64,000 nucleotides of DNA from Cladosporium halotolerans. Its lineage: Eukaryota. This document shows positions 1 through 64,000 of this stretch, piece by piece. The position numbers and the translations under genes were made by a program. The stretch spans positions 248,001-312,000 of the forward strand of contig NW_027191472.1 in NCBI RefSeq assembly GCF_011745625.1. The letters are read 5' to 3'. The notes beneath the pieces were generated by a model. It was not told the origin of the DNA. It did no database searches and saw only the letters and a program-made list of their open reading frames with translations. Positions within the stretch are counted from its first letter, which is position 1, and each line of letters starts with the position of its first letter.

Positions 1-2578
1 CACCAGCTCCTTAGTATCCTGCCTGATCGCCTTCGCACCAGCAAGGTGCAAGGTTCCACTAATGCCCATCTTCATCTTGCTCCTGAAGTCCCCTCCAAGC
101 GTCATCAGCGTGCCCAAAGCGGCGAGCGTGCGGTGCACGGCGTCCGGCTCGCCGGCATGCGGGCTGTCAGACTCGAGCAAGAAAGCGATGTCGCGCAGCA
201 GAACCTCGGCGCGGGCCTCGCGGCTGCCAGACTCGGATGAGGGGGCTTGGGAGGCCAGCAGCACGGCGTGGTTGAGGTAAAGCGTCGCGAGGGCTTTGGC
301 TTGCGCAGGGGATTCGGGGGCGGAAGCGAAGGGGCGGGCGAGCTGGAGTGTTTCGTCGAAGGTGCCGGAAGCGATGAGCTGGCCTTCCGAGGTGGCGAAG
401 ACGTTTGCTAGCAGGCGGAGGCCGTGGACTACGTTGTTGGCTGATGCTTGGTTGGGCGCCAGAATGCCGGCTTCGGAAAGAGTGTTGGTGATGTCCTTGT
501 CGCCTGAGCTTGTCGAGGCGATGAATGCAGGAGAGACTGCGAGGACTGCAAGGACGCCGATTGCCGGAACGCGGGCTTTTTCGTCCCAGGTTGTTGCAAC
601 CTTGAGAAGCGCCGCTGTTTGCTCGGATGTAGGATGCGGGTCCTTCTTATTGGGAAGTTGGTCTGGGAGCTTTTGGAGGGCTGCAGACTCATCCGCTGTG
701 AGGCTGTTGGACGCTTGCGCCTTGTCGACGATAATCTTGATCGCGTTGGCTGGGTTGCCTTCAACGATTGTCACGTAGCTACGCTGTGGCAGCTTACGGC
801 CTCCTGACCCAGAAGACACGTCGCCAGGGCGGTACCTGCGTTCCATACCCCACGGGTCTGATGCCTGAGTCTGCTGCGCCTGACCTCCCGAGCCTTGTCC
901 AAGGCGAGCTCCTTTTGTGTTTTCCGAGATCCAGTTAGCCACTTGCTCGTAATAGCTCATCGGCAACTCGTTCCTTTCGAGGAACTTGCGCGCAGCGTCC
1001 CATGGTGATTCGGTAAGATTGTAAGGTAGCTTGAGAGGCGGCTTTCCTTCCTCGATGTCAATGTCAAAGACATAATCGTACTGCTGTCCGTTGAGCTCCT
1101 TCTTTCCAGAGCCGGAGCCTTCGCCGGAGACGACAGTGCCAATCTTGATAGATTTCGTTAGTGTTTTGCATCAAAACATTCCAACTCTCAGCCACTTACA
1201 AGATCCCACTGCCCTCTCGAGCTAGACCACAGATGTGCCGTTACGCTGCCGTCTTGCTCACGGATGAAAAGCTGCTGGCCATCTCGCTCGCCAGTCTTTG
1301 TCTGGAGAGCCTCTGTGCATCAAATGTCAGCGCAGTTTCCAGATATCAAGACGCTATCAAACGGTCGACTTACCGGGTCCCGGCAGATCTTCCTTCTCAA
1401 AAGGCATGTTCTGGCTCGCCGTCTCCGCAGGAATAGCATACATCTTGTTGCTCTCTTCGAACGACTTGATAGCCTACAACATCATCGTCAGCACCTTTGA
1501 ACGAAGACTGTGAATCGATCCATGGAACATACCTCAGGATCAGCATATCTCTCCGGATCTCTCGTGAAGACCCTGATGGTCTTGTCCGACGCTCCGCTAA
1601 CGATATCGCCAGTCTCCTCGCACGCCGCCACACTCCAGATGCTCACGGCCGGGTGTGTAATGGTCTGCACGCACTGCCCATCGCGGAACACACGGACGGT
1701 CCTGTCCTCGCCCGCGCTCACAATGTCGCCATTCGGCGCGATGGCGATGCTGTAAATGTACGCCTCGTGGCCGTGCAGCTCACCCATTGGCTCACCATCC
1801 AGCGACCACAGACGCACAACCTCATCGTTGCCGGCCGAAGCGAATGCCGCACCTGACCAGTGACCGGCTGGGATCTTGCAGAAGCAGCGAGGGACGTCCG
1901 TGTGACCCTGAATGGTGCGCAGGAGCTTGCCGTTGATGTCGAACATGCGGATGGCCTTGTCGGCGCAGGCGGTGAAGACGAATTTCTCGTCGTACACTAG
2001 GATGCCCCAGACGGTCATCGTGTGGCCGAGGAGCTCGGCGGTCACTTCGCCGGCTTCGACGTCCCAGACGAAGACTTGGCTATCCCAGCCGCCGGAGATG
2101 AGTTTGCTACCATCTGCGCTGAAGGCGAGGCAGCTGATGGTATGGGCGTGGCGGGGCAGGATACGGTAGGGATCTGAGTCGGATGTCGTGCCGGGTTGCT
2201 TGACGTAGACGATGGTCTCTTTGCCGCCGGCTGCGATGAGGCCGTCAGGGTATTGCTTTGAAGGCGGTGCGAATGCGAGGGCGTTGAACCAGTCTGATGC
2301 TTGCACGGATATTGTGTCGTCGTACAGAGGCGGTTGCGGTGAGGTTAATGTCCATTGTCGAACGGTGCTGTCTCGAGATGCTGAGAGGACGGTCTGCTTG
2401 GAAGGGAAGGCGACTGCGCGGACCTATGTGGGGGGTTAGATTGCTCTCCATCGTTGCACAGCAAGGATAGAGCTCTCACAGAATCAAGCTTGACAATAAA
2501 AAAAAATAAAGGTCACATGATACTCACATCTTCTTCGTGGCCACGCAGCGTTGCTGAGAGCTTGAATTCGCCTGCCAT
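1..2578 (-). CDS. DOA1: Ubiquitin homeostasis protein Doa1/Ufd3/Lub1 (PLAA ortholog): WD40 + PFU + PUL, 3' end outside window
   Basis: ATG at 2578 gives MAGEFKLSATLRGHEED, then a GTGAGT intron (2527-2424), then VRAVAFP and WD40 repeats (GHTDVPR, GHEAYIYS, HPAVSIWSVA, DIVSGASD). After further introns (~1532-1474, ~1373-1314, ~1199-1145) comes the PFU signature YDYVFDIDIEEGKPPLKLPYNLTESPWDAARKFLERNELP. The frame runs off position 1. Confidence 0.93.
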
Positions 2579-3603
2579 GGTAGGGCGAGTATCTGGTCGA
2601 GAGGAAACGTATCCGTCCGGATTCCTCTGTGATCAGGTTTTCGAATCGTATGACAGGTCGTGATCGCAAATCTGTTTAGCAAGGGTTTGTCAAGTTGTCA
2701 TTCAGGTTCGCCATAGCTGTGACGGACTCGCTGGTGAAGTTGCAAACGTCACTGCTTCGTTGCGAGCGATTGCCCCACCGAACTTTCTGCCTCAGGCTTC
2801 CTGTCGCTGACTAACATTTCCATCTCGGCGACTCCTTGGTCTATGAAGGCAATGGATGGACTGCATATCAGGCATCGAAGAGCATTGGAGTGGGATGATC
2901 GAACGCAGCTTCACACTAGCGATGATAGCAAATATCGTCAAGTGAGGAAGCGCATTACAACAGCTCGAATTGCAACGATCGCATCGAAACCCCACGCATA
3001 GAAAAGAAACAAATGCAATTGCACATGATATACCAAGGCCAACCCGCATGAAATACGAAAAGAAACGCGAGAGTATTTTCCTATTACGAACACGGAAGTA
3101 GACGTAACACGCAGGCTCTTCTCAACAACCAAACCTCTGCAATCCACCAACCGCCCAACTCACCAGCCCTGAATCCCTCACCAACATCTCCAGCCAGCCA
3201 CGAAACAACAAAACCTCCCGTCAACCGCATCGCGTCGCGTCGTGTCGTGTTGCGCCAACCCTCCGGTCGGCATCATGCCACCCAGCGTTCACCCACACCT
3301 ACACAGCGTGTGCCAGCCACCCCACGCAGACCGCCAAACGCAAACAATGCAAACCGCCCTGCGACGCAATGCAATGCAGGCGCCGTCATACGGTGGCCTT
3401 AACCCGGCTCGCACGACAGAGCGGGTCGTCGGCTGCGAGGACATGTTGACAGACGGGCAGACGGGCAGACAGACGTCAGCAACGGGGAACGGTGAGCGTA
3501 ACGCCAGTGTACATGTACAGTACATGTAGGTCGACAGGAACAAGCAAACGGTGCGCGACCTGCATGCAGGATACGAAACGTGGGGCTTGGACTTGGGCTG
3601 GCT

Positions 3604-3622
3604 GAGAGAGAGAGAGAGAGAG
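3604..3622. repeat. (GA)n microsatellite
   Basis: gagagagagagagagagag read directly. Confidence 0.9.
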
Positions 3623-3807
3623 CTCGCCCAAGGGCGCGCCCGCTTGAAACAATCGAGATACACATGGTATGCATCGAGCCCATCAGAGATCTGACGTGCA
3701 TCGCTTATCAGGCCCCGCCCCACGCGGTCGAATCGCAAGTGACGACTACTGTACCAATTCTCGACGGCGGCCAAAGGCGACTACTGTCAGCCTCTCAGGC
3801 CATCTTA

Positions 3808-4030
3808 CCAGGAACAGGGGAGATGGCGTTCCTGGCGTTTCCCTCTCCAACCCATGCACCCGGCGCCGCCAAAAGCAAACGCCAGCCTTGGGATACCCGG
3901 CCAGGAACAGGGAAGATGGCGCACATTGGCATGCGCATTGCCCTCTCCACACCGCAAAGCAAAGCCATAAACTATGTATCTCCCAGCCGCACGCCCGCGC
4001 CCCAGGAACAGGGAAGACGGCGCTCCGTCT
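3808..4030 (+). repeat. Three spaced copies of a 21-bp motif CCAGGAACAGGG(G/A)AGA(T/C)GGCG in a degenerate ~95-bp tandem array
   Basis: Copies start at 3808, 3901 and 4002. The first two spacers share ccctctcca and aaagcaaa. Confidence 0.8.
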
Positions 4031-7020
4031 CCCTCCTCATCCCGGCCTTCTCGAAGAGATTGGCGCGGGAGATAGCCTTCCGCTGCGCGGCCGACGTGAT
4101 CAGCCGCAGGGATGTCGCCGCGCGCTCCGCTCCCTCCCCTCACCGCGGGCAAACACGACACGAGAAAAAAGAAAGTGCTTACATACATACATTCACACAC
4201 GCACGCGGGCGGGCATGGATGCGCGTCCCGCCCGACTTTCTGACAGACGGACAGAAAGATGGACTGGGCCCACCAGCCCGCGGGCTCCACTCCTGCCATG
4301 TACGTACTGCTGCGACTGTACTGTTCCTGATCGGACGACGTGCATACGCCTGTCTCGAGTGTACACAGACGGCTGAAACGCGCGATCGCGAACCCCCGCG
4401 GGACCACTCAGAGGGCCCTTGGCCTTTGGGCCGCTGTGGAGCGGTTGCCGGCTTCGAAGCAGGGTGCAGATCGTGCGGTCTGGAAAAGACTTCAGGCTTT
4501 CGTGCGCCCGCGGGATCGTTCGACGTGGTGGGGCGATTCGCAGGGCAGGGCGGAATGGAAGGGGACGTTTGCGCTTGCTGATTAAGGGCATCGAACCTCG
4601 TTGCGAGCGCGGGATGATCGTGCTGTGCTGGACGGCTAAGCGGCGTGCGTGCGTGCGCGCGTGGGGATGGGTGAGATTGCTCTTGGGGTGTATTTTACAT
4701 TACAGGAGTCGTCGTGCGCGGTGCGACTGGTTCTGCGGGCGCGCGCTGGCGTGTGCTACGGAGGGGACATGGCACGGCGCCTTTCTTGGTTTGATGAAGT
4801 GCAGAACCTACATACATGCTGTCCCTGCGATGCGCATTGGGGACGTCAAACGGCCGGGGTGAAATGTCGGCATCCGGAGTCGTGTCCAGCGCGCGCGCAG
4901 AGCTGGGCCAACCATCGAGAGCCAATCTCGGCGTTCGCAGCACGCGCCGCCGCACGAATCTCTCTGGCTTCGGCCTCCCTATACCGGCTTGAGGCAAGCT
5001 CGCTCCCGGGTGCTGTTGCTGCAATTTTTCGCGCCCGGCGATCTTCGCGCCAACCTTCTGCGCGTCGTTTGTGGTTGATCTGCTACGCTGTGCGCGACTG
5101 GCTTTGGGGCTATTGGCAACGGTTTCTGCTCGCGTGGAGGCCGGAGGGCAAGTTCAGGCGAGGGCACGAGAGCGGCGGGAGAAGTCATCGCCTGGTGCCG
5201 GCGAGGTGTCGCGCGACCAGGACGGCATACCGCTCCGCAAGCAATACGAAGCGGTCGCTATGCTTCGCGTCCTTCCAAGGCAGGCGGGCAGTAAACAAAG
5301 AAAATGAGATGCGTCCACGCACGCTGCCATCTGACGTGCTGCGGCACTGCGGTTTCACCTGCATCGGCGGACACCGGCGAGTCGGCGGCCGACTGGCCGG
5401 GCAGATGGGCGCTGCTGCTGCCGGCGCTTGTGTCACTCGGACACGCAAACGTGTGTCGCTCAGGGTTCTTTCTGGGGGAGCGGGACAACGGGCTAGGTAA
5501 GGTGCTGCTGTGCGATGATGGAATCAGGCCCGTCGTCGTCGTCGCGGCCGGCGGCTGGCCGCATTAGCTCGCTGCGATCCTGCCTGCTTGTGGGCTCGAC
5601 CCCGCGCATCGTGACTCCCTGAGGCTAATAAGGTAGCAGCGGTAAGGCTTCAACTCCGGCGGTGCTGCGTGACTACCTACCTTACTCTCAGAGCGGCGCG
5701 CGCGTGCGCGGTGCAAGGGAGGCGAAATGCGCGGCGACACCGCAACCCACGGTCCGGCAGATCAACACGCGCGTCCGCACGCTCGCCACACCAGGCACTT
5801 GGGATGGCACCGCAGGCGCAGGAGAAAGCCGCAATGGCGCGCCCTGCAGCGTTCCTGAGGCGCAGCCAGAGGGCGCGCCAAAAGGCGCCCGGCAGACGCC
5901 CTCGCCACAGCGTTCAGAGACATGTGTGGTGTCTCAGAGCGCGAACCACGGCGCCCGACAAGGCCGCCGGTCGTCGCGCAGCCCCAGGTCTCCGGGCTCG
6001 CGCGAGCGGGCGCTGCTGGTCTGTAAGTTTCGGCAGGTCTCTTATCGCGGGCGTGCTATGGACGCTGCCACGCCTCTTCAGCGCTGTGGTAGGCTGGTGC
6101 TGGGACAAAGGCGTGACGGCCCTGCTGCCGCGCGCACGCGCTGTCTTACGACGACGGCGATGACGACGGGCACAGCGAGCAGCGAACGAGGGGGCGGCGG
6201 GCTCGTGGTAGCGCCGCGGGAGGTGCAGCAGCGCAGCAGCGCAGCAGTGCTACTGGTATCATGCGGCCGCGCTGTTCGGGGCAGCGCGGTGGAAGCAGTA
6301 ATTCGTTTCCGGCGAGTCTAGGTGGTGAGGGCAGCGGCGGGCGCGGCGCATCAATCTCTGTCCAAAGCTTGACTCGCAGGCTGCCCATCCCGGATGGGCG
6401 TCCGAAATGCTGCCATCCCCACGCCGTCGCATCCTCCAAGGGCTCCCACGCATGTAGCGTACCGCAGGCGCGTGTTCGCGCGGTCGTCGCTCGTGGGGCG
6501 GGCGAGACGCATCGCGGCCGGCCTCGTGGCGGCGCACGGCGTGCACCCTCAAGACCAGAGGCGGCGGCGGGCTGCTCACGAGGCTCACGAGGCGTGCGCC
6601 CGGCTCGCTGCGGCGGCGGCGTGTGTCCGTGAGAGAGCCATCCAGGCGTGTGCTGGGCAGTTAGGGTACCTTAGGCAGGCCTCTTCAGCGCAGGGCGTCG
6701 GCAATCTCTCGATCGACAGGCATCAAGCCAGGCGGGCCGGATCCACGTGCTGCGTGCGCGCCACTGCGCCTTCTAGCGCCAAGCGCACTGACGCGGCGTG
6801 CAGGGCACAGGGAGAGGTCGGCAGGAGGAGACGGCGGGCGCCGTGTGGGCGGAAGGGAGTGAGAGCGTGAGCGGTGGCAGCGGCAGCGGTTTGGCGGTCT
6901 CGCAGCAGCCAGCGGCGCCGCGGCTGCTGGGGCTTGCCGTCGCCCGTGCCAGGGTCTCCCCTCCTGCCCTCCTGCAGGCCTGGCCCACGCCGTTCGCTGC
7001 CATCCGCCGCCTGCTGGAGC

Positions 7021-7048
7021 ACTGGGCCACTGGGCCACTGGGCCACTG
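7021..7048. repeat. 8-bp tandem repeat (ACTGGGCC)x3
   Basis: actgggccactgggccactgggccactg, upstream of the BTB gene. Confidence 0.85.
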
Positions 7049-7379
7049 CGCCAAAGCTCGGCCTCTGCGCTCGTCGTCACTGCCGCCCGCCGGCCCTGCT
7101 GATCCTATATCATCGCCTGGCCGCTCCTCGCACGCCGCCTGCCCTCGCACGAGAGACCTCACACACACCACACACACCACACACGCCGACACACGCGCCC
7201 ATACCATCGACACAGACAATCGCCCACAGCGCCCCGCCTTATTCCCGCCTCCACCCCTGTCGCGGCTCCCACCCTCCACGCCCGTTACACGTCTGACGAT
7301 CCCCGAGCCCCGTCCAGCCCGTCGCTGCTGCACCTTCGGCTCTCCGCTATCAAATTGCGCGCAGACTCTGCCCGCCGCA

Positions 7380-8496
7380 ATGGCTTCCGCCGCGCGCAGC
7401 AACCCTCATAATGACTTGATGAGTGCTTTGTCGACGTCAGTACCCTCCCGTCAATTCCCACTCCTCCCTGCTCAACCACGGCTACACCTCCACAACCACC
7501 ATGGGCCGTACTTACATGCGCAACAGACTTCACCTCGGTGGCAAGTACTCCGATCTGACCATCACCTGCAACGACCGCCAATGGTCCGTCCACAAGGCCA
7601 TTCTGTGCTCCCGCAGCGGCTTCTTCGACGGCGCATGCAGCAATCGTTTTCGCGAGGCTGACACTGGCGTCATCGACCTGAGCGAGGATGACGAGGATGC
7701 AGTCGAGCAGATGATCCATTGTACGTTCTTCATGCAACATGTTCTGCGTCGCCGCCATGCACCCTGCACGCGCGACGTGCTTTCCCTCTCGGCCTGCGTC
7801 GACTGACACCTCACCTTCACAGTCTTCTACCACCTCGACTACTTGAACGATGAGACCGACCACGAGGCCTCGGCCGTCTTCCGTCACCGTCTGCTGTCCG
7901 ACGCCCGACGAAGACTTCCCAAGAAGGTCGACCTCACCCTGATCGAAGACCCTCTCCTCGCCCAAGCCGGAAACTACACCCAGCGTGAGCCTCAAATCGC
8001 CACTCCCATGACCCCTCCCGACTCCGCCATCTCCGTGAAGACCGACGTTCAATTCAAGAACAAGGTCAAGAGCCCACGATCCCCGCGCTCGCCCGCCCGC
8101 AGCCGCCAGCAAGCTTCGCCTTACCACTCCGAGGCCAACAGCGACTGCGAGTCCGACGAGGAAGAGGACGTCGGCGAAGAGGAGTCCCACCTCCTGCTCC
8201 ACACCCGTGTCTACGCTCTCGCCGAGAAGTACGACATCCCGTCTCTGAAGGAGGTCGCTCAGCAGAAGTTCGAGATGGCCATGGCCTGCTACTACGACTC
8301 GTCCGAATTCGCCGACGCAATCGAGGAGGTCTACTGCTCTACCATTGACTCCGACCGCGGCCTGAGGGACGTCGTCCTGCAGGCGTTCCGCTCTCACCCT
8401 GCGCTCGCCACGACTCAGGACGTGTACGCCGTCATCAAAGACACGCCCTCGCTCGCGTTCGAGCTCTTCAAGGTCGAAAGGGGTCTTCCGATATGA
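7380..8496 (+). CDS. BTB/POZ-domain protein (putative Cul3 adaptor), 3 exons: 7380-7435, 7527-7720, 7823-8496
   Basis: The spliced frame reads MASAARSNPHNDLMSALST|LHLGGKYSDLTITCNDRQWSVHKAILCSRSGFF...F(R)EA...IDLSEDDEDAVEQMIH|FFYHLDY...HTRVYALAEKYDIPSLK. These are classic fungal BTB motifs. Both introns are GT..AG with a CTTAC or CTGAC branch site and they preserve frame. Confidence 0.9.
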
Positions 8497-9138
8497 AAGA
8501 TTGCGACGGATTGATCCGGCATTATCTATCATCGTTTCGATCGACGCAGTTCCGTCGGTCTGGTGGCACAGTCAGTCATCACTTGCAGGTCATCAGGGTC
8601 ACATGACGCAAACAAAACACATTCAACCCGCACGACTATCGCCGCGGATTCGCTCCGCGACAATTGTCGCAAATCAAAAACCTCGCCACCTCACACCAGA
8701 AAGTGAGCATCAACCGGCGGCGACGGCAAACCAAAGCAACAAACGGCCGCAGAGACATCAGCACGCGGTCGCGAAATCTCGAAATCCATCTCTTCACATC
8801 ACATCAAATGGAGAAACGGTAACGGCAACAGCAACAGGGCATTTCGAAAGCAACACCAGAAAAAATGCATGGAGGCGTTAATTACGGGTTCTGTGGAAAG
8901 AACGGTCATGATACCCATTTTTTCGCACACGGTCGCCTTTTCTTCTTCACCCTCTTCTATTTTCCTTTCCCGCTCGCGCGGTCACTGTTGATCGGGGCCC
9001 GCGAGCGACGGCTGTTGGTCGTAGAGGCTTGGAGACACTTCGGAGCCTCTTTTTCTTTCTTTTTTTTCTCGTTGCATCTTTTGCCTTCAGGATCTAGAAA
9101 ACTGCATATCATAGCATCGAAGCGAATGAACAATCAGA

Positions 9139-9165
9139 CACTCCACTCCACTCCACTCCACTCCA
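9139..9165. repeat. (CACTC)n pentanucleotide microsatellite
   Basis: cactccactccactccactccactcca read directly. Confidence 0.8.
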
Positions 9166-9427
9166 CTTCCGTCGTCTCGCCAGCACCCACTTTCCTCCGA
9201 CGAAGCGAAGCGATCTCGCTTCTCGCTTCTCACAGACCTCCTATCGTCCCGCGAATCTCCCAACCGAGTCACACACATACCAGCGCGCATGCGTGCGTGC
9301 GTGCGTGCATGGCCCTCCTGCATCTCGCGTGCGCGCCACGCACCTCTACCCTACCTACCGTGCCAACCAACCGTTCGTACATCCACATCCCGATTCGGAC
9401 CGTCCGGTTCAATCGCATCGACCCTCG

Positions 9428-9472
9428 CATCCTATCCTATCCTATCCTACCCTATCCTATCCTATCCTATCT
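9428..9472. repeat. (CCTAT)n pentanucleotide microsatellite, ~8 units
   Basis: cctatcctatcctatcctaccctatcctatcctatcctat read directly. Confidence 0.9.
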
Positions 9473-11971
9473 ACCCAACCCAACACACAGCCCAATCCCC
9501 CCACCCCACCTATCTCAAACACCCTCCCCTTCCGTCCCCTCCCCTGCCTGCCTGAACACAGCCGCCGCTCCCCAATGCGCCTAGCCAAGGCCAGGCCAGG
9601 CAAGGTAGTAGGTAGGTAGGCAGGTAGGCAGCGCCCAGCCCAGCCGAGCCCAGCCCAGCACGGCACGGCACATCTTCACGCCCACAGCAGCAGCCCTTCC
9701 TCCCTCCCCGGTTCTGGCCAGCCGCGCCGGCTGGACCAGCCGGGGGAAAGCCACAAAGGCGCACTCACGCGCACCTCGCGTGCGAGACGCGAGACGCGGG
9801 TCGGACGCGAGCTCCGCCGTGCCCGAGTCTGCACGGCTTCGCGGCCGGAGACTGGCAGGGTTCGAACGGCGCGCGCGGCGGTGTGATTTGGATGCGGACG
9901 TGGACGACTTGGGCGCGCGGCGATTTGTGATGTGATTGATGGAAGTGGTGGCTTCGCGCGCGCAGGCAGGCAGGCAGGCAGAGGCGGGAGGTAGCGAGGT
10001 AAGGTAGGGAAGGGGAAAGAGGTTGCATGCGCGGACCCCGCACTCGACGGTGCGTTTGCGGGTTTGGTGGGGTGTGGGTGCGGTTCAGGGTGGGTGTGGG
10101 AGGTTTGGAGGACGGCTCGCGAGTCACGAGCCTGCTGCTCACGCACTTCCTACTGCTGCTGCCGCTGGGCGTGGGCATGAGATGGAGGGAGCGCCCGGGC
10201 TGGGCGGATGGAGGATGAAGACGGGGTTGCGTCTACTTGCGCGTCTTACCTTACCAATCCGATCCGATCCAATCCAATCCCACGTTTGCGATCGCGTTGG
10301 AACGATTGATCAGCAGCGCGAAACCGTCCAGTCGGCCTTCGCGCCGCTTTGGCAAAAACAACACTGAGGGAAAAAAAAATCAAAAATCCCCACGTCCCTT
10401 CTACAGTACTTCCCCGCGGAAGACCAGACACTGCTCATTCGTCAACGGCCAACGAACGAACGGCACAACACGCCAAAAGCTGACTCTGACATGCATCCCC
10501 CCATTCATCCATCCATCCATCCACCTAGACTCAGGCGTCCAGGCGCGCGGGATCGCGAGAAGCGCGTTTCAGAATATGCGCGCGTGGGGCGAACGAAGCT
10601 CCGTCGAGCTCGTCCAGCTCGTGCGATAGGGTACCTAAGGTATCTAGATACCTACCTGTAGCTTGTGTGGATTGAGGTGATGCTACCTAGGTACACTCTG
10701 CGATCGGCGCTGCAGCTTGCTTGTTTGGGTGGGAAGAGGAACCTTGCGGACCTACCGTCGAGCTCTGCTGCGAAGTGCTAGATGTGGGCAATGAGATAGG
10801 TCTCGGCGGGAGGGACAAGGCGGTGAAGAAGGCAAACGATGGGAGCGAGCTGACGGGCGTTTTCTGAAGAGGGCGAATAGGCTGGTACGGAGGGCTTGAG
10901 AGAGATGTGATTGGCCGGAAGGCTTGTTGTTGTCTACTGAATTCTAGACGGCCGTTGGAAGGATTCGAGTGTTCGCGTGCAAGTCGTTTAGCCGCGCTAA
11001 CAGCTAACTTTCCCGCCTGCTTCGAGCGGACTTTGCGATGGGGAGCCGAACGACGACGCGAACGAAAAACAAACGAAGCGAAAAGCTAGAAGGATGAAAA
11101 GAAAGACATCGCGCACGGAGGATTGTTCCAGCCCGTCCAGCCGACCGACAGGCTCGGAAGGCACAGTAGGTCCCGTACCAAGGCCGTGGGATCCCGCGAT
11201 TCGCTGCGCGCGGCAACGGTGGTTCGACACGTGGGACAAGATCGGGCTGTGCCTGCTTGGATTCTCTTGGACGACGCGGTATGTACCTTAAAGGCAACAA
11301 ACACTACGTATCGACTATGGTGGCGTGAGTATTTGCTTTTTGATGAAGCTTCGAGCAACGGTGGGGTCTGGAACCGGCGGCTTGGTGAAGGCTTCTGGAA
11401 AACGCCTTCGCTCGCGCCGCGGGCGGCCTTGTGGCTTCGTGTGGCGGACGATCTGGGGCGGTTCCTGGGAGGGGGTGATTTGATGGCTGTGGCGTGCAGT
11501 CCAGCCGCACGCCTTGTGGCGAATAGTGGCTGTATCGATATTGAACTCCTTAATACATCGATTGATGTGGCGTACATCTCAGCCGCGCGCCATGAGGCTT
11601 TGTTGCTTGAACGCTGTCGGCTGCACATAATCTATCGAGAAGCTTAACGAGACGCCACAGCTATTGCTGGGAGGGCTGTAGTCGTAGAGAGGCCCGGTAA
11701 ACCGCATTCATGTAGGCGTGATTCTTATCGCATTCGTCGTCTTGCGCATGTTCTGTAGGCTGTCCGTGAACACTAGGAAATTCGTGGAGTGGTTTGATGT
11801 AGAAATGAAGCGCACGTTGTCTTCGAACAGAATGAGCTCAAGCCGCTGGTAATGCTGCAGTCCGCGAGGCCACCAAATTTTCGACCAGAAGAGATGCTTT
11901 CGAGTTGATGTCGTCTGCCAGGACATGCCATGTGATGAGCCTGCTCCGATTATCTTCCCCATCTCCCCATC

Positions 11972-13414
11972 TCAAACCTGCTGCTGCGCATTTCTCAAAG
12001 CCTCAAGATCCAGCTGCAGCGTCGCCACATCGACAACCTCCCCAAACTTGAACCCAACCCTCTCCAGCCTCCCGACACACTTGAACCCCAGCCTGGCGTG
12101 CAGCCTGCCCGTCGACAGCGTCTCAATCGCCTGCCCCGGTGCAATCGACATGGCCGCTAGAAGCTGCGTCTTCGTGCTGCCGACCACGAGTCGTTGGATC
12201 AGTGCCTCCAGCAGCCGCCGCCCGATTCCCCTGCCTTGCGCATCTGGGTGCACGTACACGCTGTCTGCGGCCGCGGGACGGTAGCCGGCGCGGTCGTTCC
12301 AGGGTGCGGCATAGGCGTAGCCGCAGACGGGTCCAGTGGGTGTGATGGTCGCGACGACGTAAGGCAGGTCGACGGCCGGTGAACGTGTCTGCTGGATTTG
12401 TGCGGCGGTCTGCGCCAGCGATGGGGCTTTTTCGGCGAGCGTGCTGATCGATGTGTTGACGTAGTGGGTGTAGATTTCTGCGATTTGAGGCGCGTCACCG
12501 GGCGTCGCGTCGCGGACTTCGATGTTGTCTAGCATGCTCGGGTTGCTCGGTGCTTCGGGTATGGCAGGATAGGGGTATAGGAGGGGTGCAGGCTGCTCGG
12601 CTGAAAGTAGAGCCTGTGTTTGATCATCCATTGATGAGCCCGGCTGAGTAGGCGTCTCTGGCGTTTCTGTCGGGTGTTCCTCCGCGTACTGCTTCTGTTT
12701 CTCCTTCAGTCGTCTGTAGTAAGTCGCAGGCGAAATGCCGGCTTCCTCCAAGAGTCGCTTGCGATCTGCCTTTCCTAGTGCTCGAGGTCCGCCATTCTCG
12801 TCATCAAGGAGGTCGTCCATGTCCTTCTTCGGCCTACCAACTGGCTTCTGCGGTCCCGGTGCTCTGGTGGGAGACTGTTTGCCCTGCTTCAGAGCTTCGG
12901 TCCTCTGCTGAATCCAACGATAAGCCTGCGCCTGAGCCGGACACCACTCTTCGTCTTGATGGGCTTGCACGAATGCTCGTAGCGGTTTGATGCCGTTCGG
13001 CTTGTCCCATTCCCAGAAGAAGATCGTCCGGTGAGGGGTCAGGTAATTGTCAGTCTCCGTGCGTGACCAATTGTTGCGGTGAAGGATGTCCCAAACAGTG
13101 CTGATGGCGGCCTTCTTGTTGTAGGTGTCTGACATATACTTGCATATGTCTTCCAGGTGGGCGTCGGGGTTTTCTTTCAGGTAAGCAAACATAGCCTTTT
13201 CCTCTTCCTCATTGAAGATCCGGGGCCGGCCTTTCTTGACGTCCTTGTTGATTGGAGGGCGTGGCATGCCGAAGAGTTGCCAGTTTTTGCGCCATTTGCG
13301 AACAGCGCGTTCGCCCACGTTGAATTCTTTCGCGATGGAAGGAACGTCTTTCTCCTCTACGAACAGGGCGTTGTGAATTTGCGCCATTACGGCGTCTGGC
13401 ATAGCGACAGGCAT
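11972..13414 (-). CDS. Chimeric protein: N-terminal IS630/Tc1-transposase-like HTH DNA-binding region plus C-terminal phosphinothricin/methionine-sulfoximine acetyltransferase-like GNAT domain
   Basis: Intronless 480-aa ORF. Residues ~20-118 (IAKEFNVGERAVRKWRKNWQLFG..GRPRIF..YLKENPDAHLEDICKYMSDTY..ISTVWDILHRNNWSR) match the fungal Tc1/IS630 N-terminus pattern. Residues ~298-470 (VRDATPGDAPQIAEIYTHYV..GYAYAAPW..YR..SVYVHPDAQGRGIGRRLLEALI..LHARLGFKCVG..VGFKFG..DV) match PAT/YncA-type GNATs. Confidence 0.82.
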   Translation of the reverse strand: MPVAMPDAVMAQIHNALFVEEKDVPSIAKEFNVGERAVRKWRKNWQLFGMPRPPINKDVKKGRPRIFNEEEEKAMFAYLKENPDAHLEDICKYMSDTYNKKAAISTVWDILHRNNWSRTETDNYLTPHRTIFFWEWDKPNGIKPLRAFVQAHQDEEWCPAQAQAYRWIQQRTEALKQGKQSPTRAPGPQKPVGRPKKDMDDLLDDENGGPRALGKADRKRLLEEAGISPATYYRRLKEKQKQYAEEHPTETPETPTQPGSSMDDQTQALLSAEQPAPLLYPYPAIPEAPSNPSMLDNIEVRDATPGDAPQIAEIYTHYVNTSISTLAEKAPSLAQTAAQIQQTRSPAVDLPYVVATITPTGPVCGYAYAAPWNDRAGYRPAAADSVYVHPDAQGRGIGRRLLEALIQRLVVGSTKTQLLAAMSIAPGQAIETLSTGRLHARLGFKCVGRLERVGFKFGEVVDVATLQLDLEALRNAQQQV

Positions 13415-14265
13415 GATGTATGCACGAGCACACGACGACTGCCAGGAAACGATTTTAATGGGTCAATCCGGCTTGATCAAGTCGAGATGAGATGGATCCA
13501 CCGGCCAGATCGATGGAGTTGATGGTGTAGCTTTCGTGATGCTGTGTGGCAAGCAGCGATGGCGACGCGTATATCTGCGCGTAGCCTGAGCCACCGCAGG
13601 CCAAAGCCGAGTCTGTCTACAGCAGGAAACGACCGTGAGAATGTGTCGATCGTGATTCTGCTCGTTGTCCAGTGGTCGCGTAACGTTTGGTGAGGGTTGG
13701 TTCTCGTTTCTTTTGAGAATGCGAAGCCGCGGTGAGGACGTGGAGTGGAGTGGAGTGACCGGGCCTTTTCCGGGCATCTCACGTGATCTCGGCGACTGCA
13801 CCGTGACCCTAACAACCCTAAGCCCTAATGTCGCAAAGCGAGCCGCGACGTCCTCGCATCACCTCAGCTCCACACGGACATAGATTATCCGACAATGTAG
13901 AAGCAGCCAAGACCCTGAAATAGTCGCATGCCGTCTCTTCACGACTCGCGGATATCCGTTTAACATGTGACCTCGAATAATGAAGATTGAAAGAGTTGTG
14001 AATCCAACACATCTAAGGTAGTCTACCTATCACGACAAGGAAACATCGGACTGTGACATTCCCACAAAGCGCCCCTACACTCCACGCACAGCTGCCCAAG
14101 AGAATCACTCCTACATAAATTCTTCTAGACCGTCAAAAACATAAACTCCTTTTCCGTATCGCACGAGTCGTTGTCCCCTGGTATCATATATCCGAACGCC
14201 TGCCCTAATGCGCTATCACGACAACACGACAAAACAGAAGAGACAGCAAGCTTCGCTAAACGCAC

Positions 14266-14997
14266 TCAAACATTCGCGCGCGAGTGCACTCGCGGCGCGT
14301 TGGTCGGCCGCCTTTCGACCTTGATAGGCTCGCTGTCGACGGCGAGCAACGATGTCGCGCCCTGCTGCGACGAGCCAGACGCTGGCATCTGCACCAGCGT
14401 GATGCGGATGCGATAAGAGCCGTACTGACGCACCAGCAGGCCGGGGAAGGTAAAGTAGCCCAGCGCTAAGCGGCACGGCTGGCTGCGAGCCATCGTTGCG
14501 ACGTGTTCCTCGGGGATCGCGTGCACGGAGTCGAACAGCTTCTGGCCTGTCAGCGAGCCGGATTCCACCGGTACGCGCTCGCCGCTGCGCGTGTCGGCCA
14601 CTAGCGAGGCGACGGCGAACAGGCGGCTGGTGTCGACGTGGCCGCTGTCGGCGGCGCGGTCGGCGGACGGGAAGCGCAGGCTGACCATCGCGGAGGTCTC
14701 GATTTCCATCCCGAGTGGGAAGACTCGCGGGGGCTGCCCAATGACATCGAGCTCCCACTTGGGCTTCGCTGGTGCCTCACCGCTTGGTTGGGCGTTGGAG
14801 GACTTTCGTCTGTGCCCGGAGTCGGACTTGGATGAGGACTTGTGACCAGAGGGTTTGCGGGAGCGTTTGCCGTCGCGATCCTCGGACGCACTGTCCTTCT
14901 GGTGTCGACGGGATGATGTCCGGGATTGGCCTGCATCGACGGCGCGAGGGCCGTGGCTGTCGTAGAGGTAGGTCCTCTGGCTACCGTCTGTGGTCAT
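14266..14997 (-). CDS. Small divergent velvet-like domain protein with a basic, low-complexity N-terminus
   Basis: Good start context (aacaacATG). The C-terminal domain WELDVIGQPP..LFAVASLV..SLTGQKLFDSVH..GYFTFPGLLVRQYGSYRIRITLVQM..SEPIKV resembles the velvet consensus (QQP..L.G..F.F.DL.VR..G.YRL.F.L..S.PF.V). Confidence 0.65.
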   Translation of the reverse strand: MTTDGSQRTYLYDSHGPRAVDAGQSRTSSRRHQKDSASEDRDGKRSRKPSGHKSSSKSDSGHRRKSSNAQPSGEAPAKPKWELDVIGQPPRVFPLGMEIETSAMVSLRFPSADRAADSGHVDTSRLFAVASLVADTRSGERVPVESGSLTGQKLFDSVHAIPEEHVATMARSQPCRLALGYFTFPGLLVRQYGSYRIRITLVQMPASGSSQQGATSLLAVDSEPIKVERRPTNAPRVHSRANV

Positions 14998-17941
14998 GTT
15001 GTTCCGAGGTGGCGGGGTTGCTAGCGTTGATACGATGGCTCCGGGATGATGCCGGACTGACAGGAAACCAAGGTGTTTGAAGGTAGATGGTGATTGGACC
15101 TCAATGCCACTTGCTGGTACAATAGGGTTCTGTGTTCACGTAAGTCTGCGTTTCAAGCTGAGTCGACGGAAGCATTTGCAGGACGTACACGCAGCAGGTG
15201 TGGGCTCACAAGGCGGGTCGGAGTCGGAGAGAGCTCTTGATGTTCCTGCAGTGGGAGGCTGGCGGGCTGCAGTTTGGTTCGGGGATTCAAGCTAAAACTT
15301 GGTCCAGAGCGAAAAGGCGATGGAGGGCGACTGGTCTGAGGATCCGGTCGAAATACGCGGCCGGCAGTTGACTTTAAGTACCTACAACTGAGTCAACAGT
15401 CTGCCTCTTTCAGGCAAAGGATATCATCCTCTCCAGACGTGAGGGCATACCACTTCTCAAACTATTCGTTAGCGCAGCCGGGGAAACGGGATCCGCGCCA
15501 CGATGGCGACATGTTCGACATGTTCGACATGAAGGGCTATTAAGGGCTACGTTGGACCAGCGTCGCCAAACAGGTGTCAACCCCTGTCCTGTAGCGAATG
15601 CCAACCCGATTAGAGAGAGCTGCAGACATAGGCAAGCGGCGGGCGATGCCGTGTGGCATGGGGTCTTCAGCGTTTGGGCCCATTGGCGCGCCCCGGGGAG
15701 CCCTAGATTGATGGAGGCGCGGGTGGATGTCACGATCGGAGACCGGAAATGGACCACTGCGTCGGGCCTCAGCAGGATCTCTCTGGAATCTGTTGGCGCT
15801 CGCTTGCGCACAGCCGAACCACTCAGCCGGCGCCGATCGATTGAGTGCGCGGCGTCATCTGGTGAGATGCTCTGTGAAGGGATACGAAGTGTACGGGACT
15901 GTGGGTGTGTGGGCAAGGAGCAGCGTCGGAGGGTAAGCCGCAGACTATTGATTCGGGCCCGTGGTGACTGGCATCCGTCGGAGTGATGGGTGCTGAGACA
16001 GCAGGCTCACGTGGACGGCGAGGCAGCCCAACCCCCACGAGGTGCCCTTGTGGTGATGGGCGCGCGAGCGACAGGGGAGCGTTCGGGGCCGGCCGTGGCC
16101 CGCGAGCCGGACCCCGAGGATCTCCAGCCTGACACCGGCACGGCGGGCGCTGGAATGGCCCGCGCAACTCTATTCCAAATCTCGGCAGCGCGTGGCGGCC
16201 CTGCCAGCGCCTATCGAATCAGTTCCGATCCAGGCCACCGTCTCACCCGCCCGCGCCATCACCGCATCTTGCAGGCACCAGGCCGTAGGATCCCGGCAGG
16301 GGCCCGCCGAGACGATGCGCTCGAGCACTTCCAATCTGCGTCGTGGTGAGTGCTGTATCAAGGAGCGTCTGGCGCCCGGCCGCCTGCATCGCACTATAAT
16401 GCCTGCTCTGCTCGGGAGCTGCGGCGGGCCCACTTGCTAACCCGAAGAAGGCCTCGCACCCTCATCGCGCCTCGACTGCACTATGTATTTGACATGTAGC
16501 CTGCACTGTATCTTGTCCGGCGCGTGCAGACACAGATCATTGAGTCCGGCTCCCTGCCCGGCCCATCCCCCGAGCTAATCTGATCTGCAACCTGTCACTT
16601 TAAACTTTCCTCTCAGCTCCGTCCGCACTGCGCCAGCGCCATAGAGCTCACAAAGACACGCCTCGGTCGCGCCCCGAGGTTTGCACGCCTGCATGACATC
16701 CTGCGCCAATCCCGTCGCCCACAGTGCTGGGCGCGGCAGCCGCGGTAGCGATGCGCCAGCGCCGCGAGCACGGCGCCTGCAGCTGAGCGTTTGCGTGACC
16801 TAGGGTAACTCGGATCGAGCGCCCTCGTGCTGATTTCATTTACCCCATCTGATCACGGCTGATTGCCTCATGACGAGATGCGCGCCTGCAGGCCTGTCTA
16901 GATCAGATCGAGTCGATGAGCTGTGGTACAACAACCGAGTGCCGCGGAGTTCCCTTTTGAACCTTGCTTGCGTTGCGCGGCATGCAGCTGCTGCGATTGA
17001 GCGTCAGCAGAAGGAATGTTTAGGGCAGATTGTGTTGTTCCTCAAGTAAGGTGAGAGGCCATGCCACCGGGACGCCCGATCAGGGGCTGACTCCGTCTTC
17101 GCTGCGGGTGGCATTGTTGGCATGCCTTCTGCCCTACATGCAACTCGCCTTGCGCTGAGCCTGCTGGGACGCACGGCGATCTCGATTCTTGTGCATCCTG
17201 CATCCACGCCTGCGGACACGGCATGACATAGGCACGCTAAAGGTCAGCGCCGGCTGTATGTGCACCGATCGAGCACATGCGTACGCGGCTGGGGAGCAGG
17301 CAAGCGGCGGCTGAAAACCCTCGGTCAGCGTCTGCGGCCGCAACAGACGCTTTGCAGGAGACGGCTTTGCTGGAGATATGCAGATGCGTGCGAGAAATGG
17401 GCGATGCAGCCGCGGCGGCTTCGGGTGTCGTCACAGGTGCAGAAGGGCACGGCGTGGCCGATCGGAGTCGGCTCGGAGCGAGCGAGCATCATTCCGAAAC
17501 GTGAATATAACTCTCGTCGGCGTCTCATGCCCGAGGAATCCTAATGGTCTTGCCGCGAAGCCGTCGTCTCAAGCGGATACCTGTATGTACCTGTCGCCGA
17601 AAGAGGAAGCTCAAACATCGAAAGCTTGGCAAAACACTACGGCTAATTTGAGGAGCAAGAGAAATCCTCGTCAGACTCCGAGTCCCCGTTTTCTCCAAAC
17701 GAGTCGATTGATTTGACTGCGTCTGCGAGATGTAGATGAGATGAGATCATATCTAATCGCAAGATCTAATCGCCTTCACCCGGGCCGTGCACGCGCTGCT
17801 CCTGCGGCACGCGTTTCTGGGGAAGCTGGAAGTTTGGCGTGGTCAAGGAGCGAGCACCTTGAAGGCCAACGTACCACTTGGAAGTCGTCCAATCGTCCAG
17901 AGACGTGGCTCGCATACCACGACCGCTCACTTCGCACCATC

Positions 17942-20900
17942 ATGGCCCGACTCGGGCGCATGGGCTTCCTCGCCCTCGCCGTCGTTTTCCACGTCATCTA
18001 TGTCTTCTCCATCTTCGACATCTATTTCGTAAGCCCGATCGTCACCGGTATGCGGGCCTTTGGCGTCGATACGCCGAAGGCTCCCGCGAAGCGATTGGTG
18101 CTTTATGTCGGTGTGTAGAAGATTCGCGCATTATGTTAGCTCTCCACCATCTGACCGTAATCAGGCGATGGCCTCCGCGCCGACAAGGCTTTCCAGTACT
18201 TCCCCGATCCTTCGCCTGAAGACCCAAACGATCCCGCTTCGCTCGAACCCCGCCCATTGGCACCCTTCCTCCGATCGCGAGTCCTTGAGCATGGCACATT
18301 CGGCGTTTCGCATACCCGCGTACCCACGGAGTCTAGGCCTGGACACGTAGCCTTGATCGCAGGCTTGTACGAGGATGTATCGGCTGTCACAACGGGTTGG
18401 AAGTTGAACCCCGTCGACTTCGACAGCGTCTTCAACAGGAGTAGGCATACGTGGAGTTGGGGCAGTCCGGACATCCTGCCTATGTTCAGCACGGGCGCTG
18501 TGCCTGGACGGGTGGAAGACTACACCTACGGCGCGGAATTTGAGGACTTCAGCAAGGACGCCACGGAGCTGGACTTCTGGGTTTTCGATCGCGTCAAGCA
18601 ACTCTTCAAGGATGCCGAGACGGATCCGGAGCTTGATGCGCGGTTGAGGCAAGACAAGCTGGTGTTCTTCTTGCATTTGCTTGGACTGGACACCACTGGA
18701 CATGCGTACAGACCGTATTCGAAAGAGTACTTGCACAACATCAAGATCGTGGATGAGGGGGTCAGGGAGATCACAGAGCTGATCAATAGCTTCTACGGAG
18801 ATGACGAGACGGCTTTCGTCTTCACCGCGGACCACGGCATGAGCGACTGGGGCAGCCACGGAGATGGACATCCGGACAACACAAGGACGCCACTGATTGC
18901 GTGGGGATCGGGTGTCTCGAAGCCTGTCACAGCCGCTGAAGGCAAAGCTCCTGGGCATGAAGATGGATTCTCGAGCGACTGGCATTTGGATCATGTCAAG
19001 CGTCATGATGTTGCGCAAGCTGACATCGCAACCTTGATGGCGTACCTCGCCGGGCTGGAGTATCCAGTGAACTCGGTGGGCGAACTGCCGCTATCGTTCA
19101 TTGACTCGGACGACAAGGAGAAGGCTAAAGCTATGCTTGTCAACGCGCGCCAGATCTTGGAGATGTATCGCATCAAGGAGGAGCAGAAAAAGGCCACCGA
19201 ATTCCGATACAAGCCGTACCACGGCTTCGCGAAAGCCGAACAGACCGTCGACCACCGTCTCTCGTTGATCGAGCAGCAGATCCAGGACGGCCACTACGAC
19301 GAAGCCATCAGCAGCTCAGATGAGCTCATGCAACTGGCGCTCCAGGGTCTTCGCTACCTTCAGACCTACGACTGGCTTTTCTTGAGAGCGTTGATCACAA
19401 CAGGTTACCTCGGCTGGATCGCCTTTGCTTTCACCACAGCCGTTGACTTACATATGCTGGGCGGCAAGGTCGAAACATCGCGGACCAACACTAGCATTGT
19501 CGCATTTACCTCGTTTCTTGTCCTTTTGTACAGCTTCCTTTTCGCTCAGTCTTCGCCACCCCAGTATTACGCTTACGCCTTCTTCCCGGTCATGTTCTGG
19601 GAGGAGGTATATGCTAGGCGACAGGCCTTGGCGGAAGGCAAGAACAAGCTCTTTTCGAACTTCGAGAAGAGCGACACGATGAAGTTCAGCCTCAACCTTG
19701 CCTTGTATATCGGCATCTTGGAAGTCATGGTAAGCTCAGAATGAACACTTGCTACACATTACGCACGCTTACCATCGATTCATAGGTCCAAAGTTATCAG
19801 TACCGTGAAGTCTACACAGTGTGCTACCTTCTCGCCACTGCATGGCCGTTCTTCTACGGAACTGGATTCGTCCGGAAGAACTGGGTCCTCTGTAGCACAT
19901 GGGCTTGCGCCTGTACTGCTATGAGCATATTCACGCTTCTGCCCGCCATGAAAGTTGAAAGCGCCGGCCTCATCCTTCTTGGCGGCTTGCTCATCTTGTT
20001 GGTCGGAGTTTTGTACGTCCTACTTGAGAAGAGCCTGCTCGTACAAGCTGCTCCTGGAAAGGCTGGTCTTGCCTCGAACAAGGCGGACGGGATCTCTCGC
20101 ACCATTATGGGTGTGCAAGTCGGACTCGTCGCTTTGGCAATGTTGGTCACCCGTTCCAGCGTGAGCTCGCTCCAGGCGAAACAAGGCCTGCCGCTTGGTA
20201 CCCAAGTGGTTGGATGGGCGACTCTGATTGCCTCTCTCGTGGTGCCTTTCCTTCACGCGCTCCAGCCGCAAGACCACTACCTTCACCGCCTCGCAATCAC
20301 CTTCCTTGCGTTCGGCCCTCTCTTCGTCATCCTCACCATCTCCTACGAAGGCCTCTTCTACTTCGCCATCGCAATCACCCTCCTCAGCTGGGTCCGCCTC
20401 GAGCACCGCATCCACCAATCCTTCTCCTCACCAACCCCCCTCCCCCAACCCACCGCCAACGGCTCCGCACTCAAATCCGAACTCACAACCCCCCTCTCCC
20501 CCGCCGCCACCGCGGCCAGCACCCGTGACCGCGCCCTCCAAACCGGCGCCTACCGCTCCCTCACCCTCTCCGACGCCCGCATCTGCCTCTTCTTCCTCTT
20601 CCTCCTGCAGTCCGCCTTCTACAGCACGGGCAACATCGCCTCCATCTCCTCCTTCTCCCTCGACGCCGTCTACCGCCTCATCCCCATCTTCGACCCCTTC
20701 AGCCAGGGCGCCCTGCTCGTCCTCAAGCTCCTCGCGCCCTTCGCGCTCGTCTCTGCGAATCTGGGTATTCTCACGAAGCGCTTGCGCCTAAGGGGCGGAA
20801 GCTTGTTCGCGGTCGTTATGGCGATCGGAGATTATTTGACGCTGAGGTTCTTTTGGGAGGTTAAGGACGAGGGGAGCTGGTTGGAGATTGGAGAGAGTAT

Positions 20901-21084
20901 TACGAAGTTTGTTATTGCGAGCTTGCTTTGCATTTTCGTCGCGGGGCTGGAGGGCATTAGTGAGTTGTTTGTTAGGGGTGTGGAGTTTGCTGATGAGCAG
21001 GAGGGGGTTCTTGGGAGCAGTAGTGCTGGGGAGGGCGATAGGAGGGCTAATGGTGGGGTTGGGGAGGTGAAGGGCGCGGAATAG
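17942..21084 (+). CDS. MCD4: GPI ethanolamine phosphate transferase 1 (PIG-N), exons 17942-18110, 18165-19729, 19786-21084
   Basis: Motifs SIFDIYF.SPIV, RLVLYVG|DGLRADK, SHTRVPTESRPGHVALIAGLYED, HLLGLDTTGH, TADHGMSDWGSHGDGHPDNTRTP, a multi-TM PigN C-terminus, TGNIASISSF and EGSWLEIG. Introns are canonical. Confidence 0.97.
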
Positions 21085-21387
21085 AATAGATATATTTGAG
21101 AGACGGGCGTTGAGAGTAGTATATTGTACATTTGAGCAAAGGAAATTCTTTATTTCGGGTCTTCTTTACGGACTGTTTTTCTAGTACTCGAAGCGTGTCG
21201 CCCGCTTGCAGACTTGCTTTGTGGCCATTTTGCGGCTGGTCCATTTACAGCCAACGCGGTCGAACAATTTGAAAAGAGAAAACCAAACCATTACGCTTCC
21301 GAACCAAACTCCACGCTGTCAAGACAATGTTCAAGTCCTTATTCAAATCCCAAGCTCATGATGACCTGGATATATAGAGTCCGCTTC

Positions 21388-23065
21388 TCAACAGGGGCTG
21401 TTCTTGGGACTACTGACCCAGCCCCAAATGTCGTCAGTCTCATCGGCTGCGCTCTTTACCTCCGGGTCATTGATGACGGCGTCTCCAGTAGTGCGGCCAT
21501 TGCTAGGCGAGAGAGGAATCTTTCCACCTTCGTCGCTTGCTCCCTCGAGGAACTCCTCGGACGCGGGATCTTGTATCCAGGGAATCCAGGCCCCAGCGAT
21601 TGCCTCTTCGTCTCCCTCCACTGCGGTGATGGTTTCTTGCTCTTCCGGTTCTTGAGGATGGATGGCAGAGGCTGTTAGAACGTCGTTACCTGCACCTTTG
21701 GCTGCGCTGGCGGCTTCTGTTGGTGGAGCTTCCGCAACCAATTCTTTGATGGCTGCATTTATGCCGCCATTTGCCGTAGTATGGGCCTGTCCGCTGGACA
21801 TTATCTGGTAGTCTTCCTGCTCTTTTATCGGCTGCTGTTGCTCCTGTGAGGCAATCGAGTAATGCTGGCCTGAGCCGTAATGTTGCTGGCTGACAGGCTG
21901 CAACGCAACAGCTTTATCCACAGCGGCGGGAGACTGGCCCGGTTTTGCCGACATAGACGAGAACGCAGACCAGCGCGGATCGTAGGATCCCATCATCGGC
22001 GATACGGGGCTGATGGTTTGAGAGAGTGGTTTCGGGGAGCAAGTGGAGTAGTTGCCGAGCTCGCTCGGAGGTACGAGGTCAGGCGTTTGGACCGGTGATG
22101 CAGATGGAGAATCTGGATCCGCTTTTTCGGAGGCTGGAAGCTCTGCTGTATGGGCAGGGGGAGCTATGTCTAGAATCGGTGCGCTTCGCATCATGTGGGC
22201 ATGTATTTGGTGCTTGCGGTAGAATATGTAGAACAGAATGACGGAGGCGATGAGGCCCAGCGGGACGCCAATACCAGCGCCAAGGGCCGTTGGAGAGTAT
22301 CCTTGATGAGTGACTGTTTTTGCCATAGATGTATCATTTCCTGGCAATGGCGAGGACGTACCAATGTACGCGCTCTCGGTGGGGGTGGTTCGACTGGTTG
22401 AGCGTGTCGAGCTTGTTGAGCGTGTTGAGCTTGTTGAGCTAGACCCCGACGTCGTGAATGCTATAGTAAGTCAGCCCACTATCCGATATCCATGAGCTTG
22501 AGATGATGTATACTTCGGGGATCCGAGGGCGTAGACGATGTCGAACTTGTGAATGACACGGATGTTGATGTGGCAGACGTCTCGCTTCGAACCACTGCGA
22601 TAGAGTAGGCGTCACCGATCGTGAACTGTTCGAACCGATCCATCCCACAGCAGCCTTGTGACAAGCCTTGAATTGGGCAGCATGCACTGTAGCCGTCCGA
22701 AAGGGAATCACAAATTTGAATGTATTCAAACCTGTCAGACCGCATCGCTGATTGTTGTCAGTCACACATTCTACTTCAAGTGCCATGTTGGTATAATCAC
22801 CATCAACACAGAAAGTCGCGCAATTGGGATCGTCCCAAGACCTGGAGGTGCATGAGTGTCGCTGGACGATTTCATCAGTCTCAGAGAGACAGATCCCGTC
22901 AGAATAGCATATGCTGTTCGGGGGACAGCAGGCACCCCCATTTTCCAAACAAGGGAAGCCGTCCAGCGCCAAATCTCCGTTCGGAAAATAGCACTCAAGC
23001 GCTGAAGCTCGGATACTGCTCGCCAGGAAGAGTACAAGCGCAAGCTCCCAGATCAAGGACATCAT
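21388..23065 (-). CDS. Type-I membrane surface protein (Mid2/WSC-like architecture): signal peptide, Cys-rich 'CYFPNG' domain, Ser/Thr stalk, one TM helix, disordered cytoplasmic tail; 2 probable introns
   Basis: MMSLIWELALVLFLASSIRASALECYFPNG..ACCPPNSICYSDGIC..RHSCTSRSWDDPNCATFC, an intron near 22800-22748, ICDSLSDGYSACC..GCC, an intron near 22513-22461, then an S/T stalk and TM ALGAGIGVPLGLIASVILFYIFYRK. Intron borders are approximate. Confidence 0.75.
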
Positions 23066-25014
23066 GAGTGATGGTCGTGGGGCTATCGTGCGGCTGTTGC
23101 AGAAGCAGCCGAGGGCCCAAGGAACAATACGTTGAAGTGGTCGCAAAGTTTGACCGATAGAGCCTTTGCTTGCGTACTTTGTATGTTTGGGTGTGGCCGG
23201 GTTAAGAGCAAAGCAGAGTGGAGTACACTTGTTTCCAGTCGAAGCTTCAATCCTAGCAATGCCAAGCTTTGTGCAAGTGAATGACATGTGAAAGGAACCC
23301 CGGTGTGAAGTCAGTAAGTCAGTATGTGTAGATATTGCCGTCGGGGTTTCTCACGAGGATCAAGAGCCGTACGGACCGGCCGGGATCGTCTCTCATTGTA
23401 CTCCCTTAGCACTCCTGGAAGCTGTGATACTGAATGCTGCATATTGCAACCATTGCCCAATATATTGACCCGCCACATGTAACCACAGTGTCAGCAGCCT
23501 CCAGCAGGAAATACCGACAGGTTCGCAACGAGGGCTGGAGAAAGATTTGCCAAGAGACTCTACCAGCATGACCATCCTGTTTTGCAGAAGGCCATTTGAG
23601 ATTTGCTTGTTGATTGTTGTCGCCATACTGCCTCGAGATATTCAAGTATTGATCGCGGCTGTGCGGCGGTGCTTGTGATCTTCTCCCCTTCTTGTCTCGG
23701 GGTTTCCAGATCAGTCTACAAGCGCCAAAACGACCTTCAGGACATCGCTATGATAGTACAAAGGTCTATCAGCAAGTTTTGAGAGAAGCGTCATCATCGG
23801 CGAGCCTCTATATGCTCAAATGCTGAAAGCCGAGTTGTTGCCGTGCCCCTATAAGTTCAGAAGCGTTTATAGATCCTCTGAGCCAACAATTCGACCGCTC
23901 TGGGCTTGACACCATAGACAAAGATTGGGCGAGAATCGTTTAGACGGAGCTTCTGGAGCCTTGCGGCATGGCCAGCCACGAAATCTGCATACCACGGGCC
24001 AACCAGAAGCACTGGAGAGTACTGTGCCGCGGGGCATCGCGCATGGTTGAAGTTATAGATGACATTTATCTCTTCTAAGTGCCCGCTCAACGTTCTTCTT
24101 GCGAGCTTTACTGGAGCCAATCACACAGTCAACAGATCCAAAGCTGTCCGGGACCCTCAATAGATGGATGTTTGATCTTTCGTTACGCTCGATTTCCAAG
24201 TCAGCCAAGCGTTTTTACCAGAATCAGTTTAGGTTACCGATTACTTGCGTCTCTCATCTTCTGAAAACACGAAGACCGGTCGTACGGCAGGAAGCATCAG
24301 ATCTTCATAAGATCGTGGCGCAGCATCAGAAGTTCATCACGCATTGCCCACGCAAGAGTCTAGGCCCAGGTGACTTGAACATGATTGGGTATTCGCCACC
24401 ACGCCGATCGCGTTTCCTTGCGTTTCGTCCAAAACCTCAGCCTTCTTGTCCCGGATTGGCAATAATGCTTGTACTGCTGAAACACGTTGCTTGCCACAAT
24501 GTCCACGCAAGTGTGGGCGAAGTGCGAGCGCACGGGCCCTTTCAGCCCTGGGATGTGAGACACCACGTTGTTGTTGCTGGAGCGGCGACACCAGCCTCCC
24601 CCTTTCCTGAGACACTCCAAAACAGGACGTTTCTCTCGTGAGATGGTGTTCGAATGCTTATTGCAGTGTACGAATCTTGCAACGAGAAGAAGTTGCCTTC
24701 CATATATGCATATAGAGCATGCCAACTGCGTTGAGCGCGATCGTGTTCCTCGCCGACTGCTGAAAGATACCAACATCGGCCTCATCGTTGTCTCACGCTA
24801 GAAGAAGCTTGCTGAGCTCTCAGACTCTAGCCACCTAATTGTGCTTATACTGGCCAGTACCTCTACAATGTAGAGGTATTCCAGCCCTCGAAGTTTCAAT
24901 TCTCAGCCTTCGCGATGCCACATGAAGGTAGGTACAAGAACTCCGCAACTCTCTTTGCCATGGCCTTCTCATCTCCACACTTGCCTCCGAATCCACCAAG
25001 ACACAATCGTGAAG

Positions 25015-26277
25015 ATGCATTTCCATCGCCTAACTACAGTCGCCTGGGCAGTGGCCTCCGTCCAAGCTGCAGTCCTTCCAAGACAAGAGACCACATCCGC
25101 TCTATCCGACACATCCTCAACACGCAAGTCCTACCTCACAAGTATAACGAGTCTACCCATGCCAACAAGCGTAGAAGGCAACACAGCATATCCACCCAAG
25201 ACAACTTCGGCCGAAGTCACAACCTCCATTGAACCCACAACTTCCCAATGGAGTTCTATCTCCAGCAAGCCTTCGTCAAGGCCACCCTTCACGTGGCATG
25301 CGTCCGCAAACTCATCAACAAATTCCTCGATCATGACTGGATCATCAGCAAATGCCACGACCTCAAGCTCTGCTTTCGCGACCGGCCTTACGTCCTCAGC
25401 CGCAAATGCCACGACATCATCGTCGATCGGACGCTTTGCCAATAGCACATCGAGTATTCCTATGGGTACGGCAGCAGGCGTTGCAGCGACAGGTACAGCG
25501 GTGCAATTTACTGGTGCCGTGTCTACCAATGCAACCGCTTCCTCGACTGGGCGTTTCTCAAACAGCACGACCGCCGCTCCAGCTAGCTCAACTTCCATGA
25601 TTGTACAGCTCTACTTGTCAATGCCCACCACCCTAAGTGAGGAGGCTACGGCTACGGACGTTTCTTTGGGGAGTAACATGACTCTGGTTGTGTCAGAGGA
25701 GTCCACAGCGCAAGCCACCATTTCAACGACCTCGAACGGCAGTTTGCCGCAATTTGCCAACAGCACGACTGCAGCAGGCTTCGCGAAGGCTACGGACGCC
25801 TCACCATCGGCCAACAGCACGACAAAGGTACCCTTGAGCACCGGAGCCGCATCCGCGTCGTCATCAAGGAACGCCACTGCTGCATCGACCAGCAGCTCTT
25901 CCGTCCCTCTTTCTACCGGCTCTTCATCGCCTTCCGCACCCGAAGCAAACGCGATCGACAGTAACGGCACAATGTTCGCCGTGACCTATGACAACAAGAA
26001 CGGCACAATCGTCCGCCTCGTACCAGCAAGCAACAGCACCAACCCGCTTGCGCCATCAGGTACCGCGCCCGCAGCAGGCTCCACCGGCGCGGCGAGCGCT
26101 AGCCTGGGACGACGAGAGGTGTCACCGCCCACCGGCGCTCCCATCACGCCTGCGCGAGATGACAAGAAGTCTTGGAGTAAGAACTTCCCCGGCTTCGCCT
26201 ACGCCCACACAGATCGCCTCAACCGCCCGAGCAGGTGGTTCAGTGGCGATGGGTGGTCGTGGGGTAGAAGCTCGTGA
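25015..26277 (+). CDS. Secreted Ser/Thr-rich mucin-like glycoprotein
   Basis: ATG at 25015 gives signal peptide MHFHRLTTVAWAVASVQA followed by AVLPRQ. The body is very S/T/A-rich with many NxS/T sequons and a recurring F(A/S)NST motif. Confidence 0.8.
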   Translation: MHFHRLTTVAWAVASVQAAVLPRQETTSALSDTSSTRKSYLTSITSLPMPTSVEGNTAYPPKTTSAEVTTSIEPTTSQWSSISSKPSSRPPFTWHASANSSTNSSIMTGSSANATTSSSAFATGLTSSAANATTSSSIGRFANSTSSIPMGTAAGVAATGTAVQFTGAVSTNATASSTGRFSNSTTAAPASSTSMIVQLYLSMPTTLSEEATATDVSLGSNMTLVVSEESTAQATISTTSNGSLPQFANSTTAAGFAKATDASPSANSTTKVPLSTGAASASSSRNATAASTSSSSVPLSTGSSSPSAPEANAIDSNGTMFAVTYDNKNGTIVRLVPASNSTNPLAPSGTAPAAGSTGAASASLGRREVSPPTGAPITPARDDKKSWSKNFPGFAYAHTDRLNRPSRWFSGDGWSWGRSS

Positions 26278-26638
26278 GATTTTGGCTCTTTGATCTTGTT
26301 TGTATGGCGTTATGGCAGCATTGGGAATCTCTAGGAGAGAAAATGGACAGCATTTGCATGGGATAGGACCGGACTGTGACCGGGCATTTACGACATGCAT
26401 TGGTCGATACTGATTACTTTCAAATTGTTAATATTCCCCTTCGCTCGGGCAAGAGGGTGGTGGCTGAAAGAGAAGGACCACTACAATCCGAAAAAATAAT
26501 GACGAGATGGCACACATACGGCCGTAGATACCACTAGATAATCAATAAAAAACAGTAATTCCAACACACATCTGATTCCTCTCCAGCCCCTGGTCTGGCA
26601 AATTTTACACGTCTTGCAGAGATCTTGATTGGAGGCCG

Positions 26639-27796
26639 CTACTGCTTCACCGGAAACTTCCTCTGCAGCCAATCCCCAATTATCGCCGCAATCTCCTCAG
26701 GCTTCTCATACAGCACCCAATGCCCAGCATCCACCACCTTCTCCTCCACGTCCTTCACCAACCCCTGCTCTTTTGACGGTGCCATCTGATCGGTCCGGCA
26801 CACCCAATCGCCCGTCTGCCCAATATACAGAAGCGGCACCGTAACCTTCTTATCCTCCGGGTTCTTGCACAAATCCCGCTCATCCTCCAGCATCGCATTA
26901 TTCGCCAAGTGGTGGTAGTACTGCACCGGCCCCTCAAACCCGCCCTTCCGCATGCGGTCGACAAACCGCTTCCGCAGCTCCGGGTTCTTCGCGTACGGCT
27001 TCAACTCCACAGTCGAGTTGGCCCACTTGCCCTGCCTCGCCACGTACTCGCGCATCGCGCCCGGCGTGCAGAACATCTCGCGCATCCAGATGTCGCGGCC
27101 GTTCTCCTCTGGGATCGGGGAGGCGTAGAAGCCGTGGTTGACTTCGTACATGCGGTCTGGGTCGTTGTTCATCAGCGCTGGGGCGTCGGGGGCGCAGAAG
27201 AAGTTCCAGTATTCCCATTGGGGATAGCCGAAGATTTTCGTCGTGCGGGCGTTCTCGCCGTCGAGCGAGAAGGGCTCGGGCGAGGGAATTTTGTAGGCGC
27301 CGGAGAGAAGGGAGAGGCCGACGCAACGTTCGCGATGATAGAGGTAGAGGCGGGAGGCGACGGCTGGGGCTTGATGTTAGTGAATGGCACCGGTGCAGTT
27401 TGGGAAATAAGGAGACATACCGGAGCCCCAGTCATGTCCAATGGGAATTACATTGTTTGCCACGCCTTCTTTATCCAGAATTTGGGTTATGGAATTGGCT
27501 TGAGCGCGATAGTTGTACTTGTGCGATACTTCGGGTTTGGAAGAGTCTCCGAAGCCTAGCAGATCGACCAAGATGAAAGGATAGGGCAGCTTCAGCATTG
27601 GCGGCACAGCACCTGCCCACATGAACGCATCGTCTGGGTAGCCATGAAGGAAGACGATTACAGGCGTCGAAGGGTCGAGCTTGCTCTTAAAGTGAGGAGA
27701 AAGATAGTAGCTGTACGTGAGGTCGTCTGGTTTCGTGATGAGAGTCTTATGGTCAAACTTAGTATTGATATCGTCGACACCTGAGATGGAAGACAT
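26639..27796 (-). CDS. Alpha/beta hydrolase, soluble epoxide hydrolase-like; exons 27796-27421 and 27363-26639
   Basis: HGYPD oxyanion motif, DLLGFGDSSKP, nucleophile elbow GHDWGS|AVASR, a lid Tyr region (GYWEFF; VQYY) and catalytic His in DAGHWV. The GTATGT..CTAAC..CAG intron keeps frame. Confidence 0.9.
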
Positions 27797-28351
27797 TGTG
27801 GTGTTGTTTCTTAACTAAGAGACAGACGTCTCGTTTATGATATAATGGCAGAGATCACTTCGAGATAAATAATCAAATAAATAGACGAACCACATCATCG
27901 CAGATCACCAGCAACGTCAGAGCCGCCAACCCACACGTACCCCGCACGCGTTCCCCGAGAACGAGAAGAGGGTCTAGACAAGGGACACATTCCCGGGCAG
28001 AATCCCCTCATGTTTTGTACCAATGACCGCTTGTCCGCAGGTGATGCTTGGGGAACCATCAATAGCGGCTTGACATGCTGGCAGAGGTACCTTTAGGAGA
28101 GCGAGCTCGCTAAAGGGCGCAAAGCCGATGGCTGCGCTCGGGCCCGGCAGTCAGAGCCGCCTCCTCCGAGATGTCTCCAGGAAAATGGCAGCTGCAAGCG
28201 GGTCATCTGCGGAAACGGAGCGACTTCACCACAAGGTGCATGCTGTTGCAGCATCACCCAACCACCAGCGGCGTATTACGGATGGCTGCAATTGGAGTGT
28301 AGCACCTGTGCGAACCCAATTTGTCTATTCTGCTCTCGTCAAATTACAGCA

Positions 28352-29884
28352 ATGGCATCCAAAGAATTGTTTCACCTCCTCAGGGTACTGGACGAGCGTG
28401 AAACCGGACTAGGCCGAGACGATGTCGCGTGGGCGTTCGAACCAGCCAAGAAAGCCGAAACCGAAGACTGGGTGAAGACATACCTCACGCCGGCTACGCT
28501 ACTCACCAAGGAGGAACATGCCTTCCATGAGAGATTTGGCGAATTTACACCTCAGATTCACAGCGCAGCTTCTGGACGCCCGCTCTCGGACGAAGACTTT
28601 GAGCACGCGATCACTTCGCTCGAGTCGAGCACCGCGGCCATTGATGCCCAATGCAAGCTCATGGAAGCTCAGAAACGGGCGCTGCTCGACTTCAAGGCGC
28701 AAAACTCCCCGAATGATGATCAGAGCCGGGCTGGATCCCAGAAACCACCGAACAAGCTCCTCCGAGACAAGGCGCAGCTTGAATTGGAATTGAACGAACT
28801 ATCCAGCTTCCTACACCAAAAATTGCGCTCCTCAATGGACCAGGCTGACTCCGTGTCAACCAACTTGCCTGCGAAGATCGAGCGTTTACTTGAAAAGGAC
28901 GACCGCATGCTCGACGGCCTGCAGAAGGTCTTGCCCAAGCTCAACGGCGACGACAGTAAAAGCGACATTCTACAAGAAGTCGACAAACTCTGCCACGCCT
29001 TCACCTTCCTCGAAGCCAACGCAATCCGCACAAAGATAGATTCAATCTACCAAAGCCACCTCCCAGACCCCTCCACCAACGGCCACCCCCCACCCAACGA
29101 GCAAGAACAAGCCTCCGTCCGCGCCGAGCTCGAAGAGCTCAGCAGCGAAATCGACAGCCTCCTCACCCTCGTCGCCGAAAACTACTACAAACAACCAATT
29201 ACCAAGCGCCTCGGCTCCGCCCGCGCCGAAAGCCACGGCGAAGCCGCCCGCTGGTCCGAGTACCTCAGCTCGACCCTGCACTTCCTCTCCGCCCGCCTCG
29301 AGGGCCTCAACGAGCACTTCCACCACGTGCACGCGCACCGCGCGGCGCTCGCGGCCGTCTCGCAGACGCTCGACGAGACGCTCGCGAAGCCCGCGGGCAA
29401 GGCCGAGGACCAGCAGCCTGCTGCTAAGGTCGCGCAGGCGCTGAAGGGCCTCAAGCCGCTTAGGCTGGTGCAGGCGAATTTGCCCGAGGCGCCCGACGCG
29501 ACGGCGCAGTTGCTGAGGCATTTGGATGTCAAGCAGCCGGAAGCGACGGATGTCGCGAAGCTGTCGCTGGGTTTGCGGGGCGTGACGCTCGAGCGGAGGG
29601 ATAAGCTTGCTGCGTTGGCTGCGAGTACGGACGATGGGCTGTCGAAGTTGTTGGGCGAGTCGCTGAACAAGGCGGACTTGGACGCGAGCGATTTGCTGGG
29701 CGCGGTGTTTGCTCATTCGCAGTTTGGGGAGCGGAGGCTTGTAGATGAGGATGTGCAGAGGGAGCTTGATGTGCTGGAAGGCAGGACGCAGACGATTGGT
29801 GAGCAGATGCGGCGGCTGGACGTGGAAGGGTTGAGCAGTGAGATCAGGAGGTTGCAGAGGGGTGTCTTGAGTCAAGGCAAGTAG
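28352..29884 (+). CDS. Coiled-coil protein, probable HAUS augmin complex subunit 3-like
   Basis: ATG at 28352, intronless. The N-terminus RDDVAWAFE..WVKTYLTPATLLTKEE resembles the HAUS3 N-terminal pattern (D.dW.FE..W....nvLs.eE). The remainder is heptad-rich. Confidence 0.55.
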   Translation: MASKELFHLLRVLDERETGLGRDDVAWAFEPAKKAETEDWVKTYLTPATLLTKEEHAFHERFGEFTPQIHSAASGRPLSDEDFEHAITSLESSTAAIDAQCKLMEAQKRALLDFKAQNSPNDDQSRAGSQKPPNKLLRDKAQLELELNELSSFLHQKLRSSMDQADSVSTNLPAKIERLLEKDDRMLDGLQKVLPKLNGDDSKSDILQEVDKLCHAFTFLEANAIRTKIDSIYQSHLPDPSTNGHPPPNEQEQASVRAELEELSSEIDSLLTLVAENYYKQPITKRLGSARAESHGEAARWSEYLSSTLHFLSARLEGLNEHFHHVHAHRAALAAVSQTLDETLAKPAGKAEDQQPAAKVAQALKGLKPLRLVQANLPEAPDATAQLLRHLDVKQPEATDVAKLSLGLRGVTLERRDKLAALAASTDDGLSKLLGESLNKADLDASDLLGAVFAHSQFGERRLVDEDVQRELDVLEGRTQTIGEQMRRLDVEGLSSEIRRLQRGVLSQGK

Positions 29885-29973
29885 TGCATTTGCATAGCGT
29901 CTCTTGTGGCTAAAATGCTCGCAAGGTCTGTGATAGTTGTGGTAATCTATAATACAACTCGAATGAGAAGCCG

Positions 29974-31109
29974 CTACGAAATGAAGCAAAGGCAGTCCAG
30001 GCCGACGTAGAAGACGAAGAGCGGGTACACGGCCAGCGAGACCCGGTTCTTGACCACGCCGCTGCCGCCCAGAATGCTGACTCCCGCTGCGAGGGACCAC
30101 AGTCCGAGCACACTGTAGACGGGAATGCGGACAATGGTCGGCACGCGTAGAGCACTGAGCAGCGATGCGATGACGAGTGGGAAGAGCGTGTAACCGATGA
30201 TGCAGACGGATTGAAAGAAGGAGCTGCGATTGAATTGTTAGCTTGGTGGCCAGAGATCTCAGATGACCGGGTACGCACATGTTGCCTCCGAGAAGCTTGA
30301 TCTGTAATGTGACGATGGCCTCGGCGATCCAGACGGTAGCGAAGACGCCGCTGAAGACGAGCGAACGCTGGTCGTCGCGGGCGTTGATGGAGAGGAGGAA
30401 AGACAAAAGCAAGCAGAAGAGCAAGGGTCCCCTAAAGAATGATAGTCAGCAAACGGCCATCGACTGCAGCGCATGCCAATGGCAGATCCCACGTACCAAA
30501 GATCCCAATCCCTAAGACCTTCACTCATACCACCCTGCAGCACGGCATCCGCGTCCGGCCATCTGCCTACGAGCCCGCGCAGGTGTCCCATGTTCGGCAT
30601 TCCGCCAGCCAAGCTGTCTCCCTCGCCTCTCTCAGCACCTCCCATACCGCCACCCTGAGAAAGCATGCCGCCTAGCAAGTATTTAGGCCACAGCACCTGG
30701 CGCATCTTCTCCCAAACAGCGAGCAGGTCGCGGCGCAGCGTTTCCCAGACTGATTCATCCAATGTGCTGACAGGCGCACGGCGATCCTCGCCGGGAATCG
30801 CGGAGTTCAGGTATCCTTGGGCGTTGTGGGCTGAGCGGGAGTTGGAGTTGGCTTGCGACGAGGAGATGTTGCCTGTTAGGGGTGCGCGATCATCAGTGCG
30901 GCCGCCGTGGGCGGGGTCGTCAAGGTCATCGAGGGTAGCTAGGGATATTGTCAGCGATTGTGATCAGACTGTAAAGCCTCTGCTGTGCAATACTGACCAT
31001 CGTCGGGATCAATGAGGTCGTCTCCTTCTAGACTGGGGTTGTCGTAGTGCTCGTATGGATTCGCAGATTGGGAGCTTCCACCACCGCCTGACGGCATCAT
31101 AGCTGCCAT
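29974..31109 (-). CDS. YIP4: Yip1-family Golgi membrane protein (Yip4/YIPF6-like), 4 exons
   Basis: STLDESVWETLRRDLLAVWEKMRQVLWP, LRDWDLW|GPLLFCLLLSFLLS, VTLQIKLLGG and SFFQSVCIIGYTLFPL..LAVYPLFVFYVGLDCLCFIS*. Three GT-AG introns. Confidence 0.88.
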
Positions 31110-32371
31110 GATGTGATTGTGTGCCTGTGGCTGTTGACTCCAGAGCCTATTTTTGTGGACGCGATTTTGAGTTGAACAGTATTGTTGCTGCAGTGGTTTC
31201 TGCGAGGCCTGTATGAGCTAGCTGTTCACAGCTGCCTGGGGTTGACGCGTTTCGGGGTCCTGAAACGGCGCCGGGTCCCACGACTTTGTGCAGACGCGGA
31301 CGTCACATCCTGTCTGTCAACCCCCAACACTTCTTCTACAACATTGACATCTTGCGAGACTTCGCTCAATCAGAGCATAGCGGCGCATCACTCTGTGTTG
31401 TTGTTTATGCTCCCCCTTTTGAGCATACCATGACGTATCGAAAGCATGTGCTGCAGAGCATTGCGCGTTGTGAACTTCAGTAGCGTCGAGCGGCTCAAGC
31501 GTGTTGACTTGGCAGAGCAAGCCAAGGGAATAAGTCACCGGACGGCAATAGTCACGGTCCCATCAGTATAGTCTCGACGGTAGAGGCTCTATCGTGCAAG
31601 CAGGAGCTTCCTCCGATACCTCCGAGCATATTCACGGTCGCGGCTAGGGTAAGCTGCTACTGCTGCTGGCCTTTTTGACAAATCCATAGGATCTGCATTG
31701 CGGGGCGAATCCAATCGCCAGATCTACCCAGGCGGCTACTTGTTCCTGGGAGGCAACGGTTTCCAGCTGTGTGGTTCTGAGGGTGAGCGTTCCTCTGATT
31801 TGGCCATTGACTATTCGAGATTGTGAGTTCAAGCTCACATTCCTTGTCACGAGCCGCATGTCAAGCACTCTGCCACCTGTGTCGGTGGCGTATTCCAAGC
31901 ATACGTGCAGACGGATGTGAAAGCGGGGGCCTTGAGAACATTCCCACAACGCCGTCGATCATGGCGGCTTGGAAGGTCACTAGGCGCTGGCGTACATGCG
32001 GAGCCTCAGCCTGTTGTGCAGCAACTTTGCCCAGACCAAGCATCATTCCCATACCGCAAATCCGTCTGGGCATCATGGAGACAAGAAGCTCGTCAAGTCT
32101 TTCGATAGCGCCTTATGAGGTCGATCTATCAGCCTATACCGCATTGAGTATCTAGCCATCGCCAATCGCGACCACGTTCGCAGCATCGGACGAGCGCACG
32201 ACATGGTCTTCCCTATCTGCTACAGGCCAAACAATGAAGACATTTCCAATAGCGCCCAACTCAAAGGATGGTGGGTCAGCATAGCTCGAACACATAAAGC
32301 AGCTGAGACCGCCCGTCCATGTCAAAGTCTATCTCCCATCGTCTACAACCTCAAGAGTCTTCGCGGCAAAC

Positions 32372-33132
32372 ATGCAGCTCCTCTCCCTCCTTGCTCTGGT
32401 GACTTCTGCCGCCGCATCGGCCATTCCTGCTGCCGCTATTGAAAGACGTCAGACATGTCCCAATGCCAACGCCAACGCCCTTGCATCAGCGAAGGCAGCC
32501 TTCACTGCGGCAAAGATTGTGCCTGATGTGATTCCGCAATTCAACCCGACCCTTGAAGTGAGCGTCAACTACAACGGCAAGGCAGTCAATTTCGGCAACA
32601 CCTTCAACACTGTTGGTAAGTAGAATCCTGAGTTGGATCCGTCAACACAGCACTAATGAGATCATCAGAAACCCTTCTCGAGCCGGACTTCTCCATCACT
32701 GCGGAGAAGGGCTACGATCCCAAGACCACCAAGTACACCCTCATCATGGTCGACCCGGATGCGCCTGGCCCTGCTCTCCCGATCTTGGCCGACTTCCTGC
32801 ACTGGATCGTCTCTGACGTCCAGCCCAAGTGCATCACCAACCAGATCCGCAAGCAGGTTGCGTCGTACATGGCCCCGACTCCTCTGTCTGTCTCTCCTCA
32901 CCGCTACACCTTCTTGATCTACCGCCAGCCGCCGAACTACGTCCCGCCGCCCAGCCTCCAGTACCTGCCGGCCAACAGGGCTCTGTTCGATCTCGCTGGC
33001 TACGTTGAGGAGGCGAAGCTGCAGGGACCCGTTGGCGGTAACTACTACCGCGAGGGCCAGGCTCAGAATGTATGCCTGCTGCTGCCGGGCTGCACTCAGG
33101 ACGGCACCGGCTACCAGCCTCCTCAAGAGTGA
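32372..33132 (+). CDS. Secreted phosphatidylethanolamine-binding protein (PEBP/RKIP family); exons 32372-32615 and 32669-33132
   Basis: Signal peptide MQLLSLLALVTSAAASA, then IVPDVIPQFNP, YTLIMVDPDAP, FLHWIV and HRYTFLIYRQP. GTAAGT..CTAAT..CAG intron. Confidence 0.9.
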
Positions 33133-34049
33133 GCGTCTAGGAGGAGTGATGGTACATAGCCAGGGGGAGCCTAGATACGATCCAGCGCTGTGATTCATTA
33201 CTTATTGCTGCTTGTATGGGCTTATGTTTCCTGCCTCTTTACCGCCTTCTGAACTTGATTCCAATGAAAAGTCAACATCTACATGTTTCATGACAATACC
33301 GTCACGTCCTGCACCCTACTCTACTGAACCAGTGGGAAGACCAACATCCACATACTCAACCTTGCACATCCCATCCATCAGAACGCTGCAACCCGCTGCA
33401 ACCGTAGTCTACGCCGAGGTTACAAGATTGAATTCAGCCGGGGCGGGCGTACAGGCGCAAGGAGCCGCAGCTAAAGAGGCCAGAATGCGTCTCACGTGCA
33501 GAGCCGCCCCGCGTTTCGGTAGGGCAAAGCGACGGCTCACGTGGGCCGGCAAGGTGGGGTTCTGCTGTGACGCGGGCGGAGATCAGACAGCGACGCTCCA
33601 TGCCACTTGCCCTCCACATCCCGCGGCGTTGCACCGCCCATCCACCCTCTCTGCACCAATGCAGTCCGCACATGCGCCTGGCCCGCCCACATGAGCCCGA
33701 TGCCAGCCTCGACTTGACGCTGGCCCAGCGCCCAAAACCGCCTCAGCCTTTTCCACCACCACCTTTCCGCCGCTACGCCTGTTCCCCGCCGCCCCAACCC
33801 ACCCGTTCGCTGGTATATGAGCGCGACTCCCGCCGGCCCCTCCTGCTGCTCCTCCTCTTCGACTCGCCATACGTTTGTCAGTCCCGCAGACCCTACGTGA
33901 ACCGCTCCCCACGCGTCTGCCCTACCCGTTGTTTCTTCAGTATGCACATCCTCCACCCCTCCTCACCAGATCTCCCCGGCTCATTTGTCTCCTCCAAGCA
34001 GGCCCGAGCCCGAGAAGAGACCACGAACTCCGCCGAGAACCAGGTCGAG

Positions 34050-35384
<1,335 letters not shown>

Positions 35385-36343
35385 AAGAGACGAAGCACGA
35401 GAAGGACTTTTCACGGAAAATTAGTTTCCGGGGCTCCTGTTTTCTTTACACTCAAGCATTGGGCCCGGCGTTTACGACAGATGCTTGATGCTTTTTGACT
35501 CGAGACCTTGGAGGGTTTCATGCGCGCAGGCGGGGCTGGCGTGCGGTCGGTCGGTTGGTCGGTTCCTCCTCCAATGAGAGGGGCAATGGGATGAAGAAAG
35601 CCCGCTGCCGAAGTCGAGTGATCGACGCCTGCGCTGTTACGCTTTGCTGCTACCCTTACTGTTACACGACTAGATCACGGGGGAGTCTGAGAAATACCAA
35701 TACCACCTGCTACTTTGAGACCCTGCCCTTGATGACACGGAAGTCTGTGTGCCTGAGGCTGGCGGAGGAGCTGCGGTTCGGCGGCTGCCTGGCTCGCTTG
35801 CGTGTGGCTGTGTCTCCATGCTATACGATGGTCTGTGTTGGCTACTCCGCCTTGTTTGGGCGTGGCTATGCCTATAGGATTACTGATGATCCCGGTCGGT
35901 TGGTCTCGCTTACGGTTTCGGACTAGTCTGAGATGATTGGTATGTAGCAACGCGCGCTCTCTTGAGCCTACAATATAACATTAAGCAGAGATTGTACCAC
36001 CTACTGCATTTTCTCATCGGTCTCCAATGCGAGTGCTTTGCGTGCTGACTGCTGTAGAGGCTTTTGGCTGAGGAAGCGTGGTTCCACAGTTAACGTCGGC
36101 TGAATCTGAGGATGTTCTGGTTCCAACGAAGTGTATGGCAGGATGGAAGTGAAAGTAGTCCATAATCATTTCTCTGTCGTTTCTAGGCCCTGAATAGCCT
36201 CCAGTTGCCACTGCCATGTACCATAACTCCCCGAGGACCTTGTCCCGCCGCTATCGACCGTTCATGTTAAGAAAACAAGGGAACTAGCAAATCCAAGGCT
36301 GTCAGACGAAATTCCTCCATCCAGAATCTGTCGCCAACCGTCA

Positions 36344-38254
36344 TCACAGACGCGTATTATGGTTAGTACGGGCTCTCGGGCGAACGGCGCATCGGTAGGG
36401 ACACCTGTTGCTACGCTGAAGCCATGGCGAGATGCACTCGCTGCAGAAAGTGTGCGAGCAGGGCAATGTCTCCGTAGTGCCGCTCGCGCCGAGGGTCTCG
36501 AGGCAGATGCCACAGTCTGCTCGCTCACTGGTGCCTGGTGGACTTTGCGTGGCTACTGAACCACTAGGAGCAGGACTCGCTGGCTCACTACTGCTTGATG
36601 GGCCTGGTGCGGCGGCTTGTGCACTGGAAGCAGGAGTTGGTGACTCACCGGCAGTTGGCGGCACGGCCGTTGGGGTATCAGAAGCAGGAGTTGCTGGCTG
36701 CTCTGGTGCAGCCGTGTCGTGATCGTGCTGGTGCTCGGCTGGAGAATGCTGGGGAGCGATATTTGGTTCTCCGGCTACTGCACCGAGTCGCTGTGCTGGG
36801 GGAGGTTGCTGCTCGTTGACACTAAGTGCTTCAATGGCCGCCTCGAGTGTCTCGATAGGAGGCCGCTGTTGTTCGACGCTAGGCTCTGCAGCTGCTTCTG
36901 CAGGCGCCGCGACTGGCGGACTACTAGAAGGTCCAGAGGTCGCAGAGGTCGCAGTGGGTTGCTCAAATTCTTGTGAGGGCCTAGCATCTCCATGGCGCTC
37001 GAAGTCTTGTGCAAGAGCCGGTACCGGATCGGCTACTCTTTCGAGAGTTGCCACTGACGGCTCGACTACACTATCATTGCTAGCCTGTAGCGCTTCTTGA
37101 ACTTCTCTCAGCGCTCCCATGAGCTGACGAGCCTGAAACGGACCTGGGATGAATCTCAGTCCGTTATCTCGGCAGAGAGGACAGCTAGGTGACTCGGTCA
37201 ACCAGCGCTGAATACATCCTGCGCAGAAGCTGTGGTCGCATCTCAAAGTTTCACGGTCGCCGTTGCTTCCGACGTCATCCAAACAGATGGTGCAGCGCTC
37301 TGGTGCGGAAACAGTGCGCTGGCGATCAGGTTCGGGCGCGTGGTGTGGCTGGTTGGTCTGGTGATTGGCTTCTGGCGTAGAAGCATTCTGTTCACGGACA
37401 GGAGTGACAACGCGTTGTGGCTGGGCTGCATGGCTTTGCTGTTCGCGATGAAGAGAAGGAGAATTTGTTGTCCGTATACGTGAGGTTGAGTTTTGATTCT
37501 GAGCGGCGTGAACGACCTGTTGAGTAGCAGCGACAGGCTCGCGAACAGGCTCCATGACAGGCCGGGACTGGGTATACCGTACGCGTTGATCGATCTGACG
37601 GTCGACCGGAATCAGTGGTCGTGTGACTGAATGTTGCGGATAGTAAGTAGCTTCTAGCGCGTGAGCAAAGAGCTGGCGAATTGGCTGCTGGATACGGTGT
37701 GGCTGAACGGTGTGCCGGTGTTGCTCGAACTGAAGGTCAGGCTGATACACTGTTTGTGGTAAAGCGAGCGAAGCTGCATTCTCGACGAAGTAGTTGAGTT
37801 GTGGTACAGACGCAGTAGGCTGGCGAGCAGGGTCGACGATACGGCGTGGGCGGCCTGCTTGCTCACGCTGTCCGATTTGATGGATGTGCTGATGACGCTG
37901 TTGAGCAAGGGCAATTGATTCCAAGCCCTGGGTACATCGAATGGATGCGATCCAATCATGGATCACCTGGATGTACTGGTCGGAGTCTTTGACGTGCCAT
38001 CGTTTGCAAAGAGTAAGGGAAGCAAGCCTGGCTAGTTCCCGCTCAAGCACACGAGTGTCATTTGCGATGCTCGGAAGCACCGTCAACAGCCGTTTTGCTT
38101 GTACGACATCGGCTCTTGCTATTCTGTTCCGACATCTTCGGCCTTGTGAATGTGCATGCCCTACACAGCTCCAGTCGTTGGTATCTGGGTTGACCAGTTC
38201 GAGGAGATTCGCGGTAATCCACGGCTGACTTTGATTAGACCACAAGAAAGACAT
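36344..38254 (-). CDS. Putative E3 ubiquitin ligase: N-terminal Cys/His module plus two C3HC4 RING fingers
   Basis: Intronless 636-aa ORF. RING1 is CTICLDD..LRCDHSFCAGCIQRWL..SCPLCR and RING2 is CGICLET..LPCSHTFCSECISPWL..RCPYRC. The N-terminus is CVGHAHSQGRRCRNRI..LCKRWH..W. Confidence 0.85.
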   Translation of the reverse strand: MSFLWSNQSQPWITANLLELVNPDTNDWSCVGHAHSQGRRCRNRIARADVVQAKRLLTVLPSIANDTRVLERELARLASLTLCKRWHVKDSDQYIQVIHDWIASIRCTQGLESIALAQQRHQHIHQIGQREQAGRPRRIVDPARQPTASVPQLNYFVENAASLALPQTVYQPDLQFEQHRHTVQPHRIQQPIRQLFAHALEATYYPQHSVTRPLIPVDRQIDQRVRYTQSRPVMEPVREPVAATQQVVHAAQNQNSTSRIRTTNSPSLHREQQSHAAQPQRVVTPVREQNASTPEANHQTNQPHHAPEPDRQRTVSAPERCTICLDDVGSNGDRETLRCDHSFCAGCIQRWLTESPSCPLCRDNGLRFIPGPFQARQLMGALREVQEALQASNDSVVEPSVATLERVADPVPALAQDFERHGDARPSQEFEQPTATSATSGPSSSPPVAAPAEAAAEPSVEQQRPPIETLEAAIEALSVNEQQPPPAQRLGAVAGEPNIAPQHSPAEHQHDHDTAAPEQPATPASDTPTAVPPTAGESPTPASSAQAAAPGPSSSSEPASPAPSGSVATQSPPGTSERADCGICLETLGASGTTETLPCSHTFCSECISPWLQRSNRCPYRCAVRPRARTNHNTRL

Positions 38255-39716
38255 CTCGTGAGACGCTGAGGGGGTGCCTCAAAGCTTGTTTGATGAGATT
38301 GATAGAGAGAATAAGTGCCATCTGGCCAGCTCATCTTGAGTATAAGTACCTAGATAGGATTGTGGGGGTTTGAACAGCCGTCAAGGCTGTGCAGCGCCCG
38401 TTCGACGTGCGGCGCGTCGCTTGGTTCACTTCGCCCACTTCACTGCAGCTTCTCGAAGTGGCAGTGAAACCGCATCTATTTCCGCAGCTGGGCAGTCACA
38501 TGGGAGGAGGGCTATTCTTCACTTAGCTCGTGGTCTGTAACACTGCTGGGCAGTGAAGCGATGACGGATGGCGGCTGGCGCCCTGCAAATACGGATAATC
38601 AACGCAGTACACGAGGGTTAAATTTACTTTCAGCAGGTGGATGGAGGCCAAAAGACGTAGCTCGCTCGTGATGTCCACTCTCCCATTGCGTCACCTCGGG
38701 AACTCCATGGTGACAGCCTGTTGGTGGCGCTCGTTCCCTTGCCGCTTGAGTCATGAAGCAGCCGGCGACAAGCGATGAAGAGCTGAAGACTCGTTCAATG
38801 CATCGACGGGCATGGCCAACATCGATTCGCTCGGTAATCCTGAGGTGCAACCAAGTATGGGCGGCAATGCGCCTTGTCCTCGCCCTGCTGAGCCAGTGCC
38901 TGCATATTCCCGAACGGACTACGTTTCATTGTCGAAAGCTCGACAAAGACTGATTGGTGGCTTCAATCCGTCATGAAAACGATGAGAATGAAACTCGCTG
39001 CGATAACGTGCTTGTGAGGTGTTCTGACTCGGGCCAGCTGACGATGAGGGAAAGATGCCGTGGCTGAGCGAGCTCGGGCGCGCTTCCGGCCTCAGACAGA
39101 CGCCGAACGACGCCGCACGCCTGCAGGCGCGCCGGTCGACACGCTCCCAAGCCTCCAACATTAGTTCATCCTGGTCACACTTGAGGTGATGATATTTCTG
39201 GTCACATCTGCCCGATTTTAGGCAGCTTACACACGCCTCGGACTCCATGGCGGACATCGGCTCGATTTAGGCGCGAGCCAAAAACTTTTTCTTCCGACAG
39301 CTCTCCAAGTCCACTCTCTATCCACAAACAAACCTACGCGTTCGCCTCTAGACAACGCTACATGCCATTTCCGCTTCACTCAGCAGCATTGAAACAGCTG
39401 AGCACCTTTGGCCTGTCTAAGCCGCAGTGGACTGGCTTCGCTTAAGCCTCCGCCTACTCGCAAAGCCTCGCAGCAATCTATGTGAGTCCCTTTCTAATCA
39501 TCTTCTTCAGCTCGGTTATGAAGCCAAGGGCTTGCTACGCATTGCCCCCTAGAGATTGGAGTGCCGCACATATGGCACACGGTGCCAGAAAATGCGTCTC
39601 TCCCCAGATCTCAGCATTTCTTTACAATCGAACGGCAATCCATCTAGTCCCAACTGCTTGTGGAGTTAGTTTGCCATCTCGCGATATCCACATCCCGCCT
39701 CCCACTCTTGCTCAGC

Positions 39717-41662
39717 ATGTCCACAATGCTCGCGTTATCCTTCGACGAGTTACAAACTGAAGTCCAACAACGGGGGACCTTTGGTCAACACCAGTGCATC
39801 TGGAAAACAGACAACGACCGCTGTGATTCTGTGCTGGATGACGAAAACTCTCTGGCTACAGTTCGGAGCATTCTAACGATTTCCCGGTCGGAACTTGGTA
39901 TTGAACAGATTCAGCATGCAGGTCACCTCTCGCTTTGCCCCGACCATGGCGACGTGATATGCATTGAAGATGTGTTCACTTCTCGATGGATTTTCGGGCC
40001 GGACTCGGATCTCGGTCCGTCTCATCTACAAGCGCCCATCCAGCGTGGTGCCAGCGGTACTGATTGCTTAAATCCACCAGCAGATCCACCGACGAGAGCC
40101 CCACGGTCACTATCATCTGAACAGAATACTCCCCTAAGGCCCGGGAGTTCAAGCGACAACATCGTCGCGGATCGAACGGATTCACTTTCGCTTGGCCTGA
40201 CACCTCCATCTCAGCGAACGGGTCAGCGCAGCCTAGGCCTGCAAGCACACCCTCGCCCGATGCCCGTCGACCGGGGGCAACCCCTTTTCAGCAATCAGCG
40301 GCGCCCAGCAATACGAGCACTGGGCATTCGCCTTCCCCACTTGCATTATCTTCCAGTCGAAACTCTGTATCGAGATATCGTTACCCACTCTTCTCTACAC
40401 TCCAAGCAGATTTCCAGAATCAAGACATCAAAGAATACCAGTGCATAGCCAGGAGAACCAGTGGACGCTGTAAGGGCACGATCAATGACGACAATGTTTT
40501 ATCTCAGGTCCGAACCATCATGGAACAAGCTAGAAGTACTCTCTCGCTGGACGATGTTCGCAAAGTCAACCAGTCACTGGTGTGCAACAAATGGGATCAA
40601 TACGAGAAGCAGCGAATGGACATCGAAGCGACATGGAAAGGCGAGTTTCCAGACTTTCCCGACGACTTCGGAAGTCCAACTTCACCCGAAAATACCCCTT
40701 CTAAAAAGAAGTCAGACCCCCAGGTGCCAGAAGTCAGCGATCGCCAGCGCGCACGAAACTCCCGGCAGCGAACAAACACTGGCACAGGCGACAATGCGTG
40801 CTCCGGTCGCAGTGATATCCATCGACTGGCAGTCTTTGCGTCAGAATTCTCAAGCACAGGACCTCAGGGCGATGATACTCCATCACTGAATAATGCGGAA
40901 GAATCAGAGATTTTGGAAGGGTCAAACCAGCCTTCTCAGAAAAACCGCTTTCTTGAGGCAAAATGCTCGGCTTGGGCGCCACACAAGGTCAGATCAGAAG
41001 TGTCCCGACTGTTCAATAAGCCCTTACCGACACCGAAGGTCGTGGGTGTATTGTACCTGTTCAAGGCGATGCACTCCAACCATGTCAAGATTGGATACAC
41101 GCTGGGGAATTGGGAAGAAAGAAAGGCGGGGATCCAAAAGAGCTCTGGTATAGCGCTCAGTGATGAGTATCCGATAGAGGACATACCTTACGCTGTGTTG
41201 CTACGCCTGGAGGCGGTGGTTCACACTTACCTCGCGCACTTCCGACGTGATGTTCCAGTCAAGATACGGACTCGAGCTCAGCATGAGTGGTTTGAGATTG
41301 ACTTCCAGATCGCAAAAAGGACTGCTCACTTCTGGCTGGATAAGATAAGAAAAAGTGGAAGAGTCCCTGCCGGGAACGGCGAGGTTTCAGATTATGACAT
41401 GAATGAGGCGAATTGGCCGGCGATTCACCGCGATCATGACAGACGGTTTGCGGCGTGGGAGACTGTTATCGAGAAGTCGCCAGAGTCTAACACGAATACA
41501 ATGCATGAGATCTGGTGGCGAAAGATTGGTAGGGTGTGGTTGGAAGGGTGTGTTGCCATCTGTTTTGCAGCTGCCGCACAACACCGCTACGGAATGGTAC
41601 CTTCGGCCATCTTGGCAGTCTTGTGGACCATCTTCGCACACTCAATCCTGTTGAGCTCCTAA
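39717..41662 (+). CDS. T5orf172/MUG113-like (GIY-YIG superfamily) nuclease-domain protein with two N-terminal Cys-module repeats and a C-terminal hydrophobic anchor; frame change near 40.0-40.2 kb (intron or frameshift)
   Basis: The frame from ATG 39717 holds repeat 1. A second frame, open from 40121 to 41662, holds a S/P linker, repeat 2 and GVLYLFK..HVKIGYT..R..RLEAVVH..HEWFEID..W (T5orf172 signature), and ends in TM-like segments. Confidence 0.7.
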
Positions 41663-42030
41663 TCGTCGAGGAATGCCGACGTAGTACTCAGCATTTTAAG
41701 AGCATGCATGAGCCTGCGATTATCGGGCTTCAAGAGACCCTGTGCCCTGATCGTTTCATCATATGCTCCGTTCTGGCGACAGGCCTAGGTTTGGGAAGGT
41801 CCCTGACGCTCGCTCGATTTCAGGAAGCCTGCGTTGATTTGCAGGTGCAAGACTACCACAAATGTTGAACCGTTGGTAAATAGGTTGCAGACGGATTATT
41901 TTAGCGGGTCGTGCTATAACAAGCGTGAATCCTTTCTCGGAGAAGTGTTCCTAGACCGAGCTTCGTTGTCCGTCGCTCACACTCCACCTCAACTCGAACT
42001 TATCACCGACACTTAACCACCACAAAAATC

Positions 42031-42690
42031 ATGCGGCTCTCCACTGCACTGCTTTTCGCGCTGAGCACAGTAATTGCCTGTGTATTACTCAAAATAATAA
42101 GAGAAGGCGGGCTGCCAACCATTCACGTCGTCTTCATTGCCGCGTGCGAGGAAGTCACGCGATACCTTCTCTCGCGCCGCTTGGGCTCTGTTGTTGATTC
42201 ACTGGCCATCGGCGCCGCCGCCGCACCGCTGGATTACATTCTTACACTCGCGAGTCCTTCCTGGCGACTGCTGGGCGTGGGGCCTTGCGACACGCGGCGT
42301 AAACGCAAGACGAAATTTGGCGGCTGCGCACATGCAGAAGCATATGCTTGCTACAGTCGTCACGCGAATGGCAAGGCCAACTTTGTGAGCATGGCAGCGT
42401 GCTACAACGTACTCGAAGTGTCTGCTGGCGAAGCAAAGGCGCATTACGAGCATTGTCACAAATCCAGCCAACTCTCAAGGAACGGGTTCTTTGCTTGCGT
42501 GGGAACCAAGTTGAAGCAGAGGGATGATGCGTCAGACAGATGCTACGACGTGGGGCTGCTCATGGCTAACTGTGCGAGGCAGTATGGCGCTATGGATGAA
42601 TGGGCTGAGATTGTCGAAACGCTGGGTGCCATACAAAAAGACATGACGGCTAATGAGGCGAAGGCCTCGGACGATATTGTATCAACGTGA
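42031..42690 (+). CDS. Hypothetical Cys-rich protein with N-terminal signal/anchor
   Basis: 219-aa ORF with strong start context (aaaatcATG), hydrophobic N-terminus MRLSTALLFALSTVIACVLL and about 10 Cys. No family recognised. Confidence 0.55.
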   Translation: MRLSTALLFALSTVIACVLLKIIREGGLPTIHVVFIAACEEVTRYLLSRRLGSVVDSLAIGAAAAPLDYILTLASPSWRLLGVGPCDTRRKRKTKFGGCAHAEAYACYSRHANGKANFVSMAACYNVLEVSAGEAKAHYEHCHKSSQLSRNGFFACVGTKLKQRDDASDRCYDVGLLMANCARQYGAMDEWAEIVETLGAIQKDMTANEAKASDDIVST

Positions 42691-42912
42691 CGGCTCTCAC
42701 GCTGGGATTCCGGTAGCCAAGCTCGGTTGCTGTCCAGTGCCTACAGCCCAGTCACAATTCCCTCTCTACCTCGCTTCGAACTTTCCCCTTGTCAGACTTT
42801 CTTCTTCTTCCGTTGTGCTACTTCGGTACTACTGCGACTGTTTTCTAAAGCCTTCATCGCCGCATGCTTCATATCCAGCTTTTCGATGACCGTCCGTTGA
42901 CGTCTTGCTCCC

Positions 42913-44448
42913 ATGTCTCTACAAGACCTTCCATCAGAGCTCATGGAAAGCATTGTCGTTCTACTATCTCTCTCCGATACAAGCTCTCTTCGATTGACGA
43001 GCAGATGTCTCGCTTCGAAAACTGCACAGGAGCACCTCAAAGCCAGGTTTCGCACAAAGAGGGTTGAAATCACAGAACAGAGACTTCGCTCTTTCGTTGC
43101 TGTGACATCAGTTGGTGGCGTTGGGTGCCTGCTCCAAGACCTGACGCTTGTCGCGCCAGTGTACAACACCTCGGAACTGGCCACTCGACTTAAGGAGAGA
43201 GGGACAAGGGTCGCTAGACTTGATGAGGATGATCCGTTCGTTCGTATAGGCTTTGATCATTTCAAGCGAGGAGATATACGACGGACCAGACTCGATCGTG
43301 CAGTCTTGAAAGAGAGGCTTGCCGAGCAAAACCACCTGCTGAGTAACCAGAAGGATGTGGAGCTCGTCGGGCAGGCCCTCGCCAATCTTGCTGCGCACGG
43401 AGGTTCTCTTCGGAGGTTGCGGACTGAGGTTGTAGTTTACAAGGATGACACTGTTACGCCTCTGCTTCCTCTATTTCGAGGCAACTGGAAACCGATCTGG
43501 ACCGCAGCAGCCAATGTTAGCCGCACATTGTTCGCATCTTTGGCCGCATGCAATTTGCCCGTCCAAAGTCTGGATCTGTTTAATAACACTCGAATGCTAC
43601 GTTGCAGCCTGTATTGCGACGAGCTCAATAGCGTCGACTTCGCGTCTGGTAGGCTTGCTCAATCGCTGAGCCGGTTGACAGAGCTCTCGTTGAGTATCTC
43701 CGAGGGAACGGTCGAACAGAGCTTCCAAAACGACGTCCTGGAAGAATCCAATCGACACTCGGGTCATGACGGTTTGCGATCCTTGCTGCAGACCTGTCCC
43801 AGCATCCAAACACTCGATCTTGGCCATTTCTCTCTGGATCGTATCGAAGACTCGACCGTGCATTTCGGACGCATTATCCGGGCGCTAGGCGAGTCAAGCC
43901 TACCATGTCTCAAGAATCTCACTCTACAAGGCTTCAAAGTCACCGAGAGTGAACTACTCACGTCGCTACAGGGGCTTGAGACCTTGCGGAGCCTTTCGCT
44001 TCGCTACATCCAACTCATTAGGGGCAGCTTCAAGCGCATTCTGGATTACTGTACCATTAAAGCAGCCATCGAGGAATTAGAGCTCGAAAGCCTGTTCGAG
44101 CATAGAGTTGTCGGAAGTCTGCACGAGCCTAGGGTCATCCAATTTGAGTCTCCTTGGATGGTGCGACCACAGAAAACTCCGCCTGAACGTTTCCCAGCCT
44201 TACGTGCTTCCTATCGGCGCGCATCGGACAACGAAGTAGGCCATCAAATTAAGCACCACATACATCAAGCGCCGATTGTAGTCGCAGTCACGTACCACAA
44301 TCGAGATCGAAGACGGCCTGGGGACTCACCGTCCATTAGAGAGTGGAAACAGGACCTGAAAAATCGATTCGGTCCGCTACCAGCGAATGGGAAACCTTCA
44401 TGCCTTCAACCTCATGTTGCGCCTGAGCAGCTGTGGCGATATGGCTGA
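42913..44448 (+). CDS. F-box protein with RNI-like leucine-rich repeats
   Basis: MSLQDLPSELMESIVVLLSLSDTSSLRLTSRCL is the F-box pattern L..LP.E....I...L...D...LR.TSR. LxxLxL repeats follow: LTELSLS, IQTLDLG, LKNLTLQ, LRSLSLR, IEELELE. Intronless 511 aa. Confidence 0.8.
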   Translation: MSLQDLPSELMESIVVLLSLSDTSSLRLTSRCLASKTAQEHLKARFRTKRVEITEQRLRSFVAVTSVGGVGCLLQDLTLVAPVYNTSELATRLKERGTRVARLDEDDPFVRIGFDHFKRGDIRRTRLDRAVLKERLAEQNHLLSNQKDVELVGQALANLAAHGGSLRRLRTEVVVYKDDTVTPLLPLFRGNWKPIWTAAANVSRTLFASLAACNLPVQSLDLFNNTRMLRCSLYCDELNSVDFASGRLAQSLSRLTELSLSISEGTVEQSFQNDVLEESNRHSGHDGLRSLLQTCPSIQTLDLGHFSLDRIEDSTVHFGRIIRALGESSLPCLKNLTLQGFKVTESELLTSLQGLETLRSLSLRYIQLIRGSFKRILDYCTIKAAIEELELESLFEHRVVGSLHEPRVIQFESPWMVRPQKTPPERFPALRASYRRASDNEVGHQIKHHIHQAPIVVAVTYHNRDRRRPGDSPSIREWKQDLKNRFGPLPANGKPSCLQPHVAPEQLWRYG

Positions 44449-44658
44449 ACGATGACCGCCCAGAGCTGATGGCCTCAAATGTGTGGGCAAATGAGGGCCT
44501 ATCCGGACTACGCGAGGTCTTCGATGGCTGCGATTTGTACCTATGCTTTTGGAAACATCATTGCAAAGCAACTCAAGCATACCCAGCGAAGGCACGGCGC
44601 CCGCGAAGCAAGCGGATCCAGTCCTGGGGCTGGCAGCCTCAAAAGCGAGCCAATGTTT

Positions 44659-45476
44659 TTAGGGACAAACTCGGACGGTCATCAATGGTCGACCGCACGC
44701 AATTGAGATTTTCCTATAGCACCAATGCCACCGCACGGAGAATCCCACAACAGCAGCTAAGAGGCGTGCAGGCTGAAGCTCTGAAGCGGCGCCTCTCGCC
44801 TCCATCGCCCAACAACTCTCGCCGTAAGTCTCTTGAAACAGAGCTGCGGACGAGATGCCAAAGCTTTGAATCTCTTCCGGCGTGGAGTAGCATTCGCCCG
44901 ATGCTTCGCTCTGGCAGTTCCATGAGTAGAAAGGCACCAGCCCAATATCTAGAGGCGGGTTGCCTTTGCCTTGCTTGCAATCCCGTTCGGGATATATATT
45001 GAGTAGTCTCGCGGCAATCTCTCCCGGCGCTGTGGTGCCGTACACGCTCTCGTTGGTTCGCTGATACCAGATGCGGGAGTAATTTGCTTGGACATCATAG
45101 GCAGCCCTGTTCAGAGCCGTCACGTTGAGCCTGTTGGGGTCATTCGCTCTGGCTGATCCGGAGTTGGGTACTCCAGGATGAGGCTCTGTTGGGTTGCTGA
45201 TGTTCGTGAAGTTGTTCGCGAAAAGATCTGCTAGGTTGTAGCATTCGCGCTCGTAAGCACCTCTCGGCAAAGGAATGTACTCCATGGTGAAGCCAGGATG
45301 CTCTGTCGATGGCTCACAGTTGGCATCGTCTTCGCTTGAGAAGTGCACGGTTAGATTTGACCTGTGGTGGGGTTAGTTCCTTGGACCAGTATAAGCATTC
45401 TGTCTGCGTACTGTGAGGATGCTAAGTGCATTGATGCAAGCCAGAACAAAAATATACATGATAAGCGCAGAGCCAT
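44659..45476 (-). CDS. Secreted, probably GPI-anchored, Cys-containing protein; exons 45476-45412 and 45361 onward; apparent 1-nt deletion near the C-terminus
   Basis: Signal peptide MALRLSCIFLFWLASMHLASS and a 50-nt intron GTACGC..ACTAAC..CAG give QSNLTVHFSSEDDANC..RECYNLADLF..ANYSRIWY..FYSWNCQS..GECY..CW. The tail GAASELQPARLLAAVVGFS continues hydrophobic (VALVL*, stop 44714) only in a shifted frame. Confidence 0.7.
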
Positions 45477-46228
45477 CGTCTTTGGATTGTTGCAGTTGAA
45501 GACGATTGACGATGAGGAATCAAAGATGGGACCAAATTGTGTTGGTAAGAATGTACAGGCGACCAAGGAGGACCACAGTAGTCGCTTCAATCCTTCACTC
45601 GAAATGACGAGCAGTCGCTCCAAGGGTAGACCTGTGTCAAGATGGTCATCTCTGTGGATCTCACCTCATCCTAAATTAAAGCATGGCCAATCGGTGAAGA
45701 TCCGGCTTGTAGCTTCAGTATGTCTGTGTGATAGGCAGGCACAATGCAGCCAGCCAAGAATTAGACCATACCTTGGCATTGCACCTGGACTCAGTCATCA
45801 AGGCGTGGATTGTCGGGAGTGTACATTCCGACTTCAGGGCCCTGCACGACTGTTTCAACACCTGGTGCAGTCAAGCTCTCCCGACCGTCGCGCAGACATC
45901 TTGGTCCAGACCGATCACCATATCTCAGTTGAGACACCTCACAGTAAAGCATTCCCTTGCCTTCAGCCGTTGCCGACACACCGGCGCGATCGTAGTTTGA
46001 GCGCAGATGAGCGCTTTGCCTTACAAGGCTGTGTCGTGAATCGCGAGGATCCACCGACGAGACACGAAGGATGTGATGGCTCGCCAAGAGTGGGTCTACA
46101 CTTGCGTCACCCCACTCGTCTTCTCGTCTCCTGTCGGTATTTGTGATAGATCACAACCGGCGATGATACCATGCCAGAGTCATCACGACTCAGCTCCCAA
46201 GAATTGTCCGCAGCCAGTCCATAAACCT

Positions 46229-48170
46229 TCACCGACGGACGTCGTTAATGTTGACTCGAATTCTCCTGTTGCTGGTTGTCCAGATATCGCCGATAACGTC
46301 TGGCATGGAATCGAAGTCCAGTACCTTGACCAGAACACCATCCTGCGCGAGTGCGCCTCGGAGTTGCATATGGTCGTCGTCCCGACCTAGACGTGAAGCC
46401 ACCGTAACGGTAATTTGGAAGTCTCTCAACACCTCAAGTAGTGCGACCACACTGCTCATATTCTCAGCTGCGATGGCCAACTGCAGTTCGTCGGCGACCA
46501 GCCTCGTTCCGGTTGGGCTTTCTTGGCCTCTAGTATCGACCAGTAGTCTTGCGAGAGTATGATCATCTGCCTTAATCTGCGCAGACAGGATTCGGCGGCA
46601 CTCCTCTCGCAAAAATGGTCGCAGTGTAGGCCATTCCAGAGCAAGCCGAATGAAGCTGCCATGGGCAGCCTCACATGCGATTTTAAATCCAGCAGCGAAA
46701 GCTCGCTGTTCACGAGGCGACTCCAGTGGTCGGTCTTGCGCCGAAAGCAGCATCCTAAGCACGTTCTCGCTGCCAAATTCGCATGCAGTTCGAACACCTA
46801 GGTAAAAGGGTGTCCACTGCGATAGGAGACTCCCTGCACCTCCGGGTCTTGCCTGTGACCACGTCCCGTACGGTTCTACCCTTGACCACGTTTTTAGGAC
46901 TTCGGTCAAAGCGTGTGTATTGTCAGCTTCACAGGACGCCTCAAAAATGCAACCAAAAACATAGTCTGAGGGCCGCTTCACGACCCATTAGTTGAGCAGC
47001 GTGTCAACGATTTCGCGCTGGTCTTCTTTGAAGATTCTGCCCAGAGCAGCCTGGCTTAAATTTTCCGTTGCGGCTCCAGCTTTCAGAAGTATTTTCACAG
47101 CTTCAAAATTACCCTCTGTGGCCTCAGAATCCAGCAATTGCCCAAGATTTTGTCCGTCAGAACCATGATCGACCAAATTAGTCTCTGATGTCCTGATCGT
47201 GCTCGTCTTGGGCATCAAGGTCCAGCTCCACTTGTTTATCTATGGTAATGTAAGGGTAGTGACGGCTTGAGAAGCAAACATGGAAATCAAGGTTCGCTTC
47301 GGTCGTCTTTTCGCCCAACGCCTCGAAGAACTCGACCATATCCCTGAGTTCGGTTTCATCGCATTCGTCGAGGGCATCAATGTAGCACACGGCTTTTTCT
47401 TCTCCTAGATTGCAGATGAGCTGTAGTATCAGGTTCTTGAACGTTTCTAGTGGCCAATTTTGGGGCTGCAGTCGGGGGACATTCAAGGATGTCAACACGT
47501 CTTGCAAACGCGGAACCTTCTCCAGCAACTGGACGAGCAGAGATCGATACATTCCTGCGCTTGACCTTTCGACAACGTTTCCCCGCGCGTTGAAGAAGAA
47601 GTGAACGATGTGGTGCTCCGGCCATCTCTTTGAAGCATCGTCGACGGCGCATTTCATGAGCGTCGACTTGCCAGAGCCTGGCTTTCCCTTTATCCAGAGA
47701 AACCCACCATTCTGGCTTCGCAAATCCGGGTCCCGCCAGTCGATATACTCTTGCTTGCCAAACAGCCAGCGACATGTTCTTGCATGCGCTGTACGGACAG
47801 TCGCGTATCGTACATCCATCTCCTCAAACTTCAGAGCTTCCAAAACGGCTCCCGAGCTTGAGAGCTCAGCAACCGGACCATTTCTTTCTTGAGCCTGGTT
47901 GAAGGTGACATCGCCGCAAATGTATTGATGGCCGAAATGATTCCTCGAGCTGCCCCCATTGACACTGTGACCGAAGGAATGAGGCTGCTCCGGCGTAACG
48001 CCGCTCGAATCTTCAAGTTCTACTTTGCGACGTTTCGAAGCAGGCTCGCAGTTTCCCAGGGATGAGTGAGTAGAGGTTGCGCAGATACGAGAGTCATGCC
48101 TCGCCAGAGAGGATGTCGGCGGATGCTCGGAGCCATCGGCCGTCCGGTGGGTGGTGCTGGCGTCACCCAT
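46229..48170 (-). pseudogene. Truncated NACHT-ankyrin NLR (fungal NOD-like receptor) pseudogene
   Basis: LKFEEMDVRY..TCRWLF..FLWIKGKPGSGKSTLMK (Walker A), HFFFNARG, CYIDALDEC (Walker B) and CFSSRHYP, then a stop at 47178 just after DQDIRD. Ankyrin-like remnants (EGNFEAVKILLKAGA; ACEFGSENVLRMLL) follow in another frame with an in-frame TAA at 46988. The helical/winged-helix part of the NACHT is missing. Confidence 0.8.
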
Positions 48171-48943
48171 GCCAAAGGGTGATAGTGATCGGAGCTTTTG
48201 CTCGCGCCTGGTCTAAGAGAGTCGAAAGCAGAGCCACGGTCGCAGAACGCGTGTAAGTCTGGCATGTTCTCAAGATGCACCGCTCGGCTGTGGCTTGCAT
48301 ATTCATCAGCTGCTCTTTTATTAGCCGCCCGACCCCCTGCGCAAAGATGCACGGTCGCAGTGCTCAAGAACAAGCGACTCCATATGGCGCACATCTTACA
48401 TGTTGCCATCCGAAACTAACGGATACCTTAGGGATTTTTGACTCCATTCTCATATTGATATATCTCTAGACCGTAAGAAACTCGGCAGGCATTTCTTACT
48501 AGACTCATGTGAGCTGCAAGCGGCGGTACCTTTGTATCCGTAGGGAGAGGGTGGTTCCAGAACGGTCCTGCAGGACCTTTTTTGGGTACATTTGAAGATT
48601 CTTACTGGGTACACGAACTCTATCGTAAGGTAGGTATAATGCGGCACTCCAGCAGCAAGCGAAATCAAGCCGGGTGCCTTACTTTCAATGTTGGATTCGT
48701 TCCTGAAAATCCAGGCACACATCGACCTCACTCATCAAAAGCCGTAGCCTCGGCTCGCAGCAGCTCCAGGTCCGGGGCCCCGCGCTTTCCAGCGGTTCAA
48801 GGCGCATTGAGCCAAACACCGAGACAACCAGACATCGGCTTAAGGACTGGCCAACCTCTGCTTCACATATCGCACCGCGAACAAAACCACCAGACCCCAG
48901 CATGCCACGCCGCCCTCCCTAGACGCTCCTCCACAAACCAACA

Positions 48944-51106
48944 ATGTCCACGCCCTCCAAACTCCGCGCCCTCCGCGGCACAACCGCCGCCCTCCAACCC
49001 AAACGCAACAACACCCCCATCCGCTACACCAGCACCACCACATCCTCCCCCTCCACAACAACCCCCCACCCCACCACCTCCCTCCGCTCAATCCTCATCG
49101 CGAACCGCGGCGAAATCGCCCTCCGCGTCAACCGCACGGCCGCCCAAACCGGCATCCGCACCACAACCCTCTACACGGACCCCGACGCGCGCGCCCAGCA
49201 CGCCCTCTCCTCGCCCTTCGCCATCAACCTCGGCAGCACAGACCAGTACCTCAACGGCGCCCGCATCATCCAGCTGGCGAGAGACCACGGCTGCGAGGCC
49301 ATCCACCCGGGCTACGGCTTCCTGTCGGAGAACGCGGGGTTCGCGCGCGCGTGCGCCGATGCGGGCGTGAAATTTATTGGTCCCCCTTGGAGGGCGATCG
49401 AGGATATGGGCGATAAGAGCAGGAGTAAGGAGATCATGCTCGCGGCGGGCGTGCCGTGCATCCCGGGCTATCATGGGCGGGAGCAGGAGCCGGGGTATTT
49501 GAAGGAGAGGGCGGCGGAGATCGGGTATCCGGTTTTGCTGAAGGCTGTTAAGGGCGGGGGTGGCAAGGGGATGCGGATTGCGATGGAGGAGGGGGAGTTT
49601 GAGCAGCAGCTTGAGAGCGCTAAGAGTGAGGCGCGGAGCTCGTTTGGGGACGATGTCATGTTGGTTGAGAAGTATATTACCACGCCGAGGCATATTGAGG
49701 TGCAGGTTTTTGCGGACGGGCACGGGAGTTGTGTGGCGTTGGGGGAGAGGGATTGTAGTGTGCAGAGGCGGCATCAGAAGATCCTGGAGGAGTCGCCGGC
49801 GCCGAATTTGGAGGAGAGCGTGAGGCAGGATTTGTGGGAGAAGGCGAGGAAGGCGGCGTTGGCGGTGGGGTATGAGGGCGCGGGGACGGTGGAGTTTATT
49901 TTTGACAACGAGACGGGCGAGTTCTTCTTCATGGAGATGAACACGCGGTTACAGGTCGAGCACCCCGTGACGGAGATGGTGACGGGCGAAGATCTGGTTA
50001 GGTGGCAGATCATCGTGGCGGAGGGAGGCAAGCTGCCTCTCACGCAGGAGCAGGTGGAGGAGCGTATCAAGAGCAGAGGGCATGCCATTGAAGCAAGAAT
50101 CTACGCCGAAGACCCAAGCATGAACTTCATGCCCTCGACCGGCAAGCTGCTACACCTGCGCACGCCAGCTCTGACAGAAAACGTGCGCATCGACGCCGGC
50201 TTCGTCGAAGGCGACGAGGTCTCCAGCCACTACGACCCCATGATCGCGAAGCTCATCGTCAGCGGCCCCGACAGAAAAAGCGCTCTGCAAAACCTCGTCG
50301 CCGCTCTCGAATCCTACGAAATCGCCGGCCCGACGACCAACATCGAGTTCCTCAAGCGCTGCTCGCAGAGCCCCGCTTTCGTCGCCGGCGAGGTCGAAAC
50401 AGGCTACATCCAAAAACACCACGACGAGCTCTTCGCCATGCACCCCATCCCGGACGACGTCTGGTCGCAGGCCGCCATAGGCCTGTACGAGGCAGACCTC
50501 GCATCCCGCCCCGAGGCCTCGCCGCACCGCCCCGTGCAGGCCGTCGGCTTCAACACCGCGCCCCAGCCGCGGGCCTTCAACCTCCTCGTCCCCTCCACCG
50601 ACCCCGCCGCGCCAGCCCCGACACCGACCAAAGTCCTCGTGACAAAAACCAGCGCGGACACATTCTCAGTCTCGATCAACGACTCCCCGCCAACGCACAT
50701 CACATCCTCCTACGACCCCGCCAGCCGCGTCCTGACCTCTTTCTACCCGCACACCCGCGCGGCGACGACCCTCGTCCGCGACCCCGCGAGCCAGACGCTC
50801 ACGCTCTTCCAGCGCGGCGCGCAGTACACGCTGGCCCTCGCGCCGCCGGCGTGGCACGCGAAAGCGCTCGGCTCGAAGGACGCGGCGAACTCGGTGCGCG
50901 CGCCGATGCCGTGCAAGGTGCTGCGCGTGGAGGTCGAGGCCGGGCAGGAGGTTGTCAAGAACCAGCCGCTCGTCGTGATTGAGAGCATGAAGATGGAGAC
51001 GGTCATTCGGAGCCCGGCGGACGGGAGGGTGAAGAGGGTTGTGCATGGGGCGGGCGAGATGTGTAAGGCGGGGACAGCGTTGGTGGAGTTTGAGGGGGAG
51101 GAGTGA
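48944..51106 (+). CDS. mccA: 3-methylcrotonyl-CoA carboxylase biotin-containing (alpha) subunit, mitochondrial
   Basis: Basic/Ser-Thr presequence, ILIANRGEIALRV, HPGYGFLSENA, GGGGKGMR, ERDCSVQRRHQK, EMNTRLQVEHPVTE, YDPMIAKL and a C-terminal biotinyl domain IESMKME. Length is 720 aa with no carboxyltransferase domain. Confidence 0.9.
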   Translation: MSTPSKLRALRGTTAALQPKRNNTPIRYTSTTTSSPSTTTPHPTTSLRSILIANRGEIALRVNRTAAQTGIRTTTLYTDPDARAQHALSSPFAINLGSTDQYLNGARIIQLARDHGCEAIHPGYGFLSENAGFARACADAGVKFIGPPWRAIEDMGDKSRSKEIMLAAGVPCIPGYHGREQEPGYLKERAAEIGYPVLLKAVKGGGGKGMRIAMEEGEFEQQLESAKSEARSSFGDDVMLVEKYITTPRHIEVQVFADGHGSCVALGERDCSVQRRHQKILEESPAPNLEESVRQDLWEKARKAALAVGYEGAGTVEFIFDNETGEFFFMEMNTRLQVEHPVTEMVTGEDLVRWQIIVAEGGKLPLTQEQVEERIKSRGHAIEARIYAEDPSMNFMPSTGKLLHLRTPALTENVRIDAGFVEGDEVSSHYDPMIAKLIVSGPDRKSALQNLVAALESYEIAGPTTNIEFLKRCSQSPAFVAGEVETGYIQKHHDELFAMHPIPDDVWSQAAIGLYEADLASRPEASPHRPVQAVGFNTAPQPRAFNLLVPSTDPAAPAPTPTKVLVTKTSADTFSVSINDSPPTHITSSYDPASRVLTSFYPHTRAATTLVRDPASQTLTLFQRGAQYTLALAPPAWHAKALGSKDAANSVRAPMPCKVLRVEVEAGQEVVKNQPLVVIESMKMETVIRSPADGRVKRVVHGAGEMCKAGTALVEFEGEE

Positions 51107-53532
51107 GGGGTTTGACGGTGTTGGAGGGAGGGAGGGGGATGGGTATGTAGAGTGGCACGATTAGATGAATCGACGTTTTTTAGATCACATGGTTGGAGGA
51201 TGAGTCCGCTGGTGCTGTCTGTGTTGGTGACTAACTATGAGTGACACAAATGTCTGCGTAGTACATGAGAGCCACGGCAAACATGTTGGGGTTGTCACTC
51301 TCCGTGTTCAGGGTTCTCAGCAAGAGCAGGCGAAGGCCACGACTCTGCAAGCTTGACGTCGACAAGACGCCAGACAAGACGAGTCACCGGCGCCAATATT
51401 TGATCGTCACCAGGCAACGTAAGCTTGGGGACGGATGCGCTGTCTACATACCAAGAGAACGGTTAGGGAATCCACAGAGCGTCAGGAAGGATACGCGTTC
51501 AGGCCGCATCGCATACTTGCGCTTGCGGCCACTCACCGCCGCGCCGTGACGGACGACGTAGCTGGATTTGCTTTGCTGTCGTGCAAAAGCATGGTAGCAC
51601 ATGAGATAGAGTTGAAGTCGTGAAGCTTGGCACCCCATTGATAGGAGAGACGTTTCAAGCAGCGACACCGGGGGCGTGGGGAAGATGCGACCTGAGAGCT
51701 TTTGTTTTCGCGGCTTGGTGAAACAGGTGATTGTGGAGTTTCGCCAATGCTTGTGTGTTCGGCGATCAGGCGTGATCGTCCGGGCTATCGGTGAGAGGAG
51801 GTGCGTTGGGTCGTGGTCGTGCAGGGGTTGGGAGATGCTGTGGTCATGGTTGCTTGCCGTGTTTTTGCTCGGTTTCCGACTTGCACCGGGGACCGACCGG
51901 GCTGCTGAGGTGTCTGTCTCTCGGACGGCATCATCATCGGAGACCACTCTCCACACGGCTCAGGTCGGCGCAGGCTCTACAGCACACTTCCCCACATGCT
52001 AATCACACCTGGGCTCGTTAGCCCTCTCCTTCCCCAGACTTCCATGCGGCGACGGGTGGAGTGAGAGAGGCAGGCTCTCGTGCCAAGTCCGGCGGCGTGA
52101 GACAGGGCTGGCTGGGCGAACACTGGCCGGAGGAGCGTCGCTGCGCTTGAGGGCGGGTGCAGGAAGTGTTACGAGTGTGGTGAGGCGGTGCCGCGCTCGA
52201 GCAGGGTGTCCGTGGGGCTCGTGGGGAGAGAGCGACTAGCAGGGAGCGAATGGAGTGGTGGTGTTGTTAGTGAGGGCGAGGGCCGACCGGAGGAGGCTGC
52301 GCGCAGGGAAGGGCACGGCGCGCACAGGCTGGCACGCGGCGGGCATTACTCAGCCGGGGAGGTGGTGTACATCGCAATTCGGCCGAGGAGTCGCAGGTCG
52401 CAGGTCGCAGGTCGGATCTCGCGATGATGCAGCGGGCAGCGGGCAGCGGGCGCGCTTGTCGGCGGGTTGGGGCAGGGTGCGAGCGGTGGTGGATTGCGCG
52501 GGCCAGTCGGGCGCTCGCTGTGCCTCGGACTGGCCTGCCGAGAGGCGCGAAGATTCGCACGCCGTCCCACGCGCACGGAAGCTCGTTGCGTGGCCGGCCA
52601 GCCAGTACTGCTAGTCGGCCAGCCAGTCGGCCAGCCAGCGTCGGCCAGCCAGCGTCGGCGACGGCGGCCGTGGGGAGGAGGAGGGCGAGGAGGCCTCGCA
52701 GGACTTGTGCAGGAGTTGCTGGTGGCGGATGGATGATGGAGCGAGGCTCGCACGGCAACTCGGCGCCCGCTCTCTGCCTTGCCCTGCCCTGCCTTGCCTT
52801 GCCTTGCCTTCTTGTCTTGCCCGCCGCCGTCGTCGCCCTCGCCGGCACCGCGCGCATCCTCCTCCATCCTGCCCGGCGCAAGTATTATTTTCCTCCTCTC
52901 TCCTCCTCACCCTCGAGCGCTCCCCGCCACGCCCTCCCCTGTCGCCCCCGCGCACGCAAGCACCGGCCAGTGCAAGGCTCCAAGAGCTTGGCCGAGCGAT
53001 CGCTGGCTGCATCGTTCTATCATACTGCCGCTGCCACACTACTGCTGCCACCACGCCCAGTGCCGCCCTCCACACGCCCGCGCTCGCCCAGGCTCGTGCG
53101 CGCAATCCTGTGCCCATCACCACCACCGAGTCCCCGGCCAGTGACCTGCGCTGCATTTCCTGCTTCTCCGTGTACCTGTCTGCCATCCCTGCGCCTGCGA
53201 TTCCCGACATCCTGTGCGCTGCGACTGGACCGACTTCCTGACAGCACTCTTCTTCCCACCGCACACCTCGACAATTCAAATTACCTCCCCCCGACTCGAC
53301 CCCGCGGCCTATCACGCCACGCGATAACGCAGGCCTCGCCCGCCGCTAATTACCTTAGAGCATACCCAGGCTAATAAGCGCACTCTTCAACTCGCCCTCG
53401 CTCAGCACCTCGAAGCTTGCTCCCAGCAAGCCCAGCCAGCCAGCCAGTCCTCCCGCGGTGGTACCAAGTGACACCGCGCTGCTGTCAAGCCCGCTGCGAT
53501 CGCGCCCCTCGTGCCGCCCACCCGCAGTCGCG

Positions 53533-53592
53533 CTACAGTACCCTACAGTACCCTACAGCACCCTACGGTACCCTACAGCACCCTACGGTACC
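53533..53592. repeat. 10-bp minisatellite (CCCTAC(A/G)G(T/C)A), ~6 units, upstream of the kinase
   Basis: ctacagta ccctacagta ccctacagca ccctacggta ccctacagca ccctacggta cc read directly. Confidence 0.9.
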
Positions 53593-54027
53593 ACCCTCCC
53601 TGTCGACCCCGACCCTGTCTCGCCTGTGTGGTGGCGCCTTCTGGAAGCCTTCTCCGCCCCGTCTGCAGGCCCTGTTAGACCAAGCGAGCGCGGCAAGGAA
53701 GTGCCTGCTGCCCTCCCCGGCTCCCACTGGGCAAATCCAGCCGCAGGTGACGTTGGCGGGCGCGCGCGCCCGTAAACCCGCGACCCGACTCTCTCTTCCC
53801 CATCTCATCTTTGTGCAACGCCCGGCCCCCGTTCGCGGATGCACCTCCTGCCGCTGCTGCTTGCTGCTTGCTGCACGTAATAATTCGCGCAGTCTCAGTG
53901 TCACACTCTGACTACACGCCTTTGCCCAAATCTTTTTTCGCCATAGAGCCATACAAGATACCACCCTTGGTCAGCAGCGCACGAGCGCGACCCGCTTGAG
54001 CGCCGCAATTCGCCTCAACTCCTCAGA

Positions 54028-55872
54028 ATGCCTGGAACTCTTTTGCAGCGCGCTTCTACCGGACTGGGTCACAAAGGTGACACACCGCAGCCCGTGATAG
54101 AAAGGCAGCCCACCATGGAGCGCGAATCCAAGAACCGTCTCAGCTTCCTGAAAAGGCTCACGCCTAATCACCGCAAGGACAAGGAGCGTCACAGCGAAGA
54201 TTCGCAATCCAGTTCCGCGTCCAGTCTCAACACCTCCGCCAACAACGATCCACCTCGGAGCACTCCCACAAAACGGGCCACCATGCCTCCCTCAGTTTCT
54301 GGCGAATCATCCAAGGCGATACAGAGAAAACCTTTGCCAACGCCGCCTCTGGATCTGGACGGCGCAGTCCAAAATTCATCAAACCGGCCACCTTCTCGGC
54401 AACCACCTCCTGCTCCTGCACAAAAGAGCGCAATGCGTCGCAACGAGTCCGGAAGCGACACGCCGCAGGATTCTGGTATGTCGGGGATGTCCAGCCTTGA
54501 GCCAGCCATCACCAATGGCTCTGGAAAAACCGCATTCACTTCCACCTCGCGAGCCGGATCTACAGCACGTATTCGATTTGCCGAAAATCACGAAGCCGAC
54601 GGCGACGGCGAGTATGTGCCCCGCGCGCGGAGGAATAGCTCGACAGGAACTCGCGGTAGACGGAGTAGCATTTACTACCGCGAGACCGAGGGTGGCGACT
54701 ACGCAGAAGGTGTGGATGCCGGTGTTGGTTCCAAGGCGCGTCGACTTTCCGTGCAAATTCCAGATCAGCTGTTCGTGGACGAATGCAGACTGGAAGAGCA
54801 CTTCAATGCTCTTGCGCGACTGAACAAGAAGAAAATTGGCGAGGGTGGCGCTGCCGAGGTCCAGATCATGAAGTCAAAAACCGCTGCTAGTGACAGCAAG
54901 GTCTTCGCGGTCAAGGAGTTCAGACCCTGGGACAGCGAAGAAGAAACGCAACAAGACTACATCCGCAAGATCAAGTCGGAATACGCCATCTCGAAATCCT
55001 GCGACCATGCTAATATCGTCAGCACATTCCACCTATGCAAATCCGGCACGAACTGGTTCCACGTGATGCAGTTCTGCGACCTCGGAGACCTTAACGACCT
55101 GATAACGAAAAGATACATGGGAGACGAAGAAAAGGATTGTATGTTCAAGCAGCTGGTCCGCGGCGTCGACTACCTCCACTCGCGCGGCATCGCCCACCGC
55201 GATCTCAAATCGGAAAACCTCCTCGTCACTCACGAAGGCTGCCTCAAAATCGCCGACTTCGGCACAAGCGAAGTCTTCTGCGGCCTGCACCCCGGCGTCC
55301 GCAGCTGCCGCCGACCCAGCATCATCGACGACGAAGAACCCATCCGCCGCTGCAAACCCGGCATGGTCGGCTCGCGCCCCTACATGGCTCCCGAGATCAT
55401 CCAGCGCGAGCAAGACTACGACCCGCGCTGCGTCGACGTCTGGTCATGCGCCATCGTCTACCTCTCCCTGCACTTCGTCGGCACCCCCTGGGAAGTCGCC
55501 TCCCCCGACTGCAAACCCTACGCCGCCTTCGCCGACTCCTGGGCCGAGTACCTCTCCACGCGCCCGGACTACAAGGGCCGCATCGGCCGCGAGGGCGCTC
55601 TGCCGCGCATCGCGGGCTCGAAGAAGTTCGCCGTCAACGCCATCGGCGCCCGCCACATGGTCTTCGGCATGCTGCACCCGGACCCGGAGCGGCGCTGGAA
55701 GATCGGCGACGCCGTCGAGGTCGTCAGCGACCGCGCCGCCGAGAAGGGCGGGCCCTGGCCCTGCTGCCAGCAGGCGGGCTACAGCGACGACATCCGCACG
55801 CGCGAGAAGAAGGTCCGCCACGACCACGTCCCGCCCGACAAGAAGGACAAGCGCGGCAATTTCAAGGGTTAG
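54028..55872 (+). CDS. Ser/Thr protein kinase, fungal HAL/NPR (Npr1/Hrk1/Sat4/Ptk-like) family
   Basis: Disordered S/P/R-rich N-terminus, IGEGGAAEV, FAVKEFR, YIRKIKSEYAISKSCDH.NIV, HRDLKSENLL, KIADFGTSEVF, GSRPYMAPE and YDPR.VDVWSCAIV. Intronless. Confidence 0.9.
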   Translation: MPGTLLQRASTGLGHKGDTPQPVIERQPTMERESKNRLSFLKRLTPNHRKDKERHSEDSQSSSASSLNTSANNDPPRSTPTKRATMPPSVSGESSKAIQRKPLPTPPLDLDGAVQNSSNRPPSRQPPPAPAQKSAMRRNESGSDTPQDSGMSGMSSLEPAITNGSGKTAFTSTSRAGSTARIRFAENHEADGDGEYVPRARRNSSTGTRGRRSSIYYRETEGGDYAEGVDAGVGSKARRLSVQIPDQLFVDECRLEEHFNALARLNKKKIGEGGAAEVQIMKSKTAASDSKVFAVKEFRPWDSEEETQQDYIRKIKSEYAISKSCDHANIVSTFHLCKSGTNWFHVMQFCDLGDLNDLITKRYMGDEEKDCMFKQLVRGVDYLHSRGIAHRDLKSENLLVTHEGCLKIADFGTSEVFCGLHPGVRSCRRPSIIDDEEPIRRCKPGMVGSRPYMAPEIIQREQDYDPRCVDVWSCAIVYLSLHFVGTPWEVASPDCKPYAAFADSWAEYLSTRPDYKGRIGREGALPRIAGSKKFAVNAIGARHMVFGMLHPDPERRWKIGDAVEVVSDRAAEKGGPWPCCQQAGYSDDIRTREKKVRHDHVPPDKKDKRGNFKG

Positions 55873-56096
55873 CACCCGTCTGTGCGCGTCGTCGTGCGAT
55901 ACTTTTGGATCGCTGTCGATAGAGCTTCGCGCGGCTTGTCTTCTGTTTGATTTTGGGGCTTTATTTCTGGCGTCGGCGTTTGATGGATGAAAGGCAGAGA
56001 GACGAAGGCGACTTGCCACGTCTCGCCTCGCTTCTGCTTTGGCTGCGATCCCACGCGCTTTTACATATTTCCCATCCATCTCCGCCGCTGCTTATT

Positions 56097-56126
56097 CTAC
56101 CTCTACCTCTATCTCTACCTCTATTT
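56097..56126. repeat. (CTCTA(C/T))n hexamer repeat in the kinase 3' region
   Basis: ctacctctacctctatctctacctctattt read directly. Confidence 0.7.
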
Positions 56127-58093
56127 CTCTCCCTCTTCTTCTTCTTTCCCTCCTTTTGTCTCCAATAGAGCGAAGAGGTCGACCGCGAGGTTCCCTCGCA
56201 ATCACGCGGTCTTTTTTATCTCTATCTTTCTTTCTTGATTCACGATGACGTTTCTCAACTGACTTTGACTTTGACATTTAGCGCCGCTGCATTGGGTCGG
56301 GCTTTTTCTTGCTTTTCCTTCCTTCCTTTTTTTTTCTTTTTTCCGCCGCTTGTGGGAGGGAAGGACGGGTGGGTGGATGGAGGGTTGGAGAGAAGATGGA
56401 AGAAACAAGGGACGGGATAAAAAGTCGTTGCTGGGTTTTTGTTTTTGTCTTTGATTGGTTTTGGTTTGGATGGGGTGGTGGGCACGGTTGAGCCGCGGTG
56501 CATTTTTTGGGGATTGGGGAGGGTTGAAGGGTTGGATTTTTGTAATCCTTTTGGCGGGGTGGCTTTTATTGTTGTGCAGTGCACATGAGAGGGAGGAAGG
56601 GTGAGAAGGGTGAGGTGATGGTGAGGGGATGTGAGGGGGTGTGGAGGTATTCATAGGCAAAGGCTAAGGCAATGAATGAATGGTGCGGTTTCACTTCATC
56701 CCTTCTCCGGGCTTGTAGGTCTCTTTGTCGTTTGTGAGTCCTGGACAGGCTTGGGGCCCGGTACGGCTCTGAGACGTCGCTACGGGCATGAAGATATCAC
56801 TTGGAGGAACTCTACGGATTCTCGAACAGCCTTTCCCGATGAAACTGGGTCTCCTTCTCCGTATTCGGGTAACGAACCCGAACACATCACTCGAAGACCC
56901 TGAGCATCAGGCTGAAACCGCAGCGATCTCCTTCAGCCGATTCTACGAATTCGTCGTGGACCGTCCGCATGTTCTCTTCCGTCGTAACCAAGATCAATCC
57001 TAGGAAGCAATCGCAGGAGCTTTCTTGCAAGAAGAGAGCTTCCTAGACTCTTCCACCGCGAATACGGAAGTCATTTGCCGTGCTGGATTGTCGGATTACT
57101 CCGCCATATGAGAGGGTGGCACGGTAGGCGCTTGGAACTCCGATGACTATTTTCCTGGGAGGTGCAGTGGCAGGCGGCGATTACGGACGTGGACCCCCCA
57201 CGGATGCCTTCCCCTCCACCATGCCCGCCACAAGAAGTTAGATGGACCAGCAACATTGCTTGAGCTACACCACTCCTCCTACACGTCACGCACCACAGGC
57301 CAACCTCCTTCACGATGGCTCGATTCTCCGAAGACCAGCGCCGCCGGTCAGCGCTCTCCGCATCGCCGTAGACTGGCATCCTCTGAATCTGCACCCTCGT
57401 TTTGGCGCCCGTTTTCTTCTGTGCGGGTGTGGGTGCGGAGTGTGGGCGTTAAGAGGGGATTTGCTGCTTGTTCAGAGTATTGGCGGGTTAGATGCGTTAG
57501 CTTTGAGCTTCGAGACAAGGAACATGGTTACTCTCGTTCATTTATTGGAGGTATGGTGTCTCGTGATGCCGACACAGAGGATGCTTGGGCTAATACGGAG
57601 CTGCATTACAAGAAAATCTCGATCGGATATAGTTGAGATCATCGCTGACTTTATCATCTCGTCGGCCAGGATATCTGGTTGACTGGTTCAAGACAATATT
57701 ACGACGGGCGCAGAGGCTGCACATGCAGACCGCGGCGTCGCAGGATGTCTGCCTTGCCACTTGATGACCAGACTTCAGATGTTGTGTCACCGTAAGATAC
57801 GGGGTCACCATAAGCTGTAGGCTGCCAGCACGGAGGCGTGGCTTAGGTCCAAGCCTCTTACTCAACCTGAGTACTCAAGGCCCATGCAAGACTTGATCAT
57901 AACCAAGACAGTTTCATTGGCTGTGGCGCTCGCATGCAGCAAAAGGCAAGGCTGAGCCGCTTACAAGGCGGCTGCGCCTGGACACCTGCGCCTTGACACT
58001 GCCCCAGCGACCTTATCCTCACTGTCAAGCAATCGCAGTCGTTCAAAATTCAAGACACCCGACCGCTCTACCGAGTCCGTTAGCCACCTTATC

Positions 58094-60715
58094 ATGGACT
58101 CCTCATTGCTGCCGAACGGCCTTGATACGGCCTCAGAAGACGCTGGAGGATCGCTTGCGGCCACCGACCCTATCACTTGGATCGAGACGGAATCCGGTCT
58201 GCTATCACCTGAACCACGCCCACATCCCGCGTACAGACCTCTCGCCGACGACGGCATCCGCTTGCTGAAGATTCTGCCGGGAGACGAAGGCAGCAAGGTC
58301 TGCTGCTACATCGAAGAGTTTGCAATCCCTACGGCGCCGCAATACACTGCACTATCGTACACATGGGGCTCGCCGTACGGTGTCCACGAGATCCTCATCA
58401 ATGGATCCTCTTCTCGGGTTCCGAAAAATTTATGGCGGTTCCTGCACCAGGCTAGAAGCTTGGTTGGTGACTTGTCTGGTTGGTTTTGGATAGACGTGCT
58501 GTCGATCAATCAGTGCGATGTCTCGGAGCGTGGTCACCAGGTCAAACTGCTATCAAGCACCTTCGCCAGGGCTGGCCGGGTGCTTGTATGGCTTGGTCCG
58601 GCATATCAAAGCAGCGATGTGGCGATGGTAGCTCTGGCCAAGCTTGACGAAAACGGCCAGAAGGGAGAATGTCACGCGAAACTATGGCGAGGTAATGTTG
58701 GGCATGCTATGCTCGGATTTTGTTCGCGTCCCTACTGGAGACGGCTCTGGGTTTTTCAAGAGTTGCGGCTTGCCCGTGAGGTTCGACTCATGTGCGGAGA
58801 GAGGACGGTTGAATGGCACCAGATTAGTGCCGTGATGGATTCCGCTGATTCTGGGCCCAAACGACTTCGGCATGTTGATACCGTCGAGGTCGCATTGAGG
58901 AGCCCAGCCATCAGGATGATCAGGCTGAAACTTCAGTCTGTCGACACGACTCTATGGAGCCTTGTCAGGCTAACAAGCCACCTACGTTGCCTTGATGTGC
59001 GGGACAAAGTGTACGCGCTTCTTGGTGTGGCTACAGGTGGATGCCGTGGCATCGAGCCCGATTACAGCCTACCGTTTCCCACACTGATGAACCAGCTTTT
59101 GCGCGAGATCTTCAGACTGTCGCCACCATCAACACTCGAAGAGGCAGCCCAACGGTCTGAGGAGGTCGAAGATGCAATGAACGTTCGACGTGGTACTATC
59201 TTCACCTTGCAAGATCAACGCGGGGCCCACCCACCGCCCTGCGAAACGGACATGCGTGTTTGTAGGCTCGGCCCTCAAGTCATGAGCGTCAGTCTCTGGT
59301 GGACCGAATTCTACGGACATGGATCCGTGCAAAAGCTACTCTTGGATTCATGGCAAGCTGAATACTTCGCAATTGACAAGAGTTTCCATGGCCCTCTTGT
59401 GGACCACACAAATACTTCAATTGCAAGGAAGCTTTTTCACTCCTGTATGGTCCGACGAAACATGGAGGCTCCGGCTGCCTTTAACGAGTTGACAACATCA
59501 GAAGGTCGTTGTAATTATGCCATGACCATGAACGCTTCTCGAGACTTCTTGGCGCCACGGCCACCGGATGTGCCATCGATCAAATGGCTTGAAGGTTTGG
59601 GCACAAGGTCCCGTTGTCATCCTCGTAATAGAGGCTCAATGATTCTAGTCTTGTTCTCAGCGGGGGGATACCTCGCGTGTCGGGAGAACCCGCTGCTGAT
59701 GCTAATGTTTCAGAACGCGGTTGAGCTCGATGATTTGAATTTGTTGCAGGAGCTATTCAAAATCCAGGATCTCCCCGATCTGAACGGAACGATTGCCAAC
59801 TCTAGCCTTTATCCCAAGAGTGCTGATTGTTGGCGCGATATGTCAACTTCTGCATATTCGAGTCGTGCGAAATATTATAATGTGCTGCAACCCGCGCATG
59901 ACGTGCCCCTACTTTGTTATGCTGCAAGCAGAGGAGCAACAGATTGTGTCAGGGCACTTACCAAGCTTGACCATTGCGACATTAACATCACTGACGCACT
60001 GGGAAGGACACCGATCATGCATGCTGCTTACGCCGGATATCGGGACTGCGTAGAGCTGCTCCTGGGCTCAGGCCGCTGCGACATCAACGCCTGCAGCCAA
60101 GACGGTTGGACACCATTGATGTATGCTGCAGACTGTACGAGGGAGGATGTCTTGACTCCTTTTAATAACACCGGCAATTGCGACGTCAACAGGCTGGATC
60201 TGCATCATCGCACACCGATATTGAAGCTCGTCTATCATGGTAGAGACTTCGCGGTGCAAAGGTTCCTTCGATTCGATGGATGCGATGTGAATCTTCCAGA
60301 CGAGCAAGGTTGGCTTCCGTTGACGTTGGCAGTGCATTCAGCGGCGGTAGTGGAGCCTCGCAATGCCGGATCAATGTCACGCTTCACTTATGCCAGTATT
60401 GTGAGATCGCTACTTCGTTCTCCGTCCTGCAACGTCAACGCTCGGGGAAGACTGGGGATGTCCGCTCTACATTTCGCTGTTGCTGGGCGCTCGATTGACC
60501 TTGTCAAGTGCTTGCTCGAAAGACCGGAGTGTGATGTTGGTTTAAGGTCTGACGATGGCGAAACTGCTCTCAGCATTGCTACCAGAGACACAAGAACGGA
60601 CATTGTTCACCTGTTGACAACGGCGAGATCTGACATTCTACAGAAGTCTAGAAGACGACGAGCGAAGAAGAGCAGGAACAAAAGGGCGAGGCGTGCAAAA
60701 CTCAAGAAACGATGA
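58094..60715 (+). CDS. HET-domain (HET-6-like heterokaryon incompatibility domain) protein with C-terminal ankyrin repeats
   Basis: YRPL..IRLLKILPG..YTALSYTWG..NLWRFL..WFWIDVLSINQCD..ERGHQV..VLVWLG..RPYWRRLWVFQEL..C.DVRDKVYALLG, then about 6 ankyrin repeats (GRTPIMHAA, GWTPLMYAA, GWLPLTLAV, GMSALHFAV, GETALSIA). Confidence 0.92.
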   Translation: MDSSLLPNGLDTASEDAGGSLAATDPITWIETESGLLSPEPRPHPAYRPLADDGIRLLKILPGDEGSKVCCYIEEFAIPTAPQYTALSYTWGSPYGVHEILINGSSSRVPKNLWRFLHQARSLVGDLSGWFWIDVLSINQCDVSERGHQVKLLSSTFARAGRVLVWLGPAYQSSDVAMVALAKLDENGQKGECHAKLWRGNVGHAMLGFCSRPYWRRLWVFQELRLAREVRLMCGERTVEWHQISAVMDSADSGPKRLRHVDTVEVALRSPAIRMIRLKLQSVDTTLWSLVRLTSHLRCLDVRDKVYALLGVATGGCRGIEPDYSLPFPTLMNQLLREIFRLSPPSTLEEAAQRSEEVEDAMNVRRGTIFTLQDQRGAHPPPCETDMRVCRLGPQVMSVSLWWTEFYGHGSVQKLLLDSWQAEYFAIDKSFHGPLVDHTNTSIARKLFHSCMVRRNMEAPAAFNELTTSEGRCNYAMTMNASRDFLAPRPPDVPSIKWLEGLGTRSRCHPRNRGSMILVLFSAGGYLACRENPLLMLMFQNAVELDDLNLLQELFKIQDLPDLNGTIANSSLYPKSADCWRDMSTSAYSSRAKYYNVLQPAHDVPLLCYAASRGATDCVRALTKLDHCDINITDALGRTPIMHAAYAGYRDCVELLLGSGRCDINACSQDGWTPLMYAADCTREDVLTPFNNTGNCDVNRLDLHHRTPILKLVYHGRDFAVQRFLRFDGCDVNLPDEQGWLPLTLAVHSAAVVEPRNAGSMSRFTYASIVRSLLRSPSCNVNARGRLGMSALHFAVAGRSIDLVKCLLERPECDVGLRSDDGETALSIATRDTRTDIVHLLTTARSDILQKSRRRRAKKSRNKRARRAKLKKR

Positions 60716-63651
60716 GCTGCGACTCTTCAATAAGGAGCTATCCGCGAAGTGTGCTCCATCCTACAGCAGCGCACGGTATGTTCACGATGGTGGGGTGGAC
60801 AGCCAGGCACTCGCAGGACTGTGAGCACATCCGGAAGACTTGAGCACTCCAAACATCACTCTCTTCCGCTCGAAAGGTTATTGCCATCAAGGTAATGGTT
60901 TTCAAAATTCTTTTCGGCGGAACACTGCGTCAGGAGGGCGCGATAAGTACGGCAGCTCGGGCATGAGTTCCTCGACGCCAGCCACTTATGACCGTCGCCG
61001 TCATTCGTGAACCTTTCTGCGACTGGTGATCATGTCTCGCTGATCCAGAAGAGAAGTGTTACGACCCAAAATCGGATTTGAGGCCACAAAGGACTGGGCT
61101 GAGCGAACCCAGCCTCATGCGCAAACCGGCCATGTACACCGTCTTCGCAAATTATAAGTCACCACTTTCGTGTCCTCAGAAGGGATTGGTATTGCTTAAG
61201 GTGAGGGTGAGTTACGTGTAGTTCAGTGGTAGCCAGAATTCAACGTCTTTTGAATGAACATGGCCGCGGCCGATACTTTGCTGTCACGTTTCGATCAAGT
61301 AGCCTGTATGACATGAAAGCCGTACTTCATGAATGGTAAGTGACATTGTCAGCCTCGGGGAAACATATCTTGCGGCGGGCTGCTCTTTTCCAAGAATAAC
61401 GACAGATTTATATCCGCACTTTACCGAGGGCGCGCAGCCTGGTCGAGAGCCTGCGCAGGAAATCGGCGGATGGCTTGAAGAGTCGGTGGGGCTGATCCTT
61501 AGATCTCGACTGCTACAGATCGATGTGATGAGACACTCCTGCATCGCAGTTGACGGGGAGCGGCGGCCGCTGCGTGGCTGAAGTCTATCGGCGTATCGGT
61601 GGATCACCATCACAGATGATGGATGGTGAGGAGGATGGGGCAGTGGCCGCCGATGTTACAAGGCTGGATGGTATGGGCTATCTTTTCAACGCTTATACAT
61701 GCGTCTTGTACGGTACCTACCTGTGACCTTACGCATGTTTGACGGAGAGCGACTCTCGGCATTCCATCCCGTGGCACTCCAGAAAGGCGGTAAAAGCCAT
61801 ATCCCAAGTTCAGATCGCGATTCGCAGAGGTAGGGCTTCACCAAACCGGCAATTGCCGTTCGCGCTCCGCAGCGCATCGCAGAGCAAGGATCAAGCTTGA
61901 ACGTCGTCCGGCTGCTCGAAGCCCCTCCTGTCCGTCCTTCGCAGGAACTTCCCACCGGAGGATTCGTCAGAAAGCTGTTCGCGGGCAAGCCCTTCCCTTT
62001 CCGGGACGTCACGACGCCGCTTTGATCGGGCATGCCGTCGCAGGGGCAATCTATTCCGCGTGGAGCGCATGACACGAGCGAGGGTGCGAGTGGCCCTTGT
62101 GCCGCGCTCGCGCTACGGCGGCGCTGGCTGCCGACGGCCGCCGAAACGGTCTTGCATGCCGAATGATGGCGGGACATCTGCGATTCGATGGAGGATTTTT
62201 GCGGACCAGCAGTCGATTGCGGCAGTCTGGCCGCGCTGCCTGCTGCGTGTTTGCGGGTCGCTTGTGAGGATGCAGGTGTGCTTTGAGCACATTTTTGTCT
62301 GCGAGAGTGCACGCCGGCGTGGTTCGCCTGTGAGCGAAGGATGTAGTGTGCAGTTCTACATACATGTACTTACACATTAGGAGCGCTGCCCGTCGGCCTG
62401 CCGTGAGCCCTGGCTCGCGTGGGCTAGTCTGTCAGGCGAGACGAGGTGCGGACCCCGCGCCTGTTTCACTTGTCGACTCGATCCGCCTGCGACGACTCGC
62501 CGGCGCGTGCTGTTCCGGCGCCTGCGAGCTGCCCTTTTGCGCCGCCGCGCGTGATGTCGTCCCCGCCGGCATGCTGTCCCTTCTGCCGTCAGACGCCAGA
62601 CGCAGCAGCACGTATATGTACGGTATGCATTGCCCGCGCAGGTGTGGCCCTGCAGGCTGCGGGTGATGGATGGCAGTGCGATGGCGCGCCCTCCCCGGAC
62701 CGCCAGTGGGCCGCCGATCCACGCCTGAGCTGCTCACGCCCGAGCTTGCCCACACCACCACGCCCCGTGTGCGATGTGCGCATTTCGCTGCCCACAGCCT
62801 CGCCGGCCTGCATCCAGCTGTGCTTTGTAGGAGCGTATGTTGCGATCGGTGACGGGGCAATAACAGCAATATAACACACCTTCTCAGGCTGGCCTCCAAA
62901 TTGTTCCGTGCGGTGCCGCCGCCGCCTGGCGCACAGCATCATCGCACCAACCCAGGCCAGACCAGGTCAGCGCCGAGCAGCCCACGCAGCCCACGCAGCC
63001 CTCCCTCGAATCTCGGTTGCGGGCAGATTCACGCGAGAGGTCATCGCCAGATTCGTCACCGCGCGCCCTCCCCCAACAAGCTTCACCTCGTCCCAGCACG
63101 GGGTGACCGTAAGTGCGACGAACTCCACGCCCGCACCTCCTGCTCTGCCTTATTATAACATTAAGCAATCGCCCGCGGCTCCTTGTCGCAGCGCCGGAGC
63201 GCCCACGCGGCTTCTTCCGGGGGGGAAACAGGCCGTCCGTCCCATGCAGTGTTGGCGCAGCCCGTCATTCTGCCTGCATCCTTGACACAGACTCTCCCGT
63301 TGGGCGACTGGCTCGCAAACAGCTGCGAGCGCGTGAACCATACCGCTGGGTCGCCGCCGTCGCAACAAGTAATCGCCGTGCTGCTGCCCACAATGCTTCC
63401 ACGCCGCTCCGCTCCACCCGCTCCATCTCTCTCGCGCCTTTTCGCCCGCGACGACCGCGCGTTGTCTGCTCGTGCTGGGCTGTGCGTGTGTGAAGAGTAT
63501 TTCGGAAGGCTGAAGGTTTTCTGAATAAGTGTCGTGACTTACTGAAGGGTCGGTATCCGCGGGACCATACAGACGCAGCGTTGAGACCTCGACTAAGCGT
63601 TCTCGTAGGTGAACGCTTGACACCGCTCGAAAATCCCCAAGCTTTGACACG

Positions 63652-64000
63652 ATGTCGACGTTGGCAGCTCTGTTGTCGCAACACCAGACCCCGAATCTAC
63701 CCACCAGAAAAGGACTCATCCTGACCGGCCTGCAACACGACTTCCTGTCACCCGACGGCAAGCTTCCCGTCAGCAATCTTAACTCAGGCTTCCTCGACCG
63801 CACCAAATCGCTCATCCAACAGTTTCGAGGGCACGGTGACATTATCTGGATCCGTACAGAGACAGAAGCCTCGAAGAGCCCGACTGACCTGGATGAGGAC
63901 TCTTGCAGTATCATCACGTCTCTGACACAGCACGACCGCGCGGGTTCTGGGGAGAGCTCGGACGATCATGCCTCTGCATCGGACTCAAGCCCTCCTTCAA
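63652..64000 (+). CDS. 5' part of an isochorismatase/cysteine-hydrolase-family protein, runs off the window
   Basis: ATG at 63652 and open to 64000 (absent from the ORF track). It reads MSTLAALLSQHQTPNLPTRKGLILTGLQHDFLSPDGKLPV..GFLDRTKSLIQQFRGHGDIIWIRT, matching the family N-terminus (aLlv.DxQxDF..pdG.L......lv..fR.....vi). Confidence 0.7.
   Translation, partial: MSTLAALLSQHQTPNLPTRKGLILTGLQHDFLSPDGKLPVSNLNSGFLDRTKSLIQQFRGHGDIIWIRTETEASKSPTDLDEDSCSIITSLTQHDRAGSGESSDDHASASDSSPPS

Follow-up and report, generated by a model that had tools for sequence, protein, structure and literature searches.

A single open reading frame of Cladosporium halotolerans encodes two tandem HTH modules, one each from the DNA-binding N-termini of two different DDE_3 transposase lineages, followed by a linker and a GNAT acetyltransferase domain in which the general-base glutamate has been replaced by alanine. 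The fusion gene is a fixed host gene, immobile and found at a conserved chromosomal position, and strong purifying selection acts on all three folded modules of its product. It belongs to the host-transposase fusion genes. The gene lies in a stretch of 64 kb that was analysed as a whole and is here called the window; the features discussed below are listed in Table 1. An initial annotation of the same DNA, made by a model from the sequence alone, had anticipated neither the two tandem heads nor the loss of the general base.

Table 1. Features of the fusion gene and its upstream neighbour, with positions counted from the first nucleotide of the window.
Feature	Positions	Strand	Remarks
Fusion-gene ORF	11972..13414	minus	480 amino acids and stop; no intron needed
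Module A, residues 1-121	13052..13414	minus	bipartite HTH from a lineage of Tc1/IS630-type (DDE_3) transposases
GRPR motif, residues 62-65	13220..13231	minus	in the segment that joins the helical bundles of module A
Module B, residues 122-240	12695..13051	minus	second bipartite HTH, homologous to the N-terminal part of transposases from another DDE_3 lineage
GRPKK motif, residues 193-197	12824..12838	minus	in the segment that joins the bundles of module B
Linker, residues 241-293	12536..12694	minus	variable, disordered, always in frame
GNAT domain, residues 294-480	11975..12535	minus	PAT/YncA/ArsN1-type; Pfam, NCBIfam and PDB match
Ala383 codon	12266..12268	minus	position of the general-base Glu (BAR Glu88), from alignment to BAR residue numbering (bioRxiv 10.1101/122184)
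Weakly Velvet-like gene	14170..15860	minus	conserved upstream neighbour, a gene separate from the fusion gene; match to Pfam Velvet with E 2.9e-5 and 24.6 bits (gathering score 25)

The gene and its locus

Translation of the window gives zero internal stops in the ORF. The orthologous proteins have 467-535 amino acids and are 73-78% identical to the window protein; the named ones are from Cladosporium fusiforme and C. inversicolor, where they are annotated only as "hypothetical protein". The gene itself is at present annotated only as "hypothetical protein" or as "YncA/transposase". All eight complete orthologous loci from other assemblies contain an intact single ORF of 476 amino acids. The Velvet-like gene is found upstream of the fusion gene in each of the eight loci examined, and the downstream neighbour is kept in all five loci with enough flanking sequence.

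Inverted-repeat and repeat searches gave no terminal inverted repeats around the ORF, only matches of 14-31 nt at chance level, and neither the 64-kb window nor any of the 10 orthologous loci contained a further transposase copy or DDE remnant. The sole conserved non-coding block is one of 24-32 nt at about 14177-14207, beside the end of the Velvet-like gene. Downstream of the fusion gene no conserved non-coding motifs were found.

Some database gene calls begin at an internal methionine, giving products of 276-279 and 388 amino acids, and such calls might indicate that the ORF is an assembly chimera, a decaying pseudogene or a read-through of two adjacent genes. The short calls stem mostly from short contigs, down to 1.2 kb, while independent contigs of three other runs span the ORF colinearly and without joints. 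The contigs examined extend over intergenic DNA too, and look genomic. Its uninterrupted state in the eight complete loci, the dN/dS values far below one in all modules, and a linker that stays in frame despite length changes argue against all three forms of artefact, and this explanation, which is given hardly any probability, is close to refuted. The continuous, selected ORF itself suggests expression as one mRNA. The internal Met294 is present in all of the 10 loci that reach that position, and is Leu in P0277, the most divergent orthologue; separate translation of the GNAT domain from Met294 is therefore possible where this residue is kept.

The median dN/dS over all pairs is 0.047 for module A, 0.020 for module B and 0.047 for the GNAT domain. 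Module B has a pN of 0.036, and no other part of the protein is as strongly conserved. When only unsaturated pairs (pS 0.33-0.59) are considered, the values span 0.008-0.073 overall: module A has 0.03-0.07, module B has 0.008-0.065, and the GNAT domain has 0.035-0.064. The linker has a pN of 0.356, a median dN/dS of 0.28 and a model pLDDT below 50 over residues 251-290. It is 50 or 53 amino acids long in the loci, and some orthologous proteins have longer insertions. An intron in place of the linker was considered and rejected, since every orthologue keeps the segment as an open, in-frame sequence even though synonymous divergence is saturated.

These results agree in several respects with the initial annotation, which had described a single clean intronless ORF free of terminal inverted repeats and proposed a domesticated fusion of a transposase DNA-binding domain and a GNAT. 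The intact ORF in the eight loci and the conserved synteny bear out the domestication. It had further suggested that orthologues be checked for dN/dS below one in both halves, and values of about 0.01-0.07 are found in the folded modules; the assembly chimera that it had named as a possible objection is ruled against by the independent assemblies that span the junction.

Two putative DNA-binding modules from two transposase lineages

The transposase-type bipartite HTH recognised in the initial annotation corresponds to module A, which contains both the KKGRPR linker and the STVWDILHRNNWSR end. It matches Pfam HTH_23 at residues 24-49 with 25.5 bits, above the gathering score of 24.6, and HTH_32 at residues 38-111 with 33.3 bits, slightly below the gathering score of 33.7. 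The NCBIfam IS630 transposase family matches residues 20-140 (E 7.4e-11), although its 42 bits are far below the cut-off of 100. Module A shares 40% identity with the P0018 N-terminus (E 3.9e-20), and the lineage-A relatives P0018, P0024 and P0032 have a DDE_3 domain at 47-110 bits. The model of this module, with pLDDT mostly above 90, has six helices (residues 7-19, 24-30, 35-48, 69-81, 87-98 and 104-113) that form two three-helix bundles. The GRPR motif is kept in most orthologues and is degraded in P0277.

The residues that follow were described in the initial annotation as unrelated sequence containing a second basic motif, GRPKK, and a short HTH-like segment. Both the motif and the segment, GISPATYYRRLK, are present, but the sequence is a second transposase-type DNA-binding module. 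Its GRPKK aligns with a GR(P/K) motif of the lineage-B transposases. The lineage-B relatives P0101, P0102 and P0103 (413-421 amino acids) start with an N-terminus of the module-B type and continue into a DDE_3 domain (37.6-44.4 bits; gathering score 28.6), and all three contain HWTDE, EDGDPSH and SPDLNPIE. An exhaustive search with residues 1-245 gave 84 proteins at E<=1e-3. Among them only the two clusters of orthologues match both modules; 10 proteins match residues 122-242 only, and the remainder match the first module only.

The identity of the modules to transposase N-termini is 30-47%. When eight transposases were used in tblastn searches, the matches were confined to their N-terminal parts, and no DDE family of Pfam or NCBIfam matches the fusion protein.

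Modelled alone, module B has a pLDDT of 84.1 and forms two three-helix bundles. Its confidence is lower in the full-length model, probably because three module-B fragments were poorly aligned in the input alignment. Foldseek gave no match to module B at E<=0.001, the best rows being the DUX4 double homeodomain, engrailed and the Mos1 transpososome, all with E above 3. With VIA-align the best Z was 5.5, for homeodomains, and the Tn3 resolvase HTH had Z 4.7, both below the level that is meaningful for helical models with this tool. The nearest clusters in the ESM Atlas were HTH_28, HTH_23 and HTH_Tnp_IS630 at 0.81-0.83, which is below the 0.9 level and makes them leads only.

A profile-profile comparison of the two transposase lineages gave only E 0.0073 and a probability of 5%, which is no evidence of kinship between modules A and B. 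The weak alignment covers both bipartite regions, including the GRP motif. Ldi and HD fusions occur among the relatives of the same modules.

The double origin of the heads could be taken to mean that the protein is a transposon-control factor. The modules would then still recognise the terminal repeats of the two parental Tc1-like lineages and silence the elements or their relics, while the GNAT domain would serve as effector or dimeriser. Transposase derivatives consisting of the DNA-binding domain only can act as repressors, as is known from the KP repressor of the P element, and pairing modules akin to the DNA-binding N-termini of two separate DDE_3 lineages would be sensible if both element families are targets. 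The window and the 10 orthologous loci, however, are free of copies and relics of either lineage, and with no more than 30-47% identity to the transposase N-termini the target specificity has probably drifted. Such strong purifying selection across species is also more typical of a host regulatory function, and a role in transposon control is considered improbable.

The GNAT domain and the general-base position

The C-terminal part is clearly a PAT-like GNAT, as the initial annotation had stated. Pfam Acetyltransf_4 matches residues 301-462 and scores above its gathering score, as do Acetyltransf_1 and Acetyltransf_7. The best solved relative is the phosphinothricin N-acetyltransferase 9igk_A (E 2.2e-23, residues 297-468), and the model of the domain has a pLDDT of 90-98. 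Among the NCBIfam families the best matches are to ArsN1b, with E 7.5e-31, and to phosphinothricin N-acetyltransferase, with E 4.7e-20. The scores are nevertheless below the equivalog cut-offs, with 107.1 against 210 bits for ArsN1b, 62.2 against 170 for ArsN1a and 72 against 300 for PPT_acetyltrans. A 5-residue insertion in the domain is shared with only three stand-alone relatives, P0122-P0124. The nearest relatives of the GNAT domain are stand-alone proteins without a close match in prokaryote genomes, a result that takes in a GNAT tree from a quick search with SH-aLRT support. A recent bacterial source, one form of the horizontal origin that the initial annotation had raised for this half, is therefore not supported by the sequences, and an older one may apply.

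In GNAT proteins acetyl-CoA is bound by a Q/R-x-x-G-x-G/A motif after strand beta4. The corresponding motif of the fusion protein is QGRGIG at residues 393-398, and Gly396 and Gly398 are kept in all 49 fusion-clade sequences as well as in 121/121 stand-alone sequences. Arg375, Tyr378, Tyr387 and His439 are likewise each kept in 49/49 fusion-clade sequences. Arg375, Tyr378, Ser385, Tyr387 and His439 are spaced as Arg80, Tyr83, Thr90, Tyr92 and His137 of BAR. In this family the Arg and the first Tyr lie in the beta3-alpha3 loop and the Thr/Ser and second Tyr on beta4, and these residues bind the amino-acid substrate, while the His is the oxyanion residue. The general-base column, on the other hand, contains Ala in 49 of the 49 fusion-clade sequences, against Glu in 120 and Asp in one of the 121 stand-alone relatives. 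Residue 384, which adjoins the lost base, varies among the 49 sequences (28 Asp, 20 Asn, one Ser), and no conserved acidic residue that could substitute is found next to Ala383 in this set. Two substrate-side positions have changed as well. The equivalent of BAR Lys78 is Asn in 47/49 fusion-clade sequences, and residue 339 is Gln in the fusion clade as opposed to Arg in 118/120 stand-alone relatives.

The loss of the base does not prove that the GNAT domain is inactive; many GNATs function without a dedicated base. With the acetyl-CoA motif and the substrate residues so very strongly conserved, the domain could be a working enzyme just as well as a sensor. The source bioRxiv 10.1101/122184 gives Glu88 as the general base of BAR, and reports that the E88A and E88Q substitutions strongly lower the acetylation of phosphinothricin while the activity with tryptophan rises above the wild-type level. 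ArsN1 has Asp85 at this position (PMC6465285).

One possibility is an active, DNA-tethered acetyltransferase, whose HTHs would deliver the GNAT domain to specific loci, and which would acetylate either a small molecule or a protein involved in chromatin or transcription by means of another base or a water chain. Its acetyl-CoA motif, His439, Arg375, Tyr378 and Tyr387 are all retained, the dN/dS of the domain is about 0.05, and the two changed substrate-side positions could mean a new substrate. The tryptophan activity of the BAR variants gives a precedent for acetylation after loss of the base, but for the canonical reaction the same source describes a strong loss, and the acidic residue is kept in every stand-alone relative. 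Residue 384 is Asp in too few of the sequences to be a conserved replacement. The reaction known from the PAT/YncA/ArsN1 family is moreover the acetylation of free amino acids rather than of proteins (bioRxiv 10.1101/122184, PMC6465285). Such an enzyme is considered unlikely.

The family matches could also suggest an antimetabolite-detoxifying enzyme that gives resistance to compounds resembling methionine sulfoximine, phosphinothricin or arsinothricin, with HTHs that are autoregulatory or vestigial. Both the top family matches, to ArsN1b and phosphinothricin N-acetyltransferase, and the best solved relatives, which are PATs, point in this direction. The scores are, however, far below the equivalog cut-offs, and the general base is gone. 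Constraint on the HTH modules is no weaker than on the GNAT domain, and is strongest on module B, so that these modules are not vestigial. Neither were any biosynthetic-cluster genes recognised within about 12 kb of the fusion gene. This makes detoxification a very improbable function.

A homodimer of the GNAT domain was modelled with a score of 0.84, as compared to 0.00 for the best of three controls, but this score may reflect the model's memory because PAT-family dimers have already been solved. The mark used for a dimer is reached by 20 of 30 proteins solved as same-chain pairs and by one of 23 solved as single chains; for eukaryotic proteins the numbers are 17/29 and 0/30. The contacts agree by at least 98% between runs, and the partner pLDDT is at least 92. 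The modelled interface includes residues 372-381, and thereby Arg375 and Tyr378. In dimers of the PAT/YncA/ArsN1 family both chains contribute to the active sites.

Proposed function and relation to known systems

The preferred reading, which is given about an even chance of being right, is a domesticated, GNAT-dimerised DNA-binding regulator in which the GNAT domain would act as a ligand sensor or as a weak acetyltransferase. The GNAT domain would form the symmetric homodimer typical of its family, and the resulting dimer would have four HTH pairs that bind specific DNA. The pocket would still bind acetyl-CoA and/or a glutamate-like amino acid, while acetylation would be poor or absent, so that the role of the GNAT domain would mainly be dimerisation and ligand sensing within a transcription regulator. 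The whole protein would then be a eukaryotic analogue of a bacterial one-component regulator. The initial annotation had left the choice between a DNA-targeted acetyltransferase and a one-component, metabolite-responsive transcription factor; since the general-base Glu is lost, the latter is favoured, and an efficient acetyltransferase is disfavoured.

A more far-reaching form of the regulator is possible but doubtful. It would be a one-component eukaryotic transcription factor in which all parts are captured, two Tc1-like heads and a pseudo-enzyme GNAT that reads acetyl-CoA or a glutamate-like amino acid, and which ties central nitrogen or acetyl-CoA status directly to transcription in Cladosporium. 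If this is true, it would together with the Ldi and HD fusions indicate that fungi have repeatedly made metabolite-sensing regulators out of enzymes by means of transposase heads.

In bacterial one-component regulators an HTH is fused to a domain that binds small molecules. The fusion protein is proposed to be built in the same way, with a DNA-binding head and an enzyme-like ligand domain through which it dimerises. Unlike these regulators it is eukaryotic and assembled from transposon parts, and its function is a proposal.

The fusion protein shares with the fungal Tc1/mariner-IS630 (DDE_3) transposases the bipartite HTH with a basic GRP(R/K) linker, which is present twice. It differs from them in having neither a DDE/DDD catalytic domain nor terminal inverted repeats, and in being confined to a single fixed locus in the loci examined. 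Paired-domain proteins and proteins derived from CENP-B/pogo are host DNA binders whose bipartite HTH comes from a Tc1/pogo-type transposase, and in this respect the fusion protein is similar. They contain, however, one transposase-derived region and no GNAT, while the fusion protein contains two such regions and a GNAT.

The capture of transposase DNA-binding domains is a recognised source of new transcription factors, documented mainly in animals. SETMAR consists of a SET methyltransferase and a mariner transposase, and vertebrates also have transcription factors formed by transposase capture. As in these SETMAR-type fusions, a transposase-derived DNA-binding domain and a host enzyme or effector domain are encoded by a single ORF, and the gene is immobile, under purifying selection and limited to one lineage. 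SETMAR keeps the whole transposase, whereas only the DNA-binding heads are retained in the fusion gene. It also differs in having two tandem heads from two different transposase lineages, in a partner that is a GNAT of the small-molecule type without a general base, and in its host, a filamentous fungus. Literature searches found no description of an architecture with two heads and a GNAT. The gene would add to the known captures a fungal case that is old and strongly selected, an example in which heads from two different transposon lineages are stacked, and a small-molecule acetyltransferase without its general base as the partner domain.

The fusion protein has in common with BAR/PAT, YncA/MddA, PA4866 and ArsN1 the GNAT fold, the acetyl-CoA motif, the oxyanion His and the residues of Arg-x2-Tyr and Ser-x-Tyr that bind the substrate; the putative symmetric dimer of the model would use the same loop as the PAT-family enzymes. 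In contrast to these enzymes it has an N-terminal extension of about 290 residues, made up of DNA-binding modules and linker, scores below the equivalog cut-offs, carries an insertion otherwise found only in P0122-P0124, and has Ala for the base Glu/Asp throughout its clade. This last difference, a single defined substitution that separates the fusion clade from 121 stand-alone relatives, would make the gene a tractable model for the transition from enzyme to sensor.

Three-module anatomy of the fusion protein

The fusion gene is a single unbroken ORF of 480 codons that needs no intron, as the initial annotation had stated, and in its translation we find the KKGRPR linker, a further basic motif (GRPKK) and the segment GISPATYYRRLK pointed out there. 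The N-terminal transposase-type HTH is confirmed by Pfam HTH_23 (residues 24-49, 25.5 bits, exceeding the gathering score of 24.6) and by an NCBIfam IS630 transposase match (residues 20-140, E 7.4e-11) that at 42 bits lies below its cut-off of 100; HTH_32 (residues 38-111, 33.3 bits) is slightly under its gathering score of 33.7. The C-terminal half is the full PAT-like GNAT that had been proposed. Pfam Acetyltransf_4, _1 and _7 all exceed their gathering scores, NCBIfam gives ArsN1b (E 7.5e-31) and PPT acetyltransferase (E 4.7e-20), and the top solved relative is phosphinothricin N-acetyltransferase (E 2.2e-23, residues 297-468). The middle stretch, first described as unrelated sequence, is a second transposase DNA-binding module homologous to the N-termini of lineage-B transposases. 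This shows a three-module anatomy, with module A, module B and, after a linker, the GNAT.

When residues 1-245 were queried by exhaustive phmmer against 1.84 billion representatives, 84 proteins were matched at E<=1e-3. The whole query was matched by two orthologue clusters only; the match was limited to residues about 122-242 in 10 of the 84, mostly from their own residue 14-17, and to residues about 1-121 in all others, and no protein among the 84 besides the orthologues carried both modules. The switch in homology is abrupt, with lineage-A matches stopping near residue 121 and those of lineage B beginning near 122. P0018 of lineage A is 40% identical (E 3.9e-20), and Pfam DDE_3 is found downstream of the module-A homology in P0018 (47.1 bits), P0024 (97.7 bits) and P0032 (109.5 bits). 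A profile search for lineage B gave 27 matches, including the full-length proteins P0101, P0102 and P0103 (413-421 aa). In these transposases the N-terminal approximately 135 residues align to module B and are followed by HWTDE, EDGDPSH and SPDLNPIE motifs, which we take to be the DD(D/E) triad of Tc1/mariner-type enzymes. Their DDE_3 matches reach 37.6-44.4 bits (gathering score 28.6), and no lineage-B protein has a Pfam match within the shared module B.

Modelled alone (mean pLDDT 84.1), module B forms six helices in two three-helix bundles with the GRPKK segment between them. The full-length model gives module A the identical six-helix layout, with pLDDT mostly >90 there, 90-98 in the GNAT and <50 for residues 251-290. 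Structure searches with module B returned weak homeodomain-type matches at best, and we therefore assign it by its sequence homology and its position rather than by its fold. Homology to the two lineages demonstrates a transposase ancestry for both heads.

Homologues of the heads occur in other proteins. P0031 (754 aa) is a further transposase-head/enzyme fusion: its N-terminus is homologous to residues 24-121 of module A and leads into an entire linalool dehydratase/isomerase (Ldi) domain (E 4.6e-111). In P0111 (350 aa), module B is joined to a phosphohydrolase (HD) domain (Pfam HD, 29.3 bits), and in P0020 (230 aa) to a Cys-rich C-terminal part, ...CSTCRRRKAKV, that resembles a Zn2Cys6 cluster start and has no Pfam match; these two suggest that the module-B head has been captured repeatedly. 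In the conserved family P0105-P0110 (235-271 aa, clusters of up to 22 sequences), module B is followed by a short stretch that can be aligned to the transposases. The HWTDE motif and the DDE_3 domain are absent, and the family could represent a derivative of its own, domesticated or truncated. P0026 (747 aa) strings together ~10 tandem copies of a ~47-residue unit that matches module A in its second half (HTH_32), and so forms an array of repeated transposase-type HTH units.

Conservation of the locus

Fusion gene and its surroundings (window positions)
Feature	Position	Strand	Remarks
PLAA/Doa1-like gene	1-2423	-	Housekeeping; WD40, PFU, PUL domains
Downstream neighbour	about 6680-8525		Strong tblastx matches in 5 loci; no Pfam match in its long frames
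Fusion gene	11972-13414	-	480 aa
Contig gap, runs X1/X3	13720-14030		~97% identical strain; contigs end at 13720 and 13789, resume at 14030
Weakly Velvet-like upstream neighbour	about 14170-15860	-	Pfam Velvet E 2.9e-5, 24.6 bits, slightly under gathering score 25
Conserved block	about 14177-14207		24-32 nt, conserved in 4 loci
PIG-N GPI-ethanolamine-phosphate transferase	18161-21084	+	Housekeeping; over two frames, presumably intron-split

A word-indexed search gave 16 matches, among them the identical protein and nine full-length relatives (467-535 aa, 73-78% identity, 98-100% coverage). Cluster members are called 'hypothetical protein' in Cladosporium fusiforme and C. inversicolor, and carry the IMG label 'YncA/transposase'; by these two named proteins, the window probably belongs to a Cladosporium-type dothideomycete. 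Every part is retained in P0277 (512 aa, 69% identity), the full-length orthologue that diverges most. Orthologue DNA comes from metagenome contigs, in which a scan found 10 orthologous loci; as L002/L003 and L005/L006 are near-duplicates, the sampling amounts to about five independent lineages. All eight complete loci have an intact 476-aa ORF with identical start and stop, and in the remaining two of the 10 the ORF is still open where the contig ends. By tblastx across eight loci, the upstream neighbour is common to 8/8 and the downstream neighbour to the 5/5 with sufficient flank. The contig gap in runs X1 and X3 indicates strain-to-strain differences in the intergenic DNA on the upstream side of the fusion gene.

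An assembly chimera, which the initial annotation had named as a possible refutation, is contradicted by contigs of three other sequencing runs that cover the ORF colinearly and without joints, in two of them as a single piece; a fourth run, probably its source, contains the entire stretch. We regard an artefact as barely credible. Repeat searches around the ORF found no flanking terminal inverted repeats, in agreement with the earlier observation, and tblastn searches with eight transposases from the two lineages gave no further match in either the window or the loci and uncovered no remnant of a catalytic domain. The fusion gene is one conserved gene, neither a chimera nor a mobile element. 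The ancestry of the heads might point to a factor directed at the ends of the parental transposons; this seems unlikely, and would be compatible with a sensing and dimerising GNAT.

Selection was estimated as dN/dS by a simple Nei-Gojobori count, with pairs of >97% protein identity removed and truncated loci omitted for the C-terminal regions. Many pairs were saturated, synonymous sites being close to saturation in most (mean pS 0.63-0.69). Non-synonymous changes are scarce, with a pN of 0.089 in residues 1-121, 0.036 in residues 122-240, 0.077 in the GNAT and 0.356 in the linker, and median dN/dS is 0.047 for module A (24/52 pairs computable), 0.020 for module B (40/52), 0.047 for the GNAT (32/33) and 0.278 for the linker (21/33). 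Four closer pairs (pS 0.33-0.59) give 0.032-0.073, 0.008-0.065, 0.035-0.064 and 0.07-0.53, respectively. The three folded parts are under strong protein-level constraint, module B most of all, and the dN/dS below 1 anticipated for both halves is borne out. The linker evolves fast yet stays in frame, which argues for translation and against an intron or spacer. The locus is shown to be a fixed, selected host gene.

Catalytic residues, origin and proposed role of the GNAT

In the phosphinothricin acetyltransferase BAR (bioRxiv 10.1101/122184), Glu88 is the general base, and E88A/Q has much lower activity on phosphinothricin and aminoadipate and higher activity on tryptophan. Tyr107 and His137, the latter positioned by Ser133, form the oxyanion hole, Thr90 and Tyr92 hold the amino-acid group, and Lys78, Arg80 and Tyr83 are contributed by the neighbouring monomer. 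In ArsN1, Asp85 occupies the Glu88 position (PMC6465285). By alignment, the Arg-x2-Tyr-x4-Glu-x-Thr-x-Tyr spacing maps to Arg375, Tyr378, Ala383, Ser385 and Tyr387, and BAR His137 to His439. When 50 fusion-clade sequences were aligned with 121 stand-alone relatives (119 retrieved, P0122-P0240, plus P0016 and P0017), the general-base column held Ala in all 49 fusion-clade sequences with a residue there, and Glu in 120 and Asp in one of the stand-alone proteins. Residue 384 is variable (Asp 28, Asn 20, Ser 1) and thus not a conserved substitute. The alignment shows that the general base was lost specifically in the fusion clade. Arg375, Tyr378, Tyr387, His439, Gly396 and Gly398 are retained in 49/49.

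A 5-residue insertion of the fusion clade recurs in its nearest stand-alone relatives, P0122-P0124 (46-47% identity), which keep the Glu. A quick maximum-likelihood tree of 129 rows groups them with the fusion clade (SH-aLRT 96), surrounded by mostly bacterial-looking PAT relatives. Against 185,579 prokaryote species, each represented by one genome, P0122 had no close relative, the sole match being 34% identical; this makes a stand-alone gene of a eukaryote, likely a fungus, the probable direct donor. Of the horizontal origin raised initially, a recent bacterial source is thus not supported, and an older bacterial origin of the whole group is possible.

Modelled as a homodimer, residues 291-480 scored 0.84, compared with 0.00 for the best of three controls, although similar solved dimers exist and this may be model memory. 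The dimer mark was reached by 20/30 proteins solved as same-chain pairs and 1/23 solved as single chains (eukaryotes: 17/29 and 0/30). With the same reservation about memory of solved dimers, at least 98% of contacts agree between runs and partner pLDDT is at least 92. The modelled interface takes in residues 372-381, including Arg375 and Tyr378.

We infer, with confidence about evenly balanced, a nuclear DNA-binding protein that would contact DNA through its four HTH units and dimerise via the GNAT. The GNAT might still bind acetyl-CoA and/or a glutamate-like amino acid, and would mostly sense and dimerise rather than catalyse efficiently. Against this stand the otherwise perfect conservation of the catalytic pocket and the fact that BAR E88A keeps some activities (bioRxiv 10.1101/122184). 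Both points favour a DNA-tethered acetyltransferase that is active through an alternative base or on a new substrate, which, given the lost general base, we consider doubtful. An antimetabolite-resistance enzyme carrying regulatory heads would suit the PAT and ArsN1b matches and is very unlikely in our judgement, the GNAT failing the curated equivalog cut-offs.

Comparison with known systems

Capture of the Tc1/mariner HTH by F-box genes has been described (PMC12062965), in a text from which 'acetyltransferase', 'GNAT' and 'fungi' are absent. Full-text searches outside the subscription journals turned up no account of the Cladosporium gene or of any fusion between a transposase DBD and a GNAT. 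Lacking a catalytic domain and terminal inverted repeats, and fixed in its locus, the fusion gene is not a member of the transposases. Its GNAT belongs by descent to the PAT/YncA/ArsN1 GNATs, but departs from them in the general base as well as in the equivalog scores. In kind it is a host-transposase fusion gene, as are SETMAR and the vertebrate transposase-capture factors.

Follow-up and report, generated by a model that had tools for sequence, protein, structure and literature searches.

A head-to-head RING ligase and T5orf172 gene pair of Cladosporium halotolerans with a predicted common N-terminal domain

Within a stretch of 64,000 nucleotides of Cladosporium halotolerans DNA, here called the window, a double-RING gene on the minus strand (36344-38254) and a T5orf172/MUG113 gene on the plus strand (from 39717) lie head to head and are divergent. 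The coordinates and gene content given in a preliminary description of this DNA were borne out, in that the minus-strand ORF occupies 36344..38254, the plus-strand gene has its ATG at 39717 and its stop codon ends at 41662. That description missed an intron and a frame break in the plus-strand gene. The features of the locus are as follows.

36344..38254, minus strand: predicted double-RING E3 ligase gene, a single ORF of 636 aa
36398..36514, minus strand: RING finger 2, C3HC4, aa 581-619 (Pfam zf-C3HC4_2 / zf-RING_UBOX)
37169..37297, minus strand: RING finger 1, C3HC4, aa 320-362 (Pfam zf-RING_2)
37916..38200, minus strand: RING-N domain, aa 19-113 (104 bits over these residues with its profile)
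38255..39716, no strand: divergent spacer, 1462 bp
39717..40014, plus strand: exon 1 of the T5orf172 gene, frame 3, holding module 1 (about 39774-39989)
40015..40083, plus strand: in-frame GT..AG intron (X3 joints, depth 4.7 and 17.3)
40218..40237, plus strand: frame break, frame 3 to frame 2 (tblastn against intact 640-aa orthologs)
40418..40681, plus strand: module 2, frame 2, aa 100-187 of the ORF 40121-41662
41045..41335, plus strand: T5orf172 / MUG113 domain of the GIY-YIG clan (Pfam PF10544, PF13455)
41591..41662, plus strand: C-terminal hydrophobic tail and stop codon, a possible tail anchor

The product of the minus-strand gene matches zf-RING_2 with an E value of 1.2e-23 over two stretches, aa 320-362 and 581-619 (Pfam). 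PF13639 reached 83.5 bits against a gathering score of 27.3, likewise over two stretches, and PF00097 reached 58.6 against 21. The eight-ligand C3HC4 pattern is complete in the translation of both fingers, the first reading CTICL..C.H..C..C..C..C at aa 320-362 and the second CGICL..C.H..C..C..C...C at aa 580-620, and it is from these fingers that we predict a role as ubiquitin ligase. The protein contains long low-complexity linkers rich in Q, P and S, and its sister-lineage orthologs of 637 aa are 92.5-92.8% identical to it.

The first ~115 residues of the RING protein hold a domain that we call RING-N, with the conserved residues C30, C41, C83, H87 and W101 and a GRRCRN motif, for which no Pfam family was found even at E<=10. 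A phmmer search (E<=1e-3) placed RING-N in at least 272 protein clusters formed at 50% identity; a bacterial repeat protein among the matches (P0158) was set aside as an artefact, as were designed Kelch-repeat proteins, which were all that a sequence search of solved structures returned and in which no aligned stretch passed by itself. In 140/149 proteins RING-N begins no later than residue 30, in five of the 149 it is duplicated in tandem, and RING-type Pfam domains lie C-terminal of it in 56 of the 126 members scanned, T5orf172 being present in none of the 126. A word-indexed protein search gave one match, the ortholog P0001, and a further search of this kind gave 15 proteins, five with RING Pfam domains and none with T5orf172. 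Judged by these matches, RING-N defines a large, unannotated Ascomycete family. Its AF2 model (pLDDT 90.8) suggests that it is probably a helical, zinc-binding domain of ~95 residues. A Foldseek comparison of the model with solved structures gave no match at E<=0.001 and the best VIA-align scores (Z 5.7 and 4.4) were confined to helical parts, neither of which proves the fold new.

In the plus-strand gene, PF10544 (T5orf172) scored 31.2 bits against a cut-off of 20, a modest match, and PF13455 (MUG113) 24.2 against 22.3. PF10544 is present in 13/13 nuclease homologs, in all of which Y312, Y326, R334 and E389 are invariant. By analogy with I-TevI and UvrC, and not from a structural alignment, these residues may correspond to the catalytic Tyr, Tyr, Arg and Glu of GIY-YIG nucleases, and the protein may act as a nuclease. 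The hydrophobic C-terminal tail noted in the preliminary description could be traced in the Kyte-Doolittle profile, with 19-residue averages of 1.6-1.96 at aa 491-495; W473, L498 and W502 are invariant across the nuclease family, and the tail could anchor the protein in a membrane. Upstream, module 1 and module 2 scored 111.5 and 124.9 bits, respectively, with a profile of the nuclease modules, module 2 was modelled by AF2 at pLDDT 80.1, and tblastn with the protein P0002 aligned 39726-40217. The intron has alternative acceptors, with ends at 40080 (66 nt) and 40083 (69 nt).

The plus-strand gene that starts at 39717 is not one open frame here, as it runs in frame 3 to ~40217 and in frame 2 from ~40238. 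The break sits in a disordered linker, and an independent metagenome contig (X4) that matches 40164-40404 with 0 gaps carries the same DNA and confirms it. The nuclease of a sister lineage is encoded by an uninterrupted 640-aa ORF, and past the break the frame shares 86% identity with intact orthologs (tblastn). Enumeration of GT..AG pairs for an intron joining both frames gave no convincing donor, and as RNA-like contigs are colinear through 40083-40636, an intron does not mend the frame. A 1-nt deletion at 40263 in X3 leads from frame 3 into the third frame and to a stop at 40473, leaving the gene unrestored. The region 40121-40480 has no in-frame X XXY YYZ heptamer and no Ty1-like heptamer. 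As the break interrupts the nuclease gene, the gene pair, and with it the two-gene module, is probably degenerate in this genome.

Both genes are transcribed. RNA-like X3 contigs span the two genes and show GT..AG joints; on the RING gene they cover 36300-37836 and 38183-38413 without joints, leave the middle of the spacer (38472-39014) uncovered and are back at 39184. The metatranscriptome run X20 gave contigs on the RING gene only and is uninformative for the nuclease gene.

The Cys/His motif that the preliminary description had claimed for the N-terminus of the RING protein and for two copies in the nuclease is present at all three places; its Cys and Trp are shared, but its His is not conserved in module 2. 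Pairwise, modules 1 and 2 resemble each other (BLASTP, E 2e-9), the RING N-terminus and module 2 not significantly (BLASTP, E 0.23), and a narrow profile of 17 nuclease modules gave 4.3 bits on the RING ORF (E 1.9). A RING-N profile built from 154 domain instances scored 18.1 bits on module 2 (E 1.6e-4), against E 0.35 for the next unrelated ORF of the window, and left module 1 alone undetected at 2.8 bits. Alignment of the RING-N and nuclease-module profiles by hhalign spanned 69 columns at E 1.1e-4 and a probability of 56%, the Cys and Trp positions coinciding. The nuclease-module profile reached at least 8 bits on 60/149 RING-N proteins versus 2 reversed decoys, and the RING-N profile at least 8.7 bits on 13/15 nuclease sequences, the decoy maximum being 6.3. 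The AF2 models of RING-N and of the nuclease module have a common order of helix, Cys hairpin and three helices; the three-helix parts of both land on the same region of 8ts6_A, with weak Z scores of 5.4 and 4.4, and in the ESM Atlas both queries reach the same two unnamed Ascomycota clusters at 0.76-0.83, which is below 0.9 and a lead only. On the strength of the reciprocal profiles, hhalign and the decoys, the module described earlier as shared is a true, remotely homologous domain common to both proteins, and by the same comparisons the N-terminal half of the nuclease carries two diverged copies of the RING-N domain.

In two further lineages, both metagenomic, one represented by L002, L003 and L004 and the other by L005, a RING-N double-RING gene lies upstream of a T5orf172 gene on the opposite strand. 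The question raised in the preliminary description, whether carriers of the two domain types are repeatedly adjacent elsewhere, can thus be answered: they are, head to head and with differing flanks. The nuclease is ~44% identical in these lineages and every flanking gene is different, GalT adjoining the pair in the window, GH3 in L003 and MFS in L005; of the window ORFs of at least 80 aa, both genes of the pair alone match those loci, apart from a weak match by a HET-domain paralog. As the flanks all differ and the nuclease is only ~44% identical, we conclude that the pair was kept as a unit. A spacer block at 38375-38448 is conserved as well (blastn), 42 nt being 86% identical in L002-L004 and 78 nt 76% identical in L005. 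Adjacency was directly seen in three lineages only, all within one fungal group. In L006, which carries a 35%-identical relative, no RING-N gene was found in the 1.9 kb upstream that the short contig holds. The RING and intact nuclease proteins of the sister lineage report the same longest contigs of 366,639 and 29,260 nt; P0199 (RING) and P0007 (Cladosporium-type nuclease) both report a 6,678-nt contig, a mere coincidence of lengths. A quick tree placed the paired RING proteins in one 9-row clade of 157 rows (SH-aLRT 94), and known pairing is limited to this one small RING-N subfamily. Neither direct or inverted repeats nor mobile-element marks were found flanking the gene pair, and HET-domain genes occur in the vicinity in L005/L001 and at 57956-60712 in the window.

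Decay of the nuclease gene is recurrent. The L005 copy has five in-frame stops, and the RING partners are intact in L005 and in the window. As the nuclease is broken both here and in L005, the ligase persists without it and may have a function of its own. Between sister lineages the nuclease is 71-86% identical, versus 92.5-92.8% for the ligase. The signal of RIP in L005 is mild and not conclusive, with 85 C>T plus G>A changes in the nuclease gene against 51 in the reverse direction, and 23 against 19 in the RING gene.

Based on these data we consider a functional link between ligase and nuclease plausible, with a probability of about 0.45, the two genes forming a conserved two-gene module in a group of Dothideomycetes. 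The pair is transcribed divergently from a shared spacer of ~1.3-1.5 kb and stays together while its neighbours change. The shared domain may serve as a targeting or association module that brings ligase and nuclease to one partner, which could be each other, through homotypic contact, or some ligand that both bind, for example a feature of nucleic acid or chromatin. By ubiquitination, the ligase would in turn exert control over the nuclease or over what the nuclease acts on. The similarity between RING-N and the nuclease modules is remote, module 1 is undetected and most RING-N members are without a known nuclease partner, all of which speaks against a two-gene module.

It is conceivable that the RING N-terminus and the nuclease modules came to look alike by convergence or chance, through a pattern of Cys spacing on helical segments and without common descent. 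The BLASTP E value of 0.23, the narrow-profile E value of 1.9 and the hhalign probability of only 56% fit this explanation, and no solved fold anchors either model. As the profiles, applied reciprocally, score well clear of the decoys, every conserved Cys and Trp is matched in an alignment of 69-80 columns and the secondary-structure elements follow the same order, we hold it to be very unlikely. We give hardly any credence to the idea that recoding carries translation past the frame break to yield a full-length nuclease, in the manner of the programmed +1 frameshift of YFS1/YPL034W. A yeast relative of this protein family does need such a frameshift (PMC12719033), the break is seen in two independent DNA data sets in a gene that is still transcribed, and the frame past it is 86% identical to intact orthologs. 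The shift needed here, however, is -1 (or +2) and not +1, the frame overlap (40121-40448) lacks both an X XXY YYZ heptamer and a Ty1-like site, the 640-aa ORF of the sister lineage is uninterrupted, and the additional 1-nt deletion of X3 at 40263 does not restore the frame. The yeast site occurs in Saccharomycetales only, inside the first 20 codons (PMC12719033).

More serious, though still rather doubtful in our view, is the explanation that the pairing is historical and the proteins act independently. An ancient local duplication or domain transfer would have given the nuclease gene copies of the N-terminal domain of its neighbour, and the head-to-head order would persist only as divergent pairs with interleaved promoters separate poorly. 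It agrees with this that RING-N proteins are numerous and, so far as can be judged, for the most part unpaired, that tandem duplication of the domain recurs (5/149), that the ligase is intact where the nuclease decays, and that between sister lineages the nuclease evolves faster (71-86%) than the ligase (92.5-92.8%). Yet the module copies are deeply diverged, the pair is together even at ~44% nuclease identity with all flanks different, and both genes are transcribed. The preliminary description had gone beyond a functional link and proposed a ubiquitin-gated toxin/antidote or defence pair; the shared domain, the repeated adjacency and the tail favour that proposal, but the nuclease frame is broken in this genome and RING-N belongs to a large family in which a single small subfamily is known to be paired. 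In such a system of conflict or surveillance (toxin/antidote, allorecognition or defence), which would be of a new kind in fungi, a dedicated double-RING E3 would recognise a membrane-tethered, tail-anchored GIY-YIG nuclease effector through its paralogous N-terminal domain and neutralise and gate it by ubiquitination. As the nuclease was inactivated independently in two lineages (the frame break here, five stops in L005) and the ligase was left intact, the pair is a candidate for a conflict-type system, and the linkage is tight and conserved as a unit in the window, L002-L004 and L005, with changing flanks. The faster evolution of the nuclease, its hydrophobic tail and the HET-domain genes nearby in L005/L001 and at 57956-60712 point the same way. 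Against this, such fungi abound in HET genes, any dispensable gene would be just as likely to be lost as the nuclease, and neither flanking repeats nor marks of mobile elements were found. We therefore judge a conflict or surveillance system unlikely. Were it true, loss of the nuclease with the ligase kept would be the footprint of a toxin lost before its antidote, and RING-N would be a new homotypic recognition fold widely used by Ascomycete E3 ligases.

Slx1 combines a GIY-YIG/URI nuclease and a C-terminal RING-type finger in one polypeptide, acts with the partner Slx4, and its RING part helps to regulate the nuclease. The pair described here likewise brings together a nuclease of the GIY-YIG superfamily and a RING-type zinc finger as one putative functional unit, but it does so in two genes on opposite strands, with a nuclease of the T5orf172/MUG113 type and two RINGs in the ligase, and what links them is an N-terminal domain common to both, which Slx1 is not known to carry. 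Mug113 of Schizosaccharomyces pombe and Yfs1 (YPL034W) of Saccharomyces cerevisiae are fungal and belong to the same Pfam families; in the source cited here their function is given as unknown, no RING partner is described for them, and the reading frame of yeast YFS1 is split, with a +1 frameshift at CUU-AGG-C near the start codon (PMC12719033). Unlike in Yfs1, the break here needs a -1 shift, lies in a linker in the middle of the protein and has no recoding signal. In pairs of the HET-S/NWD2 type, adjacent fungal genes carry homologous segments, which is reportedly a sign of direct interaction (PMC3321046). The neighbouring genes here also share a homologous protein segment; however, it is a Cys-containing domain of ~90 residues with a predicted helical fold shared by an E3 ligase and a nuclease-like protein, whereas in HET-S/NWD2 it is a short amyloid-forming motif shared by an NLR and a pore-forming protein, and Pfam found no NACHT or NB-ARC domain in either gene. 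With generic fungal RING-H2/C3HC4 ligases the double-RING protein has in common RING fingers above Pfam thresholds and long disordered linkers, but its RING-N domain matches no Pfam family or solved structure.

Title and abstract searches found neither the gene pair nor the RING-N domain in the literature, full texts and subscription journals being outside their scope. If confirmed, RING-N would be a widespread Ascomycete domain that belongs to no Pfam family and is without a clear relative among solved structures. Many RING ligases have it at their N-terminus, where it probably sets what they recognise, and a pair that shares it would make the function of the uncharacterised MUG113/T5orf172 proteins of fungi open to concrete tests.

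In the window, which is fungal DNA, a gene for a double-RING E3 ligase (the RING gene) and a gene for a GIY-YIG-type nuclease lie head to head, as the preliminary description had it; its coordinates and domain calls are right, the ORFs, the Pfam matches and the spacer of 1462 bp from start codon to start codon all being in agreement. The named relatives of the nuclease gene are from Cladosporium sp. NU13 and Baudoinia panamericana. The features of the pair are the following:

36344-38254, minus strand: RING gene, a single ORF of 636 aa
Amino acids 320-362 and 581-619 of the RING protein: C3HC4 RING fingers (Pfam zf-RING_2, E 1.2e-23)
39717-40448, plus strand: first frame of the nuclease gene, from its ATG (ORF reading)
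40121-41662, plus strand: second open frame of the nuclease gene (ORF reading)
Amino acids 309-405 of the second frame: T5orf172/MUG113 domain (T5orf172 31.2 bits, cut-off 20; MUG113 24.2 bits, cut-off 22.3)

The two RING fingers are set apart by long low-complexity linkers, and a hydrophobic tail closes the second frame of the nuclease gene (Kyte-Doolittle mean over 19 residues up to 1.96). The second linker of the RING gene contains three imperfect 36-nt direct repeats (36550-36699, spacing 54-60 nt) that code for a Pro/Ala/Ser-rich low-complexity stretch. Tail to tail with the RING gene lies a galactose-1-phosphate uridylyltransferase gene (33432-35384, plus strand), spread over several frames, presumably through introns, and not kept beside the pair at other loci.

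The two proteins had been proposed to have an N-terminal Cys/His module in common, and the pattern C-x8/10-(R)C ... LC ... W is indeed present in the RING N-terminus (RING-N) and in modules 1 and 2, the two copies in the nuclease. Modules 1 and 2 are clearly related to each other (BLASTP E 2e-9, 29% identity over 66 residues); the pairwise match of the RING N-terminus to module 2 is not significant by itself (E 0.23), and the RING ORF reaches just 4.3 bits with a profile of 17 nuclease-family modules. With a profile of 154 RING-N instances, module 2 of the window scores 18.1 bits (E 1.6e-4) and ranks second among ~1,000 window ORFs, the next unrelated ORF having an E of 0.35. Comparing the two profiles aligned 69 columns at an E of 1.1e-4 and a probability of 56%, and put the three Cys and the Trp in register. 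As controls, 60 of 149 RING-N proteins scored at least 8 bits with the nuclease-module profile, compared with 2 reversed decoys, and 13 of 15 nuclease sequences scored 8.7-18.1 bits with the RING-N profile, where reversed and shuffled decoys reached 6.3 at most. Module 1 alone went undetected by the RING-N profile (2.8 bits), and module 2 does not conserve the His found after the third Cys in RING-N. The module is taken to be a true, remotely homologous domain common to the RING protein and the nuclease.

AlphaFold2 models RING-N with pLDDT 90.8 and pTM 0.81 (88 sequences) as a short helix, a hairpin region with C30 and C41, and three helices with C83/H87 and W101, and the conserved Cys3-His pattern alone makes it a putative zinc-binding domain. 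When the predictions were compared, the elements of module 2 (pLDDT 80.1, 16 sequences) came in the same order. Foldseek found no match to solved structures at E<=0.001, and the best hits of an exhaustive structural aligner (Z 5.7 for RING-N, 4.4 for module 2) involve the helical part only and are too low to signify anything beyond a common helical arrangement. The helices of both models were placed on one region of 8ts6_A (about residues 456-526), a weak hint that the predicted folds may be the same.

A search of 1.84 billion representative proteins with amino acids 1-117 of the RING protein returned 272 matches at E<=1e-3, 37 of them at E<=1e-10. In 140 of the 149 matches listed, RING-N starts no later than residue 30, and in five of the 149 (P0022, P0025, P0035, P0043 and P0145) it is duplicated in tandem, mirroring the two modules of the nuclease and indicating that duplication of this domain is recurrent. 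The Pfam scan took in 126 of these 149, all but the last 23: RING-type domains lie further downstream in 56, no family was found in 69, the sole match of one was a weak low-complexity one, and T5orf172 was found in none of the 126. For RING-N itself, Pfam gives no family at a threshold as loose as E<=10. An 'L..iNP....W' stretch at its N-terminus produces spurious matches to Kelch-like repeat proteins, namely the designed SAKe proteins 7q58_A, 7on8_A and 8pjs_A (PDB) and P0158; these are a repeat artefact, and P0158, a bacterial repeat protein, was rejected from the family as a false positive.

Scanning metagenome contigs with the nuclease family yielded six loci, and for four of them (L002-L005) there is both upstream sequence and a close relative; L001 lacks upstream sequence. 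As the preliminary description had envisaged, RING-type and T5orf172-type carriers are neighbours elsewhere: in all four loci the strand opposite the nuclease carries a double-RING gene with a RING-N domain (ORFs of 381-385 aa), about 1.3 kb upstream of the nuclease start. L002, L003 and L004 are near-identical to one another, and the nuclease gene of L005 is 92% identical to that of L003 at the DNA level, while identity to the window proteins is only 43-44% for the nucleases and 47% for the RING N-domains. When all window ORFs of at least 80 aa were compared with these loci, only the RING and nuclease genes matched, bar HET-domain paralogs (32%), and the neighbours of the pair differ: the window has the uridylyltransferase, L003 a GH3 glycosidase, and L005 both an MFS transporter and a HET-domain gene. 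In a sister lineage with an intact nuclease, the RING protein is 92.5-92.8% and the nuclease 71-86% identical to those of the window, and members of the RING and nuclease clusters there agree in the longest contigs that they report (366,639 and 29,260 nt). P0199, from the same RING subfamily, and P0007, a Cladosporium-type nuclease, each report a 6,678-nt contig, which is suggestive of a single contig and yet only a coincidence of lengths. The paired RINGs all sit within a single 9-row clade (SH-aLRT 94) of a quick tree built from 157 rows of the domain. No RING-N gene was found in the 1.9 kb upstream of the nuclease of L006, a 35%-identical relative, which speaks against universal pairing.

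Within the spacer, a 42-78-nt block (38375-38448), which precedes the RING start codon by ~120-190 nt, is 76-86% identical with L002-L005, and the spacer outside it is not alignable with these loci; the block also lies at the 5' end of the contig from sequencing run X3 that spans the RING gene start. A HET and ankyrin-repeat ORF of 919 aa (57956-60712, plus strand) lies 16 kb downstream of the pair in the window, and L005 (13833-14963) and L001 (2674-3804) each have a HET gene some 1.8 kb downstream of their nuclease gene. HET genes are commonplace in such fungi, so their nearness may mean nothing.

The contigs of X3, which shares organism code and study with X1, the probable source run, are RNA-like, cover both genes and leave 38472-39014 uncovered. 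Two GT..AG joints in them, removing 40015-40080 (66 nt) or 40015-40083 (69 nt), identify an in-frame intron with alternative acceptors; there is no joint anywhere in 40083-40636. Intact 640-aa orthologs match frame 3 up to 40217 and frame 2 from 40238, indicating a net -1 frame change in the window, located in the disordered linker joining modules 1 and 2. As an independent metagenome contig (X4) spans 40164-40404 with 0 gaps and 0 differences, the break is genuine and does not stem from a slip in assembly. At 40263 X3 is without one C (ccc to cc, depth 34.6) where X1 and the independent metagenome have CCC, X3 being otherwise identical to the window wherever its contigs cover; a difference between strains, heterogeneous transcripts or an error in the contig might each account for this. 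By our own reading the deletion carries frame 3 over to the third frame, so that the gene stays unrepaired. The overlap of the two nuclease frames contains neither a slippery heptamer nor a Ty1-like site. For the yeast MUG113-like gene YFS1/YPL034W, PMC12719033 describes a programmed +1 frameshift at CUU-AGG-C, within the first 20 codons and in Saccharomycetales only. As that site is near the start and lineage-specific, the resemblance is coincidence rather than precedent.

The nuclease copy of L005 (10001-12088) carries five in-frame stop codons, four of them at CAG or TGG of L003, and its RING partner is intact. The nuclease gene shows a moderate excess of C>T plus G>A changes (85 vs 51) that the RING gene does not share (23 vs 19); this may be a light RIP signature and would then point to a duplication in the past. 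Taken together, the frame break in the window and the stops in L005, with the RING genes persisting, indicate that the nuclease was disabled at least twice independently.

Slx1 is a single chain with both a GIY-YIG nuclease domain and a RING-type finger. The nearest named relatives of the window nuclease are the MUG113/YFS1 proteins, whose function is stated to be unknown in PMC12719033. HET-S/NWD2 pairs are the classic fungal neighbours with a homologous segment in common (PMC3321046). In those pairs the segment is a short amyloid motif, unlike the domain of the present pair. The architecture of the window pair is matched by none of these, and literature searches, judged by title and abstract, turned up no description of this pair or of the RING-N domain.

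Under the main rival explanation the pairing would be a frozen accident, left by an old local duplication and held by the known stability of divergent pairs; the RING-N family is large and mostly unpaired, and the ligase survives without the nuclease, as this would have it. The preliminary description suggested that the genes may form a ubiquitin-gated toxin/antidote or defence pair. Repeated loss of the nuclease fits a toxin and its antidote, which makes this a possible reading, as a candidate only, and the interpretation is partly supported: the domain in common and the conservation of the pair hold, the mechanism is putative, and the nuclease of the window is broken. Best supported is a conserved ligase-nuclease module in which both proteins would carry the same targeting or association domain and the two genes would have a divergent promoter region in common; binding is putative, and the domain may act through direct contact or via a common ligand.
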